Below, piece by piece: positions 1-64,000 of a DNA stretch of 64,000 nucleotides. The notes under the pieces were generated by a model. That model saw only the letters and a list, made by a program, of their open reading frames with translations, did not search any database and had not been told where the DNA came from. This DNA is from Candidatus Hodarchaeota archaeon (GTDB lineage Archaea; Asgardarchaeota; Lokiarchaeia; Sigyniarchaeales; SOKP01). A program made the translations under genes and the position numbers. Within the stretch, counting starts at the first letter, position 1, and each line of letters starts with the position of its first letter. The stretch is taken from contig JBHLJY010000003.1 of the NCBI GenBank assembly GCA_048887225.1, positions 128,001 through 192,000 on the forward strand, written 5' to 3'.

Positions 1-9337: not shown

Positions 9338-10750
9338 ATGAACCCTACTTTTGGTGTAATCATTGGAAATCGAGATGCTTTTCCCGATCATCTCGCAAAA
9401 GAAGGAAGGGTAGAAATCATTGATATTTTAAATGAATTGGGCTATGATTACGTTATTTTAGGAGAAAATGAAACAAATTTTGGAGCAGTAGAAACTTATT
9501 CAGATGCTAAAAAATGTGCAGAGTTATTCAAAAAGAATTCTGATAAAATTTTTGGAATATTAATAGTACTATGTAATTTTGGAAATGAAAAAGGAATAGT
9601 CACAACGCTCAAACTCGCAAACCTTAATGTTCCTGTTTTAATCCAAGCCTCCTCAGATGAAATTGATAAAATGAATAGGAAATTCAGAAGGGATGCCTTT
9701 TGTGGAAAAATTTCTGTTTGTAACGTTCTTTATCAACACGGGATTCCCTTTAGTCTCACTTCTCTTCATACATGTCCTATTAAATCAGAAATTTACAAAG
9801 AAGATATAAAAAGATTTGAAAAAATTTGCAAAATCGTATATAAGCTCAAAAAGGCGAGATTAGGACAAATTGGAACAAGACCAAACGCATTTGAAACTGT
9901 TAGGTATAGTGAAAAAATTTTAGCTTTTAATGGGATAACCGTTGAACCAATTGATCTTTCTGAAATTTTGAGTCTAATTGGAGAATTGGATGATAATGAC
10001 AATAAAGTTAAAGAAAAAATTGAATTTCTTAAAAATTATACTTCTACTGCTCAATTTCCAGAAGAAAGTATTATAAAATTAGGAAAATTAGCAGTAGTTA
10101 TTGATAAATGGGTAAAAGAAAAGGAATTAGATGGATTTGCTTTCCAATGTTGGCCCTCAATCGAATCAAACCTCGGTATTGTCCCATGTGCTGTTTTAAG
10201 TACATTTAGCGAGGGTCTAGTTCCAGCTGCATGTGAAGTTGATATTTCAGGATTAATTGGAATGTTAATACTACAAATAGCTACTAATACTCCATCAGCA
10301 ATTTTAGACTGGAACAACAATTATGGTGATGATCCAAATAAAATGGTTCTTTTCCATTGTAGTAATCTTCCAAAATCGTTTTTCCAAGATACTAAAATGA
10401 CCCTACATCCAATTATGAAAGATTTCAGAGGTGAAGAAAATACATTTGGTGCTATTCAGGGCAGAATTAAAAAAAGACCTTGTACACTCTTAAGAATAGA
10501 AACAGATGATTTATTTGGTGAGATGAAAGCAATACTTGCTGAAGGAGAATATACAGACGATCCTTTAGAAACATATGGTGGATATGGCGTTATTGAAATA
10601 CCTAATTTACAAGCTCTATTGAAAAAGTTATGTTTAGGTGGATTTGCCCATCATGTTGCAGCAAGTTTAAGTGAAGTTGGTGATATCATTTATGAGGCAT
10701 TATCTAATTATCTAGGATATAATATCGAATATCATAATAAAAATCTATAA
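9338..10750 (+). CDS. L-fucose/L-arabinose isomerase family protein
   Basis: NFGNE, RRDAFCG, QCW, ACEVD, FHCSN, FAHH motifs. Confidence 0.85.
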   Translation: MNPTFGVIIGNRDAFPDHLAKEGRVEIIDILNELGYDYVILGENETNFGAVETYSDAKKCAELFKKNSDKIFGILIVLCNFGNEKGIVTTLKLANLNVPVLIQASSDEIDKMNRKFRRDAFCGKISVCNVLYQHGIPFSLTSLHTCPIKSEIYKEDIKRFEKICKIVYKLKKARLGQIGTRPNAFETVRYSEKILAFNGITVEPIDLSEILSLIGELDDNDNKVKEKIEFLKNYTSTAQFPEESIIKLGKLAVVIDKWVKEKELDGFAFQCWPSIESNLGIVPCAVLSTFSEGLVPAACEVDISGLIGMLILQIATNTPSAILDWNNNYGDDPNKMVLFHCSNLPKSFFQDTKMTLHPIMKDFRGEENTFGAIQGRIKKRPCTLLRIETDDLFGEMKAILAEGEYTDDPLETYGGYGVIEIPNLQALLKKLCLGGFAHHVAASLSEVGDIIYEALSNYLGYNIEYHNKNL

Positions 10751-10765
10751 GATTTATTTTTTAAT

Positions 10766-11863
10766 CTATATTTTTCTTTTAATTTTTAACTCTTTTTCAA
10801 AAAAGCCAGACTCAATAATTTTTTTTCTTTTTTCAGTTAAAATTGTATATATCTTAATAGGATTATATTGTTTTAGATTATTTTCAAGAAAATTCGTAAT
10901 TCTTTTTCTGGTTAAATATATCGAATATTCTGAAATGTCGCATCCTATCCATCTCCTTTTCAACTTCTCCGCAGCTAATAATGTTGTACCAGAACCACAA
11001 AAAAAGTCTGCAATTAGATCCCCTTCATTAGACCCTAATTGAATAATTCTTTCAAGTAATTCGTGATGTTTTTGAGTAGGGTATCCTGTCCATTCTTTTG
11101 AAGCAGGTTGCATACATGGAATTTTCCATACATCATCTAGTTTTTTATCTGTTACAATTCTATATATAACATGGCCATTATTGTTCTTAACATTTTTTAG
11201 AACACCATTTACCATTTGTCTTTTAAGTTGCTTCCTAGGTTTTTTACGTGGAATTCGAATTTCGTTAAAATTATAGTTATTTGATTTCGAGTATACTAAA
11301 ATATTATCGTATGCCCGTGGTAAATTTTTCTTCCCAGCTGAATATTTATTATAATAATACCAAACGATATTGTTTACAAATCTATTTTTTCCAAAAACCT
11401 CGTCCAAAATTAGTCTTATATAATGACTTGCATGCCAGTCTATATGAACGAAAATTAATCCGGTTTTAGATAATAACTCTTTAAATAAAATTATCCTCTC
11501 ATATAACATTTGCAAATATGAATCTAAATCATCTTCCCAATGATCGTAATAGGCTATGGAATCATAATTTAAATCATTATCATTAATTTTTATATGATAA
11601 TTAGAACCAGTAAAGAATGGGGGATCTATATAAATCAAATTAATTTTTTCTTCATAATTATTTAATAAATAAAATAAAACTTCCAAATTATCCCCCCAAA
11701 ATAATTTATTTGTCCAATTATCTGAAGAGGACAAATCTTTAGAATTTATTATTGAATCATTAAGGATACTATTGACAAGCTTAAATTCATTGTAGTATTT
11801 TTTTTTAAATCCTTCAATCTTATCATGTAATTTTGCCTTATTCTTCCAAGTTAATTTAACCAT
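10766..11863 (-). CDS. Site-specific N4/N6 DNA methyltransferase (beta class), orphan
   Basis: GDNLE, IYIDPPF (motif IV), YPTQK, DFFCGSGTT (motif I); no neighbouring endonuclease. Confidence 0.88.
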   Translation of the reverse strand: MVKLTWKNKAKLHDKIEGFKKKYYNEFKLVNSILNDSIINSKDLSSSDNWTNKLFWGDNLEVLFYLLNNYEEKINLIYIDPPFFTGSNYHIKINDNDLNYDSIAYYDHWEDDLDSYLQMLYERIILFKELLSKTGLIFVHIDWHASHYIRLILDEVFGKNRFVNNIVWYYYNKYSAGKKNLPRAYDNILVYSKSNNYNFNEIRIPRKKPRKQLKRQMVNGVLKNVKNNNGHVIYRIVTDKKLDDVWKIPCMQPASKEWTGYPTQKHHELLERIIQLGSNEGDLIADFFCGSGTTLLAAEKLKRRWIGCDISEYSIYLTRKRITNFLENNLKQYNPIKIYTILTEKRKKIIESGFFEKELKIKRKI

Positions 11864-11883
11864 TTAAATCTACAATCGTTTAA

Positions 11884-13140
11884 TTATAATTTAAATAATA
11901 ATATTGTTAAAAAAGTCGTTCCTATTAATATTGAAATAGTTAATAATTGGTATCCTAATAAATGGATACAATAAAGTTTTTTTTCTTTATCAGGATTTAA
12001 AACTCTTAATGAATAAAACATTTTATTTACAATAGCTCCAGTTAAACCAATTGATAACATAATTAAGGCATCTGTTTCAGTTACTAAACCTCCTAAATAG
12101 GCAGTTACTGCGAATAAAGAAGAAGCACCGCCAGAGAGTAAACCTATAGCAAAAGCAATCAAATAAATTGTAAAGATATTTAAAGTGAAAAATTCTAAAA
12201 TAAGGGTAATTATTAACGCTAAAGAGTATGTTCCAGCAAAAATAAGTGCCCCTTTTAATGACAAAGGATTTTTGATTCTATCTAATGTAAGAGATGTTTC
12301 TTTTTTTCTTAATATTAAAAAGGATCCGATTAATCCAATCCCAGCAGTTATTAAAATTGGCATTAAAGCATATCTTAATAATAAAGGTGCTAAAAGTAAA
12401 ACAAGAATCATTCTTATTAACATTGTTTGAATTACGAGCCATATGGATGATGAAGATGCTCCTGCTTCTGCTAAATCTTCAGTGGTTGCTTCGGAATGAG
12501 CAAGACCACCTAAAAACGACATATAATATAAATTGTGCTTAACAGAACTGCGGAGTAAGAAATAACTTATATATTTAATTGCTAATATAGTTATGAATAT
12601 AATAATTATAGATTTTAAATTGATATTTGCTATTATGATGTTGTCAGGAATTAGAATAAATAATAAAACTACGATTGCTATGAATTCCACAGTTCCCGTC
12701 CATTCGATTGTTTCTAGTTTCGTTATTTTTTGGAACTGTGTTTTAGTTGATAAAATAATTAAAAATATGACGGAGATTACAATAGCTAAAAAATACATAT
12801 AATAACTTAATATTCCAACTACTATTGATAAAAGCATTGATACGGTGGTTGTATATCCTGGATCTTCTGTATGAAATAATCGATAAACGGCACCAATTAA
12901 GAGAAATACGACCATACCAGAAAAAATTATAATTAATAATACAATTCCCAAATCTTTAAAAAAATTCTCATAGATAATTATTAATGACGTTGATATTAAT
13001 GAGAAAAAAATATGGTCACGTGCACCAAATTGTTTTTTACCTCTTTCACGTTCAATCCCAATAATAAACCCACAAAAAAAAGAAACAATAATCGCGAAGA
13101 AATATGAGTAAAACTCGTCTTTTATTATATATTGCATCAA
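11884..13140 (-). CDS. MgtC/SapB + DUF4010 membrane protein
   Basis: IGIERE..FGARD, GYTT, LGGLAHSEATT; about 12 TM. Confidence 0.8.
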   Translation of the reverse strand: MMQYIIKDEFYSYFFAIIVSFFCGFIIGIERERGKKQFGARDHIFFSLISTSLIIIYENFFKDLGIVLLIIIFSGMVVFLLIGAVYRLFHTEDPGYTTTVSMLLSIVVGILSYYMYFLAIVISVIFLIILSTKTQFQKITKLETIEWTGTVEFIAIVVLLFILIPDNIIIANINLKSIIIIFITILAIKYISYFLLRSSVKHNLYYMSFLGGLAHSEATTEDLAEAGASSSSIWLVIQTMLIRMILVLLLAPLLLRYALMPILITAGIGLIGSFLILRKKETSLTLDRIKNPLSLKGALIFAGTYSLALIITLILEFFTLNIFTIYLIAFAIGLLSGGASSLFAVTAYLGGLVTETDALIMLSIGLTGAIVNKMFYSLRVLNPDKEKKLYCIHLLGYQLLTISILIGTTFLTILLFKL

Positions 13141-13301
13141 TTTAACTTCAGATTTTTCCTAATGTTTTTATTATGAATAAATATTAGCTTTTTGAAATAT
13201 ATAAAATATATGAAATAAGACTTAACTAATTAGACTTATCATCTATAGATTATAATAATTAAAGTAAAATTTTTGAAAAACTTTGATATTAATGATATAT
13301 T

Positions 13302-14102
13302 ATGGCTAAAATATATGTAGGGTGTGCTGGTTGGGATTATAAAGATTGGATTGGTCCATTTTATCCAAAAAAACTCGAAAAATATCGTCATTTGGAATAT
13401 TACGCGAAATACTTCGATTTAACTGAGATAAATTCTACATTTTATAATCTTCCTGCTGAAGATACGGTGTATAAATGGGCAAATCGCGTTCCAGAAGGCT
13501 TTCGCTGCATTGTAAAAGTATGGCAAGATATTACACATAAATTAAATGATCCAGAGATAGAATCTCGTATAGCGCAATTCTTTTATCGAATGCAACCTCT
13601 ACATGAGAAAATTATTGCTTTCCTGTTTCAATTTCCCCCTTGGTTTAAATATGCTGATAAGCATCTAAAACGTTTAATTTGGTTGCTTACTGAAATTCCC
13701 TCAGAATATCAGTACATCATTGAACTGCGAGATAAATCATGGTTTGACCTACAAATCCTTTCGAACTTCATAGATGGTTCTCAAAAAATTCTTGGAACTT
13801 CATATATACCATACACAAAACCATATTACCTCCCTGATCAACAATATTACTATATTAGACTTATTGGAGATCGAGAACTCACTGTTTTTAATCGAATTCA
13901 AAGAGAACAAAAAGAAGCAATGAACCACTTAAATAAAAATGTTAAAAAGCTGATAAAAAAACCGAATATAAATGAGATATTCATCATTGTTAATAATCAT
14001 TTTGCAGGTTTTGCTCCTGAATCTGCAAATGAACTTAAAAAGCGATTTGGTTTATCATTCCATCGATTTAATCAGCAGAAAAAATTATTTGACTTTTTTT
14101 AA
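13302..14102 (+). CDS. DUF72 family protein
   Basis: VGCAGWDY..W.G.FYP, EINSTFY, QFPP, ELR..SW, NNH. Confidence 0.9.
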   Translation: MAKIYVGCAGWDYKDWIGPFYPKKLEKYRHLEYYAKYFDLTEINSTFYNLPAEDTVYKWANRVPEGFRCIVKVWQDITHKLNDPEIESRIAQFFYRMQPLHEKIIAFLFQFPPWFKYADKHLKRLIWLLTEIPSEYQYIIELRDKSWFDLQILSNFIDGSQKILGTSYIPYTKPYYLPDQQYYYIRLIGDRELTVFNRIQREQKEAMNHLNKNVKKLIKKPNINEIFIIVNNHFAGFAPESANELKKRFGLSFHRFNQQKKLFDFF

Positions 14103-14190
14103 CATAAATCTTTTTGTAAATGTTAAATTGAAATTATAAATATTTTCGAATTTTAAATATTATAAAATCAAAATATGAAGTAGATTAAAA

Positions 14191-15195
14191 ATGGGTTTTT
14201 CTGGATTAATTAGGCTTTTTAAAAAAAGATATAGGATTTTTTTATTTATTGTTCTCTGGCTTTTAATTGGGATTTTGGTTTCTACGCTCAGTTTCGATCT
14301 TGGTATAATTATTCTGACACCATTAATCCCACTCTGCATTGTTTTATTTGCGATATCAATTATTACCGATTTAAGAGACATGAGCTTTTTAATATTTATT
14401 ATAGTTATTATTGTAACAGCAATATTGGTTCTCGGTTTCTTTGTATTTCGTAATATTATAGTCCCTTTTTTATTTGATCTATCAATAATAAGCTATATAA
14501 TAATTACAGCTTTTTTTACTTTGTACGCTTGCTACGAGGGCGGAAGAAATCTCGATGAATTTATCTATACAAGATTTCCTAGCCCAACACACCACATAAT
14601 GAGGTGGATAGAGTTTGCAGGAGGAATAGCTTTAGGTCTTTTAATCATTTGGTTTACATTTATTTTTACAGGCTCTCAATTATATCTTATCACATGGATT
14701 GTTATTATAACTATTCTAGTGTTAGCTGGAATAGCTGTATTATTAATATTAACAGGAAAATTTAATGCTTGGTTTGGGACTTTCTCTCTATATGCTGGAT
14801 TTTATTTTGCATATTTGGTTGTTGCTTTTCTTATAGGACCCGCGCTGCTTGAGCAGGGAGGTACCTATCCAATAATGATCCTGGTCATTTTTGCTCTATT
14901 TGATATTATAATCCTTCTATATACAGTAGGGGTTTTAGTGGGTGAAAGAGCAGATATAATTAGTAAAAAAATTAAAATCGGACCAGATACAATTCTAATG
15001 TGGCTGATCTTTTCGAAAGCCTCCTACGAACTTGCAAAGCTGTTAAATCCTTTAATAATCTCATTCAAGTATTGGTGGGTATTAGTAATATTTGTTGTTT
15101 TGCTCGGAATCGTGGGATTTGTCGGGATTGTGAAGTATAAGAAATTCAGGACAAATATAAAAAGAAAAAGAACTATAAGGAAAGGAAAAAAATAA
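14191..15195 (+). CDS. Uncharacterised polytopic membrane protein, paralogue 1 of 4
   Basis: About 9 TM; shares WLLIG, YACY, GKFNAWFG, DTILMWLIFSKASYE with the next three ORFs. Confidence 0.8.
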   Translation: MGFSGLIRLFKKRYRIFLFIVLWLLIGILVSTLSFDLGIIILTPLIPLCIVLFAISIITDLRDMSFLIFIIVIIVTAILVLGFFVFRNIIVPFLFDLSIISYIIITAFFTLYACYEGGRNLDEFIYTRFPSPTHHIMRWIEFAGGIALGLLIIWFTFIFTGSQLYLITWIVIITILVLAGIAVLLILTGKFNAWFGTFSLYAGFYFAYLVVAFLIGPALLEQGGTYPIMILVIFALFDIIILLYTVGVLVGERADIISKKIKIGPDTILMWLIFSKASYELAKLLNPLIISFKYWWVLVIFVVLLGIVGFVGIVKYKKFRTNIKRKRTIRKGKK

Positions 15196-15253
15196 GGTTT
15201 AAATAACCTTAGAATTAATATAACCTCATTAATACTTTAAAAGGTTTGTTTAT

Positions 15254-16297
15254 ATGGTTATAGAAGATTTGAAAGCATTATTTACTAGTAAAGAAAATAG
15301 AATTATTCTAATTCTAACTATTTGGTTAATTATCGGATTCACAATTTTTTCATTTCCACAATTTTTTTCAGTAGATGTTGGAAATCTTATATTTCCCCCT
15401 CTTTTAGGTTTTTGTTTTGCTTTTTTTGTTGTATCTCTGGTGACTCGAAAAGATATAAGAGGATTAAATTGGAAATGGCTTTTTTTAGCAATAGGTATAG
15501 GTTTTGCGATAGCTTTTTTATTTACAGGAATTTGGAGATTTATTGTATTTGGCCTCTATCGATTTGGAATTATTTCCTATGTCTTTATAACGGCTATCTT
15601 CTATATGTATGCTTGCTACAAATATGCATTTAAAGCAGACGAGAAAGCATATAAATTGGAGAAACCAAAAAACCATCTTTTAAGATGGACAATGTTTATC
15701 GGGGGGACTCTAGTAGCACTAGTCTTAACTCGCCTTATTGCCATAATTGGAGTAAGATGGGCTAGAAGATCACCTGAAATTGTAAAGGGTATTGGTTTAA
15801 TTGCGATTATCATTTATTGGATAATAATTACTTTAGCTATTATTGGGGTTTTGACTTTAATTGTTAAGCGATTGAATTCCTGGCTAGGTGTATTTTTTTT
15901 ACTTGTAACATTGTTCACCGCTTTTCTAATGTTTAATGCTTATTATGCATTAGGTTCTAGCAGGGATACGACTTACGGTTTATGGATGCAAATTGGGCTA
16001 TATCTTTTTGATTTAGGTTTGATAATTTATACAATTTCAACTATTATTGGAGAAAAATCCGAAAAAATCAGTGAAAAACTAAAAATTATGAAAGTCGATG
16101 CTATAATTATGTGGCTGATATTTTCCAAGGCAGCCTATGAACTTGCTGTTGTAGCAGATCCAAATATACCGGCAGATCTTATAAACGCAGTATTAGGATT
16201 TCTCCTATTTATTCCATTATTAGCTATTGCAGGTATTTATGGAATCATTAACTATGGTAAAGTCAAGAGGGAGAAAGAATCCATACAAAATCAATAG
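15254..16297 (+). CDS. Uncharacterised polytopic membrane protein, paralogue 2 of 4
   Basis: WLIIG, YACY, RLNSWLG, DAIIMWLIFSKAAYE. Confidence 0.8.
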   Translation: MVIEDLKALFTSKENRIILILTIWLIIGFTIFSFPQFFSVDVGNLIFPPLLGFCFAFFVVSLVTRKDIRGLNWKWLFLAIGIGFAIAFLFTGIWRFIVFGLYRFGIISYVFITAIFYMYACYKYAFKADEKAYKLEKPKNHLLRWTMFIGGTLVALVLTRLIAIIGVRWARRSPEIVKGIGLIAIIIYWIIITLAIIGVLTLIVKRLNSWLGVFFLLVTLFTAFLMFNAYYALGSSRDTTYGLWMQIGLYLFDLGLIIYTISTIIGEKSEKISEKLKIMKVDAIIMWLIFSKAAYELAVVADPNIPADLINAVLGFLLFIPLLAIAGIYGIINYGKVKREKESIQNQ

Positions 16298-16388
16298 ATT
16301 CTAAAAAAATCGCAAATATTAAAAACTCTAATTTTTTCTTATTTTCTATCGTTTTGTTAAAAATTTTTACAACTAAAGGTGAGAATTT

Positions 16389-17429
16389 TTGGTATTTAGC
16401 GAACTCAAAAAATTATTTACACAAAAAGAATATAGATTATTTCTAGTATTAGTTCTTTGGCTCTTAATCGGTTTTACAATATTTCAGTTTAAATTTTTTA
16501 TTCCCATATGGTTAGGGTACGTGATCTTTTTACCATTGTTGGTATTATGCGCTATACTTTATATAATGTCATTAATTTTTCGAACCGATTTAAAAGAATT
16601 GACTCTTAAGAGAATAATTATTTATTGTGTCATTGCTGCTGTGATTCTAGTTATTTTTATTTCCCTTGCTGCTGCGATTTTCTTATTGCTTTTTGTATTG
16701 GCTTTAATTTCATATGTACTTATTACTGCTACATTCTATATGTATTCCTGTTATCGATATGGGGTCGATTTGGATGAAAAAATCAGTAAAGTTGAAGGAG
16801 CTGGGAGAAGTATATTGAGAGGGGTAATGTTCCTTGGAGGTACTATTATTTCTCTTATAATTATGATTATTATTGTTGGTATAGGAATATATTGGGGAAC
16901 AACAACTGGAGAGGTTCAATTTTCATTTGGCGGGATGGCTATCGTGATGATGGTTATTATGATTTTTCTATTGTCTGTAGGAATCATATCATTATTTAGA
17001 GGTAAATTAAATGCTTGGCTAGGTATTTTCTTCTTATTTGTTAGTTTTTATTTCATATATTTAATGATTAGCGCATATTACATAATAACATCCAGTGGCG
17101 ACACTACTTATGATTTAGGAACGCAAATTGCTCTATATGTTTTTGATGTTTTACTCATAATCTATACTACTACAACGTTAATGGGGATTAAAACTGAGGT
17201 ATTGAGCGAAAAGCTCAAATTTATTAAACCAGATGGTGTATTAATGTGGTTAATATTTTCTAAAGCAACTTACGAATTTGCCAAGGCAGGTTTAGAAAAT
17301 ATAAATATCGGCGTTTTTAATGCCATAGCTGGACTATTGGTCTTCGTTGTGTTATTCTTTATGGCTGGTTTGTATGGAATTATTTCATATGGGAAAAGAA
17401 AAGAAGAATTTATAGAATCAGAAGATTAA
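16389..17429 (+). CDS. Uncharacterised polytopic membrane protein, paralogue 3 of 4
   Basis: TTG start 6 nt after GGTGA; WLLIG, YSCY, GKLNAWLG, DGVLMWLIFSKATYE. Confidence 0.8.
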   Translation: MVFSELKKLFTQKEYRLFLVLVLWLLIGFTIFQFKFFIPIWLGYVIFLPLLVLCAILYIMSLIFRTDLKELTLKRIIIYCVIAAVILVIFISLAAAIFLLLFVLALISYVLITATFYMYSCYRYGVDLDEKISKVEGAGRSILRGVMFLGGTIISLIIMIIIVGIGIYWGTTTGEVQFSFGGMAIVMMVIMIFLLSVGIISLFRGKLNAWLGIFFLFVSFYFIYLMISAYYIITSSGDTTYDLGTQIALYVFDVLLIIYTTTTLMGIKTEVLSEKLKFIKPDGVLMWLIFSKATYEFAKAGLENINIGVFNAIAGLLVFVVLFFMAGLYGIISYGKRKEEFIESED

Positions 17430-17511
17430 ATAAAATCTTAATAAATTATCTTTTTTTTTTACTTTTTTTTAATTGACAAATTTTAAATAATTCCTGTTTG
17501 ATTAAGTTTTT

Positions 17512-18771
17512 ATGGAATTTATTAATAATCTTAAAAAGTTAAGTGAAGAAGAAAACAGAGTATTCTTATTTTTAGTAATATGGCTCCTAATCGCTTTTAT
17601 TTGTATGGCGATATTTAACCTTATTAATTTACCGATAATAGGAATTGTCATCTATTACCCATTACTAGGATTTGCGCTTTTTCTTTGGTTTATTTCTTTA
17701 TATAGAAAAAAAATAAGGGACATCTCGACTAAAAAATTAATACTATTACTTACAATTGATATTTTTCTGATGGTAATTTTATTGTTTGTTGTTGTAATAA
17801 TATTAATAATATCTATTTTTTCTTATATCGTCCTAACAAGCTATTTTATATTGCAAGGATGTTACTCCGCTGGCAAAAGACTTGACGAGAAATTATACTA
17901 TAAAAAAGGAGCTTGGTTATGGAGGCGTCTAGAATATCATGGAGGTTTAGCTGTTTCTCTTATTCTATTATTTATTTTTTTAATAGCAACTTGGACTGCT
18001 GCAATACAAACTGGCGTAACAGTATTAATTATTATTGCATATTTAGCGGTTATCATAGTTATTATTAGTGTTGCTATTTATGGTGTTTTTATATCATTAA
18101 TCAAAAAGAGATTAAATGGGTGGCTTGGTACATATTTTATAATTGTTACAGGATACACATTCTATTTAGTTTTAAAGGTATTTATGGGATTATATAGTGG
18201 ATCTAAGAGTGAATCTCCACTTTATATGGAAATAGCTTTAATAATTTTAGATGTTGTTATTCTTTTATATTCTATAGGCTCAATCCTAGGGACTAAAGGA
18301 GAGATATTAGCTGAAAAAATAAAAATCTTTAATATTGATTCAGCGCTACTTTGGTTAATCTTCTCTAAGGCAGCATTGGAATTCGCAATAAATTATCCTT
18401 ATGGTATTTTCGGGGGCCCTCAAGCATTGGGCATTCAAGAAGTCCGACAATTAGGTGCCTATATCAATTTAATTGCAAATATACTTATTTTAGCTATATT
18501 CTTCTTTTCGATCATAATTTTTGGATTCTACGGAATAAGCAAATATAGCGAAGAAAAAGAAATGATGAAAGCAACAAGAAAAGAAATGAAGGCAAGTAAA
18601 TCTGGAAAGAGAGAAGAAGTTGAGATAAAATTCAATGATGAAATGTATAAAATTAAAGAGGAATATATTGATGATTATGAGAGGACAGTCGAAAAATCCG
18701 AAGTTGAAGATGAATTAGCTGAAGAAAAATCAGATGCAAAAGATATAGATAACGAAGATATAAATATTTAA
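17512..18771 (+). CDS. Uncharacterised polytopic membrane protein, paralogue 4 of 4, with acidic C-terminal tail
   Basis: WLLIA, QGCY, RLNGWLG, DSALLWLIFSKAALE; E/D/K-rich tail. Confidence 0.8.
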   Translation: MEFINNLKKLSEEENRVFLFLVIWLLIAFICMAIFNLINLPIIGIVIYYPLLGFALFLWFISLYRKKIRDISTKKLILLLTIDIFLMVILLFVVVIILIISIFSYIVLTSYFILQGCYSAGKRLDEKLYYKKGAWLWRRLEYHGGLAVSLILLFIFLIATWTAAIQTGVTVLIIIAYLAVIIVIISVAIYGVFISLIKKRLNGWLGTYFIIVTGYTFYLVLKVFMGLYSGSKSESPLYMEIALIILDVVILLYSIGSILGTKGEILAEKIKIFNIDSALLWLIFSKAALEFAINYPYGIFGGPQALGIQEVRQLGAYINLIANILILAIFFFSIIIFGFYGISKYSEEKEMMKATRKEMKASKSGKREEVEIKFNDEMYKIKEEYIDDYERTVEKSEVEDELAEEKSDAKDIDNEDINI

Positions 18772-18924
18772 TAAAATCCGATTTTAATTTTCAGATTTAA
18801 TAACGATCTCTTTATTCTTTTATTTTTACAAATCAAAAAATCGGGATAGATTAACAATTTAATAATTAGATTTATTAAACATAATTTCAAGAGTTATCAT
18901 ACTTAATTTCATAAGAAGTTTTAT

Positions 18925-19449
18925 ATGAAGAATCTTGAAATCAATGTTGATATAAAAGAAGCTTTTCTTGAAAAATTTGAAAAATTATTTCTAAAAGTGG
19001 AACAATTAACAGAAGAAGTATCCAAAATGAAAATAAAATTGGATAAATCAAATAAAATGAGTAGGACTTTCGGACTCAAGTCGCTTCGAAATTCAGAGCC
19101 TTTAGATTTTGCAAAAAATATAAACGGCATCGGAAGTCCCACTAAAAATTATATTTTATCTATAAGAGCCATAACTGAGGAGTGGAAAGGGCGAAAAAAC
19201 GATATTATGATATCAATTCGTCAACAAGATAAGGAAACTCACCAGGATCTCAAGTCCCTTGGTGTTCGTATTCCCATAAATGACATAAAAAAGATTAGGA
19301 AGCTGTCTAAAGAAGTAATTTCTTTATTATACGTTGCTTGTGAATTAAAAGGGATTGAAGTAAATGATATCCTACGAGAGATTTTATTAGAAGTCAATGA
19401 TGATGGCTCTAAAATGATTAATGAAATTAAAAAAAAAATGATTCTTTAA
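18925..19449 (+). CDS. Hypothetical protein: N-terminal coiled coil + possible PC4/YdbC-like ssDNA-binding domain
   Basis: EEWKG..ISIR..K.LGVRIP pattern resembles the PC4 fold. Confidence 0.45.
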   Translation: MKNLEINVDIKEAFLEKFEKLFLKVEQLTEEVSKMKIKLDKSNKMSRTFGLKSLRNSEPLDFAKNINGIGSPTKNYILSIRAITEEWKGRKNDIMISIRQQDKETHQDLKSLGVRIPINDIKKIRKLSKEVISLLYVACELKGIEVNDILREILLEVNDDGSKMINEIKKKMIL

Positions 19450-19612
19450 GTTCTTCTAATAATCTGTATTATTTTTCTTAGCAAGGATTTTCTTATTTTC
19501 TTAGGATACAATCATAATTTTTTAGAGAGATTGCTTTAAATATGTTAAAATCATTTTAAATGATAACTCATTAAAAACGAAATATTTCTAATATTATGGA
19601 GTTGGGAAAAAT

Positions 19613-20404
19613 ATGAGTGATTATGAAGATATAATTTATGAAGTGAAGGATAGAATTGCCCGGATAACTATCAATCGACCTCAACGTTATAATGCATGCA
19701 CCCAGCAAACCGTCCATGAATTAATTGATGCGTTTGATCGCTGCATGGGCAGTGAAATTGGTGTCGTGGTTTTCACTGGCGCTGGAGAAAAGGCTTTTTG
19801 TACTGGTGGGGATCAGGCTACCCGTGAGAAGGGTGGATATAAGGGAGGACATATGCTACCTCTAGAAGTAGGTTGGCAGCGCGTGACTCTTCTGATTCGC
19901 ACCCTACCCAAGCCAGTCATCGCTCGAGTAAATGGTTACGCAATTGGCGGAGGTCATGTATGGCATGTTAATTGTGATCTTAGTATTGCGGCGGAGCATG
20001 CGCAATTAGGCCAAGCAGGACCACGAGTTGGATCTTTTGATCCTGGTTATGGAACGGGCGATTTAATGCGAGCAGTAGGTGTGAAGCGTGCTAAAGAAAT
20101 TTGGTATCTATGCCGTCGATATACTGCACAACAGGCATTGGAGATGGGACTTGTGAACGCTGTTGTACCCTATGAAAAATTAGATGAGGAAGTGGAAAAT
20201 TGGTGTCAAGAACTGTTAGAGAAGAGCCCAACGGCTCTGAAAATGCTGAAGTATTCTTTTTTGGCTGAAACTGATGGGGTGTCTGGCATCACACATTTGG
20301 GAGTTGGCGGCTTGTCTCTTTACTATGGCACAGACGAGGCTGTGGAAGGAAAGAATGCATTTATAGAGAAGCGAAAAGCCGATTTTAACCAATTCAGAAA
20401 ATAG
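19613..20404 (+). CDS. MenB/BadI-like crotonase (naphthoyl-CoA synthase or 2-ketocyclohexanecarboxyl-CoA hydrolase)
   Basis: FCTGGDQ, GYAIGGGH, GPRVGSFDPGYG, EIWYLCRRY, EGKNAF. Confidence 0.85.
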   Translation: MSDYEDIIYEVKDRIARITINRPQRYNACTQQTVHELIDAFDRCMGSEIGVVVFTGAGEKAFCTGGDQATREKGGYKGGHMLPLEVGWQRVTLLIRTLPKPVIARVNGYAIGGGHVWHVNCDLSIAAEHAQLGQAGPRVGSFDPGYGTGDLMRAVGVKRAKEIWYLCRRYTAQQALEMGLVNAVVPYEKLDEEVENWCQELLEKSPTALKMLKYSFLAETDGVSGITHLGVGGLSLYYGTDEAVEGKNAFIEKRKADFNQFRK

Positions 20405-21264
20405 TGAGGAAAATGGAAATTAGAAAAGTTTGTATTATAGGAGCTGGCATAATGGGAGCAGGAATCGCACAATTAGCAGCAACTCATGAGTATGACGTGA
20501 CCCTAGTAGATATAAATGAAGATATTTTAAATAAAGCAAAAAATGCTGTTGAAAAAAATCTAAATAAATTTTTTGTCGCAAAAAATAAAATAACTATTGA
20601 AGAAGCGGATAATATCCTTAATAGAATTGATTTAAACGTAAATAGAGATGAAGCTGTAAAAGATGTGCAGATGGTCATAGAAGCTGTATTTGAAGATATG
20701 TCTTTAAAACAACAACTATTTTCAGATTTAGATTCAATCTGCGATAAAAATGTAATATTGGCATCTAATACTTCCTCTTTAAGTATAACAGATATAGCAT
20801 TGAAATCTAAAAATCAAGAAAGAATTATAGGAATACATTTTTTCAATCCAGCGCCTGTTATGAAATTAATAGAACTGATAAAAGGTAAGAAAACTTCTGA
20901 GGAAGTTTTTGAAACATCAAAAAAATTTTCTGAGAGTTTAGGTAAAACTGTAGTGACCGTAAAAGATGCTCCTGGTTTCGTGACAACTCGGCTCATTTAT
21001 GTTTTATGTAATGAAGCTGCGAATATAAAAATGGAAGGAATCGCCAGCTCAAAAAATATTGATATTGCTTGTAAATTAGCTTTCAATTTTCCTATGGGCC
21101 CATTGGAACTCAGTGATCTCGTGGGCAACGATATATATCTACATATTGGAGAATATTTAGAAAAGGAATTCGGAGAAAAATATAAACCGAGCGTTCTTCT
21201 AAAAAAAATGGTTGATAACAAATTTTTGGGCAGAAAATCTAAAAAAGGATTTTACGACTATTAA
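20404..21264 (+). CDS. hbd: 3-hydroxyacyl(butyryl)-CoA dehydrogenase
   Basis: GAGIMGAGIA, EAVFE, SNTSS, HFFNPAP, PMGPL. Confidence 0.9.
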   Translation: MRKMEIRKVCIIGAGIMGAGIAQLAATHEYDVTLVDINEDILNKAKNAVEKNLNKFFVAKNKITIEEADNILNRIDLNVNRDEAVKDVQMVIEAVFEDMSLKQQLFSDLDSICDKNVILASNTSSLSITDIALKSKNQERIIGIHFFNPAPVMKLIELIKGKKTSEEVFETSKKFSESLGKTVVTVKDAPGFVTTRLIYVLCNEAANIKMEGIASSKNIDIACKLAFNFPMGPLELSDLVGNDIYLHIGEYLEKEFGEKYKPSVLLKKMVDNKFLGRKSKKGFYDY

Positions 21265-21308
21265 CTAGTAGTTCAAACCCTTAATTATTTTCTTTTACTT
21301 CAACTTTT

Positions 21309-22451
21309 TTATTTTAACTCTTCCCGTGCAATAACTAGGTTTTGTATTTCAGAAGTTCCGCCCCCGATCATAAAGAACTTAGCATCTCTCATATATCGTT
21401 CGACGGAATAATCATCTGTATATCCATCTCCTCCATGAATCTGAACGGCTTCTGACGTGATTTCAACAGCACTTTTACTTGAAAAGGCTTTTGCCATTGA
21501 TGCTTCCTTGGTTATATTTCGATCCATTTCAGCTAATTTTGCCGCGCTATAAGTTAATAATCGCGCAGATTGTAATTTAGTAGCCATTTCTGCTATTTTT
21601 AATCTAATCATTTGAAATGAAGATATTGGTCTATTAAATTGAATTTTCTTTTTTGCGTAATGTTTTGAATCTTCTAAAGCAGCCAAAGATATTCCGTTAC
21701 ATTCAGAACTCAATGTTAATCTTTCTACATTAAATGTAGCCATTAAACTTTGAAATGCGCTTCCTTCTTCACCGATCAAATTTTCTTTTAAAACCTCTAC
21801 ATCTTCAAAGTGAAGTATTCCATTATATATACCATTTATTCCCATTAATCCATAAGGATTTTCGATTGTAAAACCTGGAGTCTCTTTTTCCACGATAAAT
21901 ACACTCATTCCATTTCTTGGATTCACATTCGGATTAGTAATACACCAAATAAAATAATAATCAGCGATTCCTGCGTTTGTAATGAATCGTTTAGAACCAT
22001 TTAAAAGGTATGAGTCTCCTTTTTTTTCAGCTGTGGTTTTTATACCTGCTACATTAGAACCAGCTTCTTTTTCTGTAACACAGATAGCGCATAATTTCTC
22101 ACCAGTAGCCATTTTTTTTAAGAAATTTTCTTTTTGATATTCATTTCCATTTTGAGTAACTAGATAGCTCATTAATATACATGGAGTTCGTGTCACAGAA
22201 ACTGCTACATTTACTCTTGATATTTCTTCGGTTATCAGGCAATGGGCAACCATTCCTTGCTCTAATCCCTCATACTTTTTAGGAATTAGAGGGCCAATTA
22301 ATCCCTTTTTTCCAAGCTTTTTTATTAATGTAAGAGGTATTTTCTTTTTTTGATTAATATCATCTTTAATTGGCTCTAATTCTTTCAATAACCATTCTCT
22401 TAAATCCTCTTGTAAGGCGTAATGTTTCTCTGAAAAAAATAATTCGTTCAT
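21309..22451 (-). CDS. Acyl-CoA dehydrogenase
   Basis: TEKEAGSN, NGSKRFITN, QFNRPI..FQ, QIHGGDGY, GGTSEIQ. Confidence 0.92.
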   Translation of the reverse strand: MNELFFSEKHYALQEDLREWLLKELEPIKDDINQKKKIPLTLIKKLGKKGLIGPLIPKKYEGLEQGMVAHCLITEEISRVNVAVSVTRTPCILMSYLVTQNGNEYQKENFLKKMATGEKLCAICVTEKEAGSNVAGIKTTAEKKGDSYLLNGSKRFITNAGIADYYFIWCITNPNVNPRNGMSVFIVEKETPGFTIENPYGLMGINGIYNGILHFEDVEVLKENLIGEEGSAFQSLMATFNVERLTLSSECNGISLAALEDSKHYAKKKIQFNRPISSFQMIRLKIAEMATKLQSARLLTYSAAKLAEMDRNITKEASMAKAFSSKSAVEITSEAVQIHGGDGYTDDYSVERYMRDAKFFMIGGGTSEIQNLVIAREELK

Positions 22452-22686
22452 ACAATCATTCTTGAAATTATTTTTGTGCTTATTTATGATATAAGTTATT
22501 TATATTTTGAGAATATGGATGAACCCATCTTATAATTAATAAAAAAATATTGCTCTTTTCTGTTTTTTCAGTTCAAAAACAAAAAAATAAAGGAATCCTA
22601 AATTTTTTAAGGTAATAAATTGATTTTTAATTATCTTTATTAAATTGGAAAAAACAAATTAGAAAATCTTAAAGTGAAAATATAAA

Positions 22687-23637
22687 ATGGGAATGTTGGA
22701 TGGAAAAGTCGCTCTTATTACTGGCGCCGGTCGTGGACTTGGGCGCGAGGAAGCTTTAGCAATGGCTAAAGAAGGATGTAACTTAGTACTTAATGATTTA
22801 GGTGCGGGGTTTGACGGATCTGGAGGGGAAGCTAAAATTGCTGATTTAATTGTGGATGAGGTTAAGAAGTTGGATGTTAAAGCAGTTGGAAATTATGATT
22901 CCGTTACTGATTTCAATAAAGCAAAAGGCATGATCGACCAAGCGATTTCTGAATTTGGAAAATTAGATATAGTTGTAAATAATGCTGGAATCCTCAGAGA
23001 CCGTATGCTTATCAATATGTCCGAATCAGAATTCGACGATGTGATAGCAGTTCATTTAAAGGGGACATTTAATGTTACCCGACATGCTTGCGCATACTTT
23101 AGAGAACTAGTTAAAGGAAATCCGAAACTGAAATTTCCTGGTAGAATTATCAATACAGCCTCAGATGCTGGATTACTTGGAAATATGGGACAAACCAACT
23201 ATGGAGCAGCAAAAGCAGGAATCGCTGCTTTTACTGTTATAACCTCAATGGAAATGAAAAGAGGTAAATATGCCGCAGTTAACTGTATTGTTCCCGTAGC
23301 TAGAACGCGTTTAACTACTGACGCCACTCCTAAAATGATTGAAATAATGAATAAATTAGATGAACGTGGCTTTGATGTCTTTAATCCTGCTAATATTGCA
23401 CCTATGGTTGTATTTCTTGGATCTGATGATGGGGCTAAAATCAGTGGAGAAGTTTTTAGGGTTGTAGCTGATCGCGTATGGATTTTTCAAGGATGGCATA
23501 CAATAAATTCAATTAATAACGATGGAAAACCATTCACACCACAAAATTTAGCTGAGCGCGTAAAGTCAGAGTTAATGAAGGGAATGCCTAGAAAAGAAAC
23601 TTTGATGGATGCAATTGGTAGTATGATTAAGATGTAA
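22687..23637 (+). CDS. SDR oxidoreductase (MFE-2/HSD17B4 N-domain-like 3-hydroxyacyl-CoA dehydrogenase type)
   Basis: TGAGRGLG, VLNDLG, NNAGILRD, YGAAK. Confidence 0.88.
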   Translation: MGMLDGKVALITGAGRGLGREEALAMAKEGCNLVLNDLGAGFDGSGGEAKIADLIVDEVKKLDVKAVGNYDSVTDFNKAKGMIDQAISEFGKLDIVVNNAGILRDRMLINMSESEFDDVIAVHLKGTFNVTRHACAYFRELVKGNPKLKFPGRIINTASDAGLLGNMGQTNYGAAKAGIAAFTVITSMEMKRGKYAAVNCIVPVARTRLTTDATPKMIEIMNKLDERGFDVFNPANIAPMVVFLGSDDGAKISGEVFRVVADRVWIFQGWHTINSINNDGKPFTPQNLAERVKSELMKGMPRKETLMDAIGSMIKM

Positions 23638-23711
23638 AATTTTTAACTCTTTTTTTTTATCTTATTCGAAAAATATTGAAAAAATTAAAAGAAAAAATAT
23701 TTTAAATTTAT

Positions 23712-24491
23712 TTAATCCCTATCAAATCCTTTCTTTCCTTTTGTTATAGCTTTTTTAGCAACTTTTTTAGCAATATTAGCAGGATCCGCTAATTTTTGTA
23801 TCCCCTGTACAGCTGCGTCACCAGCTTGACCAATTACATCCCCAGTAATAGTACCACCTCCCATAAGCTCCGCAGCTACAACTCCCCCTGCTGGTGTTAA
23901 TGCTGCTGATACTATCATTGTAACCGCTGCAACAGCCACGACTTTAGCAATTTTCTGAGAGGTTGGATGATCTGCTCCTTTCTTGTCCTTTACATCCTCT
24001 CCAACAGCTTCTAGTGCTCTCTTCAATCCTTTTATTAAAGCATTTAAAGCGTCTTCTTTTTTCTCTTCCTTTCCTTTATGAAAAACCCCTTCCTTATAAG
24101 CGTATTCTAGAAACTTAGTTAAAGATTTAAACTTCTTGACTTTTTTATATCCATTCCAATCATCTTCTTTAAAGTTTTTAAGCGCATTTTTAATAGGTCT
24201 ACCTTTATCAACTTGAAACATATATAGATAAGGTTCCTTTTTATCATCTAAATATACGGCTTCATAAATCCAATCTCCAGGTTCTTTGTCTTCTCCAATT
24301 AATATTCTAAAATTTATTTTGTTTGTTTTACCAACTAATCCTTTTGAGAATTTAACCATCGCTACTTCATCTCTTCGAGCCCCTTTAATCTTTTCCGCAA
24401 TCTCATCGGACCTCTTCTCGTCGAAAAAATCATTAAGGGCATCCCAGCCTTCTTCAAATACCTTTTTTGCTATCTTAACTTCTTTTTCCAA
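23712..24491 (-). CDS. Hypothetical protein with charged N-domain and Gly/Ala-rich hydrophobic C-terminal hairpin
   Basis: 259-aa ORF; VVAVAAVTMIVSAALTPAGGVVAAELMGGG segment; Lys-rich tail. Confidence 0.6.
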   Translation of the reverse strand: MEKEVKIAKKVFEEGWDALNDFFDEKRSDEIAEKIKGARRDEVAMVKFSKGLVGKTNKINFRILIGEDKEPGDWIYEAVYLDDKKEPYLYMFQVDKGRPIKNALKNFKEDDWNGYKKVKKFKSLTKFLEYAYKEGVFHKGKEEKKEDALNALIKGLKRALEAVGEDVKDKKGADHPTSQKIAKVVAVAAVTMIVSAALTPAGGVVAAELMGGGTITGDVIGQAGDAAVQGIQKLADPANIAKKVAKKAITKGKKGFDRD

Positions 24492-24672
24492 GAGTAATCA
24501 CTTCAAAATTCGATTTTAGTTTTTTTTTTTATTATAATAATAATAAAAGTATTTATTATTATGTCTAAGGAATCTCGTTGAATTTCAAAAATTTTTAGAC
24601 TTAAATATTATTAAATCTTACTTAATAAATATAGAATTATTATTCACAAAAATATAAGATAAATTGATTCAG

Positions 24673-25026
24673 ATGAGTGAAAAGATATCTAATATTTTAG
24701 AATCCCTTAAAGCGATAAAAGGTGTACACGGAGCTGCCTTAATCGAAAAGTTTGGGTTAATTAAAGGTAGCGCTTTGCCTGGTTGGGTGGACCCTGAAGC
24801 AGTGGCGGCAATGGTAACACTTATTTTGAAAGCCTCTCAAAGAGCAACTAAAGAATTAGAACAGGGAGTTTTTAAAAATGCGACAATTGAGAGTGAAAAG
24901 GGTAAAATTCTCTTTTCAGAAGTTAAGGGTAATATAATTACAATTATTACAACTACAGATTGCAAATTAGGAATCGTAAATTTAAAGTTATCAGCAGCGA
25001 GTTCCGCTTTAGAAAGTATGTTATAA
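24673..25026 (+). CDS. Roadblock/LC7 domain protein
   Basis: Helix-GVHGAALIEKFGL-helix-strands-LG(I)V roadblock pattern, about 117 aa. Confidence 0.82.
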   Translation: MSEKISNILESLKAIKGVHGAALIEKFGLIKGSALPGWVDPEAVAAMVTLILKASQRATKELEQGVFKNATIESEKGKILFSEVKGNIITIITTTDCKLGIVNLKLSAASSALESML

Positions 25027-25053
25027 AACTTTTTTTTCTAATTCCTCTTTCTT

Positions 25054-26514
25054 TTAAACAAATTCTTTTAATAATTTATCCAAAATATCATTTGCTAGTT
25101 CGGGATCTGCTTGTCCTTTTGTTTCCTTCATTATCTTTCCTACTAATGCCATTTTCGCTTTAGGATTTTTGCGATAATCTTCTATTATTTTTGGATTCCC
25201 TTCTATAACGTTCCTACATAAATCTTCTAAAAATTTCTCATCAGCTATTCTTACTTTCCCGCTTTTTTTGATGATAGTTGATATAGGAATTCCTTTCATC
25301 ATCTCATCAATATAAGTTTTTGCAATCTTTGTTGTAATTTTCCCTACTTTAATTAAATTAATTAAATCTACAACTTGCTTCGGTTTTAAGCTGGTTTCTT
25401 TGATCTGTTTATTATTCTCATTCAGCCAACGGGCGACATCATTCATTACCCAATTACAATATAATTTATAATCTTCTTGCTCAAAATTTTTATCAATCTG
25501 AACCCCCTCTTCATAGAAATCTGCAATATTCTTATCGAGAACTAATAAATCAGCATCAAATTCAGAAAGATGATATGCTTCTTGAAGTCTTTTTGATCTA
25601 GCCATTGGCATTTCGGGCATCTGTTTTTTGACGTTTTCAATGAACTCATCATCTAATTCAATTTTCGGTAAGTCTTGTTCTGGATAATATCGATAATCTT
25701 CTTCAAATTCCTTTTTTCTCATTTCGACGGTGATACGTCTTTTTTCATCCCAACCACGTGTCTCTTGAATGAGCGCTTTTCCTCTTTCTATCATTTGTCG
25801 ATGTCTTCTGATTTCCCATTTCAGTGCTCTTTCTACTTCCTTAAAACTATTAATATTTTTTACCTCAACACGGGCGCTCCCTTTAATGGAGATATTTGCA
25901 TCCACTCTGCATGTTCCCTCTATATTTAAATCCGAAATCCCGGTATATTGAATGATACTTTTTAATTGGTTGAGATATTCTCTCGCTTCTTCTGGTGACC
26001 TTATGACGGGGTCGGTAACAATTTCTATTAGAGCGATTCCAGAACGGTTATAATCGACTAAGGTATAAGGCGAAATAGTTATACTCCCTTTATGTACAAG
26101 TCGAGCAGGATCCTCTTCTAGATGAATTCGATTCAGTTTGATATTCTTTTTGATGCCATTAATTTTTATAGGAACAATCCCACCATCCGCAAACGCATTT
26201 CCTCCTAATTTATTATAGAGTGTTAATTGAAAGTTCCTTGCCATATCGGGGTAATAATATTGCTTTCTAAAGAAGAAAATAGATTTATTTATTTTGCATT
26301 CTAAAGCTAACGCCAAACGAGTTGCGAACTCAAGAGCTCTTTTATTTATTAAGGGGAGTATACCTGGGAAGCCAAGACATCCGGGACAAACATACGTATT
26401 TGGTTCTTTTCCGTAATAATCGCTATTACAACCGCAGAAAAATTTAGTTTTTAAATTTGATAATTGAATGTGGGTTTCCAAACCAATAATTACATCCTCA
26501 TAATTTTCAGTCAT
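25054..26514 (-). CDS. gatB: Asp/Glu-tRNA amidotransferase subunit B, second copy
   Basis: GLETH, HLEED, DYNRSG..IEIV, EVKN, DYRY.PE, C-terminal YqeY domain. Confidence 0.92.
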   Translation of the reverse strand: MTENYEDVIIGLETHIQLSNLKTKFFCGCNSDYYGKEPNTYVCPGCLGFPGILPLINKRALEFATRLALALECKINKSIFFFRKQYYYPDMARNFQLTLYNKLGGNAFADGGIVPIKINGIKKNIKLNRIHLEEDPARLVHKGSITISPYTLVDYNRSGIALIEIVTDPVIRSPEEAREYLNQLKSIIQYTGISDLNIEGTCRVDANISIKGSARVEVKNINSFKEVERALKWEIRRHRQMIERGKALIQETRGWDEKRRITVEMRKKEFEEDYRYYPEQDLPKIELDDEFIENVKKQMPEMPMARSKRLQEAYHLSEFDADLLVLDKNIADFYEEGVQIDKNFEQEDYKLYCNWVMNDVARWLNENNKQIKETSLKPKQVVDLINLIKVGKITTKIAKTYIDEMMKGIPISTIIKKSGKVRIADEKFLEDLCRNVIEGNPKIIEDYRKNPKAKMALVGKIMKETKGQADPELANDILDKLLKEFV

Positions 26515-26524
26515 ACAAAAATCC

Positions 26525-28000
26525 TCAATTTTTAATTGCAGGCATTTTTCTAAATATATTTAATTCTTGTTCGAGTAAATAACCAATATTTAGTATTGAT
26601 TTTTCATCCAAATAATTCCCTATTATCTGTATACCGATGGGGAGCTGTTTCTTATCAAACCCGCAGGGTATAGATAATGCTGGCAAACCTGAAAGGTTCG
26701 CAGGACAAGTTAAGCTGTTCATATCATACATTTTTAAAGGTTGATCTATTAATTCGTTAATTTTAAATGCTGTTTTTGGCATTGTAGGAGAGATCAACGC
26801 ATTACATTGTTTCAGAGCATTTTGAATATCATTTTTAATCAATGTCCTAACTTTTTGGGCTTTAATATAAAAAGGCTTGTAATATTTTTTGGTCAATAAA
26901 TAAGTCCCTAACAATGATCTTCTTTTAGCTTCTATACCAAGTTTTTCTCCTCGTGTTTTGCTATATACCTCAAAAACATCTTTTGTTTGATCAAAAAACA
27001 ACATCTTACCGTATCTTAAACCATCAAATTTTGCGATATTTGATGCTTCTTCACTAAGCGCAATTAAAAAATATGCGGGTAAAGCAAATTGGAAATTAGG
27101 AAAGGAGATCTCCAGAAATTCTATCCCCAAATTTTCTAGCTTCTTAATAGCTTTAAATACGACTTCTTTGGTTGAAGGATCAATGTCACCATTAAAAAAT
27201 TCTTTAGGAATTCCAACTATTTTGTTTTCAATACTCTCCTCCAAAAAATCGAAGTAGTTTTCAATTTTTTCATGTAGGGTAGTTGGATCTAATGAGTCGC
27301 GTCCTGCTATGATTTGAAGTAATAACGCACAATCTTTAACACATTTAGTAATTGGACCTATTTGTTCAAGAGAATTTCCATAAGAAGCTAATCCGAATTT
27401 TGATACTAAACCCGTTGTAGGTTTTAATCCAACAACACCACAAAACGAAGCAGTACATCGTATGCTCCCGCCAATATCACTACCGAGAGCAAAAATTGTT
27501 TGTTTCGACGCAACTGCGGCTCCCGAACCTCCACTTGCTCCTCCTGGAACATAATCTAAATTCCATGGATTATAAGTCGCAAAATAGCAACTTGTTTCAG
27601 TGGAACATCCCATTCCGAATTCATCCATGTTAGTACTTCCAATAAATATAGCTGAATCTTTTTCAACTAATTTCTCGATTACAGTTGCGTTAAATGGGGG
27701 AATATAACCTTCTAAAATTTTTGAAGCACAAGTAGTAGGATAGTTTTTAACACAAATACCATCATCGACAACAAGGGGCAATCCAGATAATCTTCCTTTA
27801 AGTTTTTTTTGCTTTAATTTCTTGTCCAATTCTTTTGCTCTAATCAATGCATTTTCCTTGGTTAAATACACGAAGGAATGTAAATAAGGTTCAGTTTCAT
27901 CAATGATTTTAAAAGTATCCTCAATGATTTCTTGAATTGTTAATTCTTTATTGTTTATTTTTTCCAATAATTCATACCCCATAAGTTCCTGCATTTTCAT
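26525..28000 (-). CDS. gatA: Amidotransferase subunit A, second copy with degenerate catalytic triad
   Basis: Full-length GatA homologue, but VVDD replaces AIKD and GGASGGS replaces GGSSGGS. Confidence 0.85.
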   Translation of the reverse strand: MKMQELMGYELLEKINNKELTIQEIIEDTFKIIDETEPYLHSFVYLTKENALIRAKELDKKLKQKKLKGRLSGLPLVVDDGICVKNYPTTCASKILEGYIPPFNATVIEKLVEKDSAIFIGSTNMDEFGMGCSTETSCYFATYNPWNLDYVPGGASGGSGAAVASKQTIFALGSDIGGSIRCTASFCGVVGLKPTTGLVSKFGLASYGNSLEQIGPITKCVKDCALLLQIIAGRDSLDPTTLHEKIENYFDFLEESIENKIVGIPKEFFNGDIDPSTKEVVFKAIKKLENLGIEFLEISFPNFQFALPAYFLIALSEEASNIAKFDGLRYGKMLFFDQTKDVFEVYSKTRGEKLGIEAKRRSLLGTYLLTKKYYKPFYIKAQKVRTLIKNDIQNALKQCNALISPTMPKTAFKINELIDQPLKMYDMNSLTCPANLSGLPALSIPCGFDKKQLPIGIQIIGNYLDEKSILNIGYLLEQELNIFRKMPAIKN

Positions 28001-28183
28001 TAGTATCTAACCGAAATTCATATGATATATATTCTAGAACATTTGTAAAATTAATTTAACTGGTATAATTATGAATTTCTAAAAAATCTCACTAAAATTA
28101 AATCATAACCTATGGGAGTTTTGAAATGTTATAGTCTACAAAAAAGATATAAAATAAGAATAATGGTAAGAGATACTAACTTT

Positions 28184-29638
28184 TTACTTTTTAATAATCC
28201 TTAATATAATTTCCCTTGTTTTTTCTGGATCCAATTGACCTCTGGTTTTTTGCATACATTTTCCTATTAATGCTTCCAACGCTTTAGGATTTTTTTTTAA
28301 ATCCTCAACGATACTTTTATTTTCTTTTATGACATCTCTTACAATTGAAATAATTTTTTCCTCATCGGCGATTCTTTTTTTTCCAGTTTTTTTCATTATT
28401 TCGGAGATGGAGGTTCCTTTCATCATTTCATTGATATATGATTTTGCGATTTTTCCAGTAATCTTTCCTTGCTTGATGAAATTAATCAAATCTATCACTT
28501 GTTTAGGTTTTAACTTAGTTTCTCTTATATGTTTTTTGTTAAAATTTAGCCAGCGCGAGATATCTCCTTTTAACCAATTACAGAATTGTTTATAGTCGTC
28601 TAATTGAAAAGACTTTTGAGATTTTACACCTTCCTCATAGAAGTCGGCAATATCTTTATCTATAACTAGAATTTCTGCATCAAATTCAGACAATCCATAC
28701 TCTTTTTGGAAACGTATAGATCTTGCCTTTGGCATCTCTGGTAATTTATCTTTGATTTCTTTTATGAATTTCTTGTCAATTTCAAAGGGAGGTAGATCTT
28801 GTTCTGGAAAATATCGATAATCCTTTTCAAATTCTTTTGTTCTGAGACCAATAGTTATCCTTCTTTTATCATCCCAATGACGGGTTTCCTGAATTAATTC
28901 TTTACCTCTTTTTAATAAATTCTTTTGTCGCTGAATTTCCCATTTTAACGCTCGCTCAACTTCTTTAAAACTATTTATGTTCTTAACTTCAGATCGTGCA
29001 TGCCCTTTAATTGAAATATTCGCGTCCACACGACAAGACCCCTCTAAATCTAAGTCAGATATGCCTGTATATTGCACAATTGATTTTAATTGTCTTAAAT
29101 ATTCACGAGCCTCCTCAGGAGATTTCATTACAGGGTCAGATACAATTTCTATGAGAGTAACGCCTGAACGATTATAATCAACTAAAGTAAATGGAGATGT
29201 GGCAATCGATCCTTTATGGACTAAGCGCGCAGGATCTTCCTCAAGATGTATCCTATTAAGTTTTAAATCCTTTTTCTTGCCGTCTAATTTTATTGTGATT
29301 TTTCCTCCATCAGCAAAAGCGCTTCCCCCAGCTTTATGAAATTGGGATATTTGGTAGTTTTTCGACATGTCTGGATAGAAGTAATTCTTTCTAAAGAACC
29401 AAAATGATTCATTTATATCACAACCTAATGCTAAAGCCAATCTCGTCGCAAATTCAATAGCCCTCTTATTCACTACAGGTAATGAGCCCGGTAAACCAAG
29501 ACAAATTGGGCAAGTATGAGTATTTGGTCTTGCTCCTCGATAATCGCTATTGCAACTACAAAATAATTTTGTTTTTAAATTTGTGATTTGAATATGGGTT
29601 TCTAATCCTATAATTATGTCCTCATATTTTTTACTCAA
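28184..29638 (-). CDS. gatB: Asp/Glu-tRNA amidotransferase subunit B, first copy
   Basis: GLETH, RKNYFYPD, YQISQ, HLEED, ETRHWD, DYRYFPE. Confidence 0.95.
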   Translation of the reverse strand: MSKKYEDIIIGLETHIQITNLKTKLFCSCNSDYRGARPNTHTCPICLGLPGSLPVVNKRAIEFATRLALALGCDINESFWFFRKNYFYPDMSKNYQISQFHKAGGSAFADGGKITIKLDGKKKDLKLNRIHLEEDPARLVHKGSIATSPFTLVDYNRSGVTLIEIVSDPVMKSPEEAREYLRQLKSIVQYTGISDLDLEGSCRVDANISIKGHARSEVKNINSFKEVERALKWEIQRQKNLLKRGKELIQETRHWDDKRRITIGLRTKEFEKDYRYFPEQDLPPFEIDKKFIKEIKDKLPEMPKARSIRFQKEYGLSEFDAEILVIDKDIADFYEEGVKSQKSFQLDDYKQFCNWLKGDISRWLNFNKKHIRETKLKPKQVIDLINFIKQGKITGKIAKSYINEMMKGTSISEIMKKTGKKRIADEEKIISIVRDVIKENKSIVEDLKKNPKALEALIGKCMQKTRGQLDPEKTREIILRIIKK

Positions 29639-29648
29639 TTCTTTTGCC

Positions 29649-31121
29649 TCATTTTGTAATAGGGGCTAATTTTCTAAAAATATTTAATTTTTGCTCAAGT
29701 AAATAAGCAATATTAAGAATCGTTTTTTCATCAAAATAATTTCCGATAATTTGAAAACCGATAGGTAATCCCTTACCATCAAATCCGCATGGAACTGATA
29801 ATGCTGGTAATCCTGCAAGATTAACGGGACAAGTTAAAATATCCATCATATACATCTGCAATGGGTCGTCTACTAACTCGCCAATTTTAAAGGCGGTTGT
29901 TGGCATTGTTGGGCAGACGATTGCGTCGCACTTCTTAAACGCGTTTTGAAAATCATTCCTAATCAAAGTCCGTACTTTTAGCGCTTTAATATAAAACATG
30001 TCGTAATAACCAGCTGATAAAGCGTACGTCCCTAATATTATTCTTCTTCTTACTTCAGGACCAAATTTTTCTCCACGAGTTTTACTAAATATTTCAAACA
30101 CATCTCCATTTGGAACTTCGGACATTTTTCCATGTCTCAATCCATCATACCTCTCTAAATTAGAACTTGCTTCACTCATTGCTATTAAGTAGTATGTAGG
30201 AATAGTATATTCAAGATGTGGTAATGAAATTTCAATTGTCTTAGCTCCAATACTCTTTAATATATCAATTGATTTATTTACAGAATTTTTAATGGAAGAA
30301 TTTACTCCCTCTCTAAAGAATTCCTTAGGAACGCCAAGAGTTTTATTTTCTATTGGTTTGTTTAATTCTTCAGTATATTTCTCAACTTTAATCTCAACAG
30401 AGGTTGAATCTAATGGATCCTTTCCAGCTATAATTTCCAATAATAATGCACAATCGTAAACACATCTGGTTATTGGCCCAATTTGATCTAAAGAATTTGC
30501 GTAAGAAACTAACCCATATCTCGAAACTCTGCCATATGTTGGTTTTAATCCTACAACTCCGCAATATGATGCTGGACATCTTATACTACCACCAGTGTCA
30601 CTACCTAAAGAAAAAATAACTTGTCCTGAGGCCACACACGATCCTGAACCTCCACTTGAACCTCCAGGTACGTATTCTAGATTCCATGGATTATATGTAG
30701 GACCATAACAGCTATTTTCCGTAGAGGAACCCATAGCAAACTCGTCCATATTTGTACGACCGATGGAGATTGCCCCTCTTTGTTTAATTAATCGTTCGAT
30801 AACTGTCGCATTATAAGGGGGATGATAACCTTCTAAAATTTTTGAACAACATGTTGTTGGATTATCTTTTATACATATGAGGTCCTTTATTGCAATTGGC
30901 ACTCCATACAGTTTCCCGATAGTTTTTCCATTTTTTAATTCTTTATCCTTTTGTTTTGCTTCGCTTATTGCTTTCTCTTTAGATACATGAACAAAAGAAT
31001 GTAAAAGATTATCTGTTTTTTCAATTCTATCAAGATAAAACCGAATAATTTCCTGAATTTGAATTTCTCTATTTTTAACTTTTTCAATTAACTCGTATCC
31101 CATGTATTCAAGGATATTCAT
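29649..31121 (-). CDS. gatA: Amidotransferase subunit A (glutaminase), intact copy
   Basis: AIKD, NMDEFAMGSS, GGSSGGS, GSDTGGSIR, SEASSNL, RRIILG. Confidence 0.95.
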   Translation of the reverse strand: MNILEYMGYELIEKVKNREIQIQEIIRFYLDRIEKTDNLLHSFVHVSKEKAISEAKQKDKELKNGKTIGKLYGVPIAIKDLICIKDNPTTCCSKILEGYHPPYNATVIERLIKQRGAISIGRTNMDEFAMGSSTENSCYGPTYNPWNLEYVPGGSSGGSGSCVASGQVIFSLGSDTGGSIRCPASYCGVVGLKPTYGRVSRYGLVSYANSLDQIGPITRCVYDCALLLEIIAGKDPLDSTSVEIKVEKYTEELNKPIENKTLGVPKEFFREGVNSSIKNSVNKSIDILKSIGAKTIEISLPHLEYTIPTYYLIAMSEASSNLERYDGLRHGKMSEVPNGDVFEIFSKTRGEKFGPEVRRRIILGTYALSAGYYDMFYIKALKVRTLIRNDFQNAFKKCDAIVCPTMPTTAFKIGELVDDPLQMYMMDILTCPVNLAGLPALSVPCGFDGKGLPIGFQIIGNYFDEKTILNIAYLLEQKLNIFRKLAPITK

Positions 31122-31263
31122 TTTAAAATAACCAAATAAATCAATAAATACTGTAGAATGATCTCAAGATTAGCTTATCTTTATAAATCATCTATTTCTA
31201 AAAAATTCATTTATTTATTTTTAAAATAAAAAAAAGAACAAATATATAATGGGCAGATATAAC

Positions 31264-31298
31264 TAATTACTCTTCATTTGAAAAATCAAGAGTAATTA
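31264..31298. promoter_or_regulatory. Perfect 11-bp inverted repeat with 13-nt spacer (operator or hairpin) upstream of gatA
   Basis: TAATTACTCTT-N13-AAGAGTAATTA. Confidence 0.45.
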
Positions 31299-31352
31299 TG
31301 AAAAATTTGATTATTTATGCTAATAATCGCACTCAAGAAACAGAGCGATTAA

Positions 31353-32153
31353 TTACTTAGAGAATTTTTTTTTATTCTTTTTCAAAAGATATTTAGAAAA
31401 AATGTTCATATATAAGCATTCTTCGGGAGGCATCTCTGTTGTGAATTTTGGATTTTCAGTAAATTCCACATTAGCTCCTCTGATTATAACTATAGGTGTT
31501 TGTTGATTTGCTTCGTTCAATAGAAATTGAGCCGCACTTGTGAGATCATCTGCTATCGCTCGCATAGTAATTTCTAAAGGTCTGCCATATAAATCTGGAT
31601 GACCTCTTAAATCCTCAACTGGTTCGAATCCTGCCGTTGCTATAGCAATGCCTATTGTTCCCTTTCTTAAAGGTTGGACTCTCGAATCTGCAAAAATAAC
31701 TCCAAGATCTTTTATGTTAAATTCCTCTCTTAATCTTTTCCAAAAATCCCAAACCTCTTTTTTAATATTTTTAGGTAGGAGAACTACATTATTAGGTCCA
31801 GCGTTAGATTGGTCAATTCCAGCATTCGCAATTAAGAAATCGTTAACTTTTGCTAATATTACGTGTCCTTGAGGTAGTCCTCCTAAAATCATAGATGCTT
31901 CTTTCAATATTAATTCCACATATCTCTCATCCATATTGCATATTTTAGCCATTTTTTTTGCTTTTTCTGATACGGTTTTTATACTAGATAAATTTATCAC
32001 GCGACCTTGAGAAGTGGCGATAATCTTTTCAGAAATTACAATAATATCTCCTTCTACCAGCGTTTCTTTATTGCTATTAATATAATTAATTAGGATCTCC
32101 AATAATGGATCATTTTTCTTAATTAATGGAAGCTTTATGGAAAAAAGATTCAT
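31353..32153 (-). CDS. cofE: CofE-family gamma-glutamate ligase (F420:Glu ligase or FolC2-like)
   Basis: GDIIVISEKI, ANAGIDQSN, ADSR..PLR.G, DLYGRPL, ADDL..AA. Confidence 0.82.
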   Translation of the reverse strand: MNLFSIKLPLIKKNDPLLEILINYINSNKETLVEGDIIVISEKIIATSQGRVINLSSIKTVSEKAKKMAKICNMDERYVELILKEASMILGGLPQGHVILAKVNDFLIANAGIDQSNAGPNNVVLLPKNIKKEVWDFWKRLREEFNIKDLGVIFADSRVQPLRKGTIGIAIATAGFEPVEDLRGHPDLYGRPLEITMRAIADDLTSAAQFLLNEANQQTPIVIIRGANVEFTENPKFTTEMPPEECLYMNIFSKYLLKKNKKKFSK

Positions 32154-32203
32154 AGTATAAAAAAAATTAAACTTATTTGATATACTTTTTTTCTTAACAA
32201 AAT

Positions 32204-33076
32204 ATGAGCAAGATTTATTTAAAATTATTTGATTTTTTAGAAATAGGCGACGATTATCCGACGATAATAATGGGTGTGTTAAATCTTAGTCCCGAATCTT
32301 TTTATCAAGGATCGGTATATGATAATTTAAATGATTTAGAGCAAATTTCACTAAAGATGATAAAAAATGGAGCAAAAATGCTCGATCTAGGGGCACGATC
32401 AACAGCTCCATGGTCACGAAAAATTACAATACAAGAAGAAATTAATCGTATCATACCTGCGATGGAATTACTTTGTAAAATAATACCAGATGACATCATT
32501 TTATCAATTGATACCCAATATAGAAAAGTTGCAGAACCTTGTTATGAAATCGCTATTAAATCAAATAAAAAAATAATATTGAATGACGTTAGTTGTTTGA
32601 AAACAGATCCTACATTAGGAGTATTCATAGTTGATCAAAATCTCCCTATAATCTTAATGGCATCTAAAAATATTCCTGGGGATTGTTTAACCATTACTGA
32701 AATAATTAAAGAATTTGAATTAACTATTAAAAATTTACAATCAATAGGTTATAATGAAAACCTTGTTATTTTAGACCCGGGAATTGGTCATTGGATTAAA
32801 GAAAAAACACATATATATGATTTAAAAATAATAAATAATTTAAATCAGCTACGAAAATTACAAAAACCTATCTTGGTTGCGATATCAAGGAAATCCTTCA
32901 TAGGTTCTACCTTAAATCTTAAAGATCCATTAAAACCAGAAGATCGATATAATGGTACTCTTTCTGCTACAGCAATAGCAGTTTTTAATGGGGTTCATAT
33001 TGTTCGAACTCATGATATTAATAATCAACTCTTAGAAATCGTTAAAATTGCAGAGGAAATTAGAAGAAATAAATAG
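32204..33076 (+). CDS. folP: Dihydropteroate synthase
   Basis: MGVLNLSPESF, DLGARST.P, SIDT, NDVS, DPGIG, SRKSF, RTHD. Confidence 0.9.
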   Translation: MSKIYLKLFDFLEIGDDYPTIIMGVLNLSPESFYQGSVYDNLNDLEQISLKMIKNGAKMLDLGARSTAPWSRKITIQEEINRIIPAMELLCKIIPDDIILSIDTQYRKVAEPCYEIAIKSNKKIILNDVSCLKTDPTLGVFIVDQNLPIILMASKNIPGDCLTITEIIKEFELTIKNLQSIGYNENLVILDPGIGHWIKEKTHIYDLKIINNLNQLRKLQKPILVAISRKSFIGSTLNLKDPLKPEDRYNGTLSATAIAVFNGVHIVRTHDINNQLLEIVKIAEEIRRNK

Positions 33077-33284
33077 ATCTTAATACTTTTCGCGATTTAG
33101 TAAAGTCTTAAAATATGGATTCTAAATTAAAATTCTGTGAAAAATGAAATAAATTTTTGAAAATACTAGAGAAGATATACAACTTAATTAAGATAATCTA
33201 TAAATTTTATGATCTCCCTTTTTTGATTGATGGAAAACTGTGCAAACATTAATAAATTAGTAAAACATATATATATTATTGTAA

Positions 33285-35372
<2,088 letters not shown>

Positions 35373-35423
35373 TTTTATAAGTTTTTTTTCAATTTTAATT
35401 AAAAGTTAAAAAAGGTCTTAAAC

Positions 35424-37853
35424 TTGGTTATTGAAAGAATCAAAGATGTTTCTCTTAAGGATGAAATGCAAAGTAGTTATATAAACTATGCAATGTCAGT
35501 CGTTGTCGGTAGAGCAATTCCAGATGTAAGAGATGGATTAAAACATGTTCATCGTAGATTAATTTATGCCATGGTTAATAATAATTGGTTTTACAATAGC
35601 CCTCATGTAAAGTGTGCCAAAATCGTTGGTGAAACTTTAGGTAATTATCATCCTCATGGTGATGTTGCAGTGTATAATGCTCTTGTAAGATTGGCTCAAA
35701 ATTTTTCTTTAAGATATCCTCTAATAGATTCTCAAGGAAATTTTGGATCAATTGATGGAGACCCCCCAGCAGCTTATAGATATACAGAAGCACGACTCTC
35801 AGAAATAGCAAATGAATTGATTGAAGATATTAGGAAAGAAGTCGTAGAATTTCAGGCGAATTTTGATGATAGTAAAGTGGAACCAAAATTTTTACCTGCG
35901 AAGCTCCCAAATATTCTGATTAATGGTACTAAAGGAATTGCAGTTGGTATGGCTACTTCAATGCCTCCTCATAATCTAATGGAAATATGTCAAGGAATAA
36001 TCTCAACTATCGATAATTCAGATATCTCCATTGAAGAACTTATGGAGGTAATAAAAGGACCAGATTTTCCAACTGGTGGTATTATTTCTGATACTACAGG
36101 TATTTATAACGCATATTCGACTGGATTAGGGAATGTTCCTATTAGAGGTAAAATTGAATCCGAAACTAAGGGTAAAAAAAATAATTTAATAATTACTGAG
36201 ATTCCTTATTTAGTAAATAAATCGTCTTTAATTGAAAGAATTGCTAAGCTTATAAAAGATGGCGTCTTAAAAGATGTTAGAGACTTGAGGGACGAGTCAG
36301 ACAGAAAAGGAATGCGCATTGTATTAGAATTAAGAAAAAAAGCACAACCCATCATAATTAAAAATATCTTATTTAAACACACAAACCTTCATACCAATTT
36401 TAATATAATCAATTTAGTTTTAATAAATGAAGCCAAACAACCAAAAATTCTTAATTTAAAGGAATTAATCGAGGAATATATTAATCATCGTCTTAATATT
36501 GTCTATAAAAGAACGGAGTTTGATTTAAAAAGAGCTCAGAATAGATTGCATATAGTTGAAGGCCTCTTAATCGCATTAAGCAATATAGACAAGATTATAA
36601 CTATTATTAAAAACGCTAAAGATACTGAAGAAGCAAAAATTGGCTTAATAAAAGCTTATGAATTCAGTATTATTCAAGTAAAATCGATTCTAAATATGCC
36701 CCTTTCTAAATTAACTAGTTTGGAACAAAAAAAATTTGAAGACGAAAAAAAAGATTTAATTAAAAAAGTTGAAGAACTCCAGAAAATCTTAGAAAGTAAA
36801 CAAATACGGTTAAATATTATAAAAAATGAGTTAACTGAATTGAGCAAAAAATATGGGGATGAACGCCGAACGCAAATAGTTGAACAAGAAGAAATTGGTC
36901 AAATAGAAAAGAAAGATCTAATTAAAAAAGAGCCTACGATTGTTATTTTTACTAAAAATCATTATATTAAGAGAGTCTCATTAGAAGAGTATCGTACTCA
37001 AAGAAGAGGAGGTCGCGGAAAAAAAGGTATGACTGTAAATGAAGAAGACTTTATAATGGATTTATTTGTATGTTCTACACACGATACTATTTTATTCTTT
37101 ACTTCGAAAGGGAGAGTTTATACATTAAAAACTTTTGAAATTCCTTTACAAAGGCGAACTGCTAAAGGTAAACCAATAGTAAATCTAATAAAAATAAAAG
37201 AAGATGAGGAGATTTCAGAGATGATTCCCATTAATAATTTTAATACAGGTGAAATGCTCATAATGGTTACTAAAAATGGTATAGTAAAAAAAACACCGTT
37301 AAAATACTTCTCTAAAGTAAAAAGAAGTGGGGTTAGAGCTCAAATAATAAGACAGTACGATAAATTAGTTAGCGTTAAAAAACTTTTGAATGAGCTCCAA
37401 GATATATTTATAGCAACCAAGAAAGGTTATGCGATTAGATTTGATGAATCTGAATTAAGAGAACTTGGGAGAAATACAATGGGTGTAAAAGGCGCAGATT
37501 TAAGGGAGGGTGATGAAGTAATTGAAGGTCTTCTAGTTTCTGATGATGAAATTGTTTTAACTCTAACTGAAAATGGATATGGACAAAGAACATATATTAA
37601 GGAATATCGAAAAACGGGTAGAGGCGCAAAAGGAGTAATAAATATTACTCTCAATGAAGATGGAAACGATAATGTAATAGCAATAAAAATTGCTAAAGAA
37701 GATCTGCTGATTGGAAGCGAGCAGGGGCAGGTGATTAGATTGTCTGTTGAATCTATAAGAATAACACACAGAAAAGCAAAGGGCGTAAAAGTTATTAATC
37801 TTTATGAGAACGATTCTGTATGCGCAATTGGAAAATGTGCCGAAGAAGATTAA
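35424..37853 (+). CDS. gyrA: DNA gyrase subunit A
   Basis: RAIPDVRDGLK, HPHGD, AAYRYTEAR (catalytic Tyr), GyrA-box QRRGGRG, C-terminal pinwheel repeats. Confidence 0.96.
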   Translation: MVIERIKDVSLKDEMQSSYINYAMSVVVGRAIPDVRDGLKHVHRRLIYAMVNNNWFYNSPHVKCAKIVGETLGNYHPHGDVAVYNALVRLAQNFSLRYPLIDSQGNFGSIDGDPPAAYRYTEARLSEIANELIEDIRKEVVEFQANFDDSKVEPKFLPAKLPNILINGTKGIAVGMATSMPPHNLMEICQGIISTIDNSDISIEELMEVIKGPDFPTGGIISDTTGIYNAYSTGLGNVPIRGKIESETKGKKNNLIITEIPYLVNKSSLIERIAKLIKDGVLKDVRDLRDESDRKGMRIVLELRKKAQPIIIKNILFKHTNLHTNFNIINLVLINEAKQPKILNLKELIEEYINHRLNIVYKRTEFDLKRAQNRLHIVEGLLIALSNIDKIITIIKNAKDTEEAKIGLIKAYEFSIIQVKSILNMPLSKLTSLEQKKFEDEKKDLIKKVEELQKILESKQIRLNIIKNELTELSKKYGDERRTQIVEQEEIGQIEKKDLIKKEPTIVIFTKNHYIKRVSLEEYRTQRRGGRGKKGMTVNEEDFIMDLFVCSTHDTILFFTSKGRVYTLKTFEIPLQRRTAKGKPIVNLIKIKEDEEISEMIPINNFNTGEMLIMVTKNGIVKKTPLKYFSKVKRSGVRAQIIRQYDKLVSVKKLLNELQDIFIATKKGYAIRFDESELRELGRNTMGVKGADLREGDEVIEGLLVSDDEIVLTLTENGYGQRTYIKEYRKTGRGAKGVINITLNEDGNDNVIAIKIAKEDLLIGSEQGQVIRLSVESIRITHRKAKGVKVINLYENDSVCAIGKCAEED

Positions 37854-37901
37854 TACTAAAACGTTTAAACCCTAGATCTCTATTAATAATAGTGGGAATT
37901 T

Positions 37902-38432
37902 ATGATACAAGCAGAAAAAGACGAATTATTAATTGGATTAATATCTGATACACACATTCCTTCCCGTCGTCTGGAAATTCCTGAGATTATTATTGAAGAT
38001 TTTAAAGAAAATCAAATTGACTATTTGTTTCATTTAGGTGATTATGAAAGATTTAAAGTATATCAAAATCTTTTAAATACTTTTGGAAAAGATAAAGTAA
38101 TAGGGATATTAGGCAATATGGACGATTACAAATTGAGGAAATTTTTACCCGAAAAACTCGAATTTGAACTATATGGACGTAAAATTTTTATGACTCATGG
38201 CACTGGAGGTCCTAACATAATAATTAAAAGATTAAATAGAAATCACGATCTTTCGAAATACGATGTTATCATTTTTGGACATGTTCATTGTCCATACAAC
38301 GAAGTTTGGAAAGATGGTAAATTGTATCTTAATCCTGGTACTCCAACTGATAAAAAATTTACAAATATAAATTCTTACGGATACCTTAAAATTTCAAAAA
38401 ATAAATTAGAACCTAAAATTATTTATTTATAG
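37902..38432 (+). CDS. YfcE/MJ0936 family metallophosphoesterase
   Basis: SDTH, HLGD, GNMD, THG, GHVH, NPG. Confidence 0.88.
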   Translation: MIQAEKDELLIGLISDTHIPSRRLEIPEIIIEDFKENQIDYLFHLGDYERFKVYQNLLNTFGKDKVIGILGNMDDYKLRKFLPEKLEFELYGRKIFMTHGTGGPNIIIKRLNRNHDLSKYDVIIFGHVHCPYNEVWKDGKLYLNPGTPTDKKFTNINSYGYLKISKNKLEPKIIYL

Positions 38433-38521
38433 TATCTGTGAATATTATCTTTTTAATAAGAGGGAAAACAAATTATTTTAAAAAAAATTACGCTTTTATA
38501 AATAAAGAAACAAATTTAGCT

Positions 38522-39142
38522 TTAAGCAGCACTTTCCATTGATGTACCGGAAAGTTTCTTATAATGGTTTAATACTGCTTGTCGTGCTGCGTATACGAAG
38601 GCTCTCTTCACGTTTATTCCAGTAATTGCTATTGTTTCGTAGATGAGACAGTGTGTGAGCTTAGCTGTATCTAAAACAGTTCTAATCTTAGCTATCTCCA
38701 CTAGGTCTTCTAAATCACGTTTATTAGCTAATAAAACTAATGGTACTTCAGGAGTAGGGTCATCTGGACTTGGAGGGATTAATTTATTTCCATAAAATTT
38801 TAACAATTCTTTCAAACTCCATATATTTTCCTCCCATTGGTCTATTAAAGAATCCCATGTAAAGATTACTGCATCAGTCCCTTTTAAAACAGTCTGTCTT
38901 TGGAATTTATGTCTACGCTGACCAGCGACAGTATAAACTTGAAAAACCACATTTGAAACTCTTGCTACGACACGATCAAAGAATAGAGTACGGCCTGTAG
39001 GATCTTGTATTTGTTGCATATCTCCTGATGCTAAACCTTCTCGATTGTAGACCCATTCTAGGGCTGTAGTTTTACCTCCAAGGCTTGGCCCATAAAAACA
39101 AATTTTGAAAACAAGTGTTCCATCCCCACGACGTGATGGCAT
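38522..39142 (-). CDS. MglA-like small GTPase
   Basis: GPSLGGKTT, GRTLFFD, TVAGQ, NKRD, ETIA. Confidence 0.88.
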   Translation of the reverse strand: MPSRRGDGTLVFKICFYGPSLGGKTTALEWVYNREGLASGDMQQIQDPTGRTLFFDRVVARVSNVVFQVYTVAGQRRHKFQRQTVLKGTDAVIFTWDSLIDQWEENIWSLKELLKFYGNKLIPPSPDDPTPEVPLVLLANKRDLEDLVEIAKIRTVLDTAKLTHCLIYETIAITGINVKRAFVYAARQAVLNHYKKLSGTSMESAA

Positions 39143-39259
39143 TTAAATGAGAACCTCAAATTTATTTTTCGAAAAATATTTTTTCTCTAATATTAAATCA
39201 AAAAAACTCATGAAATTTAAAAATTTGCTAAAACAAAAAAAAATAAAGAAAGAATTTTT

Positions 39260-41464
39260 TTAATAGTTAAAGACAATTTGATCTACGATATTATTTAGCG
39301 CATTTAATTTTTGAGTAATAATTATTTTTACTTTTTCTGTATTTATATCGGGATTTTTCATAAAAAGATCTTTTACAATAGATTCGCACTTAATTGCTTT
39401 TCTAGCTAATATTTTATGAGATTTGTTTGTTTTATCATATAGAGGTATTGGAAATGAGAATGGTCTTTTATGAATGTGTCTAGAACTCTTTATAAGTTTG
39501 ATATTTTTAGATAAAATTGGTGTGTTAAGAATGGCACATAAGTAATAAGCCTCTTCTTTAGAATCAGTCGAAAAATAATAATTTTCGGAGCTAACAACAA
39601 TTTTATTTTTTACGTTTTTAATTACTGCTGCTTTTAGATTAGATCCACTAGCATTATAAACGATTATATAATTTTTATTATCAATCTGTTTGGATAATTT
39701 ATTCCAATAATTTAAATTAGAGAATAACGTCTCAATGTTGCTTGTTTTTTTCTTTTTTGCTTGATATATATTGTTCATTTCGTTATAAAAGTTCATTGCG
39801 TATGTATATTGGTTAAGATATTCAAAATTAAATTTAAATTGATTATTAACGGGTAAGAAAACGTTTCGCTTACGTTTTAAAAGAAAAGGAATTAAATCTT
39901 TATTTAAAAACGTTTTATATTGAAAGCTTACTTCAATTTTTTTGTTTTGAAAATAATATTTCCAATTCTTTTTTGCTCTTGAATATATATCAGGATCGGT
40001 TGAGATTTCTAAATAATTATCGTCTTTTTTCTCTATTCGAAAAAACACAAGAGTTCTTGGAACTAACGTTGCTCCTTGGAAGAATTTGTTTTTATATCGA
40101 CTAACTGAGATTTTATTTATAATTTTTAATTGAGGTTCTGGAAGTATTAGCTTTACACCTTTTTTTTCGATTTTTAGACTCGAATAGTACGTTTGTTCAT
40201 AAAGCTCTAAATCATCGTTAAACACCTTAGCTTTAATCGGATATTTGTCTTTTATAGAAATCTTACTATCCTTACCAATATACTCCGCTTTCAAACAGAT
40301 ATGATTTATATTGAAAAAATAATTAGTAGGAAAATCCCAAATTTCTATATTATTAAATAACGAAAATGATCGAAATTTATAACAATGATCCCCGTTTAAG
40401 ACGCTTTTAGTAATTACAAAGAATATTTTACCTCCAATTTTTAAGAATTTTGTTGATGTATAAAAGAATAAAGTAGCTATTTCTATATGTGTGATGTATT
40501 GGCTAAGTGGTTTGATTCCAAATTCTTCTGCTAAATCACGAATTTTAATTTGATAATCTTTATCACTAATATCTTTATAAGTTAACCAAGGTGGATTTCC
40601 TATTATCAGATCAAAAGAATTATATAAATTTTTTAAGTTTATAAACATCAAATTTTCGTAATGCTGAGGAAATAGCGAATCTATTACATAAACATTAATA
40701 TTTGGGAGGATATCTTTCTGTGTGTCAAAATATTCTAAAAAAATTAAAAGAATATTGACTTTTGCTGTCATAGTTGCTAAAGGATTAATATCAAACCCGA
40801 ATACATTATTAATTGCTTTTTGTTTTAATTTATTTGGATTCTCAGAATTAAGGATTTTAACAATTATCTTAATTAAAAAATTTCCCGAACCGCAAGCTGG
40901 ATCTAAAACTTTTAAACCAACATTATAAGAATCGTCTACCATTTTACGAACGAGGTTAGAAGGAGTGTAGAACTCTCCTATTTTATGTCTAGTTATGGTG
41001 AAAAATATTTGCTGGTAGATATCAAGAAATAAATCTTCATAAGCCAAACTGGTAGATTCAATTATATTATATATTTTTTCAAATAGTTTCTTGTTGAAAT
41101 TTGTCCAATTATAGAAATAACCGAATTCAAACAGGTTGAATGCTTCTAGATTATTATTCTTACAATCATCGTAGCATTCTTCAAAATCGATATTTTGAAT
41201 AAAAGAGAGTTTTATTATTATCAAGGATTTCAATAACAAGGCAAAATATGTATGTTTCAAGAAAAGATCTGAGCTTAAAGATTCAGATTCACCAAAAATA
41301 TTCTTGAAAGTCTTATTCCATTGTTGAAATTTTACTTCAAATTCTTTTTTCTTGGATAAGGTTTTTTTTTCAAAATATTTCATTGATTCGTAGAAAAATT
41401 TTGAACTTAGACCAAAAAATTTAGCAATATCTTCACTACCTATAAGCTTTTTAGTACTAACCAT
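39260..41464 (-). CDS. N6-adenine DNA methyltransferase with C-terminal TRD (type IIG/Eco57I-like M-S part, no evident nuclease domain)
   Basis: GEFYTP, LDPACGSGNFL, GFDINPLA, IGNPPW; C-terminal YYL.AILN TRD-like region. Confidence 0.82.
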   Translation of the reverse strand: MVSTKKLIGSEDIAKFFGLSSKFFYESMKYFEKKTLSKKKEFEVKFQQWNKTFKNIFGESESLSSDLFLKHTYFALLLKSLIIIKLSFIQNIDFEECYDDCKNNNLEAFNLFEFGYFYNWTNFNKKLFEKIYNIIESTSLAYEDLFLDIYQQIFFTITRHKIGEFYTPSNLVRKMVDDSYNVGLKVLDPACGSGNFLIKIIVKILNSENPNKLKQKAINNVFGFDINPLATMTAKVNILLIFLEYFDTQKDILPNINVYVIDSLFPQHYENLMFINLKNLYNSFDLIIGNPPWLTYKDISDKDYQIKIRDLAEEFGIKPLSQYITHIEIATLFFYTSTKFLKIGGKIFFVITKSVLNGDHCYKFRSFSLFNNIEIWDFPTNYFFNINHICLKAEYIGKDSKISIKDKYPIKAKVFNDDLELYEQTYYSSLKIEKKGVKLILPEPQLKIINKISVSRYKNKFFQGATLVPRTLVFFRIEKKDDNYLEISTDPDIYSRAKKNWKYYFQNKKIEVSFQYKTFLNKDLIPFLLKRKRNVFLPVNNQFKFNFEYLNQYTYAMNFYNEMNNIYQAKKKKTSNIETLFSNLNYWNKLSKQIDNKNYIIVYNASGSNLKAAVIKNVKNKIVVSSENYYFSTDSKEEAYYLCAILNTPILSKNIKLIKSSRHIHKRPFSFPIPLYDKTNKSHKILARKAIKCESIVKDLFMKNPDINTEKVKIIITQKLNALNNIVDQIVFNY

Positions 41465-41493
41465 CCTATTTCAAAAATCTGTTTTCTTTACTC

Positions 41494-41664
41494 TTAACCA
41501 ACCTTTATTAAAATCCAATCTAAATAATTTAAATCATAAATATTGTTATTAGAAGAATTATTTCTTTCTTCAGTTTTATATAAAGATGTATCATTGGTGA
41601 TAGAATTTAGCGCTGGCGTTATATTAAGCTTTTTAGCATTTATTGCTTTCTTATTCTTATCCAT
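41494..41664 (-). CDS. Possible small 56-aa protein (MDKNKK...LIKVG)
   Basis: ATG preceded by AGGA, in the gap between co-oriented genes; below the ORF-track cutoff. Confidence 0.25.
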   Translation of the reverse strand: MDKNKKAINAKKLNITPALNSITNDTSLYKTEERNNSSNNNIYDLNYLDWILIKVG

Positions 41665-41760
41665 AAGTAAATCCTATCTAGATTTTTGAGATTGAAAAGA
41701 AGCGATTTGAATTAATTTTTTATTTTCTTATATTTATAACTTTAAAAATTATAAGGTTTG

Positions 41761-42303
41761 CTATCGCATGAATGAGGGAAGCATTAGGTTAAAGATTTCA
41801 GCAATTATTTTTATACTTGCTACTTCTTTAATGGTAGTTATTATTAATACACTTCTCGAAAGCTCGTCTCGATCTAGAGTGCCACCAGAATATATTGCTA
41901 AATCATTATTAAACATCAATAAGTATTTCACATATGGATTGTTTATTACGTTAATTCCTTCAATGCTTTTTAACTCATCATAAATTCTTCGCTCTTTTTT
42001 CTCATATACATTTCGATCGCGTGTTATTAATAAAATTGGAATCCCTCTTTGAGCTGCCCTTTTTAATTCTATACTATAAAAATCATCTATTTTTGGGGTC
42101 ACAATATTTAGTTGGTCTTGTGTAGTTTGGATGAACTCTATTAATTTCTCGTTAAGTAATTCCTTGTTGTCACCTTCACCTGAAGACTCTATAACTATAT
42201 TACCTACTAATGCTAACACTCTTTTTTCGAATTCTTCTATTTGTTGTTTTAATCTTCGATTTTCTAGCCGTAATTCATTTATTCGATCAGTCAAGTCAGA
42301 CAA
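41761..42303 (-). CDS. Coiled coil + degenerate PLD-like (TrmB-C-like) domain protein
   Basis: LNIVTP.ID, AAQRGI..LLITR, and VKYLLMFN..AIYSGG.L where HxK(x4)D..GSxN is expected. Confidence 0.6.
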   Translation of the reverse strand: MSDLTDRINELRLENRRLKQQIEEFEKRVLALVGNIVIESSGEGDNKELLNEKLIEFIQTTQDQLNIVTPKIDDFYSIELKRAAQRGIPILLITRDRNVYEKKERRIYDELKSIEGINVINNPYVKYLLMFNNDLAIYSGGTLDRDELSRSVLIITTIKEVASIKIIAEIFNLMLPSFMR

Positions 42304-42410
42304 AACACATCAACTTCTACATTCTTTTTTGTTATTTTGCTTCTTATTATTTCTTTTATTTGTTAATCTATTTATAATTTTATTATTTTTACTTTTTAGA
42401 AAAACTTAAA

Positions 42411-44912
42411 TTATAGTTTGTTCCACGGCTTACCGAAATGTAAAAATGAACTAATTGCGATACCACTTTTACATTGTTGCCTAGCTCTAAGAAGTGAAGT
42501 TCCTTGGCTTTCATTATTAAATAAACTAAGGTAAAAATTCGCTATAATACTTTGAGTATCTTCATTAAAAAATGGATATGTCCTAGTTATTATACCTATA
42601 ATACGATTATAGTCAAATTGCCTAATGATCTCACCAAAAATTTCTAAGACATTATTTAGTTTTTCTCCTTCAACGTTAAAAACCTGCGCATTAAAAAACA
42701 AAAATGGATGCGAATTAGATTTATTTTTATCTATAGCCTTCTTTATTTCATTAAAGGTTATTAGAGTGTTATCATTCGTAAGAATATAACTATCTTTGGG
42801 ACTCATTCTGGAATAAAAAATATTTCCAACAAAATGAATAATATGAAAAGCCCCTTCTGAAATATTTGATAATATTTTTTCGCGAGTGGAATGTATTCCA
42901 GATAGAATAGTAAATTGATTAACATTTTCCGTTGTATTAAAAAAATCTGTAATGTGATTTAATTCATCGTGAGCATCAGGGAACGGAAAGATTAAAGTTT
43001 TATTTTTGTACTCCTCATTCCATTTTAAAGGCCCTTTTGCATTTGTAGCTTCAATTAATAAAACATTAAATAAGGTCTTAGTTGGGATTGTAATGGATTC
43101 CTCTTGAGCTAATTGTCCAAATTGAATACCAGCAAGAGGAGGTTCGCCGATTTTATAGCCACTTGAATATTTTAACATGAAAAATTTATCGTCATCATAC
43201 AAGAAACCAAAAGGTATTGTCATTTTATCTAAAATAAAATAAATATGAGGTATAAAATCTAACTTTTTAACTTTTAATTGCTTGAAAAAATCTCTCAATA
43301 AGTTTGGTAAGAATATATATAACAGCTTTCCAAATTCTATTATATTAAATTGATATCTCTTTTCTTTTCTTCCTGAAAAAATGTCATTAAAAATTTCCAT
43401 TATTTGATGATCGTTCCATAATTCATCAGTTATTTTTCCCTCAACTATTGCATAATCCTTAGATATCATACGAAAAGAAATCAGACCTTCTGAATTAATC
43501 CGTATTATTGCTTGATTCAAAATAAAATCAGGATTAATCGATGTTAAATCTTCTTCAAACGAATATATTTGATTTTTAATTGATTCACACTTATTGTATA
43601 AAGAATTTAAGTCAGTTAATTTTTCTCTAATATTTTCATCTAAATATGGGATTATTTTTTGTGCGAGATTAAAATCTTTTTCTTCGTATAAAGCGCGATA
43701 GAACATCATTCTCCAAAAATCAGCGGTTTCTAACGTGAAAAATTTGCTTTTAAATTGCCAGAGATAATTACAAGTATAGAAATAATGATAAATTTGAACC
43801 GGAGTTTGAGGTGTTTTTAAATGATTGCTTAATTTTTCCATAGATAAAAGCAAATATTTTCTTTCTTTAATATCAACAAACTTTTTACAAGCTTCAACCC
43901 ATAACTCAATTAAAGAAACGTCGTACCCTAAATCTGTTTTATCCATAAAAATATCTTCCAAAAAATCATATATTTCATAAGCAATTAAAAACCGATTTCT
44001 ATTTATAGAAAAATCAACAAATTTACGGATATAACTTAGGGCAACTTCAATAGTTTGAAATTCTTTTAATTTAGTAAAAGCATATCTTATTATTATAATA
44101 ATCCATGTAAATTCTCCAATGTTATTTAAATAATAAATTAATTCCTCCAAATCAGATAGAATTACACTAAAATTCTGCTCATTTACTGAAATTTCTCTCA
44201 TATTGGAGAAATCTTCTTTTAAATAATTTGGTAAGCGTTTTGCTATAATTTTATTAATAATTTGAACGAAATCTAGAGATTCCTTTGGTGAACCTTCAAT
44301 GAGGTGATATTTTATATTAACATTTTCCATAAAAACAAATAGTAATAACGCTTTTGTGCTCGGTTCCAGGTTATAAAGAATTTCTCCTAAAATTTTTAAG
44401 CTAAAACGGAATAAATCTGATGAAAATATTCTTTTTCTTAAATATGCTAATAAGAATTGTAATTCGATAAGTTTGAGATAATCTCCCCTTTCTTTAACCT
44501 TAAGTGAGAATGAATTTATAAATTTAGTTATTCCTTCAATAGATAATTCATCTACTTTTATGAAACTTTTTAAAAGAATCATCCAAAAATTATTAAATAA
44601 ATCAAATTCATCTAAATTGGAAAGAAAGGAAAAAAAACGTTTGTAAGCGTCAATATATCTGATTTTGTCAATTTTATCTTTTTGACTTTTCAAAGAATTT
44701 AAATAAATCCACCATGAATTTGCAATAATCATTATTAATTGACGCTTTTTTTGAGGAGCTAACCATTCTGTTTTTTCAATTTCAAAATATAAATTAGAAA
44801 ATAATCTACTTGCCCATTGATGATTAGCTGAATTAAGTAATTGCCTTCCTTGAAGTATTCCTTTTTGAAAATTCATTAAGAATTGATTTTTAATATCAGG
44901 ACTAATTGTCAT
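42411..44912 (-). CDS. Alpha-solenoid protein with C-terminal CHAT (caspase-like) domain, catalytically degenerate
   Basis: About 450-aa helical N-part; GKLLY, IPF..L, A.DEL..I, IIHFVGN, FFNAQ, FY..L, SLLRARQ, F..FGKP CHAT landmarks. Confidence 0.72.
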   Translation of the reverse strand: MTISPDIKNQFLMNFQKGILQGRQLLNSANHQWASRLFSNLYFEIEKTEWLAPQKKRQLIMIIANSWWIYLNSLKSQKDKIDKIRYIDAYKRFFSFLSNLDEFDLFNNFWMILLKSFIKVDELSIEGITKFINSFSLKVKERGDYLKLIELQFLLAYLRKRIFSSDLFRFSLKILGEILYNLEPSTKALLLFVFMENVNIKYHLIEGSPKESLDFVQIINKIIAKRLPNYLKEDFSNMREISVNEQNFSVILSDLEELIYYLNNIGEFTWIIIIIRYAFTKLKEFQTIEVALSYIRKFVDFSINRNRFLIAYEIYDFLEDIFMDKTDLGYDVSLIELWVEACKKFVDIKERKYLLLSMEKLSNHLKTPQTPVQIYHYFYTCNYLWQFKSKFFTLETADFWRMMFYRALYEEKDFNLAQKIIPYLDENIREKLTDLNSLYNKCESIKNQIYSFEEDLTSINPDFILNQAIIRINSEGLISFRMISKDYAIVEGKITDELWNDHQIMEIFNDIFSGRKEKRYQFNIIEFGKLLYIFLPNLLRDFFKQLKVKKLDFIPHIYFILDKMTIPFGFLYDDDKFFMLKYSSGYKIGEPPLAGIQFGQLAQEESITIPTKTLFNVLLIEATNAKGPLKWNEEYKNKTLIFPFPDAHDELNHITDFFNTTENVNQFTILSGIHSTREKILSNISEGAFHIIHFVGNIFYSRMSPKDSYILTNDNTLITFNEIKKAIDKNKSNSHPFLFFNAQVFNVEGEKLNNVLEIFGEIIRQFDYNRIIGIITRTYPFFNEDTQSIIANFYLSLFNNESQGTSLLRARQQCKSGIAISSFLHFGKPWNKL

Positions 44913-44938
44913 TAAGATTAATTACCCATTTTTTATGA

Positions 44939-46087
44939 TTACCCTTTATATTCTGGATTTGGTTTCCACCCTTCTTGTAACTGTTTTTTTGAGTATAATA
45001 TTGATGCCCCAATCCACGACATATTTTCACGACCAGAAACTGCAAACACATTAATTTTATCTCTTATTTTTTCGGAAAAATACTTAGTTAATTCAAGCTT
45101 CAATCTCTCCTTTAATCCAGGAATTAAACTACCTCCCCCCGCAAGAATAATATTAGGAAGTAATTCTTCCCAATTCTCTCGATCCCAGGATTTGATAACT
45201 TTAACTATTGCTTCATCTAATCCAAAATAATCTATATGAATTAATCCTGGATTAAATAAAGGTTCAGATAACATGAATCGCTCCTCGTTTATTTTTAAGC
45301 TGGATCCATCGGGAAAATTAACTTTTTGGTCGTAATTAGTAAGTCCATCTCTTATGCTATTGCTTTCACCTTCAGCATCTAATACACATAGTGAATATTT
45401 ATCTTTAATTTCTTTTGCAAGCCATTTATCAAGATAAAAATTCTCTTCTGACCCCTTTCTAGTTAATATCATATTAAGGAAATAATTTGTCAAATCCTTC
45501 CCTGCTATAGGAAAGATATCTCGTGCCATAATATTTGTGAATCCGTGAAAAATCGTGGAAAAATAAGTATTGGATTCTCCCATATTAACTACAACTCCGG
45601 TGGTTTTCTTTAAAGTTTGTAAAATAGCTTGACTTTCAGATAAAAATAATAAATAAGGGAAGTTTAAGTCTCGAAAAAAAATTTGTTCCAACTTAGTTTT
45701 TTCCAATTCTGTCATAAAAAAAGGAGAAATCACAATTATTGATTGTTTATTTTGATATTCAGATTGGATATTTAATTGTTGATAATAATAATGAAAAAAT
45801 TTTGAAAAAATATTGTAATTATTCTCTTTTTTAAACTCATGAATATTTAATATATTTTGGTATTTTAAGGCATTAAGGCCATATAAGTGCCTTTCAGTAT
45901 TTTCTTCAATAAAAAGTTCAGCAAGTCCATCAACTACATCTGATTCAAATATATAATCTGTAGCATCCACATGAACGCTAGGTACAATAATTTCTGGTGA
46001 ATCATCACCAGCCCAGCCTAAACGAAAAGTACTACTTCCGATGTCTAAAATCAAAGGTCTTAATTGCTTATTATCAGCAGATAACAT
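44939..46087 (-). CDS. Actin-related protein (divergent Asgard actin/ARP)
   Basis: LDIGS..RLGWAGDDSP, TTGVVVNMG, AGKDLT, EIK, PDG..ERF..EPLF.P, LAGG.S.IPG, SWIGASIL. Confidence 0.92.
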   Translation of the reverse strand: MLSADNKQLRPLILDIGSSTFRLGWAGDDSPEIIVPSVHVDATDYIFESDVVDGLAELFIEENTERHLYGLNALKYQNILNIHEFKKENNYNIFSKFFHYYYQQLNIQSEYQNKQSIIVISPFFMTELEKTKLEQIFFRDLNFPYLLFLSESQAILQTLKKTTGVVVNMGESNTYFSTIFHGFTNIMARDIFPIAGKDLTNYFLNMILTRKGSEENFYLDKWLAKEIKDKYSLCVLDAEGESNSIRDGLTNYDQKVNFPDGSSLKINEERFMLSEPLFNPGLIHIDYFGLDEAIVKVIKSWDRENWEELLPNIILAGGGSLIPGLKERLKLELTKYFSEKIRDKINVFAVSGRENMSWIGASILYSKKQLQEGWKPNPEYKG

Positions 46088-46119
46088 ATTAAATGAGATA
46101 TTTGATTAAAATTAATAAT

Positions 46120-46902
46120 TTATAACGAAAAAAGCTCTTTTTCATGAATATATTCGTCTGTCAATCTTTTTAATTGATATTCTTTAACTTGTAATTCAAG
46201 CATCCCTAAAACCTTTTTAAATTCAAGGGACATGGTTTCAATATTTACGCCAGAAACCTTTTCGATTTCATCCCTTTTCGTCTTAAATTGACTTAAATTC
46301 AATTTTATTTTATCGAATAGATTGTTTATTGAAGAAATTAAATCCTCGGTGTTTTTCTTGGTGAATTTTCGCATTTTCCTTAATATAGCTAATATATTGC
46401 TAATACTATTTTCCCATTGATTATATCTTTCGTTATAACCTTTCATAAAATCCTCTAAAAATACTTGTAAATTCTTATAAATATTATATTTAGGTGGTGT
46501 AGTCTCAATAGGTTTTTGAATGGGGGCACTACTTTTAGTTGTTTTTCTTTCAGATATAGGGATATCTTCTATAAGATAATCTTCAACAATTTCGCTTTTT
46601 CTCTCATAAGATAACTGTGGTTCAATTTTTTCTTCTGCTTTTTCTTCACGATGATACCAAGTTTCTTCAGATACTCCTGTTAATAATCCCTGTAAATCTA
46701 TTTGAGCCTCCTTGGCAGAGCTTAAAGCAGAACTCAATGCCGAGTCTAATGATAATTCCGTTTCTGGTATTTCTGCAGCTTTTAAAGTAGCACCCGAAGA
46801 AATTTCTAGTCCTTTTTTCTTGGTCGTTTTTAGAGCATCTTCCAATGAGGTGTCTGTTTTTTTCTTTTTAGACGATTTTTTTTTCTTTTTATTCTTAGCC
46901 AT
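46120..46902 (-). CDS. Hypothetical protein: Lys-rich N-tail, disordered linker, C-terminal coiled coil
   Basis: MAKNKKKKKSSKKKK; heptad-like helical C-terminal 110 aa. Confidence 0.7.
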   Translation of the reverse strand: MAKNKKKKKSSKKKKTDTSLEDALKTTKKKGLEISSGATLKAAEIPETELSLDSALSSALSSAKEAQIDLQGLLTGVSEETWYHREEKAEEKIEPQLSYERKSEIVEDYLIEDIPISERKTTKSSAPIQKPIETTPPKYNIYKNLQVFLEDFMKGYNERYNQWENSISNILAILRKMRKFTKKNTEDLISSINNLFDKIKLNLSQFKTKRDEIEKVSGVNIETMSLEFKKVLGMLELQVKEYQLKRLTDEYIHEKELFSL

Positions 46903-47025
46903 TAAGAATAAGCCTTTATTATTGTTTAATCTACTAATTTAATATTACAATTAATTTATAAATCTATTTTACAATCAATGTATTTTTAACAAGATTATTT
47001 TATTTATTGAATTGAACAAAATTTC

Positions 47026-47427
47026 TTACTCTAAGGGGATTATCTCTACTTCAAGAGCATCTCCTTCGATTTTTAAAATTTCTTTGAGCTTCTCAAGGTC
47101 CATCTCTTTTGGTCTCGGTCCAATCACAGTCCACATAGCGGTTTTCTCTTTTTCAATAGTTAACGATTCTCCATAAACTAGCGAAATCCCGTGATTTCCA
47201 AAAGTCGTAGCTATTTTTGCCAATGATCCAGCTTCATCCTTCATTAATATTCTAAATTTAAGAGAATCACCTTTAATTCCAACTGGGGTTATTCTGATTT
47301 CTTTTGTATCTGAATCTGCGATCATCATTAACTGTGAGTTCTCAGTCAGTCCTAGACTTTTTCTAATCGTCATTGGAATTACTATTCTTCCTCTATTATC
47401 TATAACCAAAAACTTGACATCCTTCAT
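47026..47427 (-). CDS. AbrB/MazE/SpoVT DNA-binding domain fused to an ACT domain
   Basis: IDNRGRIVIP..IRKSLGL; DEAGSLAKIATTFGNHGISL ACT motif. Confidence 0.85.
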   Translation of the reverse strand: MKDVKFLVIDNRGRIVIPMTIRKSLGLTENSQLMMIADSDTKEIRITPVGIKGDSLKFRILMKDEAGSLAKIATTFGNHGISLVYGESLTIEKEKTAMWTVIGPRPKEMDLEKLKEILKIEGDALEVEIIPLE

Positions 47428-47593
47428 CTTTTTAATTAATTCTTAAAATTTTTTTAATAATTATTAAAGCTATTAAATATATAAATTAATACTTTAAAGG
47501 AGAAAAGAAATTTTATTTTCTTACTATGATATAACGTTAAATGATACTAGTTTGCTAATATAGAAAGACTTGGAATATTTAAAAATAAAATAC

Positions 47594-49768
47594 TTATGTT
47601 TTATGGGCCTTCAACTTCACTGTAAGGTCTCTTGCTCGCTTTGAATACCAGACCAATAAATCTCCAGCGTTTTCGGGCTTAAAATATTCGCCACCGCATA
47701 AAGTTGCAGCACGAGTCATTAATGCGTCATTAGGATTCCCCAACCCAACTATATAAATGACTACATTTAAATTCTCAGAGAATCTCTTTGCTGCTTCAAA
47801 AAACGCATTACCATCAGTAGGTTCACCATCAGTTAACAAAACAATCATGGTTGGCTGATCTGGGGATATTTTTTCAAATTCGTTTAGAATTAATTGAGCT
47901 TGTTCCATAGCATGTCCCATATTGGTGGCCTGTCCATATGAAGAGGCGATTCTATCAACGATCATCTTCGCAGCCTCCTCTAGAATTCCTTTTTTACCAC
48001 TAGCGGAATCCATATAAAATCCACCTCCAAAGGGTAGTACTTGGGCCTCATCAGCAAATCGGATAACAGCAACTTTTTCTCCAAAACCACGACCAACTTT
48101 TTCACTTAGGAATAGAACTGCTGCAAATGCAGCCGAAATTCTTCTTGGGATGTTGATGCCATCCTTGAATTTTTTTAAGAATTCTTGAATTTCACGAGAT
48201 TCCATTGCTGCCTTAATACCCTCAATTGCTGGCGCAATATTAGTTACAAGCACATCACGTGCCATCATGGATCGACTTATGTCAATTATCAAAATAGCAT
48301 TAAAAGGTATCAAACCCAATGGTGATAGGGTTAATGTTGTATTTTTCGTAATTTGAGCTAATATATCACCGGTTAAGTCTGGAACGCAATCAATAATAGA
48401 ACAAGCAATATTAACTGCGTTCCATCTTAATTTAATTCCCTTGAAAATGATATAATTTGAAAGCCAATCCTTTAAAGCTTCTACACTCTGTCTAGCATTG
48501 CTTATAATTTCCCACATATTCTCGCCAGAAATGGGTGAAACCCCTAAAGAAACGCTTTGTAAAGGAATGATTTGTCGTTGATTTTTTGAAATTTTTACTT
48601 CAAAGCTACCAATTCCAGACGCTTCTAAAATTTCACTATCAATAATAATTATATTATCAGGAACTGTTTCTACAACAACAACCTTACCCGCTCCAATTGC
48701 TCCCGTAAGTTCATCTTCGAATGCTAAAACATCATTATTTTGAATTGAAATTGTATGTTGCGTTCTTGGACTTACTTGACAAAAACCATTTAAATTTGGC
48801 TGCGATTGGACTTCTAATATTATTTCAGACGCTTTTTGAATTGGTGGCTCTGTAGAATATATTACGATTTGTTCAGCTTGAATATTCGTATCTTCTAATG
48901 TGTCTTTGCTCATTCTTATCTCAGTATCGCTAATTTGCGCTTGATCTATTCTCGCAGAACCCATAGATCTCGTTAGAGGGTCTTCCCATGCGATCAACAT
49001 ACCTTGTCCAAGGCCTAATTGTTGCAAAACGTTAAGACTTAGTTGTACTCGACCTCCTTCTATGTTATTATCTATAACAGGAGTTTGAATTATCCCTTTT
49101 TTCTGATTTTTTAACATATTTATATCAATCCTATTAGGATAAGGTTCTACTGGAGCTACTGGAGCGATGGTTTCTTGCGTCGGCATTGGTTGAAGTGTTG
49201 ATGGTGGTGGTGGCATTGAAGAAGGAGGGGCCCTTATTTGAGGAGGAGGTTTAAACTGTGGTGTTGGAGTAAATTGTGTGGGTGGGGGTATTTGTTTAGG
49301 TGGTGGTGGGTGTGCGGGCAGAGGTGCTTGTATAGGTTGTGTTGGTTTTATAGGTGGAGGTGTTGGTGCGAGCTGAGATGATGGAGGTGGTTGAGGTACA
49401 GGTGTAAATTGAGGTGCAACACTTGGTTCTGGTGGTTGAAGAGACGGTTGAGAAGTTAAAGCGGATTTTGATGGTACTGTAGGTTCGGCTTCTTGTGAAA
49501 TAGGTGGAGCTGCGGTGCTTGGTCTTATAATAACTTCAATACCTGTAAATTCTATTTCATCAATGATGTTTTTTGAAATCATCCCAGCAAAATCTAATGC
49601 AGAATTAGAAATTTCAGCAAGAGCAATAGTACTTCTGCCATTCTCTGGATTAATAATTTCTACAGACGATCTTGTTGAAATACCAAGTTTTTTAGCATTG
49701 GACGGACTAATAATTGCTTTATTTTTGGTTTCGTCTTTAATATCTACAAAAATCTTTATTTCTGGCAT
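47594..49768 (-). CDS. Proline-rich protein with Cdc48-N-like double-psi barrel repeats and C-terminal vWA domain
   Basis: MIDAS DISRS..T..LTDG; about 125-aa Pro/Gln/Thr-rich tract; three (I/L/V)S...LG/SI repeats. Confidence 0.75.
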   Translation of the reverse strand: MPEIKIFVDIKDETKNKAIISPSNAKKLGISTRSSVEIINPENGRSTIALAEISNSALDFAGMISKNIIDEIEFTGIEVIIRPSTAAPPISQEAEPTVPSKSALTSQPSLQPPEPSVAPQFTPVPQPPPSSQLAPTPPPIKPTQPIQAPLPAHPPPPKQIPPPTQFTPTPQFKPPPQIRAPPSSMPPPPSTLQPMPTQETIAPVAPVEPYPNRIDINMLKNQKKGIIQTPVIDNNIEGGRVQLSLNVLQQLGLGQGMLIAWEDPLTRSMGSARIDQAQISDTEIRMSKDTLEDTNIQAEQIVIYSTEPPIQKASEIILEVQSQPNLNGFCQVSPRTQHTISIQNNDVLAFEDELTGAIGAGKVVVVETVPDNIIIIDSEILEASGIGSFEVKISKNQRQIIPLQSVSLGVSPISGENMWEIISNARQSVEALKDWLSNYIIFKGIKLRWNAVNIACSIIDCVPDLTGDILAQITKNTTLTLSPLGLIPFNAILIIDISRSMMARDVLVTNIAPAIEGIKAAMESREIQEFLKKFKDGINIPRRISAAFAAVLFLSEKVGRGFGEKVAVIRFADEAQVLPFGGGFYMDSASGKKGILEEAAKMIVDRIASSYGQATNMGHAMEQAQLILNEFEKISPDQPTMIVLLTDGEPTDGNAFFEAAKRFSENLNVVIYIVGLGNPNDALMTRAATLCGGEYFKPENAGDLLVWYSKRARDLTVKLKAHKT

Positions 49769-49991
49769 ATTTTTTCAAATTGTATTCTTTTTTAAGGAAT
49801 TATTTAATTACATTAATTTTTTAAGAAATGACAGTAATTAAATTTTGAGATTGTTTTCGTAGATTGAATATATTTTACTTATTCTTCAAATATTTTTAAT
49901 GGTATTTAAAAGTTCAAATGGTTTTTATTTTTTTATAAGCACTTAAAAAAGCTTTTCTAAATGCGAGGAATAAATGATTACTATGATTAGA

Positions 49992-50381
49992 TTAAAGAGC
50001 GGGGTATCTTTTACCTATTTCTCCTGCATAATACCTAAAGACAGTGACAACTTTTCCTAAATCTGCTATCTTTCTTGAAGCGCCCATAAGGAAGAACCGA
50101 CCAGCAGCGCTAAGTATGATAAATGCGTCCTCACCTCTTAATACTACTTCCAACATATTATGATATCCCATTGTATCAACAGCGTCAGAACCACTCTTCA
50201 TAACAACTGCACTTAAACTTGAGAATAAATCAGGTTCAATTTCATAGCTTGGAATACAGCTAAAGGCCAATTGTAAACCTTCTCTAGTCACTAACGCGAG
50301 CGCTTCAAGCTCAGTGTGTTCAGTAATATTCCCTAAAAAATTCGATAAGCTTTTAGCCTCGTCTGGAGTTAAACTAACCAT
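49992..50381 (-). CDS. Roadblock/LC7 domain protein
   Basis: ALVTREGL, SLSA..M, EVVLRG, DLG.V pattern. Confidence 0.85.
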   Translation of the reverse strand: MVSLTPDEAKSLSNFLGNITEHTELEALALVTREGLQLAFSCIPSYEIEPDLFSSLSAVVMKSGSDAVDTMGYHNMLEVVLRGEDAFIILSAAGRFFLMGASRKIADLGKVVTVFRYYAGEIGKRYPAL

Positions 50382-50535
50382 TTTAACTTTTTTTCTAAAT
50401 TTATGTTCTATTTTAAATAATATTATTATGAGTTTTGAACTTAAAAATGTATAGTTCTTAAGGTAGGATATAAATTACAAATTAGAAAAGGATTATTACT
50501 CCACAAATTGAATAAAATAAATAGAGTCTAATTAA

Positions 50536-51405
50536 TTATTTAAACTCTCCAAGCTGCGTTTTAATTTGATCTTTAAGGATTTGCTTTTTATCTTTATATT
50601 CAGTGGCTCCTTTCACTTTTTTTGATGATTCACTTTTTAGAAACTCAATGGCGACAATCTTTCCATGCTCGGAAAGAACTCGTGGAGAATACCCTTCAGC
50701 AAAAAAAATACCCTCAGGGATTGATCCTACTTCTTCAATCTTTTTCTCAGTCTGTTTTTTACCTAAGAAGGTTGTAACTTTTTCGACAACCGAATATGCG
50801 TGATTACCAATTATTATTAATTCTCTTTCATAGCCGTCAGGAATTTTTATTTCTTCTAATTTCTGCATAATTTGATCAAAATCTATTGGCTTTTCCTCTT
50901 GAACATAGCTTTCCATTGATTCTTTACCTGTATATAACGGTCCTATATTAGAAGTCGAAGATTGAATTGTCTTGCTACCCGCTATATTCATACCTTCGGC
51001 AGGGGTAGGTGCTTCAAATGTAGCTTTTTCCCTTAAAGGATGCCCTCCACCTCCACCTGCCGCTTTAGCTGCTTTTTCTTCTTTAATCTCTTTTGCTATA
51101 CCTGCTTCTGTTTTCCCTCCAATGACTTTTAGAAACTCATCCGTTTCTTCTGCTTCGTCAAGGGGCACGACAGCATAATGCATTCCAACTTGTCCTCTAA
51201 TTTCTTGACTCCTTTTTGCACCTATAAATTTTGAACGGACGGATGATTGTATCCCCTTCCACAGAAAAACTTTTCGAAGATCATCCGCTACTATGACGTA
51301 ACACTCATCGGTTTTTAGAAGGTCTTTAACAGCCCCATCTGAGGTTAGTTCTGTGGTTGTACCGTCTGGATTGATTAAAAAAACCTGTAGGCCCAATTTC
51401 CTCAA
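50536..51405 (-). CDS. Gelsolin-domain protein (single gelsolin domain + C-terminal extra domain, 1DGelX-like)
   Basis: LKTDECYVI..VFLWKG..SS.RSKF.GAKR..EI...EAEET.EF gelsolin repeat; low-complexity linker; compact C-domain. Confidence 0.82.
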   Translation of the reverse strand: MRKLGLQVFLINPDGTTTELTSDGAVKDLLKTDECYVIVADDLRKVFLWKGIQSSVRSKFIGAKRSQEIRGQVGMHYAVVPLDEAEETDEFLKVIGGKTEAGIAKEIKEEKAAKAAGGGGGHPLREKATFEAPTPAEGMNIAGSKTIQSSTSNIGPLYTGKESMESYVQEEKPIDFDQIMQKLEEIKIPDGYERELIIIGNHAYSVVEKVTTFLGKKQTEKKIEEVGSIPEGIFFAEGYSPRVLSEHGKIVAIEFLKSESSKKVKGATEYKDKKQILKDQIKTQLGEFK

Positions 51406-51558
51406 CTCTTTGGCTAATTTATTTTATTACAAATTACTTTTTTTATTTATATAATAATAGGTTATTTCTTTATAAAATTTTTAATTATAAGAAATGTATG
51501 TGCTTTCAGATATAATTATTTTTCTATTAAAATCATAAATAAATTTGGGGTAAAATTA

Positions 51559-53124
51559 TTAACTTCTAAGTAAATCTGAGACTGCCGAATTGATATGATT
51601 AATCATATCCATGGCTGTAAATCTAGATCCAACTTTACTTTTACAATATTCTCCGAAATAACCGTTTAAAAATGCTGCTGAACAAGCAGATCGGAAGGTA
51701 TCATTATTCATCGTAAGAAAACATCCGCATAAACCAGCTAAAACGTCTCCAGTGCCTCCAATAGACATTTCAGGACATCCAGTTTTATTAATTTTCAATT
51801 TTTTTCCATTGCTAATGTAATCGTATGGTCCTTTTACTAATAAAGTGAGGTCTAGCTTTTTTGCTAAATCAAAAATAATTTTTCCTCTCCCTTCAATATC
51901 ATCATAAGGAGGTAAATCGATACCTATCATTATTTTTAATTCACCCTCGTGAGGAGTTAAAATAACTGGTTGACCTTTGAGCAAATTAAGATAGTTACTC
52001 ACTAATTTTAATGCATCAGCATCTAAAACAAATGACTTTTTATCTTGTCTTAATTTTTCAAGTAATTTAACTAGAAGTTCTTCAGTTTCTTTCTCTTCTC
52101 CTATTCCTGGACCAATAATTATTGAATTAGACCAATCAATCAACCACGAGATCTCATCTAATGCATTTTTATTCAGGAAATCGCCTGGACTAGTTCTTAC
52201 GATCATATTTGGGGAATAACTCCTAACTACATCTCCTATAACTTCTGGTGTATAGGTTATAACTAAGTCAACTCCAAAATTAATACTAGCTAAAGACGAG
52301 TATGTGGGGGCGCCCGAGTAATTTTTCGACCCTCCTACTATTAAAATTCTCCCAAACTGCCCTTTATGGGTATCAGATTTTCTAACTTTCAGAGTAGGAA
52401 TTAGATCTCCTCTTCCTACAAATAATCTTGCTTCTAGAGGGATCCCTATTGATTTAACGATCATTTCATTAATGTATTTAGTATTAATCTTCATACCTTT
52501 CTTAATTCGATGGAAGGTTATAACTAAATCCGATTTTACAGCCTTATCTAAAACCTTACCATTGTCCGGATTTAAACCGGAAGGTACGTCAATTGAAACG
52601 ACTTTAATATTTTCTTCTTCCCTTAGAGCATTAATCAAATCTACTGCTGAAGAAATTGGCTCTCTGATGTTTCCACTTATTCCAGTTCCTAACAAACCAT
52701 CTATAATTAAATTATATCTTTTTTTCTCTTTAATAAGTGTGTCAATTTCTGTTAATTCAGCCGAATCCATTATAATTTTTATTTGTATTGAATGATTAAG
52801 ATGTTTTGTAATGATATTCCAATTTAAATTTGCCTCTTTAGTTCTTATATTTTCTGGGGCACCTAAAAGGATAACCAATACCTTTATACCATATGACGAT
52901 AAATGACGAGCGACCACAAATCCATCACCCCCATTATTTCCCGTACCGCAAAATATGGCAACTTTAGAATTTTCTTCCAGATTATACCTTTTGATGACTT
53001 CATTAGCAAAAGAATAACCTGCACACTCCATCAAATAACTTTTTGGTATTCCTAACCATTCTGTGTTATTATCCAAAATCGCAATTTCTTCAGATGATAT
53101 CTTTTCAGAATTTAATCGTTCCAT
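51559..53124 (-). CDS. nnr: Bifunctional NAD(P)H-hydrate epimerase/dehydratase
   Basis: LMECAG, GTGNNGGDG, SIDVPSG, HKG..G, GPGIG, DADAL, TPH.GE, GGTGDVLAG. Confidence 0.95.
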   Translation of the reverse strand: MERLNSEKISSEEIAILDNNTEWLGIPKSYLMECAGYSFANEVIKRYNLEENSKVAIFCGTGNNGGDGFVVARHLSSYGIKVLVILLGAPENIRTKEANLNWNIITKHLNHSIQIKIIMDSAELTEIDTLIKEKKRYNLIIDGLLGTGISGNIREPISSAVDLINALREEENIKVVSIDVPSGLNPDNGKVLDKAVKSDLVITFHRIKKGMKINTKYINEMIVKSIGIPLEARLFVGRGDLIPTLKVRKSDTHKGQFGRILIVGGSKNYSGAPTYSSLASINFGVDLVITYTPEVIGDVVRSYSPNMIVRTSPGDFLNKNALDEISWLIDWSNSIIIGPGIGEEKETEELLVKLLEKLRQDKKSFVLDADALKLVSNYLNLLKGQPVILTPHEGELKIMIGIDLPPYDDIEGRGKIIFDLAKKLDLTLLVKGPYDYISNGKKLKINKTGCPEMSIGGTGDVLAGLCGCFLTMNNDTFRSACSAAFLNGYFGEYCKSKVGSRFTAMDMINHINSAVSDLLRS

Positions 53125-53230
53125 AACAATTAATTTTAAGATACTGAATTAAAAAACATTTGTTAATTATTACATCTTGAATTATATCATAAAAAAATGG
53201 TGAATATGCATAACTAACTATAAAGAAGAT

Positions 53231-54379
53231 ATGGATGATGCAAAAGAGCGATTAAAAGCCTTTTGGGATCACGAACTCATCGATCGCCCTTGCATTTCTT
53301 ACCGCTATCCTATTTACGGAAAGAAATTACCTAAGGGAACTAATGTGATTGAATACTTTTTTCCATGGTTTATGGCAAAAAATTGGGACGATATTCAAAA
53401 ATTTCTAAAAGATTTTGAGGATATATCAAAATGCTTCTATTTTGGAGGTGAATGCATTCCACGATTATGGCCCAATTATGGTCCAGGTATTATGGCTTCA
53501 GTACTCGGTGTTGAGCCTGAATTCAATCCAAATTCTAAAACAGTCTGGTTTCATAGAGAAACGAAAGTTGATGATATAATTCCATTATTAGAAGGTGTAA
53601 AATTAAACAGAAATAATCCTTGGTATGATCGGCTTCTAAGAATTACAGAATACGCAGCTAAACAAGCGGGAAAAGATTATTGTATTGCTGTAACCGATCT
53701 TGGTGGAGTTTTAGATATCTTATCATCGTTCTTAGGACCTACAAAAATTATATTAACGATGAGGCGACAACCTGAAATCATTGATACATGTCGGGTAATT
53801 ATTCTTGAAAAATTATTAAAAGTCTATGACGATCTTCAAATCATTATAGAACGCTACGGGGATGGCTGCAGTGCTTGGATAGATATTTGGTGCTCAAAAC
53901 GCTGGTATCCTATTCAATCTGATTTTACTGCTTTTCTTTCGCCTAAATGGTTTAAAAGATTTGCTTTATCAGATATCATTGCTCAAGCTGAACATATGGA
54001 TTATGCTATTTATCATTTAGATGGTCCAGACGCTTTAAAACATCTTGATTCTCTATTAACTGTAGATTCAATAACAGGCATTCAATGGGTTCCAGGGGCA
54101 GGAAGAGAGCTTGCATGTAGCGATGCTTGGATGCCAGTCTATAAAAAAATACAATCAACGGGGAAGTTTGTGATAATTTATGTTTTTGAAATACTAAAAT
54201 CACTCTCACACTTTTATAAAGTGTTAGATCCAAAACTTCTATTCCCTATTAATATATCTATGGATCCTGTAAAAGCTCAATTCTATTTGCCTAAATTTGT
54301 TGGTGGGCAAGGAGGTTCTGGAAATTTTGGAAAATTTAAAAGAACAATGCGAAAATATTTGAAGAACAAAAATATTTAA
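53231..54379 (+). CDS. Uroporphyrinogen decarboxylase / MtaA-like TIM-barrel family protein
   Basis: PNYGPG..A, DLGG.LDIL, QSDF...SP, YHLDG, IQWVPG. Confidence 0.65.
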   Translation: MDDAKERLKAFWDHELIDRPCISYRYPIYGKKLPKGTNVIEYFFPWFMAKNWDDIQKFLKDFEDISKCFYFGGECIPRLWPNYGPGIMASVLGVEPEFNPNSKTVWFHRETKVDDIIPLLEGVKLNRNNPWYDRLLRITEYAAKQAGKDYCIAVTDLGGVLDILSSFLGPTKIILTMRRQPEIIDTCRVIILEKLLKVYDDLQIIIERYGDGCSAWIDIWCSKRWYPIQSDFTAFLSPKWFKRFALSDIIAQAEHMDYAIYHLDGPDALKHLDSLLTVDSITGIQWVPGAGRELACSDAWMPVYKKIQSTGKFVIIYVFEILKSLSHFYKVLDPKLLFPINISMDPVKAQFYLPKFVGGQGGSGNFGKFKRTMRKYLKNKNI

Positions 54380-54401
54380 TTTTAAAAGAATTATATAAAA
54401 A

Positions 54402-54547
54402 TGCCGGTGGCGGGAATCTCAGACAGAGCAAAATGCTACTTCCATTTGAGCCCGCGACCTCCAGATTATGAGTCCAGCACATCTAGTCTGACCCATTTTT
54501 CAGAATGAGTATGTGTCTGGCGCTATAACCAACTAAGCCACACCGGC
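54402..54547 (-). tRNA. tRNA-Met(CAT), elongator type, with two introns (32/33: 54472-54514; 59/60: 54416-54444)
   Basis: GCCGGTG/CACCGGC acceptor stem; removing both introns gives CCAGA-CTCATAA-TCTGG and GCGGG-CTCAAAT-CCCGC; BHB-type motifs at both introns. Confidence 0.88.
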
Positions 54548-54562
54548 TTTTCAATTTCATCA

Positions 54563-54635
54563 AGCCCCCGGCGGGGTTTGAACCCGCGACCTTTGCCTTA
54601 CCAAGGCAACGCTCTACCAGCTAAGCAACGGAGGC
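54563..54635 (-). tRNA. tRNA-Thr(GGT)
   Basis: GCCTCCG/CGGGGGC acceptor stem, TTGCC-TTGGTAA-GGCAA anticodon arm, GCGGG-TTCAAAC-CCCGC T arm, U73. Confidence 0.95.
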
Positions 54636-54796
54636 TCTTTTCAATTTTTAGATAAATATCTAAATCATTATTAAATTAAAAATTTTATTTGGAAATGATT
54701 CGAAAAAAATCAAACTAATTCTTATTTTTTATTAATTTTTAAATTAAGAATAATTAGTATAATTCTCGCTCTGCTTAAGATTATACATCTTTATGA

Positions 54797-55750
54797 TTAT
54801 TGCGACTTACTTAAAATTTTATATGCTACGTATATAAATGATTCATTAATATTTTCTCCTGTTTTTGCTGATGTAAGAATATAATGAAAACCAAGCTCAT
54901 CAGCAACAGATTTAATTTCTTCTTCGCTTATTACAATCTTATCTTTTAAATCAGATTTATTTCCTACTATTACAATTGGAATATTAGAGGATAAGTCTTT
55001 TGTAATATCAGCATACCAAGATTTAATACTCTTAATATTTCCTTGACGAGTACGATCTATAACTATAAATGCTGCATTTGCTCCACTATAAAATTGAGCT
55101 CTATACGGCGCCATAAATTGGATTTGTCCCGCAATATCCCAAATAACGAAAGTTATTTTAGTTTTTTCATTTAAATTATAATCCTTTTTTGAGATTTCAA
55201 CTCCTAATGTAGAAATATAATCATCTTTAAATTCATTTTTAGTAAATGTTCTTATTATAGAACTTTTTCCAACTTGATAATCTCCCGTAATAATTACTTT
55301 TTTTGTAAAGTCTCCTGTCGAAAGAGTCCCCTCTTTTGTTTTTGAAAGAAATTGAATCGCATCTGGGATTTCAAGAGAAATATCTTCCTGTCCCTCTAAT
55401 ATTAATTCAATTTTTCCTGCTATGTGCTCTGATAGCACTCTTAATTGAACATCAGGAGTAGATATTTCAGTTATAGCTGTTAAAATTGAATTTGGTCCCT
55501 GCGAACAAAATACAAATTTCTTATCGCTTGTAGTAGTCACATTAAAAAAGTTATTTTCAACACCAAATTCATCTTTTAATTGATCGATATACTTTTCTAC
55601 GTAGGTAGAAATTCCACCTATAACAATATCGTCTTGCTCCTCTCCTTCTGAAATAATGACAAGGCCGTCTATATCGCATACAGCTACTACTATTACTCCT
55701 TCTATATTATTCATATAATTTAATACTAAAGTTTTCAGTTGTTCTTTCAT
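54797..55750 (-). CDS. Roadblock/LC7 domain fused to Rab-like small GTPase
   Basis: N-terminal GV..VAVCDIDGL roadblock; GDYQVGKS, STLG, WDIAGQ, NKSD, TSAK. Confidence 0.88.
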   Translation of the reverse strand: MKEQLKTLVLNYMNNIEGVIVVAVCDIDGLVIISEGEEQDDIVIGGISTYVEKYIDQLKDEFGVENNFFNVTTTSDKKFVFCSQGPNSILTAITEISTPDVQLRVLSEHIAGKIELILEGQEDISLEIPDAIQFLSKTKEGTLSTGDFTKKVIITGDYQVGKSSIIRTFTKNEFKDDYISTLGVEISKKDYNLNEKTKITFVIWDIAGQIQFMAPYRAQFYSGANAAFIVIDRTRQGNIKSIKSWYADITKDLSSNIPIVIVGNKSDLKDKIVISEEEIKSVADELGFHYILTSAKTGENINESFIYVAYKILSKSQ

Positions 55751-55881
55751 AAAAACACATTAGTTTCAATTAATTTACGAAAATAATAAATTTAAGCCAT
55801 TTAAATATAGCTTTTTCAATTAAAATATCCCTCTTATCGATTAATCTTATTTATAATATTAATATTGAAAAAAAGAATGCC

Positions 55882-56577
55882 TTATAGTAGTAAGGATAAT
55901 AATACTCCTTGAACTATAAGAAATTGCCCTAAAATGTATGTTAACATTATATAAATTCTAATGTTAGGAATTTTCATTTCCTTATTAAAAGTATCTATAG
56001 CGATCATAGAATCTGAAATCATAAATAATATAGACCCAAACCAAACTAAAAAGAAACAAGGACAATAGATTTCAAATAATGCTAATCGCAAAATAGCAGT
56101 AACATGCATTGTAAGGATTGCCACCATGTAAATATATACCGGAATTTTCAAATCCCCCATATGATCTTTATATTTTGGAAATGTTAAGAGTAGAATAAAA
56201 ATTACTGGTATTAATAAAACATATCCATATATAGGAAAAGCTATAATATTAACGCCTACAGACAGCAAAAACGAGATTATATAAAAAATATGCCCAAGTA
56301 AAAAAGCGGCCATTCCGTATATAAACCATTTATCCTTATTTTCAAGCATCAGGAAGATATCTCCAGCACATCCGCATAAAAGTGCTACAACGATTAACCA
56401 ATCTATATTAATTGCAATTGCTCCAAAAATATAATATAAAACTAACAAAGGCATCAATAAGGGTTTAGAAATATGTTCTAATATTTTTTTTTCTTTTGCA
56501 ACAGCAGCTATATCTGAAGCTGTGAAAACGAAAAATAAGACTAAAAAGAGGTACATATATACCATATTATTTTTCAC
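55882..56577 (-). CDS. YhhN family (lysoplasmalogenase-like) membrane hydrolase
   Basis: SKPLLMP, GDIFL, AFLLGH..YI, YM.AI, GS.LF.ISD..IA, TY..GQ. Confidence 0.88.
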   Translation of the reverse strand: MKNNMVYMYLFLVLFFVFTASDIAAVAKEKKILEHISKPLLMPLLVLYYIFGAIAINIDWLIVVALLCGCAGDIFLMLENKDKWFIYGMAAFLLGHIFYIISFLLSVGVNIIAFPIYGYVLLIPVIFILLLTFPKYKDHMGDLKIPVYIYMVAILTMHVTAILRLALFEIYCPCFFLVWFGSILFMISDSMIAIDTFNKEMKIPNIRIYIMLTYILGQFLIVQGVLLSLLL

Positions 56578-56718
56578 TTTAAATGAAGTTTTTTAATTAA
56601 ATAATTATCTTTGTTTTAATATTTAAATATCTGTGGATTTTAAAATTATTTAAATTTAAAAGAAGATATCTATTAAAAATAGAAATCAAAAATTGGTTAA
56701 ATTAATAGAGGGAATAAT

Positions 56719-57987
56719 TTGCCAGAATTAAAAGAAGTTGTAGTAGTTGATGGAGTTAGAACACCCATTGGGAAATCTGGATGGAAAGCTGCAAGCGGAG
56801 GCAAAAAGCCGGGAATTTTGTTTAATTCTACAGCTCACGAGATGTTAAAGACAGTAATTGAAAGATTGGTGGAAAATGTTAAAACTAAATCCAGTGCTTT
56901 TAATTCAGCTGAGATTGAGGATGTTGCTATAGGTTGTAGTGCCCAATATGGTGAACAAGCGGCAAATTTAGGAAGAATTGCGGTTCTTCTTGCTGAAAAT
57001 ATTCCAGACAACGATGTTCCTGGTAAAACTATTGATCGATACTGTAACGCTGGATTAGAAGCAATTAATAGTGAGGCTCAAGCTATTATGTGTGGAAATG
57101 GAGAGATAGCAATCGCTGGTGGTATTGAATTTATGAGCAAATACCCTTTAGGGAGTTCTCTTAATGCGACTATTATAAATGGCAGGAAGCACATCTTTCA
57201 TAGACAATTTATGAAAAAACAAAACATCATGGGTATGTCAGCTGAGATGGTTGCTGAAAAATATGGATTAACAAGAGAGGATTTAGACGATTTTGGTGCA
57301 TTGTCCCAAAAAAAAGCAGTATTGGCTATGAGAGATATAGAGTGGTATAAAAAAAGAATCGCTCCTGTAACTATTGTCGAGAAAATTGAAGGAAAACGCG
57401 TTAAAAATACTTATAATAAAGATGAAACCCCAAGAGAGGAATTTGCCAACAATTTTGAAGTTGCTAGAGAAAAAATGAAGACTTTAAAACCAAGATTTAA
57501 GCCTAAAGGTGGCATAGTTACAGCAGGCAATTCATCTGCTATTGTAGATGGGGCAGCAGCAGTTATGTTAATGTCTCAAGAAAAGGCTGATGAATTAAGC
57601 ATAAAACCTATGGCTAAAATACTCTCTTGTGCTGTTGCCGCTTCTGAACCGAGAATTATGTTATTAGGACCGATTCCAGCGCAAAAGAAAGCACTTCGAA
57701 GGGCGGGAAATCTAAGGATGGATGATATGGACATAATAGAACCTAATGAAGCCTTTGCCTCACCTTGTCTTGCTTTTGCTAAGGAATTTGGATATGCTTT
57801 TGATGATCCGAGAGTTAATCCCACAGGTGGAGGTATAAGCTTAGGTCATCCAATTGGAGCTTCTGGAGTGATTTATTTCTTGGAAATGGTCTGGGAAATG
57901 GTAAAAAAAAATCATCGATACGGAATTCAGACATTATGTGGTGGCGGCGGCGTAGGAATTGCAACTGTTGTAGAAAGAGAAAAATAA
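56719..57987 (+). CDS. Thiolase (acetyl-CoA C-acyltransferase)
   Basis: RTPIGK, DRYCNAG (Cys), NEAFA, GHPIGASG, LCGGGG. Confidence 0.93.
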   Translation: MPELKEVVVVDGVRTPIGKSGWKAASGGKKPGILFNSTAHEMLKTVIERLVENVKTKSSAFNSAEIEDVAIGCSAQYGEQAANLGRIAVLLAENIPDNDVPGKTIDRYCNAGLEAINSEAQAIMCGNGEIAIAGGIEFMSKYPLGSSLNATIINGRKHIFHRQFMKKQNIMGMSAEMVAEKYGLTREDLDDFGALSQKKAVLAMRDIEWYKKRIAPVTIVEKIEGKRVKNTYNKDETPREEFANNFEVAREKMKTLKPRFKPKGGIVTAGNSSAIVDGAAAVMLMSQEKADELSIKPMAKILSCAVAASEPRIMLLGPIPAQKKALRRAGNLRMDDMDIIEPNEAFASPCLAFAKEFGYAFDDPRVNPTGGGISLGHPIGASGVIYFLEMVWEMVKKNHRYGIQTLCGGGGVGIATVVEREK

Positions 57988-58159
57988 ATTAGAAGAATAC
58001 AAAATTTTATTCTTTAATATATAGAAGGTTCTAATATTTTTTTTAAAATAAGTTTAATTTGATATAAAGAGATCTTCTTATTAAATTAAATAATATAATT
58101 TTAAAGGTGAATTTATTATTACACTTTCATATGTAAGATGGTAAAATGGAGCAACGGTT

Positions 58160-58828
58160 ATGGGGGTCTTTATTTTTTCATGCTTATTTGGATTATTTTT
58201 TGTAATTAGAGCTAGAAAGCTAAATGTTAATCTTCTTTTATATCTCGGATGTACTTACTTTTTTGCAGGTCTAGTTTATTTAGGAGATGTATTAGATTTC
58301 GTAACAATTCTTTTAACTGGAAAAAATATTGATAATAGATTTGGACTAATAGGACTAATAAATTGGATGTGGTTTCCTGGAGCTGTTTTATGTGCCATAT
58401 ATATTGGTGTTGAGATATTAATACCCAATAAAAAATGGTATATTTTTGTAATATATTTAGTTTTAGGTATTCTCTTTGAATTATTCCTATTCTTAGATCC
58501 TTCAGGTTCTGTTACATATGCTAATCCAGCCACTCCGGGTGAGGATTTAATTAATGACAATCTCGTAGAAGATTCCATTATATACTATATAGCTTTGATT
58601 TTTTTGGTAACTATTATAGTATTAATTGGATTTGGATTTCTGGTTAAAGCTATACAATCAAGAGGCATTATTAGAAAGAAATTTTTTTATTTATCAATAG
58701 GAGGCTTTATTTATACTATAGGTGATATATTAGATGGCTTATTTTCTCCTGGTATAATCTTGGTATTTATTAGATCTGTAATGATTGGGAGCGTTTGGCT
58801 CTTTTATTTAGGTTTACAGCCAACTTGA
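58160..58828 (+). CDS. Uncharacterised membrane protein (about 7 TM), possibly N-terminally disrupted
   Basis: Multiple TM helices; in-frame TAA at 58142-58144 separates it from an SD-preceded upstream segment. Confidence 0.6.
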   Translation: MGVFIFSCLFGLFFVIRARKLNVNLLLYLGCTYFFAGLVYLGDVLDFVTILLTGKNIDNRFGLIGLINWMWFPGAVLCAIYIGVEILIPNKKWYIFVIYLVLGILFELFLFLDPSGSVTYANPATPGEDLINDNLVEDSIIYYIALIFLVTIIVLIGFGFLVKAIQSRGIIRKKFFYLSIGGFIYTIGDILDGLFSPGIILVFIRSVMIGSVWLFYLGLQPT

Positions 58829-58892
58829 ATCAAACCTAATGTGATTATTGTAGAAAATTAGATTATAATAAGTAGATCAAAAAATGTTTTGA

Positions 58893-59348
58893 TTAATCTG
58901 GAGTTAATTCGTCCAAGTCTGATAAATCCAATCCGGAATCTAGAGTCTCTGGAATTTCCGAAAGGAATTCGTCGAGAATTTCTTTCAATTCATCTCCAGA
59001 TCTCTTTAATATAAGTCTAATTAACCCAATGTTTATATCAGGATCGGAAATTAAACATAATACTCCTTTTGGTCCGCAGCTGGCTGCAAATATTTTTCCA
59101 CCTGAGAATTCGCTCGTAACTATATCTAAATCTCCTAATTCGAGATTTTTTCCTTGTTCTTCACTGGCACAGAATACTGCACTTGCAATAGCGCCAATTC
59201 CATCCACATCAGCTGGGAAATAGGAGAATTTCGACACGCTCGCGATAGTTAATCCCGTTCGATCAACCAATATTACCTTCTTAATGCCCGATTCGGACTT
59301 TATAATCTTACTGAGAATATTATCAAAACTTTTTGTATCAATACTAAT
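58893..59348 (-). CDS. Roadblock/LC7 (MglB-like) protein with acidic C-terminal tail
   Basis: In-frame SIDTKSFDNILSKII..GIKKVILVDRTGL, GAIASA, NIGLIRL; the fold needs the helix upstream of the ORF-track start (59270). Confidence 0.85.
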   Translation of the reverse strand: MSIDTKSFDNILSKIIKSESGIKKVILVDRTGLTIASVSKFSYFPADVDGIGAIASAVFCASEEQGKNLELGDLDIVTSEFSGGKIFAASCGPKGVLCLISDPDINIGLIRLILKRSGDELKEILDEFLSEIPETLDSGLDLSDLDELTPD

Positions 59349-59566
59349 AGCAATACACCAATCAAATTATGATATTCTTTATAATATATTATTAGAATTT
59401 TTTATTATAAATACTCTTATGTTTATTAAAAAAAGAAGATGTATAAAAAATTATGTTTTTTGTTATTTACATCGATTTTATTCTCAAAACTCGTATGAAA
59501 AACAAGAAAATCGATTTCTTTTACTAAGGAAATTTCAAAATGAAGCTTTATTTTTAAAAACAAATC

Positions 59567-60877
59567 TTAAAGAAGATCGTTATCCTTGACTATTTTTTTA
59601 TAATGATCTCTTTCACGTCGTAATACTTTTAATTCTTTTTTCATATCAATTAATTCTTCAGTTAAATTATCTTGAACTTTTTGTTCTTTACTCGTTAAAT
59701 CCCTCAGCTCAATTTTCAAACTTGCGATTCTATCTAGGTGATCTTCGTTTTCTTTTTTCAAGTTCTCAATTTCTTGGTTCAACTCATCTATCCTAGTCTC
59801 TCTCTCTTCTATTTCTTTCTTTAATTCGTTTATATTACGCTCGAGTTCTTCTTTTTCTTCAGTTGTTTTATTAATACTTTCTTTCAAAGATTTATCAGCT
59901 TCTTTAATTTCTTCAATTTCAGCTTTATTAGTCTGAAATTCTGTAATAACCCTAGTAAGTTCCTTAATTTTTTCGTTTTTCTCGTTTAATTGAGTTTTTA
60001 AGTCCTTAATTTCATCTTCCAATACTTCTTTTTCAAGTTTTTCAAGATGTTTTTCAGGAATTCCACTTTCTAATTCTTCACTCATATTAACTTTTAGTTC
60101 TGAATCAATTACTTCGCTAACTTTCTCTTCACTTATCTCTCCTTCATTTACTACTTCTTCAATTACTTGCTCATCATCACTAATTTCTTCAATGTCTCCT
60201 ATAGAAGTTTCAGATAATTGGGTGATCTCTTTTTCCTCAACTTCCATCTGATACTGTTCTAATTCTTTAATGAATTTAGCTTTTAGTTCTGTATCAATTT
60301 CTTCACTAACCTCCTTTTCACTTACTTTTTTTTCTTCATCAATTACAATTTCATTATTTAAAAGCTCATCAGCAATTTCTTCTTCACTAACCTCTTCAAC
60401 GTCGCTAATAGGTGGAGTATATACCTCGGTTATCTCCTCTTCTTCAACTTCCTCCCAATATGGTTCTAAATCTTCACTTTTTAACATCAAAAAGAAATCT
60501 TTAAATATGTCATCGAAATCTGGATTATTATCTTTTTTAGGTAATAATATATGAGCGATTCTTCTTAACATTCCCTCAAAATCTTTTGGAATGCCAACTT
60601 TTTCAAATTCCTCGGTTTCGATAAACACAGTAATAGCATAACAAGGTAGACCTACATATCGGCCTGGCGAAAAACCAGAAAAAAAACTTGCAACTCTATA
60701 ATCAGCAAATTCTATTTTAAAAAAATTAGGTCCTTTTTTACTCGTCCAATGAAGCATATGAATATCCGTTAAATCAGTCATATTTATATTTAAATTTTTA
60801 AAAAGATCGTCTGGATATTGTGCATCAATAAAAGCTTCAGAATTCTCGTCAAACCCTAAAATCATAATTCCTTTCAA
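59567..60877 (-). CDS. Longin/uDENN-like N-domain + acidic linker + long coiled coil
   Basis: MKGIMILGFDE.....IDAQYP N-terminus; Glu-rich linker; heptad C-terminal 150 aa. Confidence 0.55.
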   Translation of the reverse strand: MKGIMILGFDENSEAFIDAQYPDDLFKNLNINMTDLTDIHMLHWTSKKGPNFFKIEFADYRVASFFSGFSPGRYVGLPCYAITVFIETEEFEKVGIPKDFEGMLRRIAHILLPKKDNNPDFDDIFKDFFLMLKSEDLEPYWEEVEEEEITEVYTPPISDVEEVSEEEIADELLNNEIVIDEEKKVSEKEVSEEIDTELKAKFIKELEQYQMEVEEKEITQLSETSIGDIEEISDDEQVIEEVVNEGEISEEKVSEVIDSELKVNMSEELESGIPEKHLEKLEKEVLEDEIKDLKTQLNEKNEKIKELTRVITEFQTNKAEIEEIKEADKSLKESINKTTEEKEELERNINELKKEIEERETRIDELNQEIENLKKENEDHLDRIASLKIELRDLTSKEQKVQDNLTEELIDMKKELKVLRRERDHYKKIVKDNDLL

Positions 60878-61054
60878 TTTGACTCACACGAGGTTTTATA
60901 AATCGCAAATTCAATTTATCATAATTGAGTACTGATTACTATAATAATAATCACAATTTATTGTTTTATCTTTTTTGCTATTAAGTTAAAGATAAAAATT
61001 TTTTTACTAATTCTCTAAATTCAATTACTTTTATTGGTTTTGAGACATTTTTTA

Positions 61055-62602
61055 TTAAAAAATTTGATTTAAGCTCTCTATAGCCTTATTTACGTCAGTT
61101 GCCAAGTATGAATGTTTAAAGAAGGATGCAAAAAACGCACGATCTTCTGGATTGAAGTATTTGTAACCAAATTTTTTCCATACCATATTGGGCTGCATAG
61201 GTGCTAAAAGGGAAACAGATTGATTTTCCAATAAATTCCTAAAGTATAAATTAATTTCTTCATTTGTACTATTCTTAATAGTTGTTATTAAAAGATCATT
61301 GGTAAATAAATTCCAAGAATCGTTAAATTGAAGGCAGAACTTCTTTATATCAATCTTCTTTTCAATAATTAAATTAGATAAAGCTCTTATAGCTATTTCA
61401 TAAGCACTTTTTTTATTTTGTTGAAAATCTGGATTAGAAATCATTATACATGGTAAATTTTTAGCATCTTTCTTTATTTGGGGTTGATTATATTCAGGCA
61501 AAAGTCGAATTAGGTTTAGTCCTAGTATGTTCCTTGTATCTTGAATGGTCCCTCCAGTTTCGAAAAACCGTTTATTAATTATATAGATTAATAATTTTTG
61601 AGCATGAATATCCCCAAAATAAGGATAATCCGTACCAAAAAGAAGATATTCGCTCCATTTACGGTTATCTACTGACTCTTTTTTATTCGAAATAAACCAT
61701 TCTCGAAAATCCTCTAAAAAATTTGCTGCGCCTTCCCCATGCAACATAGATAAATCGCCATAAGTATTGGGTTGAACGATGGTATCATAAACTTCGTGAT
61801 CACCAATATTTCCCTGAGCGAAATGTGCTATTATAACTTTAAAATGTTGTAATAATTTAGGGTGGTTTATTTCTAATACGGTTCTCGCTGATTTAATCAA
61901 TTCGCCAATTTCCATAATTGTCTTTTTTCCTCGTGTGTCCAAAATTATTGGCATTGAATATTTGGCAGCTTCTACTAAGATTTGGACTGCTTTATCTGAA
62001 CTAACATTATCAATCCATCCTTCGCTCCTAGGGTGTAATTTAAGCCCGCGCAACCCTAATACTTCCCTAGCGTATTTTACTTCATTAACAGCTTTTTCTC
62101 CTTCCATAGGATCACAACGGCCATAGCCGATTAATTTCATTGAGAACGGAAAGTGAGTTGTAAAGCGGGATATATTAATATTGCTTGCGCGATATAAAGC
62201 TTCAGGAAATTTATCTCGAAATTTATCTTGAAAGGGAAAAACGACACCTTGATCGATGAATGTATAAAACTTAGATTTTTCTTTTAAATCTGAATATAAT
62301 CTGCCCAGTTTCTCTAAGACGCCATATAAATTGTCAGTGAACGGATAAGGTGTAAAAGACCATGAAATCTTGGTGGATTTATTGTTTAGCGTTGTAGTAA
62401 ACGAGATTTCATTATTTTTTTTTAATTCTGCAAATAGTTTTCCTTGTACATTTCCCCAAAAATCGAAAGTCCCTGTACCTGGAGCCAATGGATTCATCAT
62501 ATTGGCATCGTCTACATCGTGGCCTAAATGTGAATGACAATCAATTACAAAGATATTTTCCACTCTTGTCCGTCCATTTTGTTCTATAGTCGCAGTTAAC
62601 AT
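61055..62602 (-). CDS. Amidohydrolase_2 family metallohydrolase with C-terminal extension
   Basis: IDCHSH, GLKLHP, IIAH, FGTDYP. Confidence 0.8.
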   Translation of the reverse strand: MLTATIEQNGRTRVENIFVIDCHSHLGHDVDDANMMNPLAPGTGTFDFWGNVQGKLFAELKKNNEISFTTTLNNKSTKISWSFTPYPFTDNLYGVLEKLGRLYSDLKEKSKFYTFIDQGVVFPFQDKFRDKFPEALYRASNINISRFTTHFPFSMKLIGYGRCDPMEGEKAVNEVKYAREVLGLRGLKLHPRSEGWIDNVSSDKAVQILVEAAKYSMPIILDTRGKKTIMEIGELIKSARTVLEINHPKLLQHFKVIIAHFAQGNIGDHEVYDTIVQPNTYGDLSMLHGEGAANFLEDFREWFISNKKESVDNRKWSEYLLFGTDYPYFGDIHAQKLLIYIINKRFFETGGTIQDTRNILGLNLIRLLPEYNQPQIKKDAKNLPCIMISNPDFQQNKKSAYEIAIRALSNLIIEKKIDIKKFCLQFNDSWNLFTNDLLITTIKNSTNEEINLYFRNLLENQSVSLLAPMQPNMVWKKFGYKYFNPEDRAFFASFFKHSYLATDVNKAIESLNQIF

Positions 62603-62629
62603 TTTTACTATACTCTATTATAAATAATT

Positions 62630-64000
62630 CTACTCCCTCATCTCTTTAGGAAGAGTTAAAACTCCCGTAAGAGGATTATTTAAAGGATCTTTACAATATT
62701 CAATTGTGAAATAAATTAAGTCATATAAGATACTTGGATCTTCTCCTTGTTTTAATTTGTAGTCATATAAAGACAATTGATATTCGGCTTCTGTAATAGG
62801 GGGTTTTGCGTAGGAGACGTCACCAAAAACAGATTGCAATAGTGGTTTTAAATAAGGGGAATAGAGAAATCCTAACTCTTTTAGTGCATCTTTTAAATAG
62901 AAAAACATCCTTTGAACTGCCTGCGTCATATAACGTACAGGTTGGTCTTTAGGACCTAAATATTGCTCGGCAAAATCAGGATCATAACGAGCAAGAAATT
63001 CTCGCGTAAGAGTCGGGGCGGGTCTAAAAATAGAAATTAATCCTCTTTCTATTGCTCCTTCTCTATTAGTTGCAATTGTTTCACTTCCAGCATCGGGAAC
63101 CCAAGTACCACTGTCGAGAAGTTTTCTTGCTTTATAACACATCGCTTGAATTAATAATGCAATTCCTATTCGGCGACATATTGAAATTTGAGCATCACTT
63201 ATACGAACCTCAATGGTACCCCAATCTGTAAAGGGAAAGATGTCTTGGAAGCGTCCATCTTCCAAACTAGCTTTCTGGACAATTTGGAGGAAATAATTTT
63301 GAGCATTTTGGTCTGTTGATGTTAAATAAGGAATATAATGGTTTGGGTCGTTGTTACTTAGCATCGAGGTATTATGCTTTAATCTTAATGAGCGCACACA
63401 ATTTGGTGCTGTAATTCTATTATCTATTATTTTTATTACATCAGTAGGTTGATTATTCATTATAGGAGAATTACATGTGAGAGCAATTAAGTGAGGGATA
63501 AAATTTCTTATCATACAATAAGCTTGTACTTTTTCGAGTTCAGATTTAAAAGTCCCCAGATGATTATGGTCAGCTTGTGAAAGACCTCGTTGATATTCCT
63601 TTGCTGCTGGATTTATTGCCGAAGCAATAATATGCAAATCTTTGGGGAGTGTATTTTTTGCTAATAAAAATAATGTAGAAGCCCAATATGCAAGTTCTTC
63701 GACAAATTCACAAGGTGGAGTAACTAATTCCAAGATATAAGTGATTGCCGTAACATTTCCATCGCGCGCAAAAGAATCTATATCCACGTAAGATCCATCA
63801 GGCAGTTGATATCTTAATTTCATTGCAAAACCTTTTTCAATATCCTCTACGCCCCAAGGGTGTGCCAAAACCTTTTGACGTACATATTCAGGAACAGGTA
63901 AAAAATCGGCCCTCCTATTGTATAAAATTTGATCCATAATTTTAATGGCCTCCTTCACAATTTCTCGCATTCTAAACACCATTTCATCACCATCAGGATA
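62630..64000 (-). CDS. Glutamate-cysteine ligase family 2 (GCS2/YbdK-like carboxylate-amine ligase), probably 5'-truncated
   Basis: LELVTPPC, H.H.G, IALTCNSP, S.R, GTIEVR..DAQ; frame is open to the window end. Confidence 0.75.
   Translation of the reverse strand, partial: YPDGDEMVFRMREIVKEAIKIMDQILYNRRADFLPVPEYVRQKVLAHPWGVEDIEKGFAMKLRYQLPDGSYVDIDSFARDGNVTAITYILELVTPPCEFVEELAYWASTLFLLAKNTLPKDLHIIASAINPAAKEYQRGLSQADHNHLGTFKSELEKVQAYCMIRNFIPHLIALTCNSPIMNNQPTDVIKIIDNRITAPNCVRSLRLKHNTSMLSNNDPNHYIPYLTSTDQNAQNYFLQIVQKASLEDGRFQDIFPFTDWGTIEVRISDAQISICRRIGIALLIQAMCYKARKLLDSGTWVPDAGSETIATNREGAIERGLISIFRPAPTLTREFLARYDPDFAEQYLGPKDQPVRYMTQAVQRMFFYLKDALKELGFLYSPYLKPLLQSVFGDVSYAKPPITEAEYQLSLYDYKLKQGEDPSILYDLIYFTIEYCKDPLNNPLTGVLTLPKEMRE

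What the first reader, a model, noticed from the sequence alone, without database searches (positions are those of the whole stretch)
25054..31121. Tandem gatA-gatB duplication whose second GatA is glutaminase-dead
Seen: gene order gatA1-gatB1-gatA2-gatB2, all full length. In GatA2 the triad Lys is Asp (PLVVDD vs PIAIKD) and the cis-Ser is Ala (GGASGGS vs GGSSGGS). Positions near the Gln pocket also differ (YF vs YY; MYDMN vs MYMMD). Only the nucleophile Ser (GGSIR) remains. Known: amidase-signature enzymes need the Ser-cisSer-Lys triad. Inference: GatA2B2 is maintained as an ammonia- or amine-dependent amidotransferase, or as a neofunctionalised ligase with GatA2 as a structural subunit.
Basis: partly seen in the sequence, partly recalled or inferred. 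Interest (0 to 1): 0.85.

Follow-up and report, generated by a model that had tools for sequence, protein, structure and literature searches.

The report
Second GatAB pair with dead glutaminase
A few Loki-type Asgard archaea keep, under selection, a second copy of the enzyme that makes asparagine on tRNA; this copy has lost the residues needed to split glutamine and most likely uses free ammonia instead, which I could not find described for this enzyme family.

Summary
Confirmed and not private to this genome. The order is gatA1-gatB1-gatA2-gatB2, all intact. GatA2 has the triad Lys as Asp and the cis-Ser as Ala. The same tandem occurs in at least six other metagenomic Lokiarchaeia lineages but in 0 of 399 other GTDB Asgard genomes searched. 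GatA2 is one clade (100/99). The Lys is Asp/Glu in 8/8 GatA2 against Lys in 159/159 GatA1; the cis-Ser loss is variable. dN/dS is 0.10-0.21 for gatA2 and 0.07-0.20 for gatB2, so neutral decay is rejected. GatB2 keeps all Mg/ATP residues. Its own fixed changes lie in the N-terminal cradle; its tRNA-binding tail swaps with ordinary GatB. The genome has ND-AspRS, GatDE, one GatC and no AsnRS, and it carries the same layout for carAB with a glutaminase-dead CarA2. The scan noted that CarA case before, here and in other genomes. Best reading (about 0.6, inferred, no assay): an ammonia-dependent Asp-tRNA(Asn) amidotransferase isozyme with GatA2 as scaffold or ammonia entry. It is a new variant of a known kind.

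The parts
29649..31121 (-). gatA1, canonical glutaminase subunit with intact Ser-cisSer-Lys triad
28184..29638 (-). gatB1, canonical kinase/transamidase subunit (TTG start); closer to gatB1 of other tandem carriers (81-83% nt) than to the syntenic single-copy relative L131 (75%)
28001..28183 (-). 183-nt spacer before gatA2; an AT-rich promoter-like block is kept in all six tandem loci aligned, so gatA2-gatB2 probably has its own promoter (inferred)
26525..28000 (-). gatA2, full-length pseudo-glutaminase; GatA fold predicted intact (pLDDT 91.9, TM 0.96 to S. aureus GatA)
27764..27766 (-). GatA2 Asp79 in place of the triad Lys; acidic in 8/8 GatA2, Lys in 159/159 GatA1
27536..27538 (-). GatA2 Ala155 in place of cis-Ser (S. 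aureus Ser154); variable in the clade
27464..27475 (-). GatA2 Ile176 (S. aureus Thr175) to Ser179 (nucleophile, kept)
26717..26719 (-). GatA2 Asn428 in place of the glutamine-binding Asp425
25054..26514 (-). gatB2, full length; Mg ligands H15/E133/E164 and ATP-site residues kept; clade-specific cradle domain, exchangeable tail
26201..26247 (-). GatB2 signature segment, residues 90-105 (K93R = S. aureus K88; I97L, Q99L = S. aureus Q94; A103L)

Best explanation
GatA2B2, with the genome's single GatC, is a glutamine-independent isozyme of the archaeal Asp-tRNA(Asn) amidotransferase. GatB2 phosphorylates Asp-tRNA(Asn) with ATP and amidates it with free ammonia; GatA2 no longer splits glutamine and serves as scaffold, perhaps with its emptied, more acidic pocket letting ammonia in. 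GatA1B1 remains the glutamine-dependent enzyme. Shown: loss of the triad Lys, one origin, purifying selection, intact GatB2 catalytic residues, exchangeable tail, parallel dead-CarA tandem. Inferred: no glutaminase activity, A2-B2 pairing, tRNA(Asn) as substrate, ammonia as donor, the entry route, and the benefit (skipping glutamine synthetase saves one ATP per amide in ammonium-rich sediment).
For: Lys->Asp/Glu in 8/8 GatA2. GatA2 keeps only 58/88 universal positions while GatB2 keeps 69/78, so relaxation falls on the glutaminase subunit. dN/dS 0.10-0.21 and 0.07-0.20. GatB2 keeps H15, E133, E164, R203, D205, N207, S209, E217, K219. The GatB2 cradle is one clade (support 1.0) but its tail is not, and L137 has a single gatB with a B1 cradle and a B2-like tail. 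Both GatBs have the short archaeal loop in place of the bacterial 3-10 turn (PMC2811023). The genome has ND-AspRS and GatDE, no AsnRS. The same genome has carA1-carB1-carA2-carB2 with CarA2 Cys->Gly and His->Asn, conserved in at least 15 relatives and the only match in five of them. Yeast GatFAB uses NH4Cl, and disturbing the GatA pocket raises that activity (PMC4027206).
Against: No genome was found in which GatA2B2 is the only pair, so sufficiency is not shown. Normal AdTs already accept ammonium, so a separate enzyme needs a kinetic gain that is only assumed. Thr175->Ile/Met and Lys88->Arg hit residues I recall as tunnel residues whose mutation lowers activity in bacteria (papers not held, unverified); this could block the tunnel rather than open it. 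No Amt transporter was found. The fixed acid at position 79 and the fixed GatB2 changes could equally mark a new ligand. Most CarA2 carriers lack GatA2, so the two do not travel together.
Confidence: 0.6

Rival explanations
1. GatA2 is retooled, not dead: Ser179 with Asp79 and Glu318 binds or slowly hydrolyses another donor, or passes a small organic amine so that GatB2 makes an N-substituted amide on tRNA.
For: Position 79 stays acidic across near-saturated synonymous divergence; Ser179, Arg181 and the carboxylate-binding Arg are kept; Glu318 and Asn428 are fixed in the derived subclade.
Against: The cis-Ser that links base and nucleophile is Ala or Gly in 6/8. Keeping Ser179 is unremarkable, since 66% of universal sites are kept. 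The two basal members lack Glu318 and Asn428. The CarA2 parallel points to ammonia.
Confidence: 0.15
2. GatB2 has a changed tRNA or amino-acid specificity (for example Glu-tRNA(Gln)) and backs up GatDE with ammonia.
For: Fixed changes near the first-base-pair loop (L198I, S201T) and at residues 213-216, 254 and 265 of the cradle. A tRNA-Gln gene lies in the window, 23 kb away.
Against: Loop length equals that of GatB1; tails exchange with GatB1; GatD and GatE are over their family cut-offs.
Confidence: 0.08
3. Regulatory or decoy complex: GatA2B2 competes for the single GatC or for Asp-tRNA(Asn) and tunes Asn-tRNA supply or fidelity without amidating.
For: One gatC; probable own promoter; changes at putative tunnel residues.
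Against: All GatB2 catalytic residues stay under selection; a decoy would not need them.
Confidence: 0.07
4. GatB2 is a tRNA-independent ATP-dependent amide ligase with GatA2 as structural partner.
For: Clade-specific cradle; in some loci an aminotransferase or enoyl-CoA hydratase gene lies inside or beside the block.
Against: Helical and YqeY tail kept whole and interchangeable with ordinary GatB; the neighbours are not conserved across carriers.
Confidence: 0.05
5. Slowly decaying duplicate kept by chance or by dosage of GatB.
For: Patchy and often lost (L131 lacks it; L137 looks like a loop-out product); long branches; dN/dS up to about twice that of gatA1 in most pairs.
Against: Intact ORFs in every lineage, bootstrap upper bounds of dN/dS at or below 0.40 for all gatA2 pairs with usable divergence, fixed clade-specific residues in both subunits.
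Confidence: 0.05

Closest known systems
Archaeal GatCAB Asp-tRNA(Asn) amidotransferase (M. thermautotrophicus; PMC2330236, PMC2811023); structures 2DF4, 3H0L, 3AL0
   Same: GatA fold, GatB cradle/helical/YqeY layout, Mg and ATP ligands, short archaeal loop, context of ND-AspRS plus GatDE without AsnRS.
   Different: Second tandem pair; GatA lacks the triad Lys and mostly the cis-Ser and Asp425; GatB has its own fixed cradle residues. I found no paper on a natural triad-less GatA in the library searched.
Vertebrate carbamoyl-phosphate synthetase I (own knowledge) and the dead-CarA carAB duplicate of these Lokiarchaeia
   Same: Amidotransferase whose glutaminase part is kept whole but has lost its catalytic residues; in CPS I the donor is free ammonia. 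The carAB case has the same tandem layout in the same genome.
   Different: Unrelated folds (class I GATase with ATP-grasp against amidase signature with GatB); CarA2 is far more common in the family and is sometimes the only copy found.
Yeast mitochondrial GatFAB GatF-truncation mutants (PMC4027206)
   Same: Impaired glutaminase with retained or raised NH4Cl-driven transamidation.
   Different: Engineered; triad intact; Glu-tRNA(Gln) substrate.
Toc64/OM64 pseudo-amidase domains (own knowledge)
   Same: Amidase-signature fold kept without full catalytic set.
   Different: Protein-import receptors with TPR domains; no GatB partner.

Membership tests
GatA (TIGR00132), amidase-signature glutaminase | Score over the family cut-off and GatA fold | tested here: met
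   536.5 bits against 481.1; model TM 0.96, rmsd 1.5 to 2DF4_A
GatA (TIGR00132), amidase-signature glutaminase | Ser-cisSer-Lys triad | tested here: not met
   Lys->Asp, cis-Ser->Ala, Ser kept
GatA (TIGR00132), amidase-signature glutaminase | Glutamine-binding Arg358 and Asp425 | tested here: not met
   Arg kept, Asp->Asn
GatA (TIGR00132), amidase-signature glutaminase | Glutaminase activity | not testable with these tools
   needs an assay
GatB (TIGR00133) | Score over cut-off; Mg ligands His/Glu/Glu and ATP-site residues | tested here: met
   491.5 bits against 314.8; H15, E133, E164, N207, S209, E217 invariant
GatB (TIGR00133) | Helical and YqeY tRNA-binding tail | tested here: met
   full length; Pfam GatB_Yqey; tail mixes with ordinary GatB
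Archaeal Asp-AdT type GatCAB | Short loop instead of the bacterial 3-10 turn; ND-AspRS and GatDE present, AsnRS absent | tested here: met
   genome 98% complete
Archaeal Asp-AdT type GatCAB | GatC partner | tested here: inconclusive
   one gatC on another contig; binding to GatA2B2 not tested
Ammonia-dependent amidotransferase of the CPS I kind (works-like only) | Uses free ammonia and not glutamine | not testable with these tools
   inferred from residues and from the CarA2 parallel

The most novel reading that the evidence does not exclude
GatA2B2 is a natural, dedicated ammonia-only tRNA amidotransferase, and with the dead-CarA duplicate it forms a recurring Lokiarchaeial strategy of duplicating glutamine amidotransferases and switching the copy to free ammonia. 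A more extreme form, not excluded (about 0.07), is that the acidified pocket passes an organic amine and yields a non-standard aminoacyl-tRNA.
Probability: 0.5. Interest if true: 0.75.

Novelty: new variant of a known kind. Interest (0 to 1): 0.62.

Why it matters
GatA's glutaminase is treated as a fixed part of every GatCAB. A selected natural version without it would show that the indirect route to Asn-tRNA can run on ammonia alone in cells. It gives a ready-made active/dead paralog pair from one genome for testing how the two sites are coupled and how ammonia reaches GatB. With the parallel CarA case it suggests that some Asgard archaea save ATP by bypassing glutamine, which bears on their energy-limited physiology and on the idea that GatB/GatE ancestors used free ammonia.

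Tried and rejected
The search for related loci on genome contigs returned only distant ordinary GatA; viral contigs gave nothing. Replacement of a lost GatDE or glutamine synthetase is rejected: both are present. A genome-wide loss of glutaminases is rejected: CarA1, TrpG-, GuaA-, PyrG-, HisH-, PurQ-, GlmS-, PurF- and AsnB-like genes keep their Cys (named by motif only). The high identity of the gatA2 upstream spacer to L119/L132 (89-91%) is not used as proof of selection, because the adjacent gatB1 3' end is equally close. The sigma-70 scan was at chance level and no GGAA-N6-TTCC (NrpR-type) box was found. The papers on tunnel mutants and triad mutants were not held. I did not run complex prediction: a GatA-GatB pair would pass by likeness to solved structures. 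One dN/dS script crashed and was redone.
Full report
Observation. The minus strand carries gatA1 (29649-31121), gatB1 (28184-29638), gatA2 (26525-28000) and gatB2 (25054-26514), all uninterrupted and over the NCBIfam cut-offs. The copies are 61% and 67% identical. Aligned to S. aureus GatA, GatA2 has Lys79->Asp, cis-Ser154->Ala, Thr175->Ile, Arg200->Lys, Tyr310->Phe, Ala317->Glu and Asp425->Asn, and keeps Ser178 and Arg358. The triad and the Arg/Asp glutamine ligands are as described in PMC4027206 and PMC2330236. The AlphaFold model is a complete GatA fold (pLDDT 91.9; TM 0.96 to 2DF4). Nearest homologs are annotated Promethearchaeota/Lokiarchaeota.

Distribution. Of 114 family genomes with a GatA match, only this one has two full copies, and the GatB2 signature is in 0 of 399 other Asgard genomes. 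Metagenomes hold the same tandem in other lineages: L111/L132/L133 and L119, L118, L112/L134, L113-L115, L135 and a contig of ERZ27247880. GatB2 falls in eight 90%-identity clusters. Flanking genes are the same where contigs reach them, so this is one chromosomal site. GatA2 is one clade inside Lokiarchaeial GatA (100/99, long branches), while the GatA1 of carriers are interleaved with single-copy genomes. That means one old duplication followed by repeated loss, exchange between lineages, or both. L131 is 88-96% identical to the window in every flanking gene and in gatA1, has no second pair, and its gatB is only 75% identical; the window's gatB1 is closer to other carriers (81-83%). L137 has one gatB with a B1-type cradle and a tail closest to the window's GatB2, the expected product of a loop-out that removes gatA2. 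I did not establish the direction of these exchanges.

Selection. Pairwise dN/dS is 0.10-0.21 for gatA2 and 0.07-0.20 for gatB2, against 0.05-0.12 for gatA1 and gatB1, leaving out near-identical and saturated pairs. GatA2 is somewhat relaxed but far from neutral. Position 79 is Asp or Glu in 8/8 GatA2 and Lys in 159/159 GatA1; the cis-Ser is A,A,A,A,S,G,A,S; Ile/Met176, Glu318 and Asn428 mark the derived subclade, to which the window belongs. GatA2 keeps 58 of 88 universal positions, GatB2 69 of 78, so the surviving nucleophile Ser is weak evidence of catalysis.

GatB2. The Mg ligands (H15, E133, E164), the ATP-site residues and the four N-terminal Cys are invariant. Fixed GatB2 changes (R34Y, I45G, L49F, P92A, K93R, I97L, Q99L, A103L, L198I, S201T, H213S, S216V, H254G, L265M) all lie in the cradle. 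From my knowledge of the S. aureus structure, several face GatA or line the tunnel, as do the GatA2 changes at 195-208; K93R (S. aureus K88) co-occurs with Ile/Met176 (S. aureus T175) and both are absent in basal L135. I could not verify those roles in print. The cradle tree makes GatB2 one clade (1.0); the tail tree does not. Both GatBs have the short archaeal loop (PMC2811023). These points favour the same substrate as GatB1, Asp-tRNA(Asn).

Genome context. One GatC, GatDE, one ND-AspRS, one GluRS-family gene, glutamine synthetase, no AsnRS, no Amt found. Following an earlier scan note on AsnB-like genes I checked the other glutamine amidotransferases. Most keep their Cys, but contig C19 has carA1-carB1-carA2-carB2 with CarA2 Cys->Gly and His->Asn. 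This dead CarA is confirmed in 15 relatives and is the only match in G084, G033, G038, G081 and G027. Earlier scan reports describe it; those are AI notes, but I checked the residues myself. The same design in two unrelated enzymes, one with a known ammonia-using counterpart (vertebrate CPS I, own knowledge), is the main reason to prefer ammonia as donor.

Mechanism. Most likely (0.6) GatC-A2-B2 amidates Asp-tRNA(Asn) with free ammonia and GatA2 is a scaffold or ammonia entry. Yeast GatFAB with a disturbed GatA pocket amidates better with NH4Cl than the full-length enzyme (PMC4027206), so the chemistry is feasible. The entry route and the ATP-saving rationale are inference. Rivals are a retooled donor pocket (0.15), changed tRNA specificity (0.08), a decoy (0.07), a non-tRNA ligase (0.05) and decay (0.05).

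Known and new. GatB2 is a GatB. GatA2 is GatA by fold and score but fails the triad test, so it should be called a pseudo-GatA. Library searches found no report of a natural triad-less GatA or of Asgard GatCAB duplicates; the library lacks most subscription papers. Eight of 145 distant GatA representatives also lack the Lys, so the state may recur elsewhere. Verdict: real, conserved, rare; a new variant of a known kind; interest 0.62.

Noticed in passing
L152:5097-14128 (G000 C19:7096-16127): Tandem carA1-carB1-carA2-carB2; CarA2 has Cys->Gly and His->Asn, conserved in at least 15 family genomes and the only CarA match in five.
   Followed up: partly
G000 C2:299368-300705 and C2:305570-307429 (L140, L141): Two AsnB-like genes without the N-terminal catalytic Cys, besides an intact AsnB at C2:340463-342307.
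   Followed up: partly
P0302, P0306, P0346, P0348, P0350, P0407, P0411, P0428: Distant proteins over the GatA cut-off that lack the triad Lys, some also the Ser residues; P0306 cluster is annotated from Bacillota MAGs. Context not looked up.
   Followed up: partly
L137:261-1721: Single chimeric gatB: B1-type cradle, tail closest to the window's GatB2.
   Followed up: yes
L131:774-1463 against window 31122-31352: A DUF998 gene sits between cofE-like and gatA1 in relatives and is missing at this place in the window.
   Followed up: partly
L132:5829-6614 and 11149-12273: An enoyl-CoA hydratase gene lies between gatA1 and gatB1, and an aminotransferase gene after gatB2, in one carrier lineage.
   Followed up: no
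L115:3391-6648: gyrB of this relative carries an intein that the window's gyrB (33363-35372) lacks.
   Followed up: no
   Followed up: no
G037, G047, G063, G065, G067, G079, G093, G094: Family genomes 94-99% complete with no GatA match at E<=1e-80; they may use AsnRS instead. Not found with this query only.
   Followed up: no
window 24664-25026 and 31353-33076: Roadblock/LC7-type gene converging on gatB2, and a cofE-like plus dihydropteroate synthase pair upstream, conserved around the gat block in relatives.
   Followed up: no

Follow-up and report, generated by a model that had tools for sequence, protein, structure and literature searches.

The eight consecutive minus-strand genes at positions 41761–51405 of the window (the whole 64,000-nucleotide stretch analyzed here) are two unrelated conserved clusters that touch in this Asgard family, rather than one system. 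Module A is a separate conserved trio of genes for a gelsolin-like protein (50536–51405), a roadblock/LC7 protein (49992–50381) and a vWA protein with a Pro-rich linker (47594–49768). Module B encodes a coiled-coil protein (46120–46902), an actin-related protein (ARP; 44939–46087), a dead solenoid-CHAT protein (CHAT; 42411–44912) and a dead PLD-fold protein (41761–42303), the first and last of these flanking the ARP–CHAT core. An AbrB-ACT regulator gene (47026–47427) lies between the modules. All eight open reading frames are present at the positions assigned to them in an earlier sequence-only reading, as are the short gaps it described between coiled coil and ARP (32 bp) and between ARP and CHAT (26 bp), although its title named only six of the genes and omitted AbrB-ACT and PLD-fold. 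The remaining gaps within the eight are 107–223 bp. The minus-strand run as a whole holds 11 genes (38522–53124), including a DNA methyltransferase gene and one for a 521-aa protein that we read, from its motifs, as a putative NAD(P)HX-repair enzyme Nnr; a boundary drawn at eight is therefore arbitrary. Purifying selection acts on all eight genes (dN/dS 0–0.33 against one congener). Scanning for sigma-70 promoters, the wrong model for archaea, gave chance-level output.

The sequence-only reading had combined the eight genes, and possibly an MglA-like GTPase gene (38522–39142), in one actin-regulatory system. In favor of such a system, gene order is kept in many genomes of this family, and the L. 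ossiferum orthologue of the gelsolin-like protein, B35_Gel1 (UYP47899.1), co-precipitates with Lokiactin in published data (log2 2.08, adjusted P 0.025). However, synteny largely refutes the proposal, which we now regard as very improbable. Modules A and B are ~310–320 kb apart in both cultured Lokiarchaeia (P. syntrophicum and L. ossiferum), where the orthologue of the MglA-like GTPase occupies a third, separate location, and across these two species and H. repetitus the gelsolin, roadblock, vWA and GTPase genes lie ~130–830 kb from the ARP locus. The same four genes are retained where ARP and CHAT have been lost, and the vWA gene is sometimes missing from the cluster although ARP and CHAT are present. 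Module B recurs in three families of a single order, with P. syntrophicum (DSAG12_01478–81) and L. ossiferum among its carriers, but linkage of all eight genes, as expected of a single operon, is not conserved across families. The vWA–AbrB junction is broken in 12 of 52 loci, the methyltransferase gene adjoins MglA in only 3 of 52, and T-tracts and gaps of 123–223 bp separate the upstream genes of the run. In the published L. ossiferum Lokiactin co-immunoprecipitation (co-IP), the vWA orthologue is not enriched (ratio −0.02), and the Arf found there is a 38.1-kDa protein, not the 23-kDa orthologue of the MglA-like GTPase.

The gelsolin-like protein of module A, which in the explanation we narrowly prefer would be an ordinary Lokiactin regulator, matches 7whg Loki 2DGel (E 2.6e-6; the Pfam E-value is only 0.047). 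It consists of a single gelsolin domain and a C-terminal domain, an arrangement shared with B35_Gel1 and with Thor 1DGelX (PMC7444086); the 'GelX' of the L. ossiferum study is another protein (UYP44381.1). An Nnr-like enzyme gene adjoins gelsolin in both families, so conserved adjacency is by itself weak proof at this locus. The roadblock/LC7 protein is very conserved. The vWA protein has a weak CDC48-N-like N-terminus, followed by the linker and a C-terminal vWA domain; its earlier description as a poly-Pro protein fits the Pro-rich linker (residues ~80–200), but the longest proline run is only 4. The AbrB-ACT protein has an AbrB/MazE-type DNA-binding domain and an ACT domain and is PRK08577-like. 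Its gene is mobile, being the upstream neighbor of module B in some lineages and unlinked in the cultured species.

The ARP is a divergent protein of 382 aa that belongs to the actin family (E 3e-48; PF00022 164.7 bits, above cut-off), and its predicted model has the full actin fold (Z 39 to actin, rmsd 2.5 Å over 350 residues). Conventional actin is its closest match in structure and sequence searches. It nevertheless forms a clade of its own, with support of 100/100 and separate from the slow-evolving Lokiactin clade in a tree built without eukaryotic Arps; members of this clade were found in one archaeal order only, and the source genome encodes a Lokiactin separately, on contig C5. Using site numbers taken from alignment to Lokiactin and from the strands and helices of the predicted model, not from a solved structure, the ARP appears to be without actin's hydrolysis residues: over 58 aligned rows the Gln137 site holds E/D/H/A/F/S, the Asp154 site N/S/D and the His161 site Y/S/T/R/N/L. 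The clade retains Asp11, Gly13, Gly156 and the glycine of the adenine loop. An acidic insert occupies the D-loop, the chain stops short of actin's last helix, and Trp301 and Phe337, in subdomain 3 by alignment, are invariant and specific to the clade. The ARP would probably still bind nucleotide but hydrolyze it poorly, and we hold it to be quite probable that it does not polymerize. Its orthologues are DSAG12_01479 (QEE15652.1) in P. syntrophicum and UYP47647.1 in L. ossiferum, the latter assigned by primer match, identical record, shared clade and shared gene order. UYP47647.1 is one of three non-Lokiactin homologues in Ca. Lokiarchaeum ossiferum, for which PMC9834061 gives only phylogeny and a lower transcript level by RT-qPCR; its supplement places the four orthogroups of module B in consecutive order (actin, CHAT, PLD). 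The functions of Asgard ARPs are described as unknown (PMC7444086).

The CHAT protein (833 aa; PF12770 27.6 bits against a cut-off of 24, E 2.5e-6) has the separase-like clan CD architecture: a helical solenoid (residues 1–447) followed by pseudo-protease and caspase-fold domains (~460–833). Among solved structures its fold is nearest to Csx29, separase and SAVED-CHAT, with the C-terminal part aligning to the Csx29 and separase folds at Z 17.9 and rmsd 3.5–4.0 Å over ~280 residues. The earlier characterization as a dead caspase is borne out, as the His–Cys dyad is gone across 58 aligned rows. The catalytic His is replaced by Asn697 (Asn in 57 rows, Ile in one, His in none) and the catalytic Cys by Gln743 (Gln in 52 of 58, never Cys), and in the same columns distant CHAT paralogues retain HFAGH and SAC. 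Csx29/TPR-CHAT of type III-E CRISPR and separase share the combination of solenoid, pseudo-protease and caspase fold; unlike them, the present protein lacks the dyad, has a family-specific hairpin with an invariant Trp631, is encoded with an ARP and has no active CHAT paralogue in its genome. DSAG12_01480 is the P. syntrophicum orthologue.

Genetically, ARP and CHAT act as one unit. In 89 of 90 informative loci CHAT comes immediately after ARP, with a median gap of 23 bp and frequent overlaps, and all five of the most distant full-length CHAT relatives checked follow a same-clade ARP at −4 to +4 bp; such overlapping or near-zero gaps persist down to 25–31% ARP identity. Neither gene is present, and the coiled-coil gene directly meets the PLD-fold gene, in H. 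repetitus with two congeners, in one further genus and in genome G159, which fall on three separate branches of the tree. The G159 locus retains a 205-codon CHAT remnant and may be misassembled. Apparent losses in three other genomes (G130, G276 and G372) were contig ends and were discarded. Since a class-wide CHAT search overlooked a divergent copy in G324, absence was called from a fully scored ARP search and intact coiled coil–PLD junctions. At two loci, G324 and L188, the order is ARP–CHAT–coiled coil, indicating that the pair moved as a unit. The two genes have never been seen split by loss, and their distribution is single-copy and vertically inherited. Adjacent genes can vanish in one deletion, which makes co-loss weaker evidence here than it would be for scattered genes. 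No fusion of ARP to CHAT turned up; in G310 and G258, the long proteins with an actin domain carry low-complexity tails instead. Inter-protein mutual information over 79 paired sequences gave gap noise only, a complex prediction with CHAT 204–833 and ARP 9–378 (CHAT 1–203 left out) scored 0.00, which is non-informative either way, and a single P. syntrophicum RNA-seq run, with flat depth over genome-length contigs, was uninformative on co-transcription.

Of the earlier proposal of an ARP complex with both solenoid and coiled coil, the genetic link between ARP and CHAT is supported. Next to the pair, the coiled-coil gene persists across three families, yet its product is not an obligate partner, because the gene is kept in every examined genome that lost ARP and CHAT. 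The protein has a Lys-rich tip, a variable acidic linker and a conserved helical domain (~136–256), with orthologues DSAG12_01478 and UYP47648.1, and is without a family, solved-structure or useful atlas match. The PLD-fold protein (orthologues DSAG12_01481 and UYP47645.1) combines an N-terminal coiled coil with a TrmB C-terminal-like PLD-fold domain and ends in a conserved LP(S/T)FMR. Its profile matches NucT (E 0.0023) with the HxKxxxxD (HKD) motif replaced, and the TrmB-type winged helix is absent, as the sequence before the domain is just a 30-residue coiled coil and no HTH family matched. Two candidate ligands of the solenoid were set aside: the LPSFMR end, because genomes that lack CHAT retain it, and the Lys-rich tip, because L. 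ossiferum lacks it although CHAT is present. In the L. ossiferum proteome (bioRxiv 10.1101/2025.11.30.690169), with IDs of module B proteins mapped by interpolation, log2 values are 21.7 for Lokiactin, 19.3 for PLD-fold and 17.9 for coiled coil, and neither ARP nor CHAT is among the matches listed above 14.4; by this inferred mapping, both are scarce.

We lean, by a small measure, toward a model in which ARP and solenoid-CHAT form a dedicated, low-copy, non-enzymatic complex beside an independent module A. Physical binding of the two is probable; the dead separase/Csx29-like protein, with its solenoid and emptied caspase fold, would serve as a binding scaffold that holds the ARP. The more abundant coiled-coil and PLD-fold proteins may function without the pair and would be at most docking partners, and docking of the pair on them is suggested only tentatively. 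The likeliest role, by analogy with the eukaryotic structural subunits Arp4–Arp10, would be that of an accessory adaptor positioning or capping something for the coiled-coil and PLD-fold proteins. Alternatively, module B might be a co-regulated operon of pseudo-enzymes with loosely tied functions that form no stable complex, with ARP and CHAT dispensable. One deletion could explain each loss, housekeeping neighbors are likewise syntenic, and the 100% complete G022 has the other three genes while its PLD-fold gene was not found. The persistently tight ARP–CHAT spacing and the pair's joint relocation and unsplit loss make this quite improbable.

An Arp2/3- or dynactin-like function as nucleator, capper or anchor of Lokiactin, with the ARP seeding or capping a filament that the solenoid tethers, would draw on the full actin fold, the invariant Trp301 and Phe337 and scarcity relative to Lokiactin, which suits a nucleator (proteome; RT-qPCR in PMC9834061). 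A precedent is the crenarchaeal arcade cluster, in which, as in module B, an archaeal actin-family gene belongs to a small cluster with partner genes of its own; in the arcade cluster, arcadin-1 and -2 bind crenactin (PMC5173319). Crenactin forms filaments, whereas the module B ARP appears to lack hydrolysis residues. Its neighbors are the dead CHAT solenoid, a PLD fold that is likewise dead and a coiled coil, and Pfam and NCBIfam profile scans of the module genes gave no arcadin match. The ARP's D-loop insert and missing C-terminal helix, and the retention of Lokiactin in H. repetitus, which lacks the pair, count against an Arp2/3- or dynactin-like function. Module B IDs are not among the co-IP matches listed, from the top down to a ratio of −1.06, an absence meaningful only for the two flanking proteins, which are abundant. 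On balance a nucleating, capping or anchoring function seems unlikely, and somewhat more so the elaborated form in which ARP and dead solenoid are the core, and the flanking proteins the adaptors, of an archaeal ARP machine acting on Lokiactin filaments. The resemblance to Csx29, separase and SAVED-CHAT could also point to defense or death, with CHAT acting, like c-FLIP, as decoy for or regulator of an active protease of the caspase family and the ARP as sensor. We give this almost no credence: searches of the 98%-complete genome gave neither a second CHAT match nor a Peptidase_C14, PADLOC matched none of the module genes scanned, and the distribution is single-copy and vertical.

Eukaryotic ARPs act as subunits of complexes. 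Those of Arp4–Arp9, dynactin Arp10/11 and Arp2/3 resemble the module B ARP in combining a divergent actin fold with an eroded ATPase site (partly PMC12050087), and by this analogy the latter is likely a structural subunit, as are the non-polymerizing eukaryotic Arps; in contrast to these, structure and sequence searches with it place conventional actin first, and its clade was found in just one archaeal order. A literature search by accession and terms, covering few subscription papers, returned no description of the module B cluster or its partners. Module B names a concrete partner candidate for an ARP found in both cultured Lokiarchaeia, supplies a natural loss lineage, H. repetitus, to compare it with, and would show an archaeon putting a separase-like architecture to new use as a dead scaffold. 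Should the ARP machine exist, prokaryotes would have evolved a counterpart of Arp2/3 or dynactin independently. Module B bears on whether the complex-subunit habit of ARPs predates eukaryotes; since just one order yielded it, the module probably arose within that lineage and is not the ancestor of a eukaryotic complex.

All eight minus-strand genes that a sequence-only reading had joined into one actin-associated system, possibly with an MglA-like GTPase, are present as described. Pfam matched actin, CHAT, vWA, roadblock and AbrB plus ACT domains and, weakly, PLD-like and gelsolin domains; the gelsolin identity was confirmed by comparison with solved Asgard gelsolins. The short operon-like gaps are also real: 32 bp separate the coiled-coil gene (46120–46902, minus strand) from the ARP gene (44939–46087, minus), and 26 bp separate the latter from the gene for the solenoid-CHAT protein (42411–44912, minus). 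The remaining gaps within the eight-gene run are 107–223 bp, several with T-tracts, and purifying selection acts on each of the eight genes. The full minus-strand run comprises 11 genes, including a DNA methyltransferase and a putative Nnr-like enzyme (51559–53124, minus), as read from its motifs. The methyltransferase (39260–41464, minus) is Eco57I-like, has no obvious nuclease partner and is conserved 3′ of the PLD-fold gene (41761–42303, minus) in much of the window's family at 47–93% identity. We also note a 317-aa protein (54797–55750, minus) that looks like a fusion of a roadblock-type domain and a Rab-like small GTPase.

By its orthologues, the window genome falls in the order that also holds Promethearchaeum syntrophicum (G038), Ca. 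Lokiarchaeum ossiferum (G325) and Ca. Harpocratesius repetitus (G032). The complete eight-gene order is frequent within the window's family and linkage to housekeeping neighbours is equally so, with the vWA–AbrB junction broken in 12 of 52 loci; these junction counts take in only genes inside the fetched loci and so overstate outer-gene linkage. In P. syntrophicum, the ARP block lies at 0.996 Mb, the gelsolin–roadblock–vWA trio at 1.315 Mb, the AbrB–ACT regulator (window 47026–47427, minus) at 0.77 Mb and the MglA-like GTPase at 1.82 Mb, and the same separation is seen in L. ossiferum and H. repetitus. Because the ARP block and the trio are far apart in three species and the trio itself is conserved (in all three and in genome G030), the cluster divides into two modules: A, the trio, and B, the coiled-coil, ARP, CHAT and PLD-fold genes. 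Conservation of the neighbourhood holds for the coiled coil–ARP–CHAT order across three families, but not for the module A genes, which lie elsewhere in the cultured species. The MglA/Arf-like GTPase (38522–39142, minus; 80–99% identity in the family, ~70% in cultured species) is unlinked to both modules outside close relatives.

Several variations on module A were observed. The roadblock gene is inverted within the trio of G030 (L196 5278–5670), a genome without ARP and CHAT in which a different gelsolin paralogue directly follows the PLD-fold gene (L062 4979–5929). Loci L080, L081 and L082 have gelsolin–roadblock–AbrB without the vWA gene, with ARP and CHAT intact. The H. repetitus vWA gene (L195 4403–6712) is 22% identical to the window's, versus 54–56% in neighbouring genera, reflecting either strong lineage-specific acceleration or replacement. 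The Nnr-like gene is the immediate neighbour of the gelsolin gene both in the window's family and in the three cultured species.

The order coiled coil–ARP–CHAT–PLD is kept across three families, down to ~31% ARP and 22–25% CHAT identity. The CHAT protein was detected in 118 of 134 genomes of the window's family and in 1/1 and 6/14 genomes of two others, plus G324, whose copy was missed by the class-wide search; it was found in 0/4 genomes of a fourth family, and searches of other orders gave generic CHAT-domain matches only. An exhaustive profile search set the full-length CHAT proteins well apart from generic CHAT domains as a discrete family. The coiled-coil profile had no match in 151 genomes sampled outside two families. 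In other orders (L065, L092 and L093), distant coiled-coil/PLD-fold relatives stand alone; their LPxF end is similar, and the protein therefore predates module B.

The core of module B is the ARP–CHAT pair. ARP lies immediately 5′ of CHAT at all but one of the 90 informative loci (89/90); the exception has both genes, 3.8 kb apart. The five most distant CHAT representatives examined all follow a same-clade ARP at gaps of −4 to +4 bp. The pair also moves as a unit: G324 and L188 have the order ARP–CHAT–coiled coil, with the PLD-fold gene of G324 on a separate contig. The coiled-coil and PLD-fold genes directly adjoin each other (12–117 bp apart) in H. repetitus, two of its congeners and a second genus, where neither ARP nor CHAT has left a trace and the actins still present fall in other clades; a search for the solenoid that recovered G324 as positive control was negative for G032, G028, G030 and G159. 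G159 shows either a recent loss of ARP and three quarters of CHAT or a misassembly. Three ARP–CHAT losses map to separate branches, with the caveat that neighbouring genes can vanish in one deletion. The 100% complete genome G022 keeps three module B genes and gave no PLD-fold match.

The predicted ARP model (pLDDT 86) has a full actin fold that lacks actin's last helix and carries an acidic D-loop insert of ~10 residues. Asp11, Gly13, Gly156 and the adenine-loop glycine are retained, Gln137, Asp154, Gly158 and His161 vary across 58 orthologues, and Trp301 and Phe337 are invariant and clade-specific. From these features, we infer that ARP probably binds nucleotide, hydrolyses it weakly and forms no canonical filament. 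In the predicted CHAT model (pLDDT 85, pTM 0.74), pseudo-protease and caspase-fold domains come after a helical solenoid, with Csx29 and separase as nearest folds; the catalytic His site is Asn or Ile in 58/58 rows, and Gln predominates at the Cys site. The PLD-fold protein lacks both the HKD motif and a DNA-binding domain.

Other actin-family genes drew our attention. In genome G000 (C9:33946–36804), the gene for another ARP paralogue, the second (371 aa), has three flanking genes on the same strand, one of 221 aa and two, similar to each other, of 121–123 aa, which may be its own partner cluster. In another order, L112 593–2926 and L113 452–3013 encode proteins with an actin domain (777 and 853 aa) whose long acidic tails are made of repeated FxKID-like motifs and close with a similar KEKEEKLL-like end.

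The L. ossiferum orthologue of the window ARP, UYP47647.1, is one of three ARPs with transcripts severalfold below Lokiactin (PMC9834061). Its GenBank model (L078 8700–9790; 307 aa) does not include the N-terminal phosphate loop; the reading frame stays open 5′ of the annotated start and the RefSeq version has 362 aa, together implying a non-standard start codon. Module B protein IDs were interpolated between published anchors (03963 PLD-fold, 03964 CHAT, 03965 ARP, 03966 coiled coil); the arrangement of flanking genes supports this mapping, which may be shifted by one position. Under these IDs, the PLD-fold and coiled-coil proteins would be abundant in the proteome of bioRxiv 10.1101/2025.11.30.690169 (19.3 and 17.9, against 21.7 for Lokiactin, all log2), and ARP and CHAT would not be among the proteins listed (at least 14.4 log2), the same split as in the gene losses. 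By inferred ID mapping, the product of a small Lys/Ala-rich ORF of histone-H1-like composition (L078 15376–15699) ranks with the most abundant proteins of L. ossiferum (23.8 log2).

Published Lokiactin co-immunoprecipitation bears on both modules (bioRxiv 10.1101/2025.11.30.690169). In its supplement, IDs 04217, 04218 and 04220 correspond by mass to the Nnr-like, gelsolin and vWA orthologues. The gelsolin orthologue, B35_Gel1, is enriched (log2 2.08, adjusted P 0.025), as a single eight-gene system might lead one to expect, but the vWA orthologue is not (−0.02), and the enriched Arf (38.1 kDa) is a different protein from the window GTPase's orthologue (23 kDa); we regard one system as very improbable. 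The Nnr-like orthologue is enriched too (log2 1.66), indicating either background or an unnoticed link. Nucleation or capping of Lokiactin by ARP and CHAT is a minority possibility, though one we take seriously; none of the four module B proteins, under the interpolated IDs, is among the co-immunoprecipitation rows listed. That the genes form a loose operon whose products make no complex seems improbable. A role for CHAT as a caspase decoy is scarcely credible, because searches of its genome gave no other CHAT match and no C14 peptidase.

We consider it somewhat probable that a scarce ARP–pseudoprotease complex works as a non-enzymatic adaptor in an accessory role to the coiled-coil and PLD-fold proteins. 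ARP and the dead CHAT protein would join in a low-copy complex, which would serve the other two proteins without enzyme activity of its own. Module B genes have been annotated singly and stand consecutively in a published orthogroup table; our literature search found no paper on the cluster. The arcade cluster already provides an actin-family gene with dedicated neighbours (PMC5173319). Module B shares this arrangement but differs in its members, and its pairing of a degenerate ARP with a dead separase-like scaffold is new.

Follow-up and report, generated by a model that had tools for sequence, protein, structure and literature searches.

A conserved helical-repeat CHAT protein without the catalytic His and Cys, encoded directly downstream of an actin-related protein in one order of Lokiarchaeia

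The TPR-CHAT and SAVED-CHAT proteins so far characterised in prokaryotes mostly belong to anti-virus or conflict systems. The closest solved relatives of the protein analysed here are Csx29, the TPR-CHAT protein of the type III-E CRISPR 'craspase', the anti-sigma factor DdvA with its periplasmic TPR-CHAT part, and a SAVED-CHAT protein (PDB 8tl0). The last is an active, filament-forming protease that is activated by cyclic oligonucleotides and carries a SAVED sensor in place of a solenoid. Caspase-fold domains that bind rather than cut are found in the pseudo-caspases c-FLIP(L) and Raptor, and Raptor joins its caspase-like domain to a solenoid scaffold. Separase (Peptidase C50) combines a solenoid with a pseudo-protease lobe and a caspase lobe. 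PMC11506125 gives the DdvA dyad as H862/C907 and describes an uncleaved pseudo-substrate, securin, that is held in the groove of separase. It is this kind of binding that we propose for the protein described below.

The gene lies on the reverse strand at 42411..44912 of the window, i.e., of the whole 64,000-nucleotide stretch that was analysed, and its open reading frame of 833 amino acids ends with a stop codon at 42411-42413. Local GC content is about 27%, inside the window's range. According to the AlphaFold2 model (pLDDT 79.9, pTM 0.73) and its DSSP assignment, residues 1-448 (43569..44912, reverse strand) form a TPR-like alpha-helical repeat, or solenoid, with 22 helices within residues 5-448, followed by an alpha/beta module at residues 465-826. 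Residues 281-400 are the best-conserved stretch of the helical arm, with a block conservation of 0.83-0.90 among the 120 best homologues; a Pfam scan returned no TPR match for this arm. The model and the structure matches to two-lobed proteins place the first lobe of the CHAT module at residues 465-612 (43077..43520, reverse strand), where a beta sheet (465-494) and helices (502-547) are accompanied by a conserved 'MTIPF..LYD..F..LKYS' segment modelled with low confidence (567-610). The formerly catalytic half, a caspase/hemoglobinase-fold lobe, occupies residues 613-833 (42414..43076, reverse strand).

The only Pfam family that matched the protein at E<=0.1 was CHAT (PF12770), at residues 538-725 with E 2.5e-6 and a score of 27.6 bits, above the cut-off of 24; the match spans only profile positions 15-184 of 289. 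Seven of 11 divergent family members match the same profile at E<=0.01, and three of those reach the cut-off. A direct sequence search against PDB chains gave no match at E<=10, and NCBIfam holds no family for this protein or for the neighbouring PLD-like protein. The source annotation of divergent members (n=3) reads only 'MAG: hypothetical protein'.

Using Foldseek with the whole protein, we obtained as top matches Csx29 (7zoq_A, E 4.5e-9), separase (E 1e-7) and DdvA (8rot_A, E 1.5e-7). Csx29 aligns co-linearly with residues 7-831 of the model (Z 11.3, 426 residues aligned) and human separase 9hvy_A with residues 7-833 (Z 11.3, 411 aligned), the global Foldseek TM-score to separase being just 0.23-0.25. 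DdvA matches residues 298-827 with Z 14.8-14.9. Over the two lobes together (residues 465-833), the C-terminal region of separase (5fc2_B; Z 11.2, rmsd 4.1, 275 aligned) and the gingipain RgpB (4ief_B; Z 10.8, 267 aligned) both align. Residues 613-833 have their closest single-domain counterpart in the SAVED-CHAT structure 8tl0_C (Z 17.9, rmsd 2.8 A, 183 residues aligned, 15% identity). Caspases and metacaspases follow in the Z 12-14 range, with 14.3 for metacaspase 4 and 14.2 for caspase-7. The model thus shows a caspase/hemoglobinase fold for the C-terminal lobe, as the initial annotation had anticipated from the letters. The pseudo-caspases c-FLIP(L) (3h13_A, Z 10.1) and Raptor (5wbi_A, Z 9.3) also match, and they are related to the CHAT protein in fold only, not in sequence.

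Csx29 and DdvA have the same order of parts as the Asgard protein, a helical-repeat arm and then a two-lobed CHAT module, but both retain the His-Cys dyad, whereas the Asgard family has Asn and Gln at these positions. Their partners differ as well: Csx29 and DdvA belong to CRISPR or sigma-factor settings, while the Asgard family has an actin-family neighbour and no defence context. A Csx29-type context (type III-E gRAMP/Cas7-11 and a Csx30-type substrate) was absent, and the neighbours in 14 of 14 loci are p260, an actin-related protein (ARP) and a PLD-like protein. Compared with separase, the CHAT protein is about half the size, has lost the dyad, gives no C50 match, is confined to one archaeal order and showed no link to cohesin or kleisin.

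Translation of the window reads HFVGNIFYSR at 42807-42836 and FFNAQVF at 42678-42698 (both reverse strand). In BLASTP alignments to the active CHAT proteins P0180 (E 3e-17) and P0168 (E 7e-18), the latter of the PKD-CHAT type that occurs in sister families, HFVGN aligns to HYAGH/HFAGH and FFNAQ to FLNAC/FVNAC. Asn697 (codon 42822..42824, reverse strand) therefore takes the place of the catalytic His, and Gln743 (codon 42684..42686, reverse strand) that of the catalytic Cys. The initial annotation had read both losses correctly, together with the 833-residue frame and the other CHAT landmarks, all of which are borne out by translation, BLASTP and alignment. Its consensus strings HFxGHG and (L/F)xAC, however, differ from H[FY]xGH[AG] and [FLI][VLI]NAC, the motifs of the active relatives aligned here.

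Both substitutions are invariant among the best 120 of 262 homologues (Asn697 and Gln743 each 120/120). In deep representatives of the family, the His position holds Asn in 20, Tyr in two and Val, Ser and Thr in one each (n=25), and the Cys position Gln in 13, Arg in nine and Lys and Leu in one each (n=24). None has His or Cys there, whereas six of six true CHAT proteins have His and six of six have Cys. The alignments thus show a dyad lost across the whole family, and the variation between deep branches means that the site is not uniformly constrained family-wide. No other near-invariant His or Cys was found in the last 340 residues of the deep members. The landmarks P567, P705, S708, P736 and G827, common to six of six true CHAT proteins, are kept. 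Behind the caspase lobe's first strand, the deep-member alignment reveals a family-specific insert at residues 624-631 (43020..43043, reverse strand), with N624 in 23 of 24 and P628 and W631 in 24 of 24 deep members; these columns are gaps in five to six of the six true CHAT proteins.

The 262 homologues were collected at E<=1e-3, and the best 120 of them are 54-100% identical across 96-100% of the length. NG86 estimates of dN/dS are 0.19 for the pair L001-L002 and 0.096 for L003-L004, and 0.24 and 0.12, respectively, for the caspase lobe alone. The proposal that orthologues share the loss of both residues under purifying selection thus held, as none of those examined retained the His or the Cys. 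The gene is single copy and the sole PF12770 match in its own genome, which is 98% complete; there is therefore no active paralogue for which the protein could be a decoy. In this it differs from c-FLIP, which pairs with one.

Of 149 genomes from three families of one Lokiarchaeia order, 125 contain a full-length match (117/134 in family f1, 7/14 in f2 and 1/1 in f3), in addition to the window's own genome, whereas the 241 genomes from 27 other Asgard families contain none; matches to the CHAT domain only were seen in families f5 and f6. Five genomes of the same family that are 92-99% complete (G187, G189, G217, G219, G246) yielded neither a CHAT nor a PLD-like match, and their ARP matches are at paralogue level or lacking. 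This suggests either that the module is dispensable in these genomes or that it was not assembled.

The gene 26 nt upstream, on the same strand (44939..46087), encodes the ARP, a divergent actin-family protein of 382 residues that matches Pfam Actin (PF00022) over residues 9-380 with E 3.4e-48 and 164.7 bits. It is the lowest-scoring of the four actin-family genes of the genome and shares 28% identity with the Lokiactin-like protein encoded there, and its best solved relatives are actins (about 140 bits). The phosphate-2 loop reads VVNMGESNTY in the ARP versus VIDIGDGVSH in the Lokiactin-like protein. The position directly downstream of an ARP, noted in the initial annotation, is strongly conserved: the two genes adjoin on the same strand, ARP first, in 118 of 122 genomes that have both. 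The spacer between them varies from -4 nt up to 87 nt, with a median of about 26 nt, and is the shortest in a four-gene row, p260-ARP-CHAT-PLD-like, which is colinear in 14 of 14 loci, copies at 24-25% identity included. The CHAT and ARP trees have 7 of 12 splits in common and conflict at weakly supported nodes only. No homologue of 1459-4165 residues was found at E<=1e-10, which is weak evidence against a fused ARP-CHAT protein. This adjacency reflects co-inheritance and probably co-transcription, and is not in itself proof of binding.

The row begins with p260 (46120..46902, reverse strand), an orphan whose N-terminus is rich in Lys, whose middle is disordered and whose last 120 or so residues are helical and conserved. 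Searches of Pfam, NCBIfam, PDB profiles and the Atlas returned no relatives of p260 beyond its own Asgard cluster. The last gene of the row (41761..42303, reverse strand), downstream of the CHAT gene, encodes the PLD-like protein, whose 180 residues comprise a coiled coil and a PLD fold without the conserved HKD residues; its model (pLDDT 87) aligns with NucT 6ehi_A at Z 19.2, rmsd 2.0 and 141 residues. Genera g14 and g17 (five genomes) gave no match to the CHAT family and none to the orthologous ARP, and in all three of these genomes in which the locus was examined, the p260 and PLD-like genes abut. This joint absence, with p260 and the PLD-like gene kept, means that the CHAT gene tracks the ARP gene rather than either of the other two. 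Nearby, a type IIG-like methyltransferase gene lies downstream in 9 of 14 loci and an AbrB/MazE-like gene upstream in 11 of 14.

We predicted the complex of the ARP with CHAT residues 245-833. The prediction scored 0.39 (runs 0.39, 0.00 and 0.39), against 0.00 for the best of three controls. The runs agreed in at least 0% of contacts with a partner pLDDT of at least 80, and no interface was returned. Of the 157 solved complexes in the benchmark, 116 reached the score mark, as did 2 of its 215 mismatched pairs; only 18 of the 157 complexes, but both passing mismatches, did so at scores of 0.60 or below, counts that are only approximate for the present pair, as its alignments were custom-made. 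The complex prediction thus lends weak support to CHAT-ARP binding.

The reading that we favour, with moderate confidence, is that the CHAT protein is a lineage-specific pseudo-protease which serves as a non-catalytic scaffold or binding partner of the upstream ARP, likely in a physical complex. With the dyad gone from the two-lobed module, cutting by the clan-CD mechanism would not take place, and selection would keep the protein for binding or scaffolding. The CHAT protein and the ARP would act as a two-gene module, most likely as a complex, in which the solenoid, the remodelled old active site (N697, Q743 and the N624-P628-W631 loop) or both hold the ARP itself or one of its peptides. The role of scaffold or peptide-binding adaptor put forward in the initial annotation would agree with this reading, its one direct support being the weak complex prediction. 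The ARP-CHAT module is set within the older pair of p260 and the HKD-less PLD-fold protein, and probably cooperates with it.

It is possible, with clearly less weight on our side, that the CHAT protein is a non-catalytic scaffold for p260, the PLD-like protein or another component, and that adjacency to the ARP reflects operon co-regulation only. Colinearity extends to the whole four-gene row, so that linkage by itself does not point to the ARP in particular; the complex prediction with the ARP is weak, and the long disordered region of p260 could supply a docking peptide. The ARP, however, is gone as well from the three CHAT-less g14/g17 genomes in which p260 and the PLD-like gene remain, its spacer to CHAT is the shortest of the row, and the C-terminal motif of the PLD-like protein is conserved even without CHAT. 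Membership in an anti-virus or conflict system is unlikely, although the closest solved relatives, the PLD-fold (nuclease-like) neighbour and the methyltransferase and AbrB/MazE-like genes all point that way: PADLOC gave no match for the CHAT protein or for six neighbours (ARP, p260, PLD-like, AbrB-ACT, VWA and GTPase proteins), both would-be effector domains are without catalytic residues, and local GC is unremarkable for the window. A single-copy gene with conserved synteny and low dN/dS throughout the order is, moreover, unlike a mobile, patchy defence island.

We regard it as very unlikely that the protein is still a protease or hydrolase with moved residues or Asn/Gln-assisted chemistry. 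Pseudoenzymes at times keep activity through relocated residues, and N697, F699, Y700, S701 and Q743 show little or no variation among the best 120 homologues, indicating strong constraint at the old site. But the residues at the dyad positions differ between deep branches, the CHAT module of deep members has no near-invariant His or Cys, and S708 and D714, its sole polar residues that come close to invariance, are scaffold positions common to active CHAT proteins; the protein has thus probably lost catalysis altogether. Kinship with eukaryotic separase, as its archaeal homologue or its forerunner, would make the protein a eukaryotic signature protein and is less credible still. The solenoid and the two-lobed module are co-linear with separases, and in this architectural sense the 'separase-like' label of the initial annotation stands. 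It does not extend to kinship: prokaryotic TPR-CHAT and SAVED-CHAT proteins match better, Peptidase_C50 (PF03568) gives no match at E<=0.1 while it does match the active CHAT relative P0180 (5.6e-7), the dyad is absent and the neighbourhood has no kleisin/SMC context. Nor does the restriction to f1-f3 of one Lokiarchaeia order hint at any particular tie with eukaryotic separase. Decay of a gene that by chance is still open here would fit the in-frame stops or split matches in a few genomes (G020, G006, G198, G173, G174), but it is refuted by frames that are intact in nearly all genomes, 54-71% identity over the full length and dN/dS of 0.10-0.24. Sequence comparison thus confirms a conserved pseudo-protease rather than a decaying gene.

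Beyond the favoured pairing of the CHAT protein with the ARP, we tentatively envisage a dedicated archaeal ARP complex, an extension that we think doubtful. The solenoid and the ex-protease would form a clamp that holds a non-polymerising actin-fold ATPase, reads or gates its nucleotide state and couples it via p260 and the pseudo-PLD to membranes, polyanions or Lokiactin filaments. If true, Asgard archaea would have invented a scaffolded ARP machine independently, in parallel to the ARP-containing complexes of eukaryotes, and the CHAT protein would be the first assigned partner of any Asgard ARP. In the accessible part of PMC9834061, Lokiactin alone is localised, and three ARP-clade homologues appear only in a tree and in RT-qPCR. 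Asgard archaea encode several ARPs, and one ARP subfamily now has a specific, conserved candidate partner.

Our literature searches returned no publication on this CHAT-ARP family, no mention of the CHAT domain among the papers listed on catalytically inactive proteins or pseudoenzymes, and no paper that brings together Lokiarchaeota, caspases, TPR and actin. For Asgard archaea together with separase, they found separase merely named among cohesin interactors; with the CHAT domain, only work on archaeal extrachromosomal elements; and with pseudoproteases, unrelated works only. The text of a structural-clustering preprint (10.64898/2026.10.28.762692) contains neither 'caspase' nor 'protease', and its supplements, outside the search, might list the cluster. 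The family adds a well-supported archaeal case of a clan-CD protease turned non-catalytic, for which 'separase-like' does not mean a separase ancestor.

The PLD-like protein is a second enzyme-fold protein without catalytic residues alongside the CHAT protein, and this points to a small machine of retired enzymes. Its C-terminal LP[ST]FMR motif is present in 49 of 49 loci scanned, some genomes being counted twice, and in 23 of these 49 the protein ends exactly at the Arg. Docking of this tail in the dead groove, as a mimic of a product or pseudo-substrate, was dropped as the main model because the exact Arg end is found in only these 23 loci and the motif is equally conserved where the CHAT family is missing (L063-L065).

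The CHAT gene occupies an open frame of 833 aa at 42411..44912 on the minus strand, in a window of low GC content (26-36%), and its homologues carry the labels of Promethearchaeota or Lokiarchaeota MAGs. Translation of the window recovered the two motifs quoted in the initial annotation, HFVGNIFYSR at 42807-42836(-) and FFNAQVF at 42678-42698(-). CHAT (PF12770) was the sole Pfam family found at E≤0.1 (27.6 bits, cut-off 24), matching aa 538-725 to profile positions 15-184 of 289, and a direct search of the protein sequence against PDB chains gave no match. When 1.84 billion representative proteins were searched exhaustively, only 66 matched at E≤1e-3. These form three groups, namely fragments and full-length members of the family, divergent full-length proteins at 19-27% identity, and a few that match aa ~640-833 only. 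The last group consists of ordinary CHAT proteins, which score 93-145 bits on Pfam CHAT.

BLASTP matched the protein to two members of this last group, the active CHATs P0180 (E 3e-17) and P0168 (E 7e-18), pairing HFVGN with HYAGH/HFAGH and FFNAQ with FLNAC/FVNAC. In a MAFFT alignment of the C-terminal 340 residues from 25 family representatives and six active CHATs, N697 and Q743 align to the catalytic His and Cys positions. All six active CHATs have His in the first column and Cys in the second. Among the deep representatives, the His column contains Asn (20), Tyr (2), Val, Ser and Thr (one each) and His in 0/25, and the Cys column contains Gln (13), Arg (9), Lys and Leu (one each) and Cys in 0/24, one sequence being truncated. 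Both catalytic residues are thus lost, as had been proposed, and N697 and Q743 are present in 120/120 closest homologues. P536, P567, P705, S708, D714, P736, F793, G804, A810, and G827 are retained in 22 or more of the 24 deep members, and these CHAT landmarks are mostly common to active CHATs as well. After the first strand in the caspase lobe comes an invariant loop specific to the family, N624-P628-W631, which falls in a gap of the active CHATs.

An AlphaFold2 model based on an alignment of 20 sequences (pLDDT 79.9, pTM 0.73; confidence low at aa 567-610) shows 22 helices at aa 5-448, a small sheet at aa 465-494 and an alpha/beta module up to aa 826. Foldseek returned 41 PDB matches at E≤0.001, led by Csx29/TPR-CHAT 7zoq_A (4.5e-9), human separase 9hvy (1e-7), and DdvA 8rot_A (1.5e-7), with global TM-scores of only 0.22-0.25. 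In domain-level alignments, aa 613-833 superimposed on SAVED-CHAT 8tl0_C with Z 17.9 (rmsd 2.8 Å, 183 residues) and on metacaspases and caspases with Z 12-14; a Foldseek-independent scan reproduced the caspase-lobe matches. As two lobes, aa 465-833 matched the C-terminal region of separase (5fc2_B; Z 11.2, rmsd 4.1, 275 residues) and gingipain RgpB (Z 10.8, 267 residues), and both Csx29 and separases are co-linear with the protein across aa 7-833 (Z 11.3). The predicted structure therefore confirms a solenoid joined to a CHAT module. The label separase-like is too narrow, since the plan is that of TPR-CHAT proteins in general, prokaryotic members resemble the protein at least as well as separase does, and no Peptidase_C50 match was found in its sequence by Pfam at E≤0.1.

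Among 8000 scored candidates, 262 homologues reached E≤1e-3, and the best 120 of these share 54-100% identity across 96-100% of the query at lengths of 800-879 aa. Pairwise Nei-Gojobori dN/dS was 0.19 for the whole gene and 0.24 for the caspase lobe in the close pair of loci L001-L002 (dS 0.105), and 0.096 and 0.12, respectively, in L003-L004 (dS 0.84); more distant pairs gave 0.14-0.16 with saturated dS. At the level of sequence, these full-length homologues with their shared Asn and Gln and their low dN/dS, caspase lobe included, exclude the reading that the gene is decaying and bear out the proposal of a conserved pseudo-protease. Hidden catalytic activity appears unlikely: the family conserves no alternative nucleophile/base pair, and no near-invariant His or Cys occurs in the last 340 residues of the family. 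Nor can the protein be a c-FLIP-type decoy for an active paralogue, since the CHAT gene is the only PF12770 match in its own genome, which is 98% complete.

The gene lies directly downstream of the ARP gene, as initially annotated, in a row on the minus strand that begins with the orphan p260 (46120..46902), continues with the actin-family ARP (44939..46087) and the CHAT gene, and ends with a 180-aa PLD-like protein (41761..42303). This row is colinear and on one strand in 14/14 loci fetched from other genomes, three of which have a CHAT protein of only 24-25% identity. The ARP-CHAT spacer measures -4 to 87 nt (median ~26); an AbrB+ACT gene lies upstream in 11/14 loci and a type IIG-like methyltransferase downstream in 9/14. 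Across the order, a listed match to the CHAT family occurs together with an ARP match of orthologue level in 122 genomes, and in 118 of them ARP lies upstream of CHAT on the same strand of one contig (median gap between matches 53 nt); in the other four, either the contigs differ or 3.8 kb separates the two genes. Maximum likelihood trees with 15 taxa for ARP and the CHAT protein have 7/12 splits in common and conflict only at weakly supported nodes. Found in 125/154 genomes of the order, the PLD-like gene is commoner than CHAT and occurs in the genera g14 (3/3) and g17 (2/2), where the CHAT family was not found and ARP matches were at paralogue level (~1e-62) or absent. In three genomes from two genera lacking ARP and CHAT (L063 7294-8568, L064 7119-8374, L065 6556-7794), the PLD-like gene comes immediately after a p260 homologue, which argues that ARP and CHAT are gained or lost together as a two-gene module. 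p260 and the PLD-like gene seem to be an older pair, with ARP-CHAT either inserted between them or lost from there by deletion.

On Pfam Actin, ARP reaches 164.7 bits, and its best solved relatives are actins (~140 bits). It is the weakest of four actin-family genes in a search of the genome (440, 285, 219, and 160 bits) and is 28% identical to the Lokiactin-like paralogue. Its phosphate-2 loop (aa 164-173) reads VVNMGESNTY, compared with VIDIGDGVSH in that paralogue; the loss of two Asp and the His points to ATP hydrolysis that is altered or slow. In p260, the N-terminus is rich in Lys, the middle is disordered and variable, and the C-terminal ~120 aa are helical and conserved; family and structure searches detected no relatives of this protein. 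The PLD-like model (pLDDT 87) combines a long N-terminal helix with a PLD fold that matches NucT 6ehi_A (Z 19.2, rmsd 2.0, 141 residues) as well as Nuc, FAM83B, Zucchini, TrmB, and MITD1. At the HKD position its alignment conserves neither His nor Lys, and each of the 49 loci scanned carries a C-terminal LP[ST]FMR motif. The CHAT gene is thus followed by a second gene for an enzyme fold that lacks catalytic residues.

In this protein, a caspase-fold CHAT module without the dyad is under purifying selection, has no active paralogue and is tied to an ARP gene. It would probably act by binding, with the best-conserved part of the solenoid (aa 281-400, block conservation 0.83-0.90) and the remodelled former active site as likely surfaces and ARP as the likely partner. 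c-FLIP and the Raptor caspase-like domain, both among its structural matches, are pseudo-caspase domains and offer an analogy. Complex prediction with CHAT aa 245-833 and whole ARP gave weak support, with a score of 0.39 (runs 0.39, 0.00, 0.39) against 0.00 for the best of three controls, and returned no interface; the runs agreed in at least 0% of contacts, with partner pLDDT of at least 80. The benchmark mark was reached by 116/157 solved complexes and 2/215 mismatched pairs, and those that passed it with 0.60 or under were only 18 of the 157 solved complexes plus both of the mismatches, counts that are only approximate here given the custom alignments. Since linkage and joint absence give a strong prior, the prediction is taken to favor binding mildly and does not demonstrate it. 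Possible roles are cytoskeletal regulation, or an ARP switch coupled to membranes or polyanions via p260 and the pseudo-PLD. A further analogy comes from separase, which, according to PMC11506125, keeps securin uncleaved in its groove.

A profile search found the CHAT family in 130/400 genomes of the phylum: 117/134 in family f1, 7/14 in f2, 1/1 in f3 and 0/4 in f4, with caspase-lobe parts only (frames of 238-566 aa) in f5 (2/3) and f6 (2/2), and none in 241 genomes of 27 other families. It is a single-copy, order-level invention, neither pan-Asgard nor eukaryote-linked. This narrow distribution, together with the missing C50 signal, makes a forerunner of separase unlikely. A role in defence is likewise improbable because inheritance is vertical and single-copy, dN/dS is low, both would-be effector domains lack catalytic residues, and PADLOC models matched neither the CHAT protein, ARP, p260 nor the PLD-like protein, the methyltransferase alone giving a match. 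Five f1 genomes that are 92-99% complete (G187, G189, G217, G219, G246) have no CHAT or PLD-like match, and their ARP matches are at paralogue level or absent. In G264 and G256, assembly gaps explain the missing CHAT gene, as the PLD-like gene there is at a contig end or fragmentary. In a few genomes (G020:C48:2203-4688, G006 on C104 and C169, G198:C3:104886-107468, G173, G174) the CHAT gene is interrupted in frame by TAA, TGA or TAG or falls into two matches; such copies may be broken or reflect assembly errors.

The literature searched contained no description of the family or of the ARP-CHAT pair. TPR-CHAT proteins as a kind are known; new is one turned pseudo-protease with a testable actin-family candidate partner.

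The methyltransferase (39260..41464(-), 734 aa, Eco57I/MmeI-type N6-adenine) has no nuclease-family match in Pfam and, in the nine loci that keep it, shows 47-64% identity, unusually stable for a restriction-modification gene. An Arf/Ras-like small GTPase (38522..39142(-)) is 94% identical to two congeners, compared with 61-71% for the cluster genes, and such a GTPase lies within ~6 kb of the cluster in 7/14 loci. Upstream, 47594..50381(-) holds a 724-aa protein that combines a VWA domain with a long stretch rich in Pro, and a Roadblock/LC7 protein at 49992..50381; further upstream lies a 317-aa GTPase of Ras/Roc type, extended at its N-terminus by 150 aa (54797..55750(-)). Around the cluster, these last three make up a series of eukaryote-like signalling genes.
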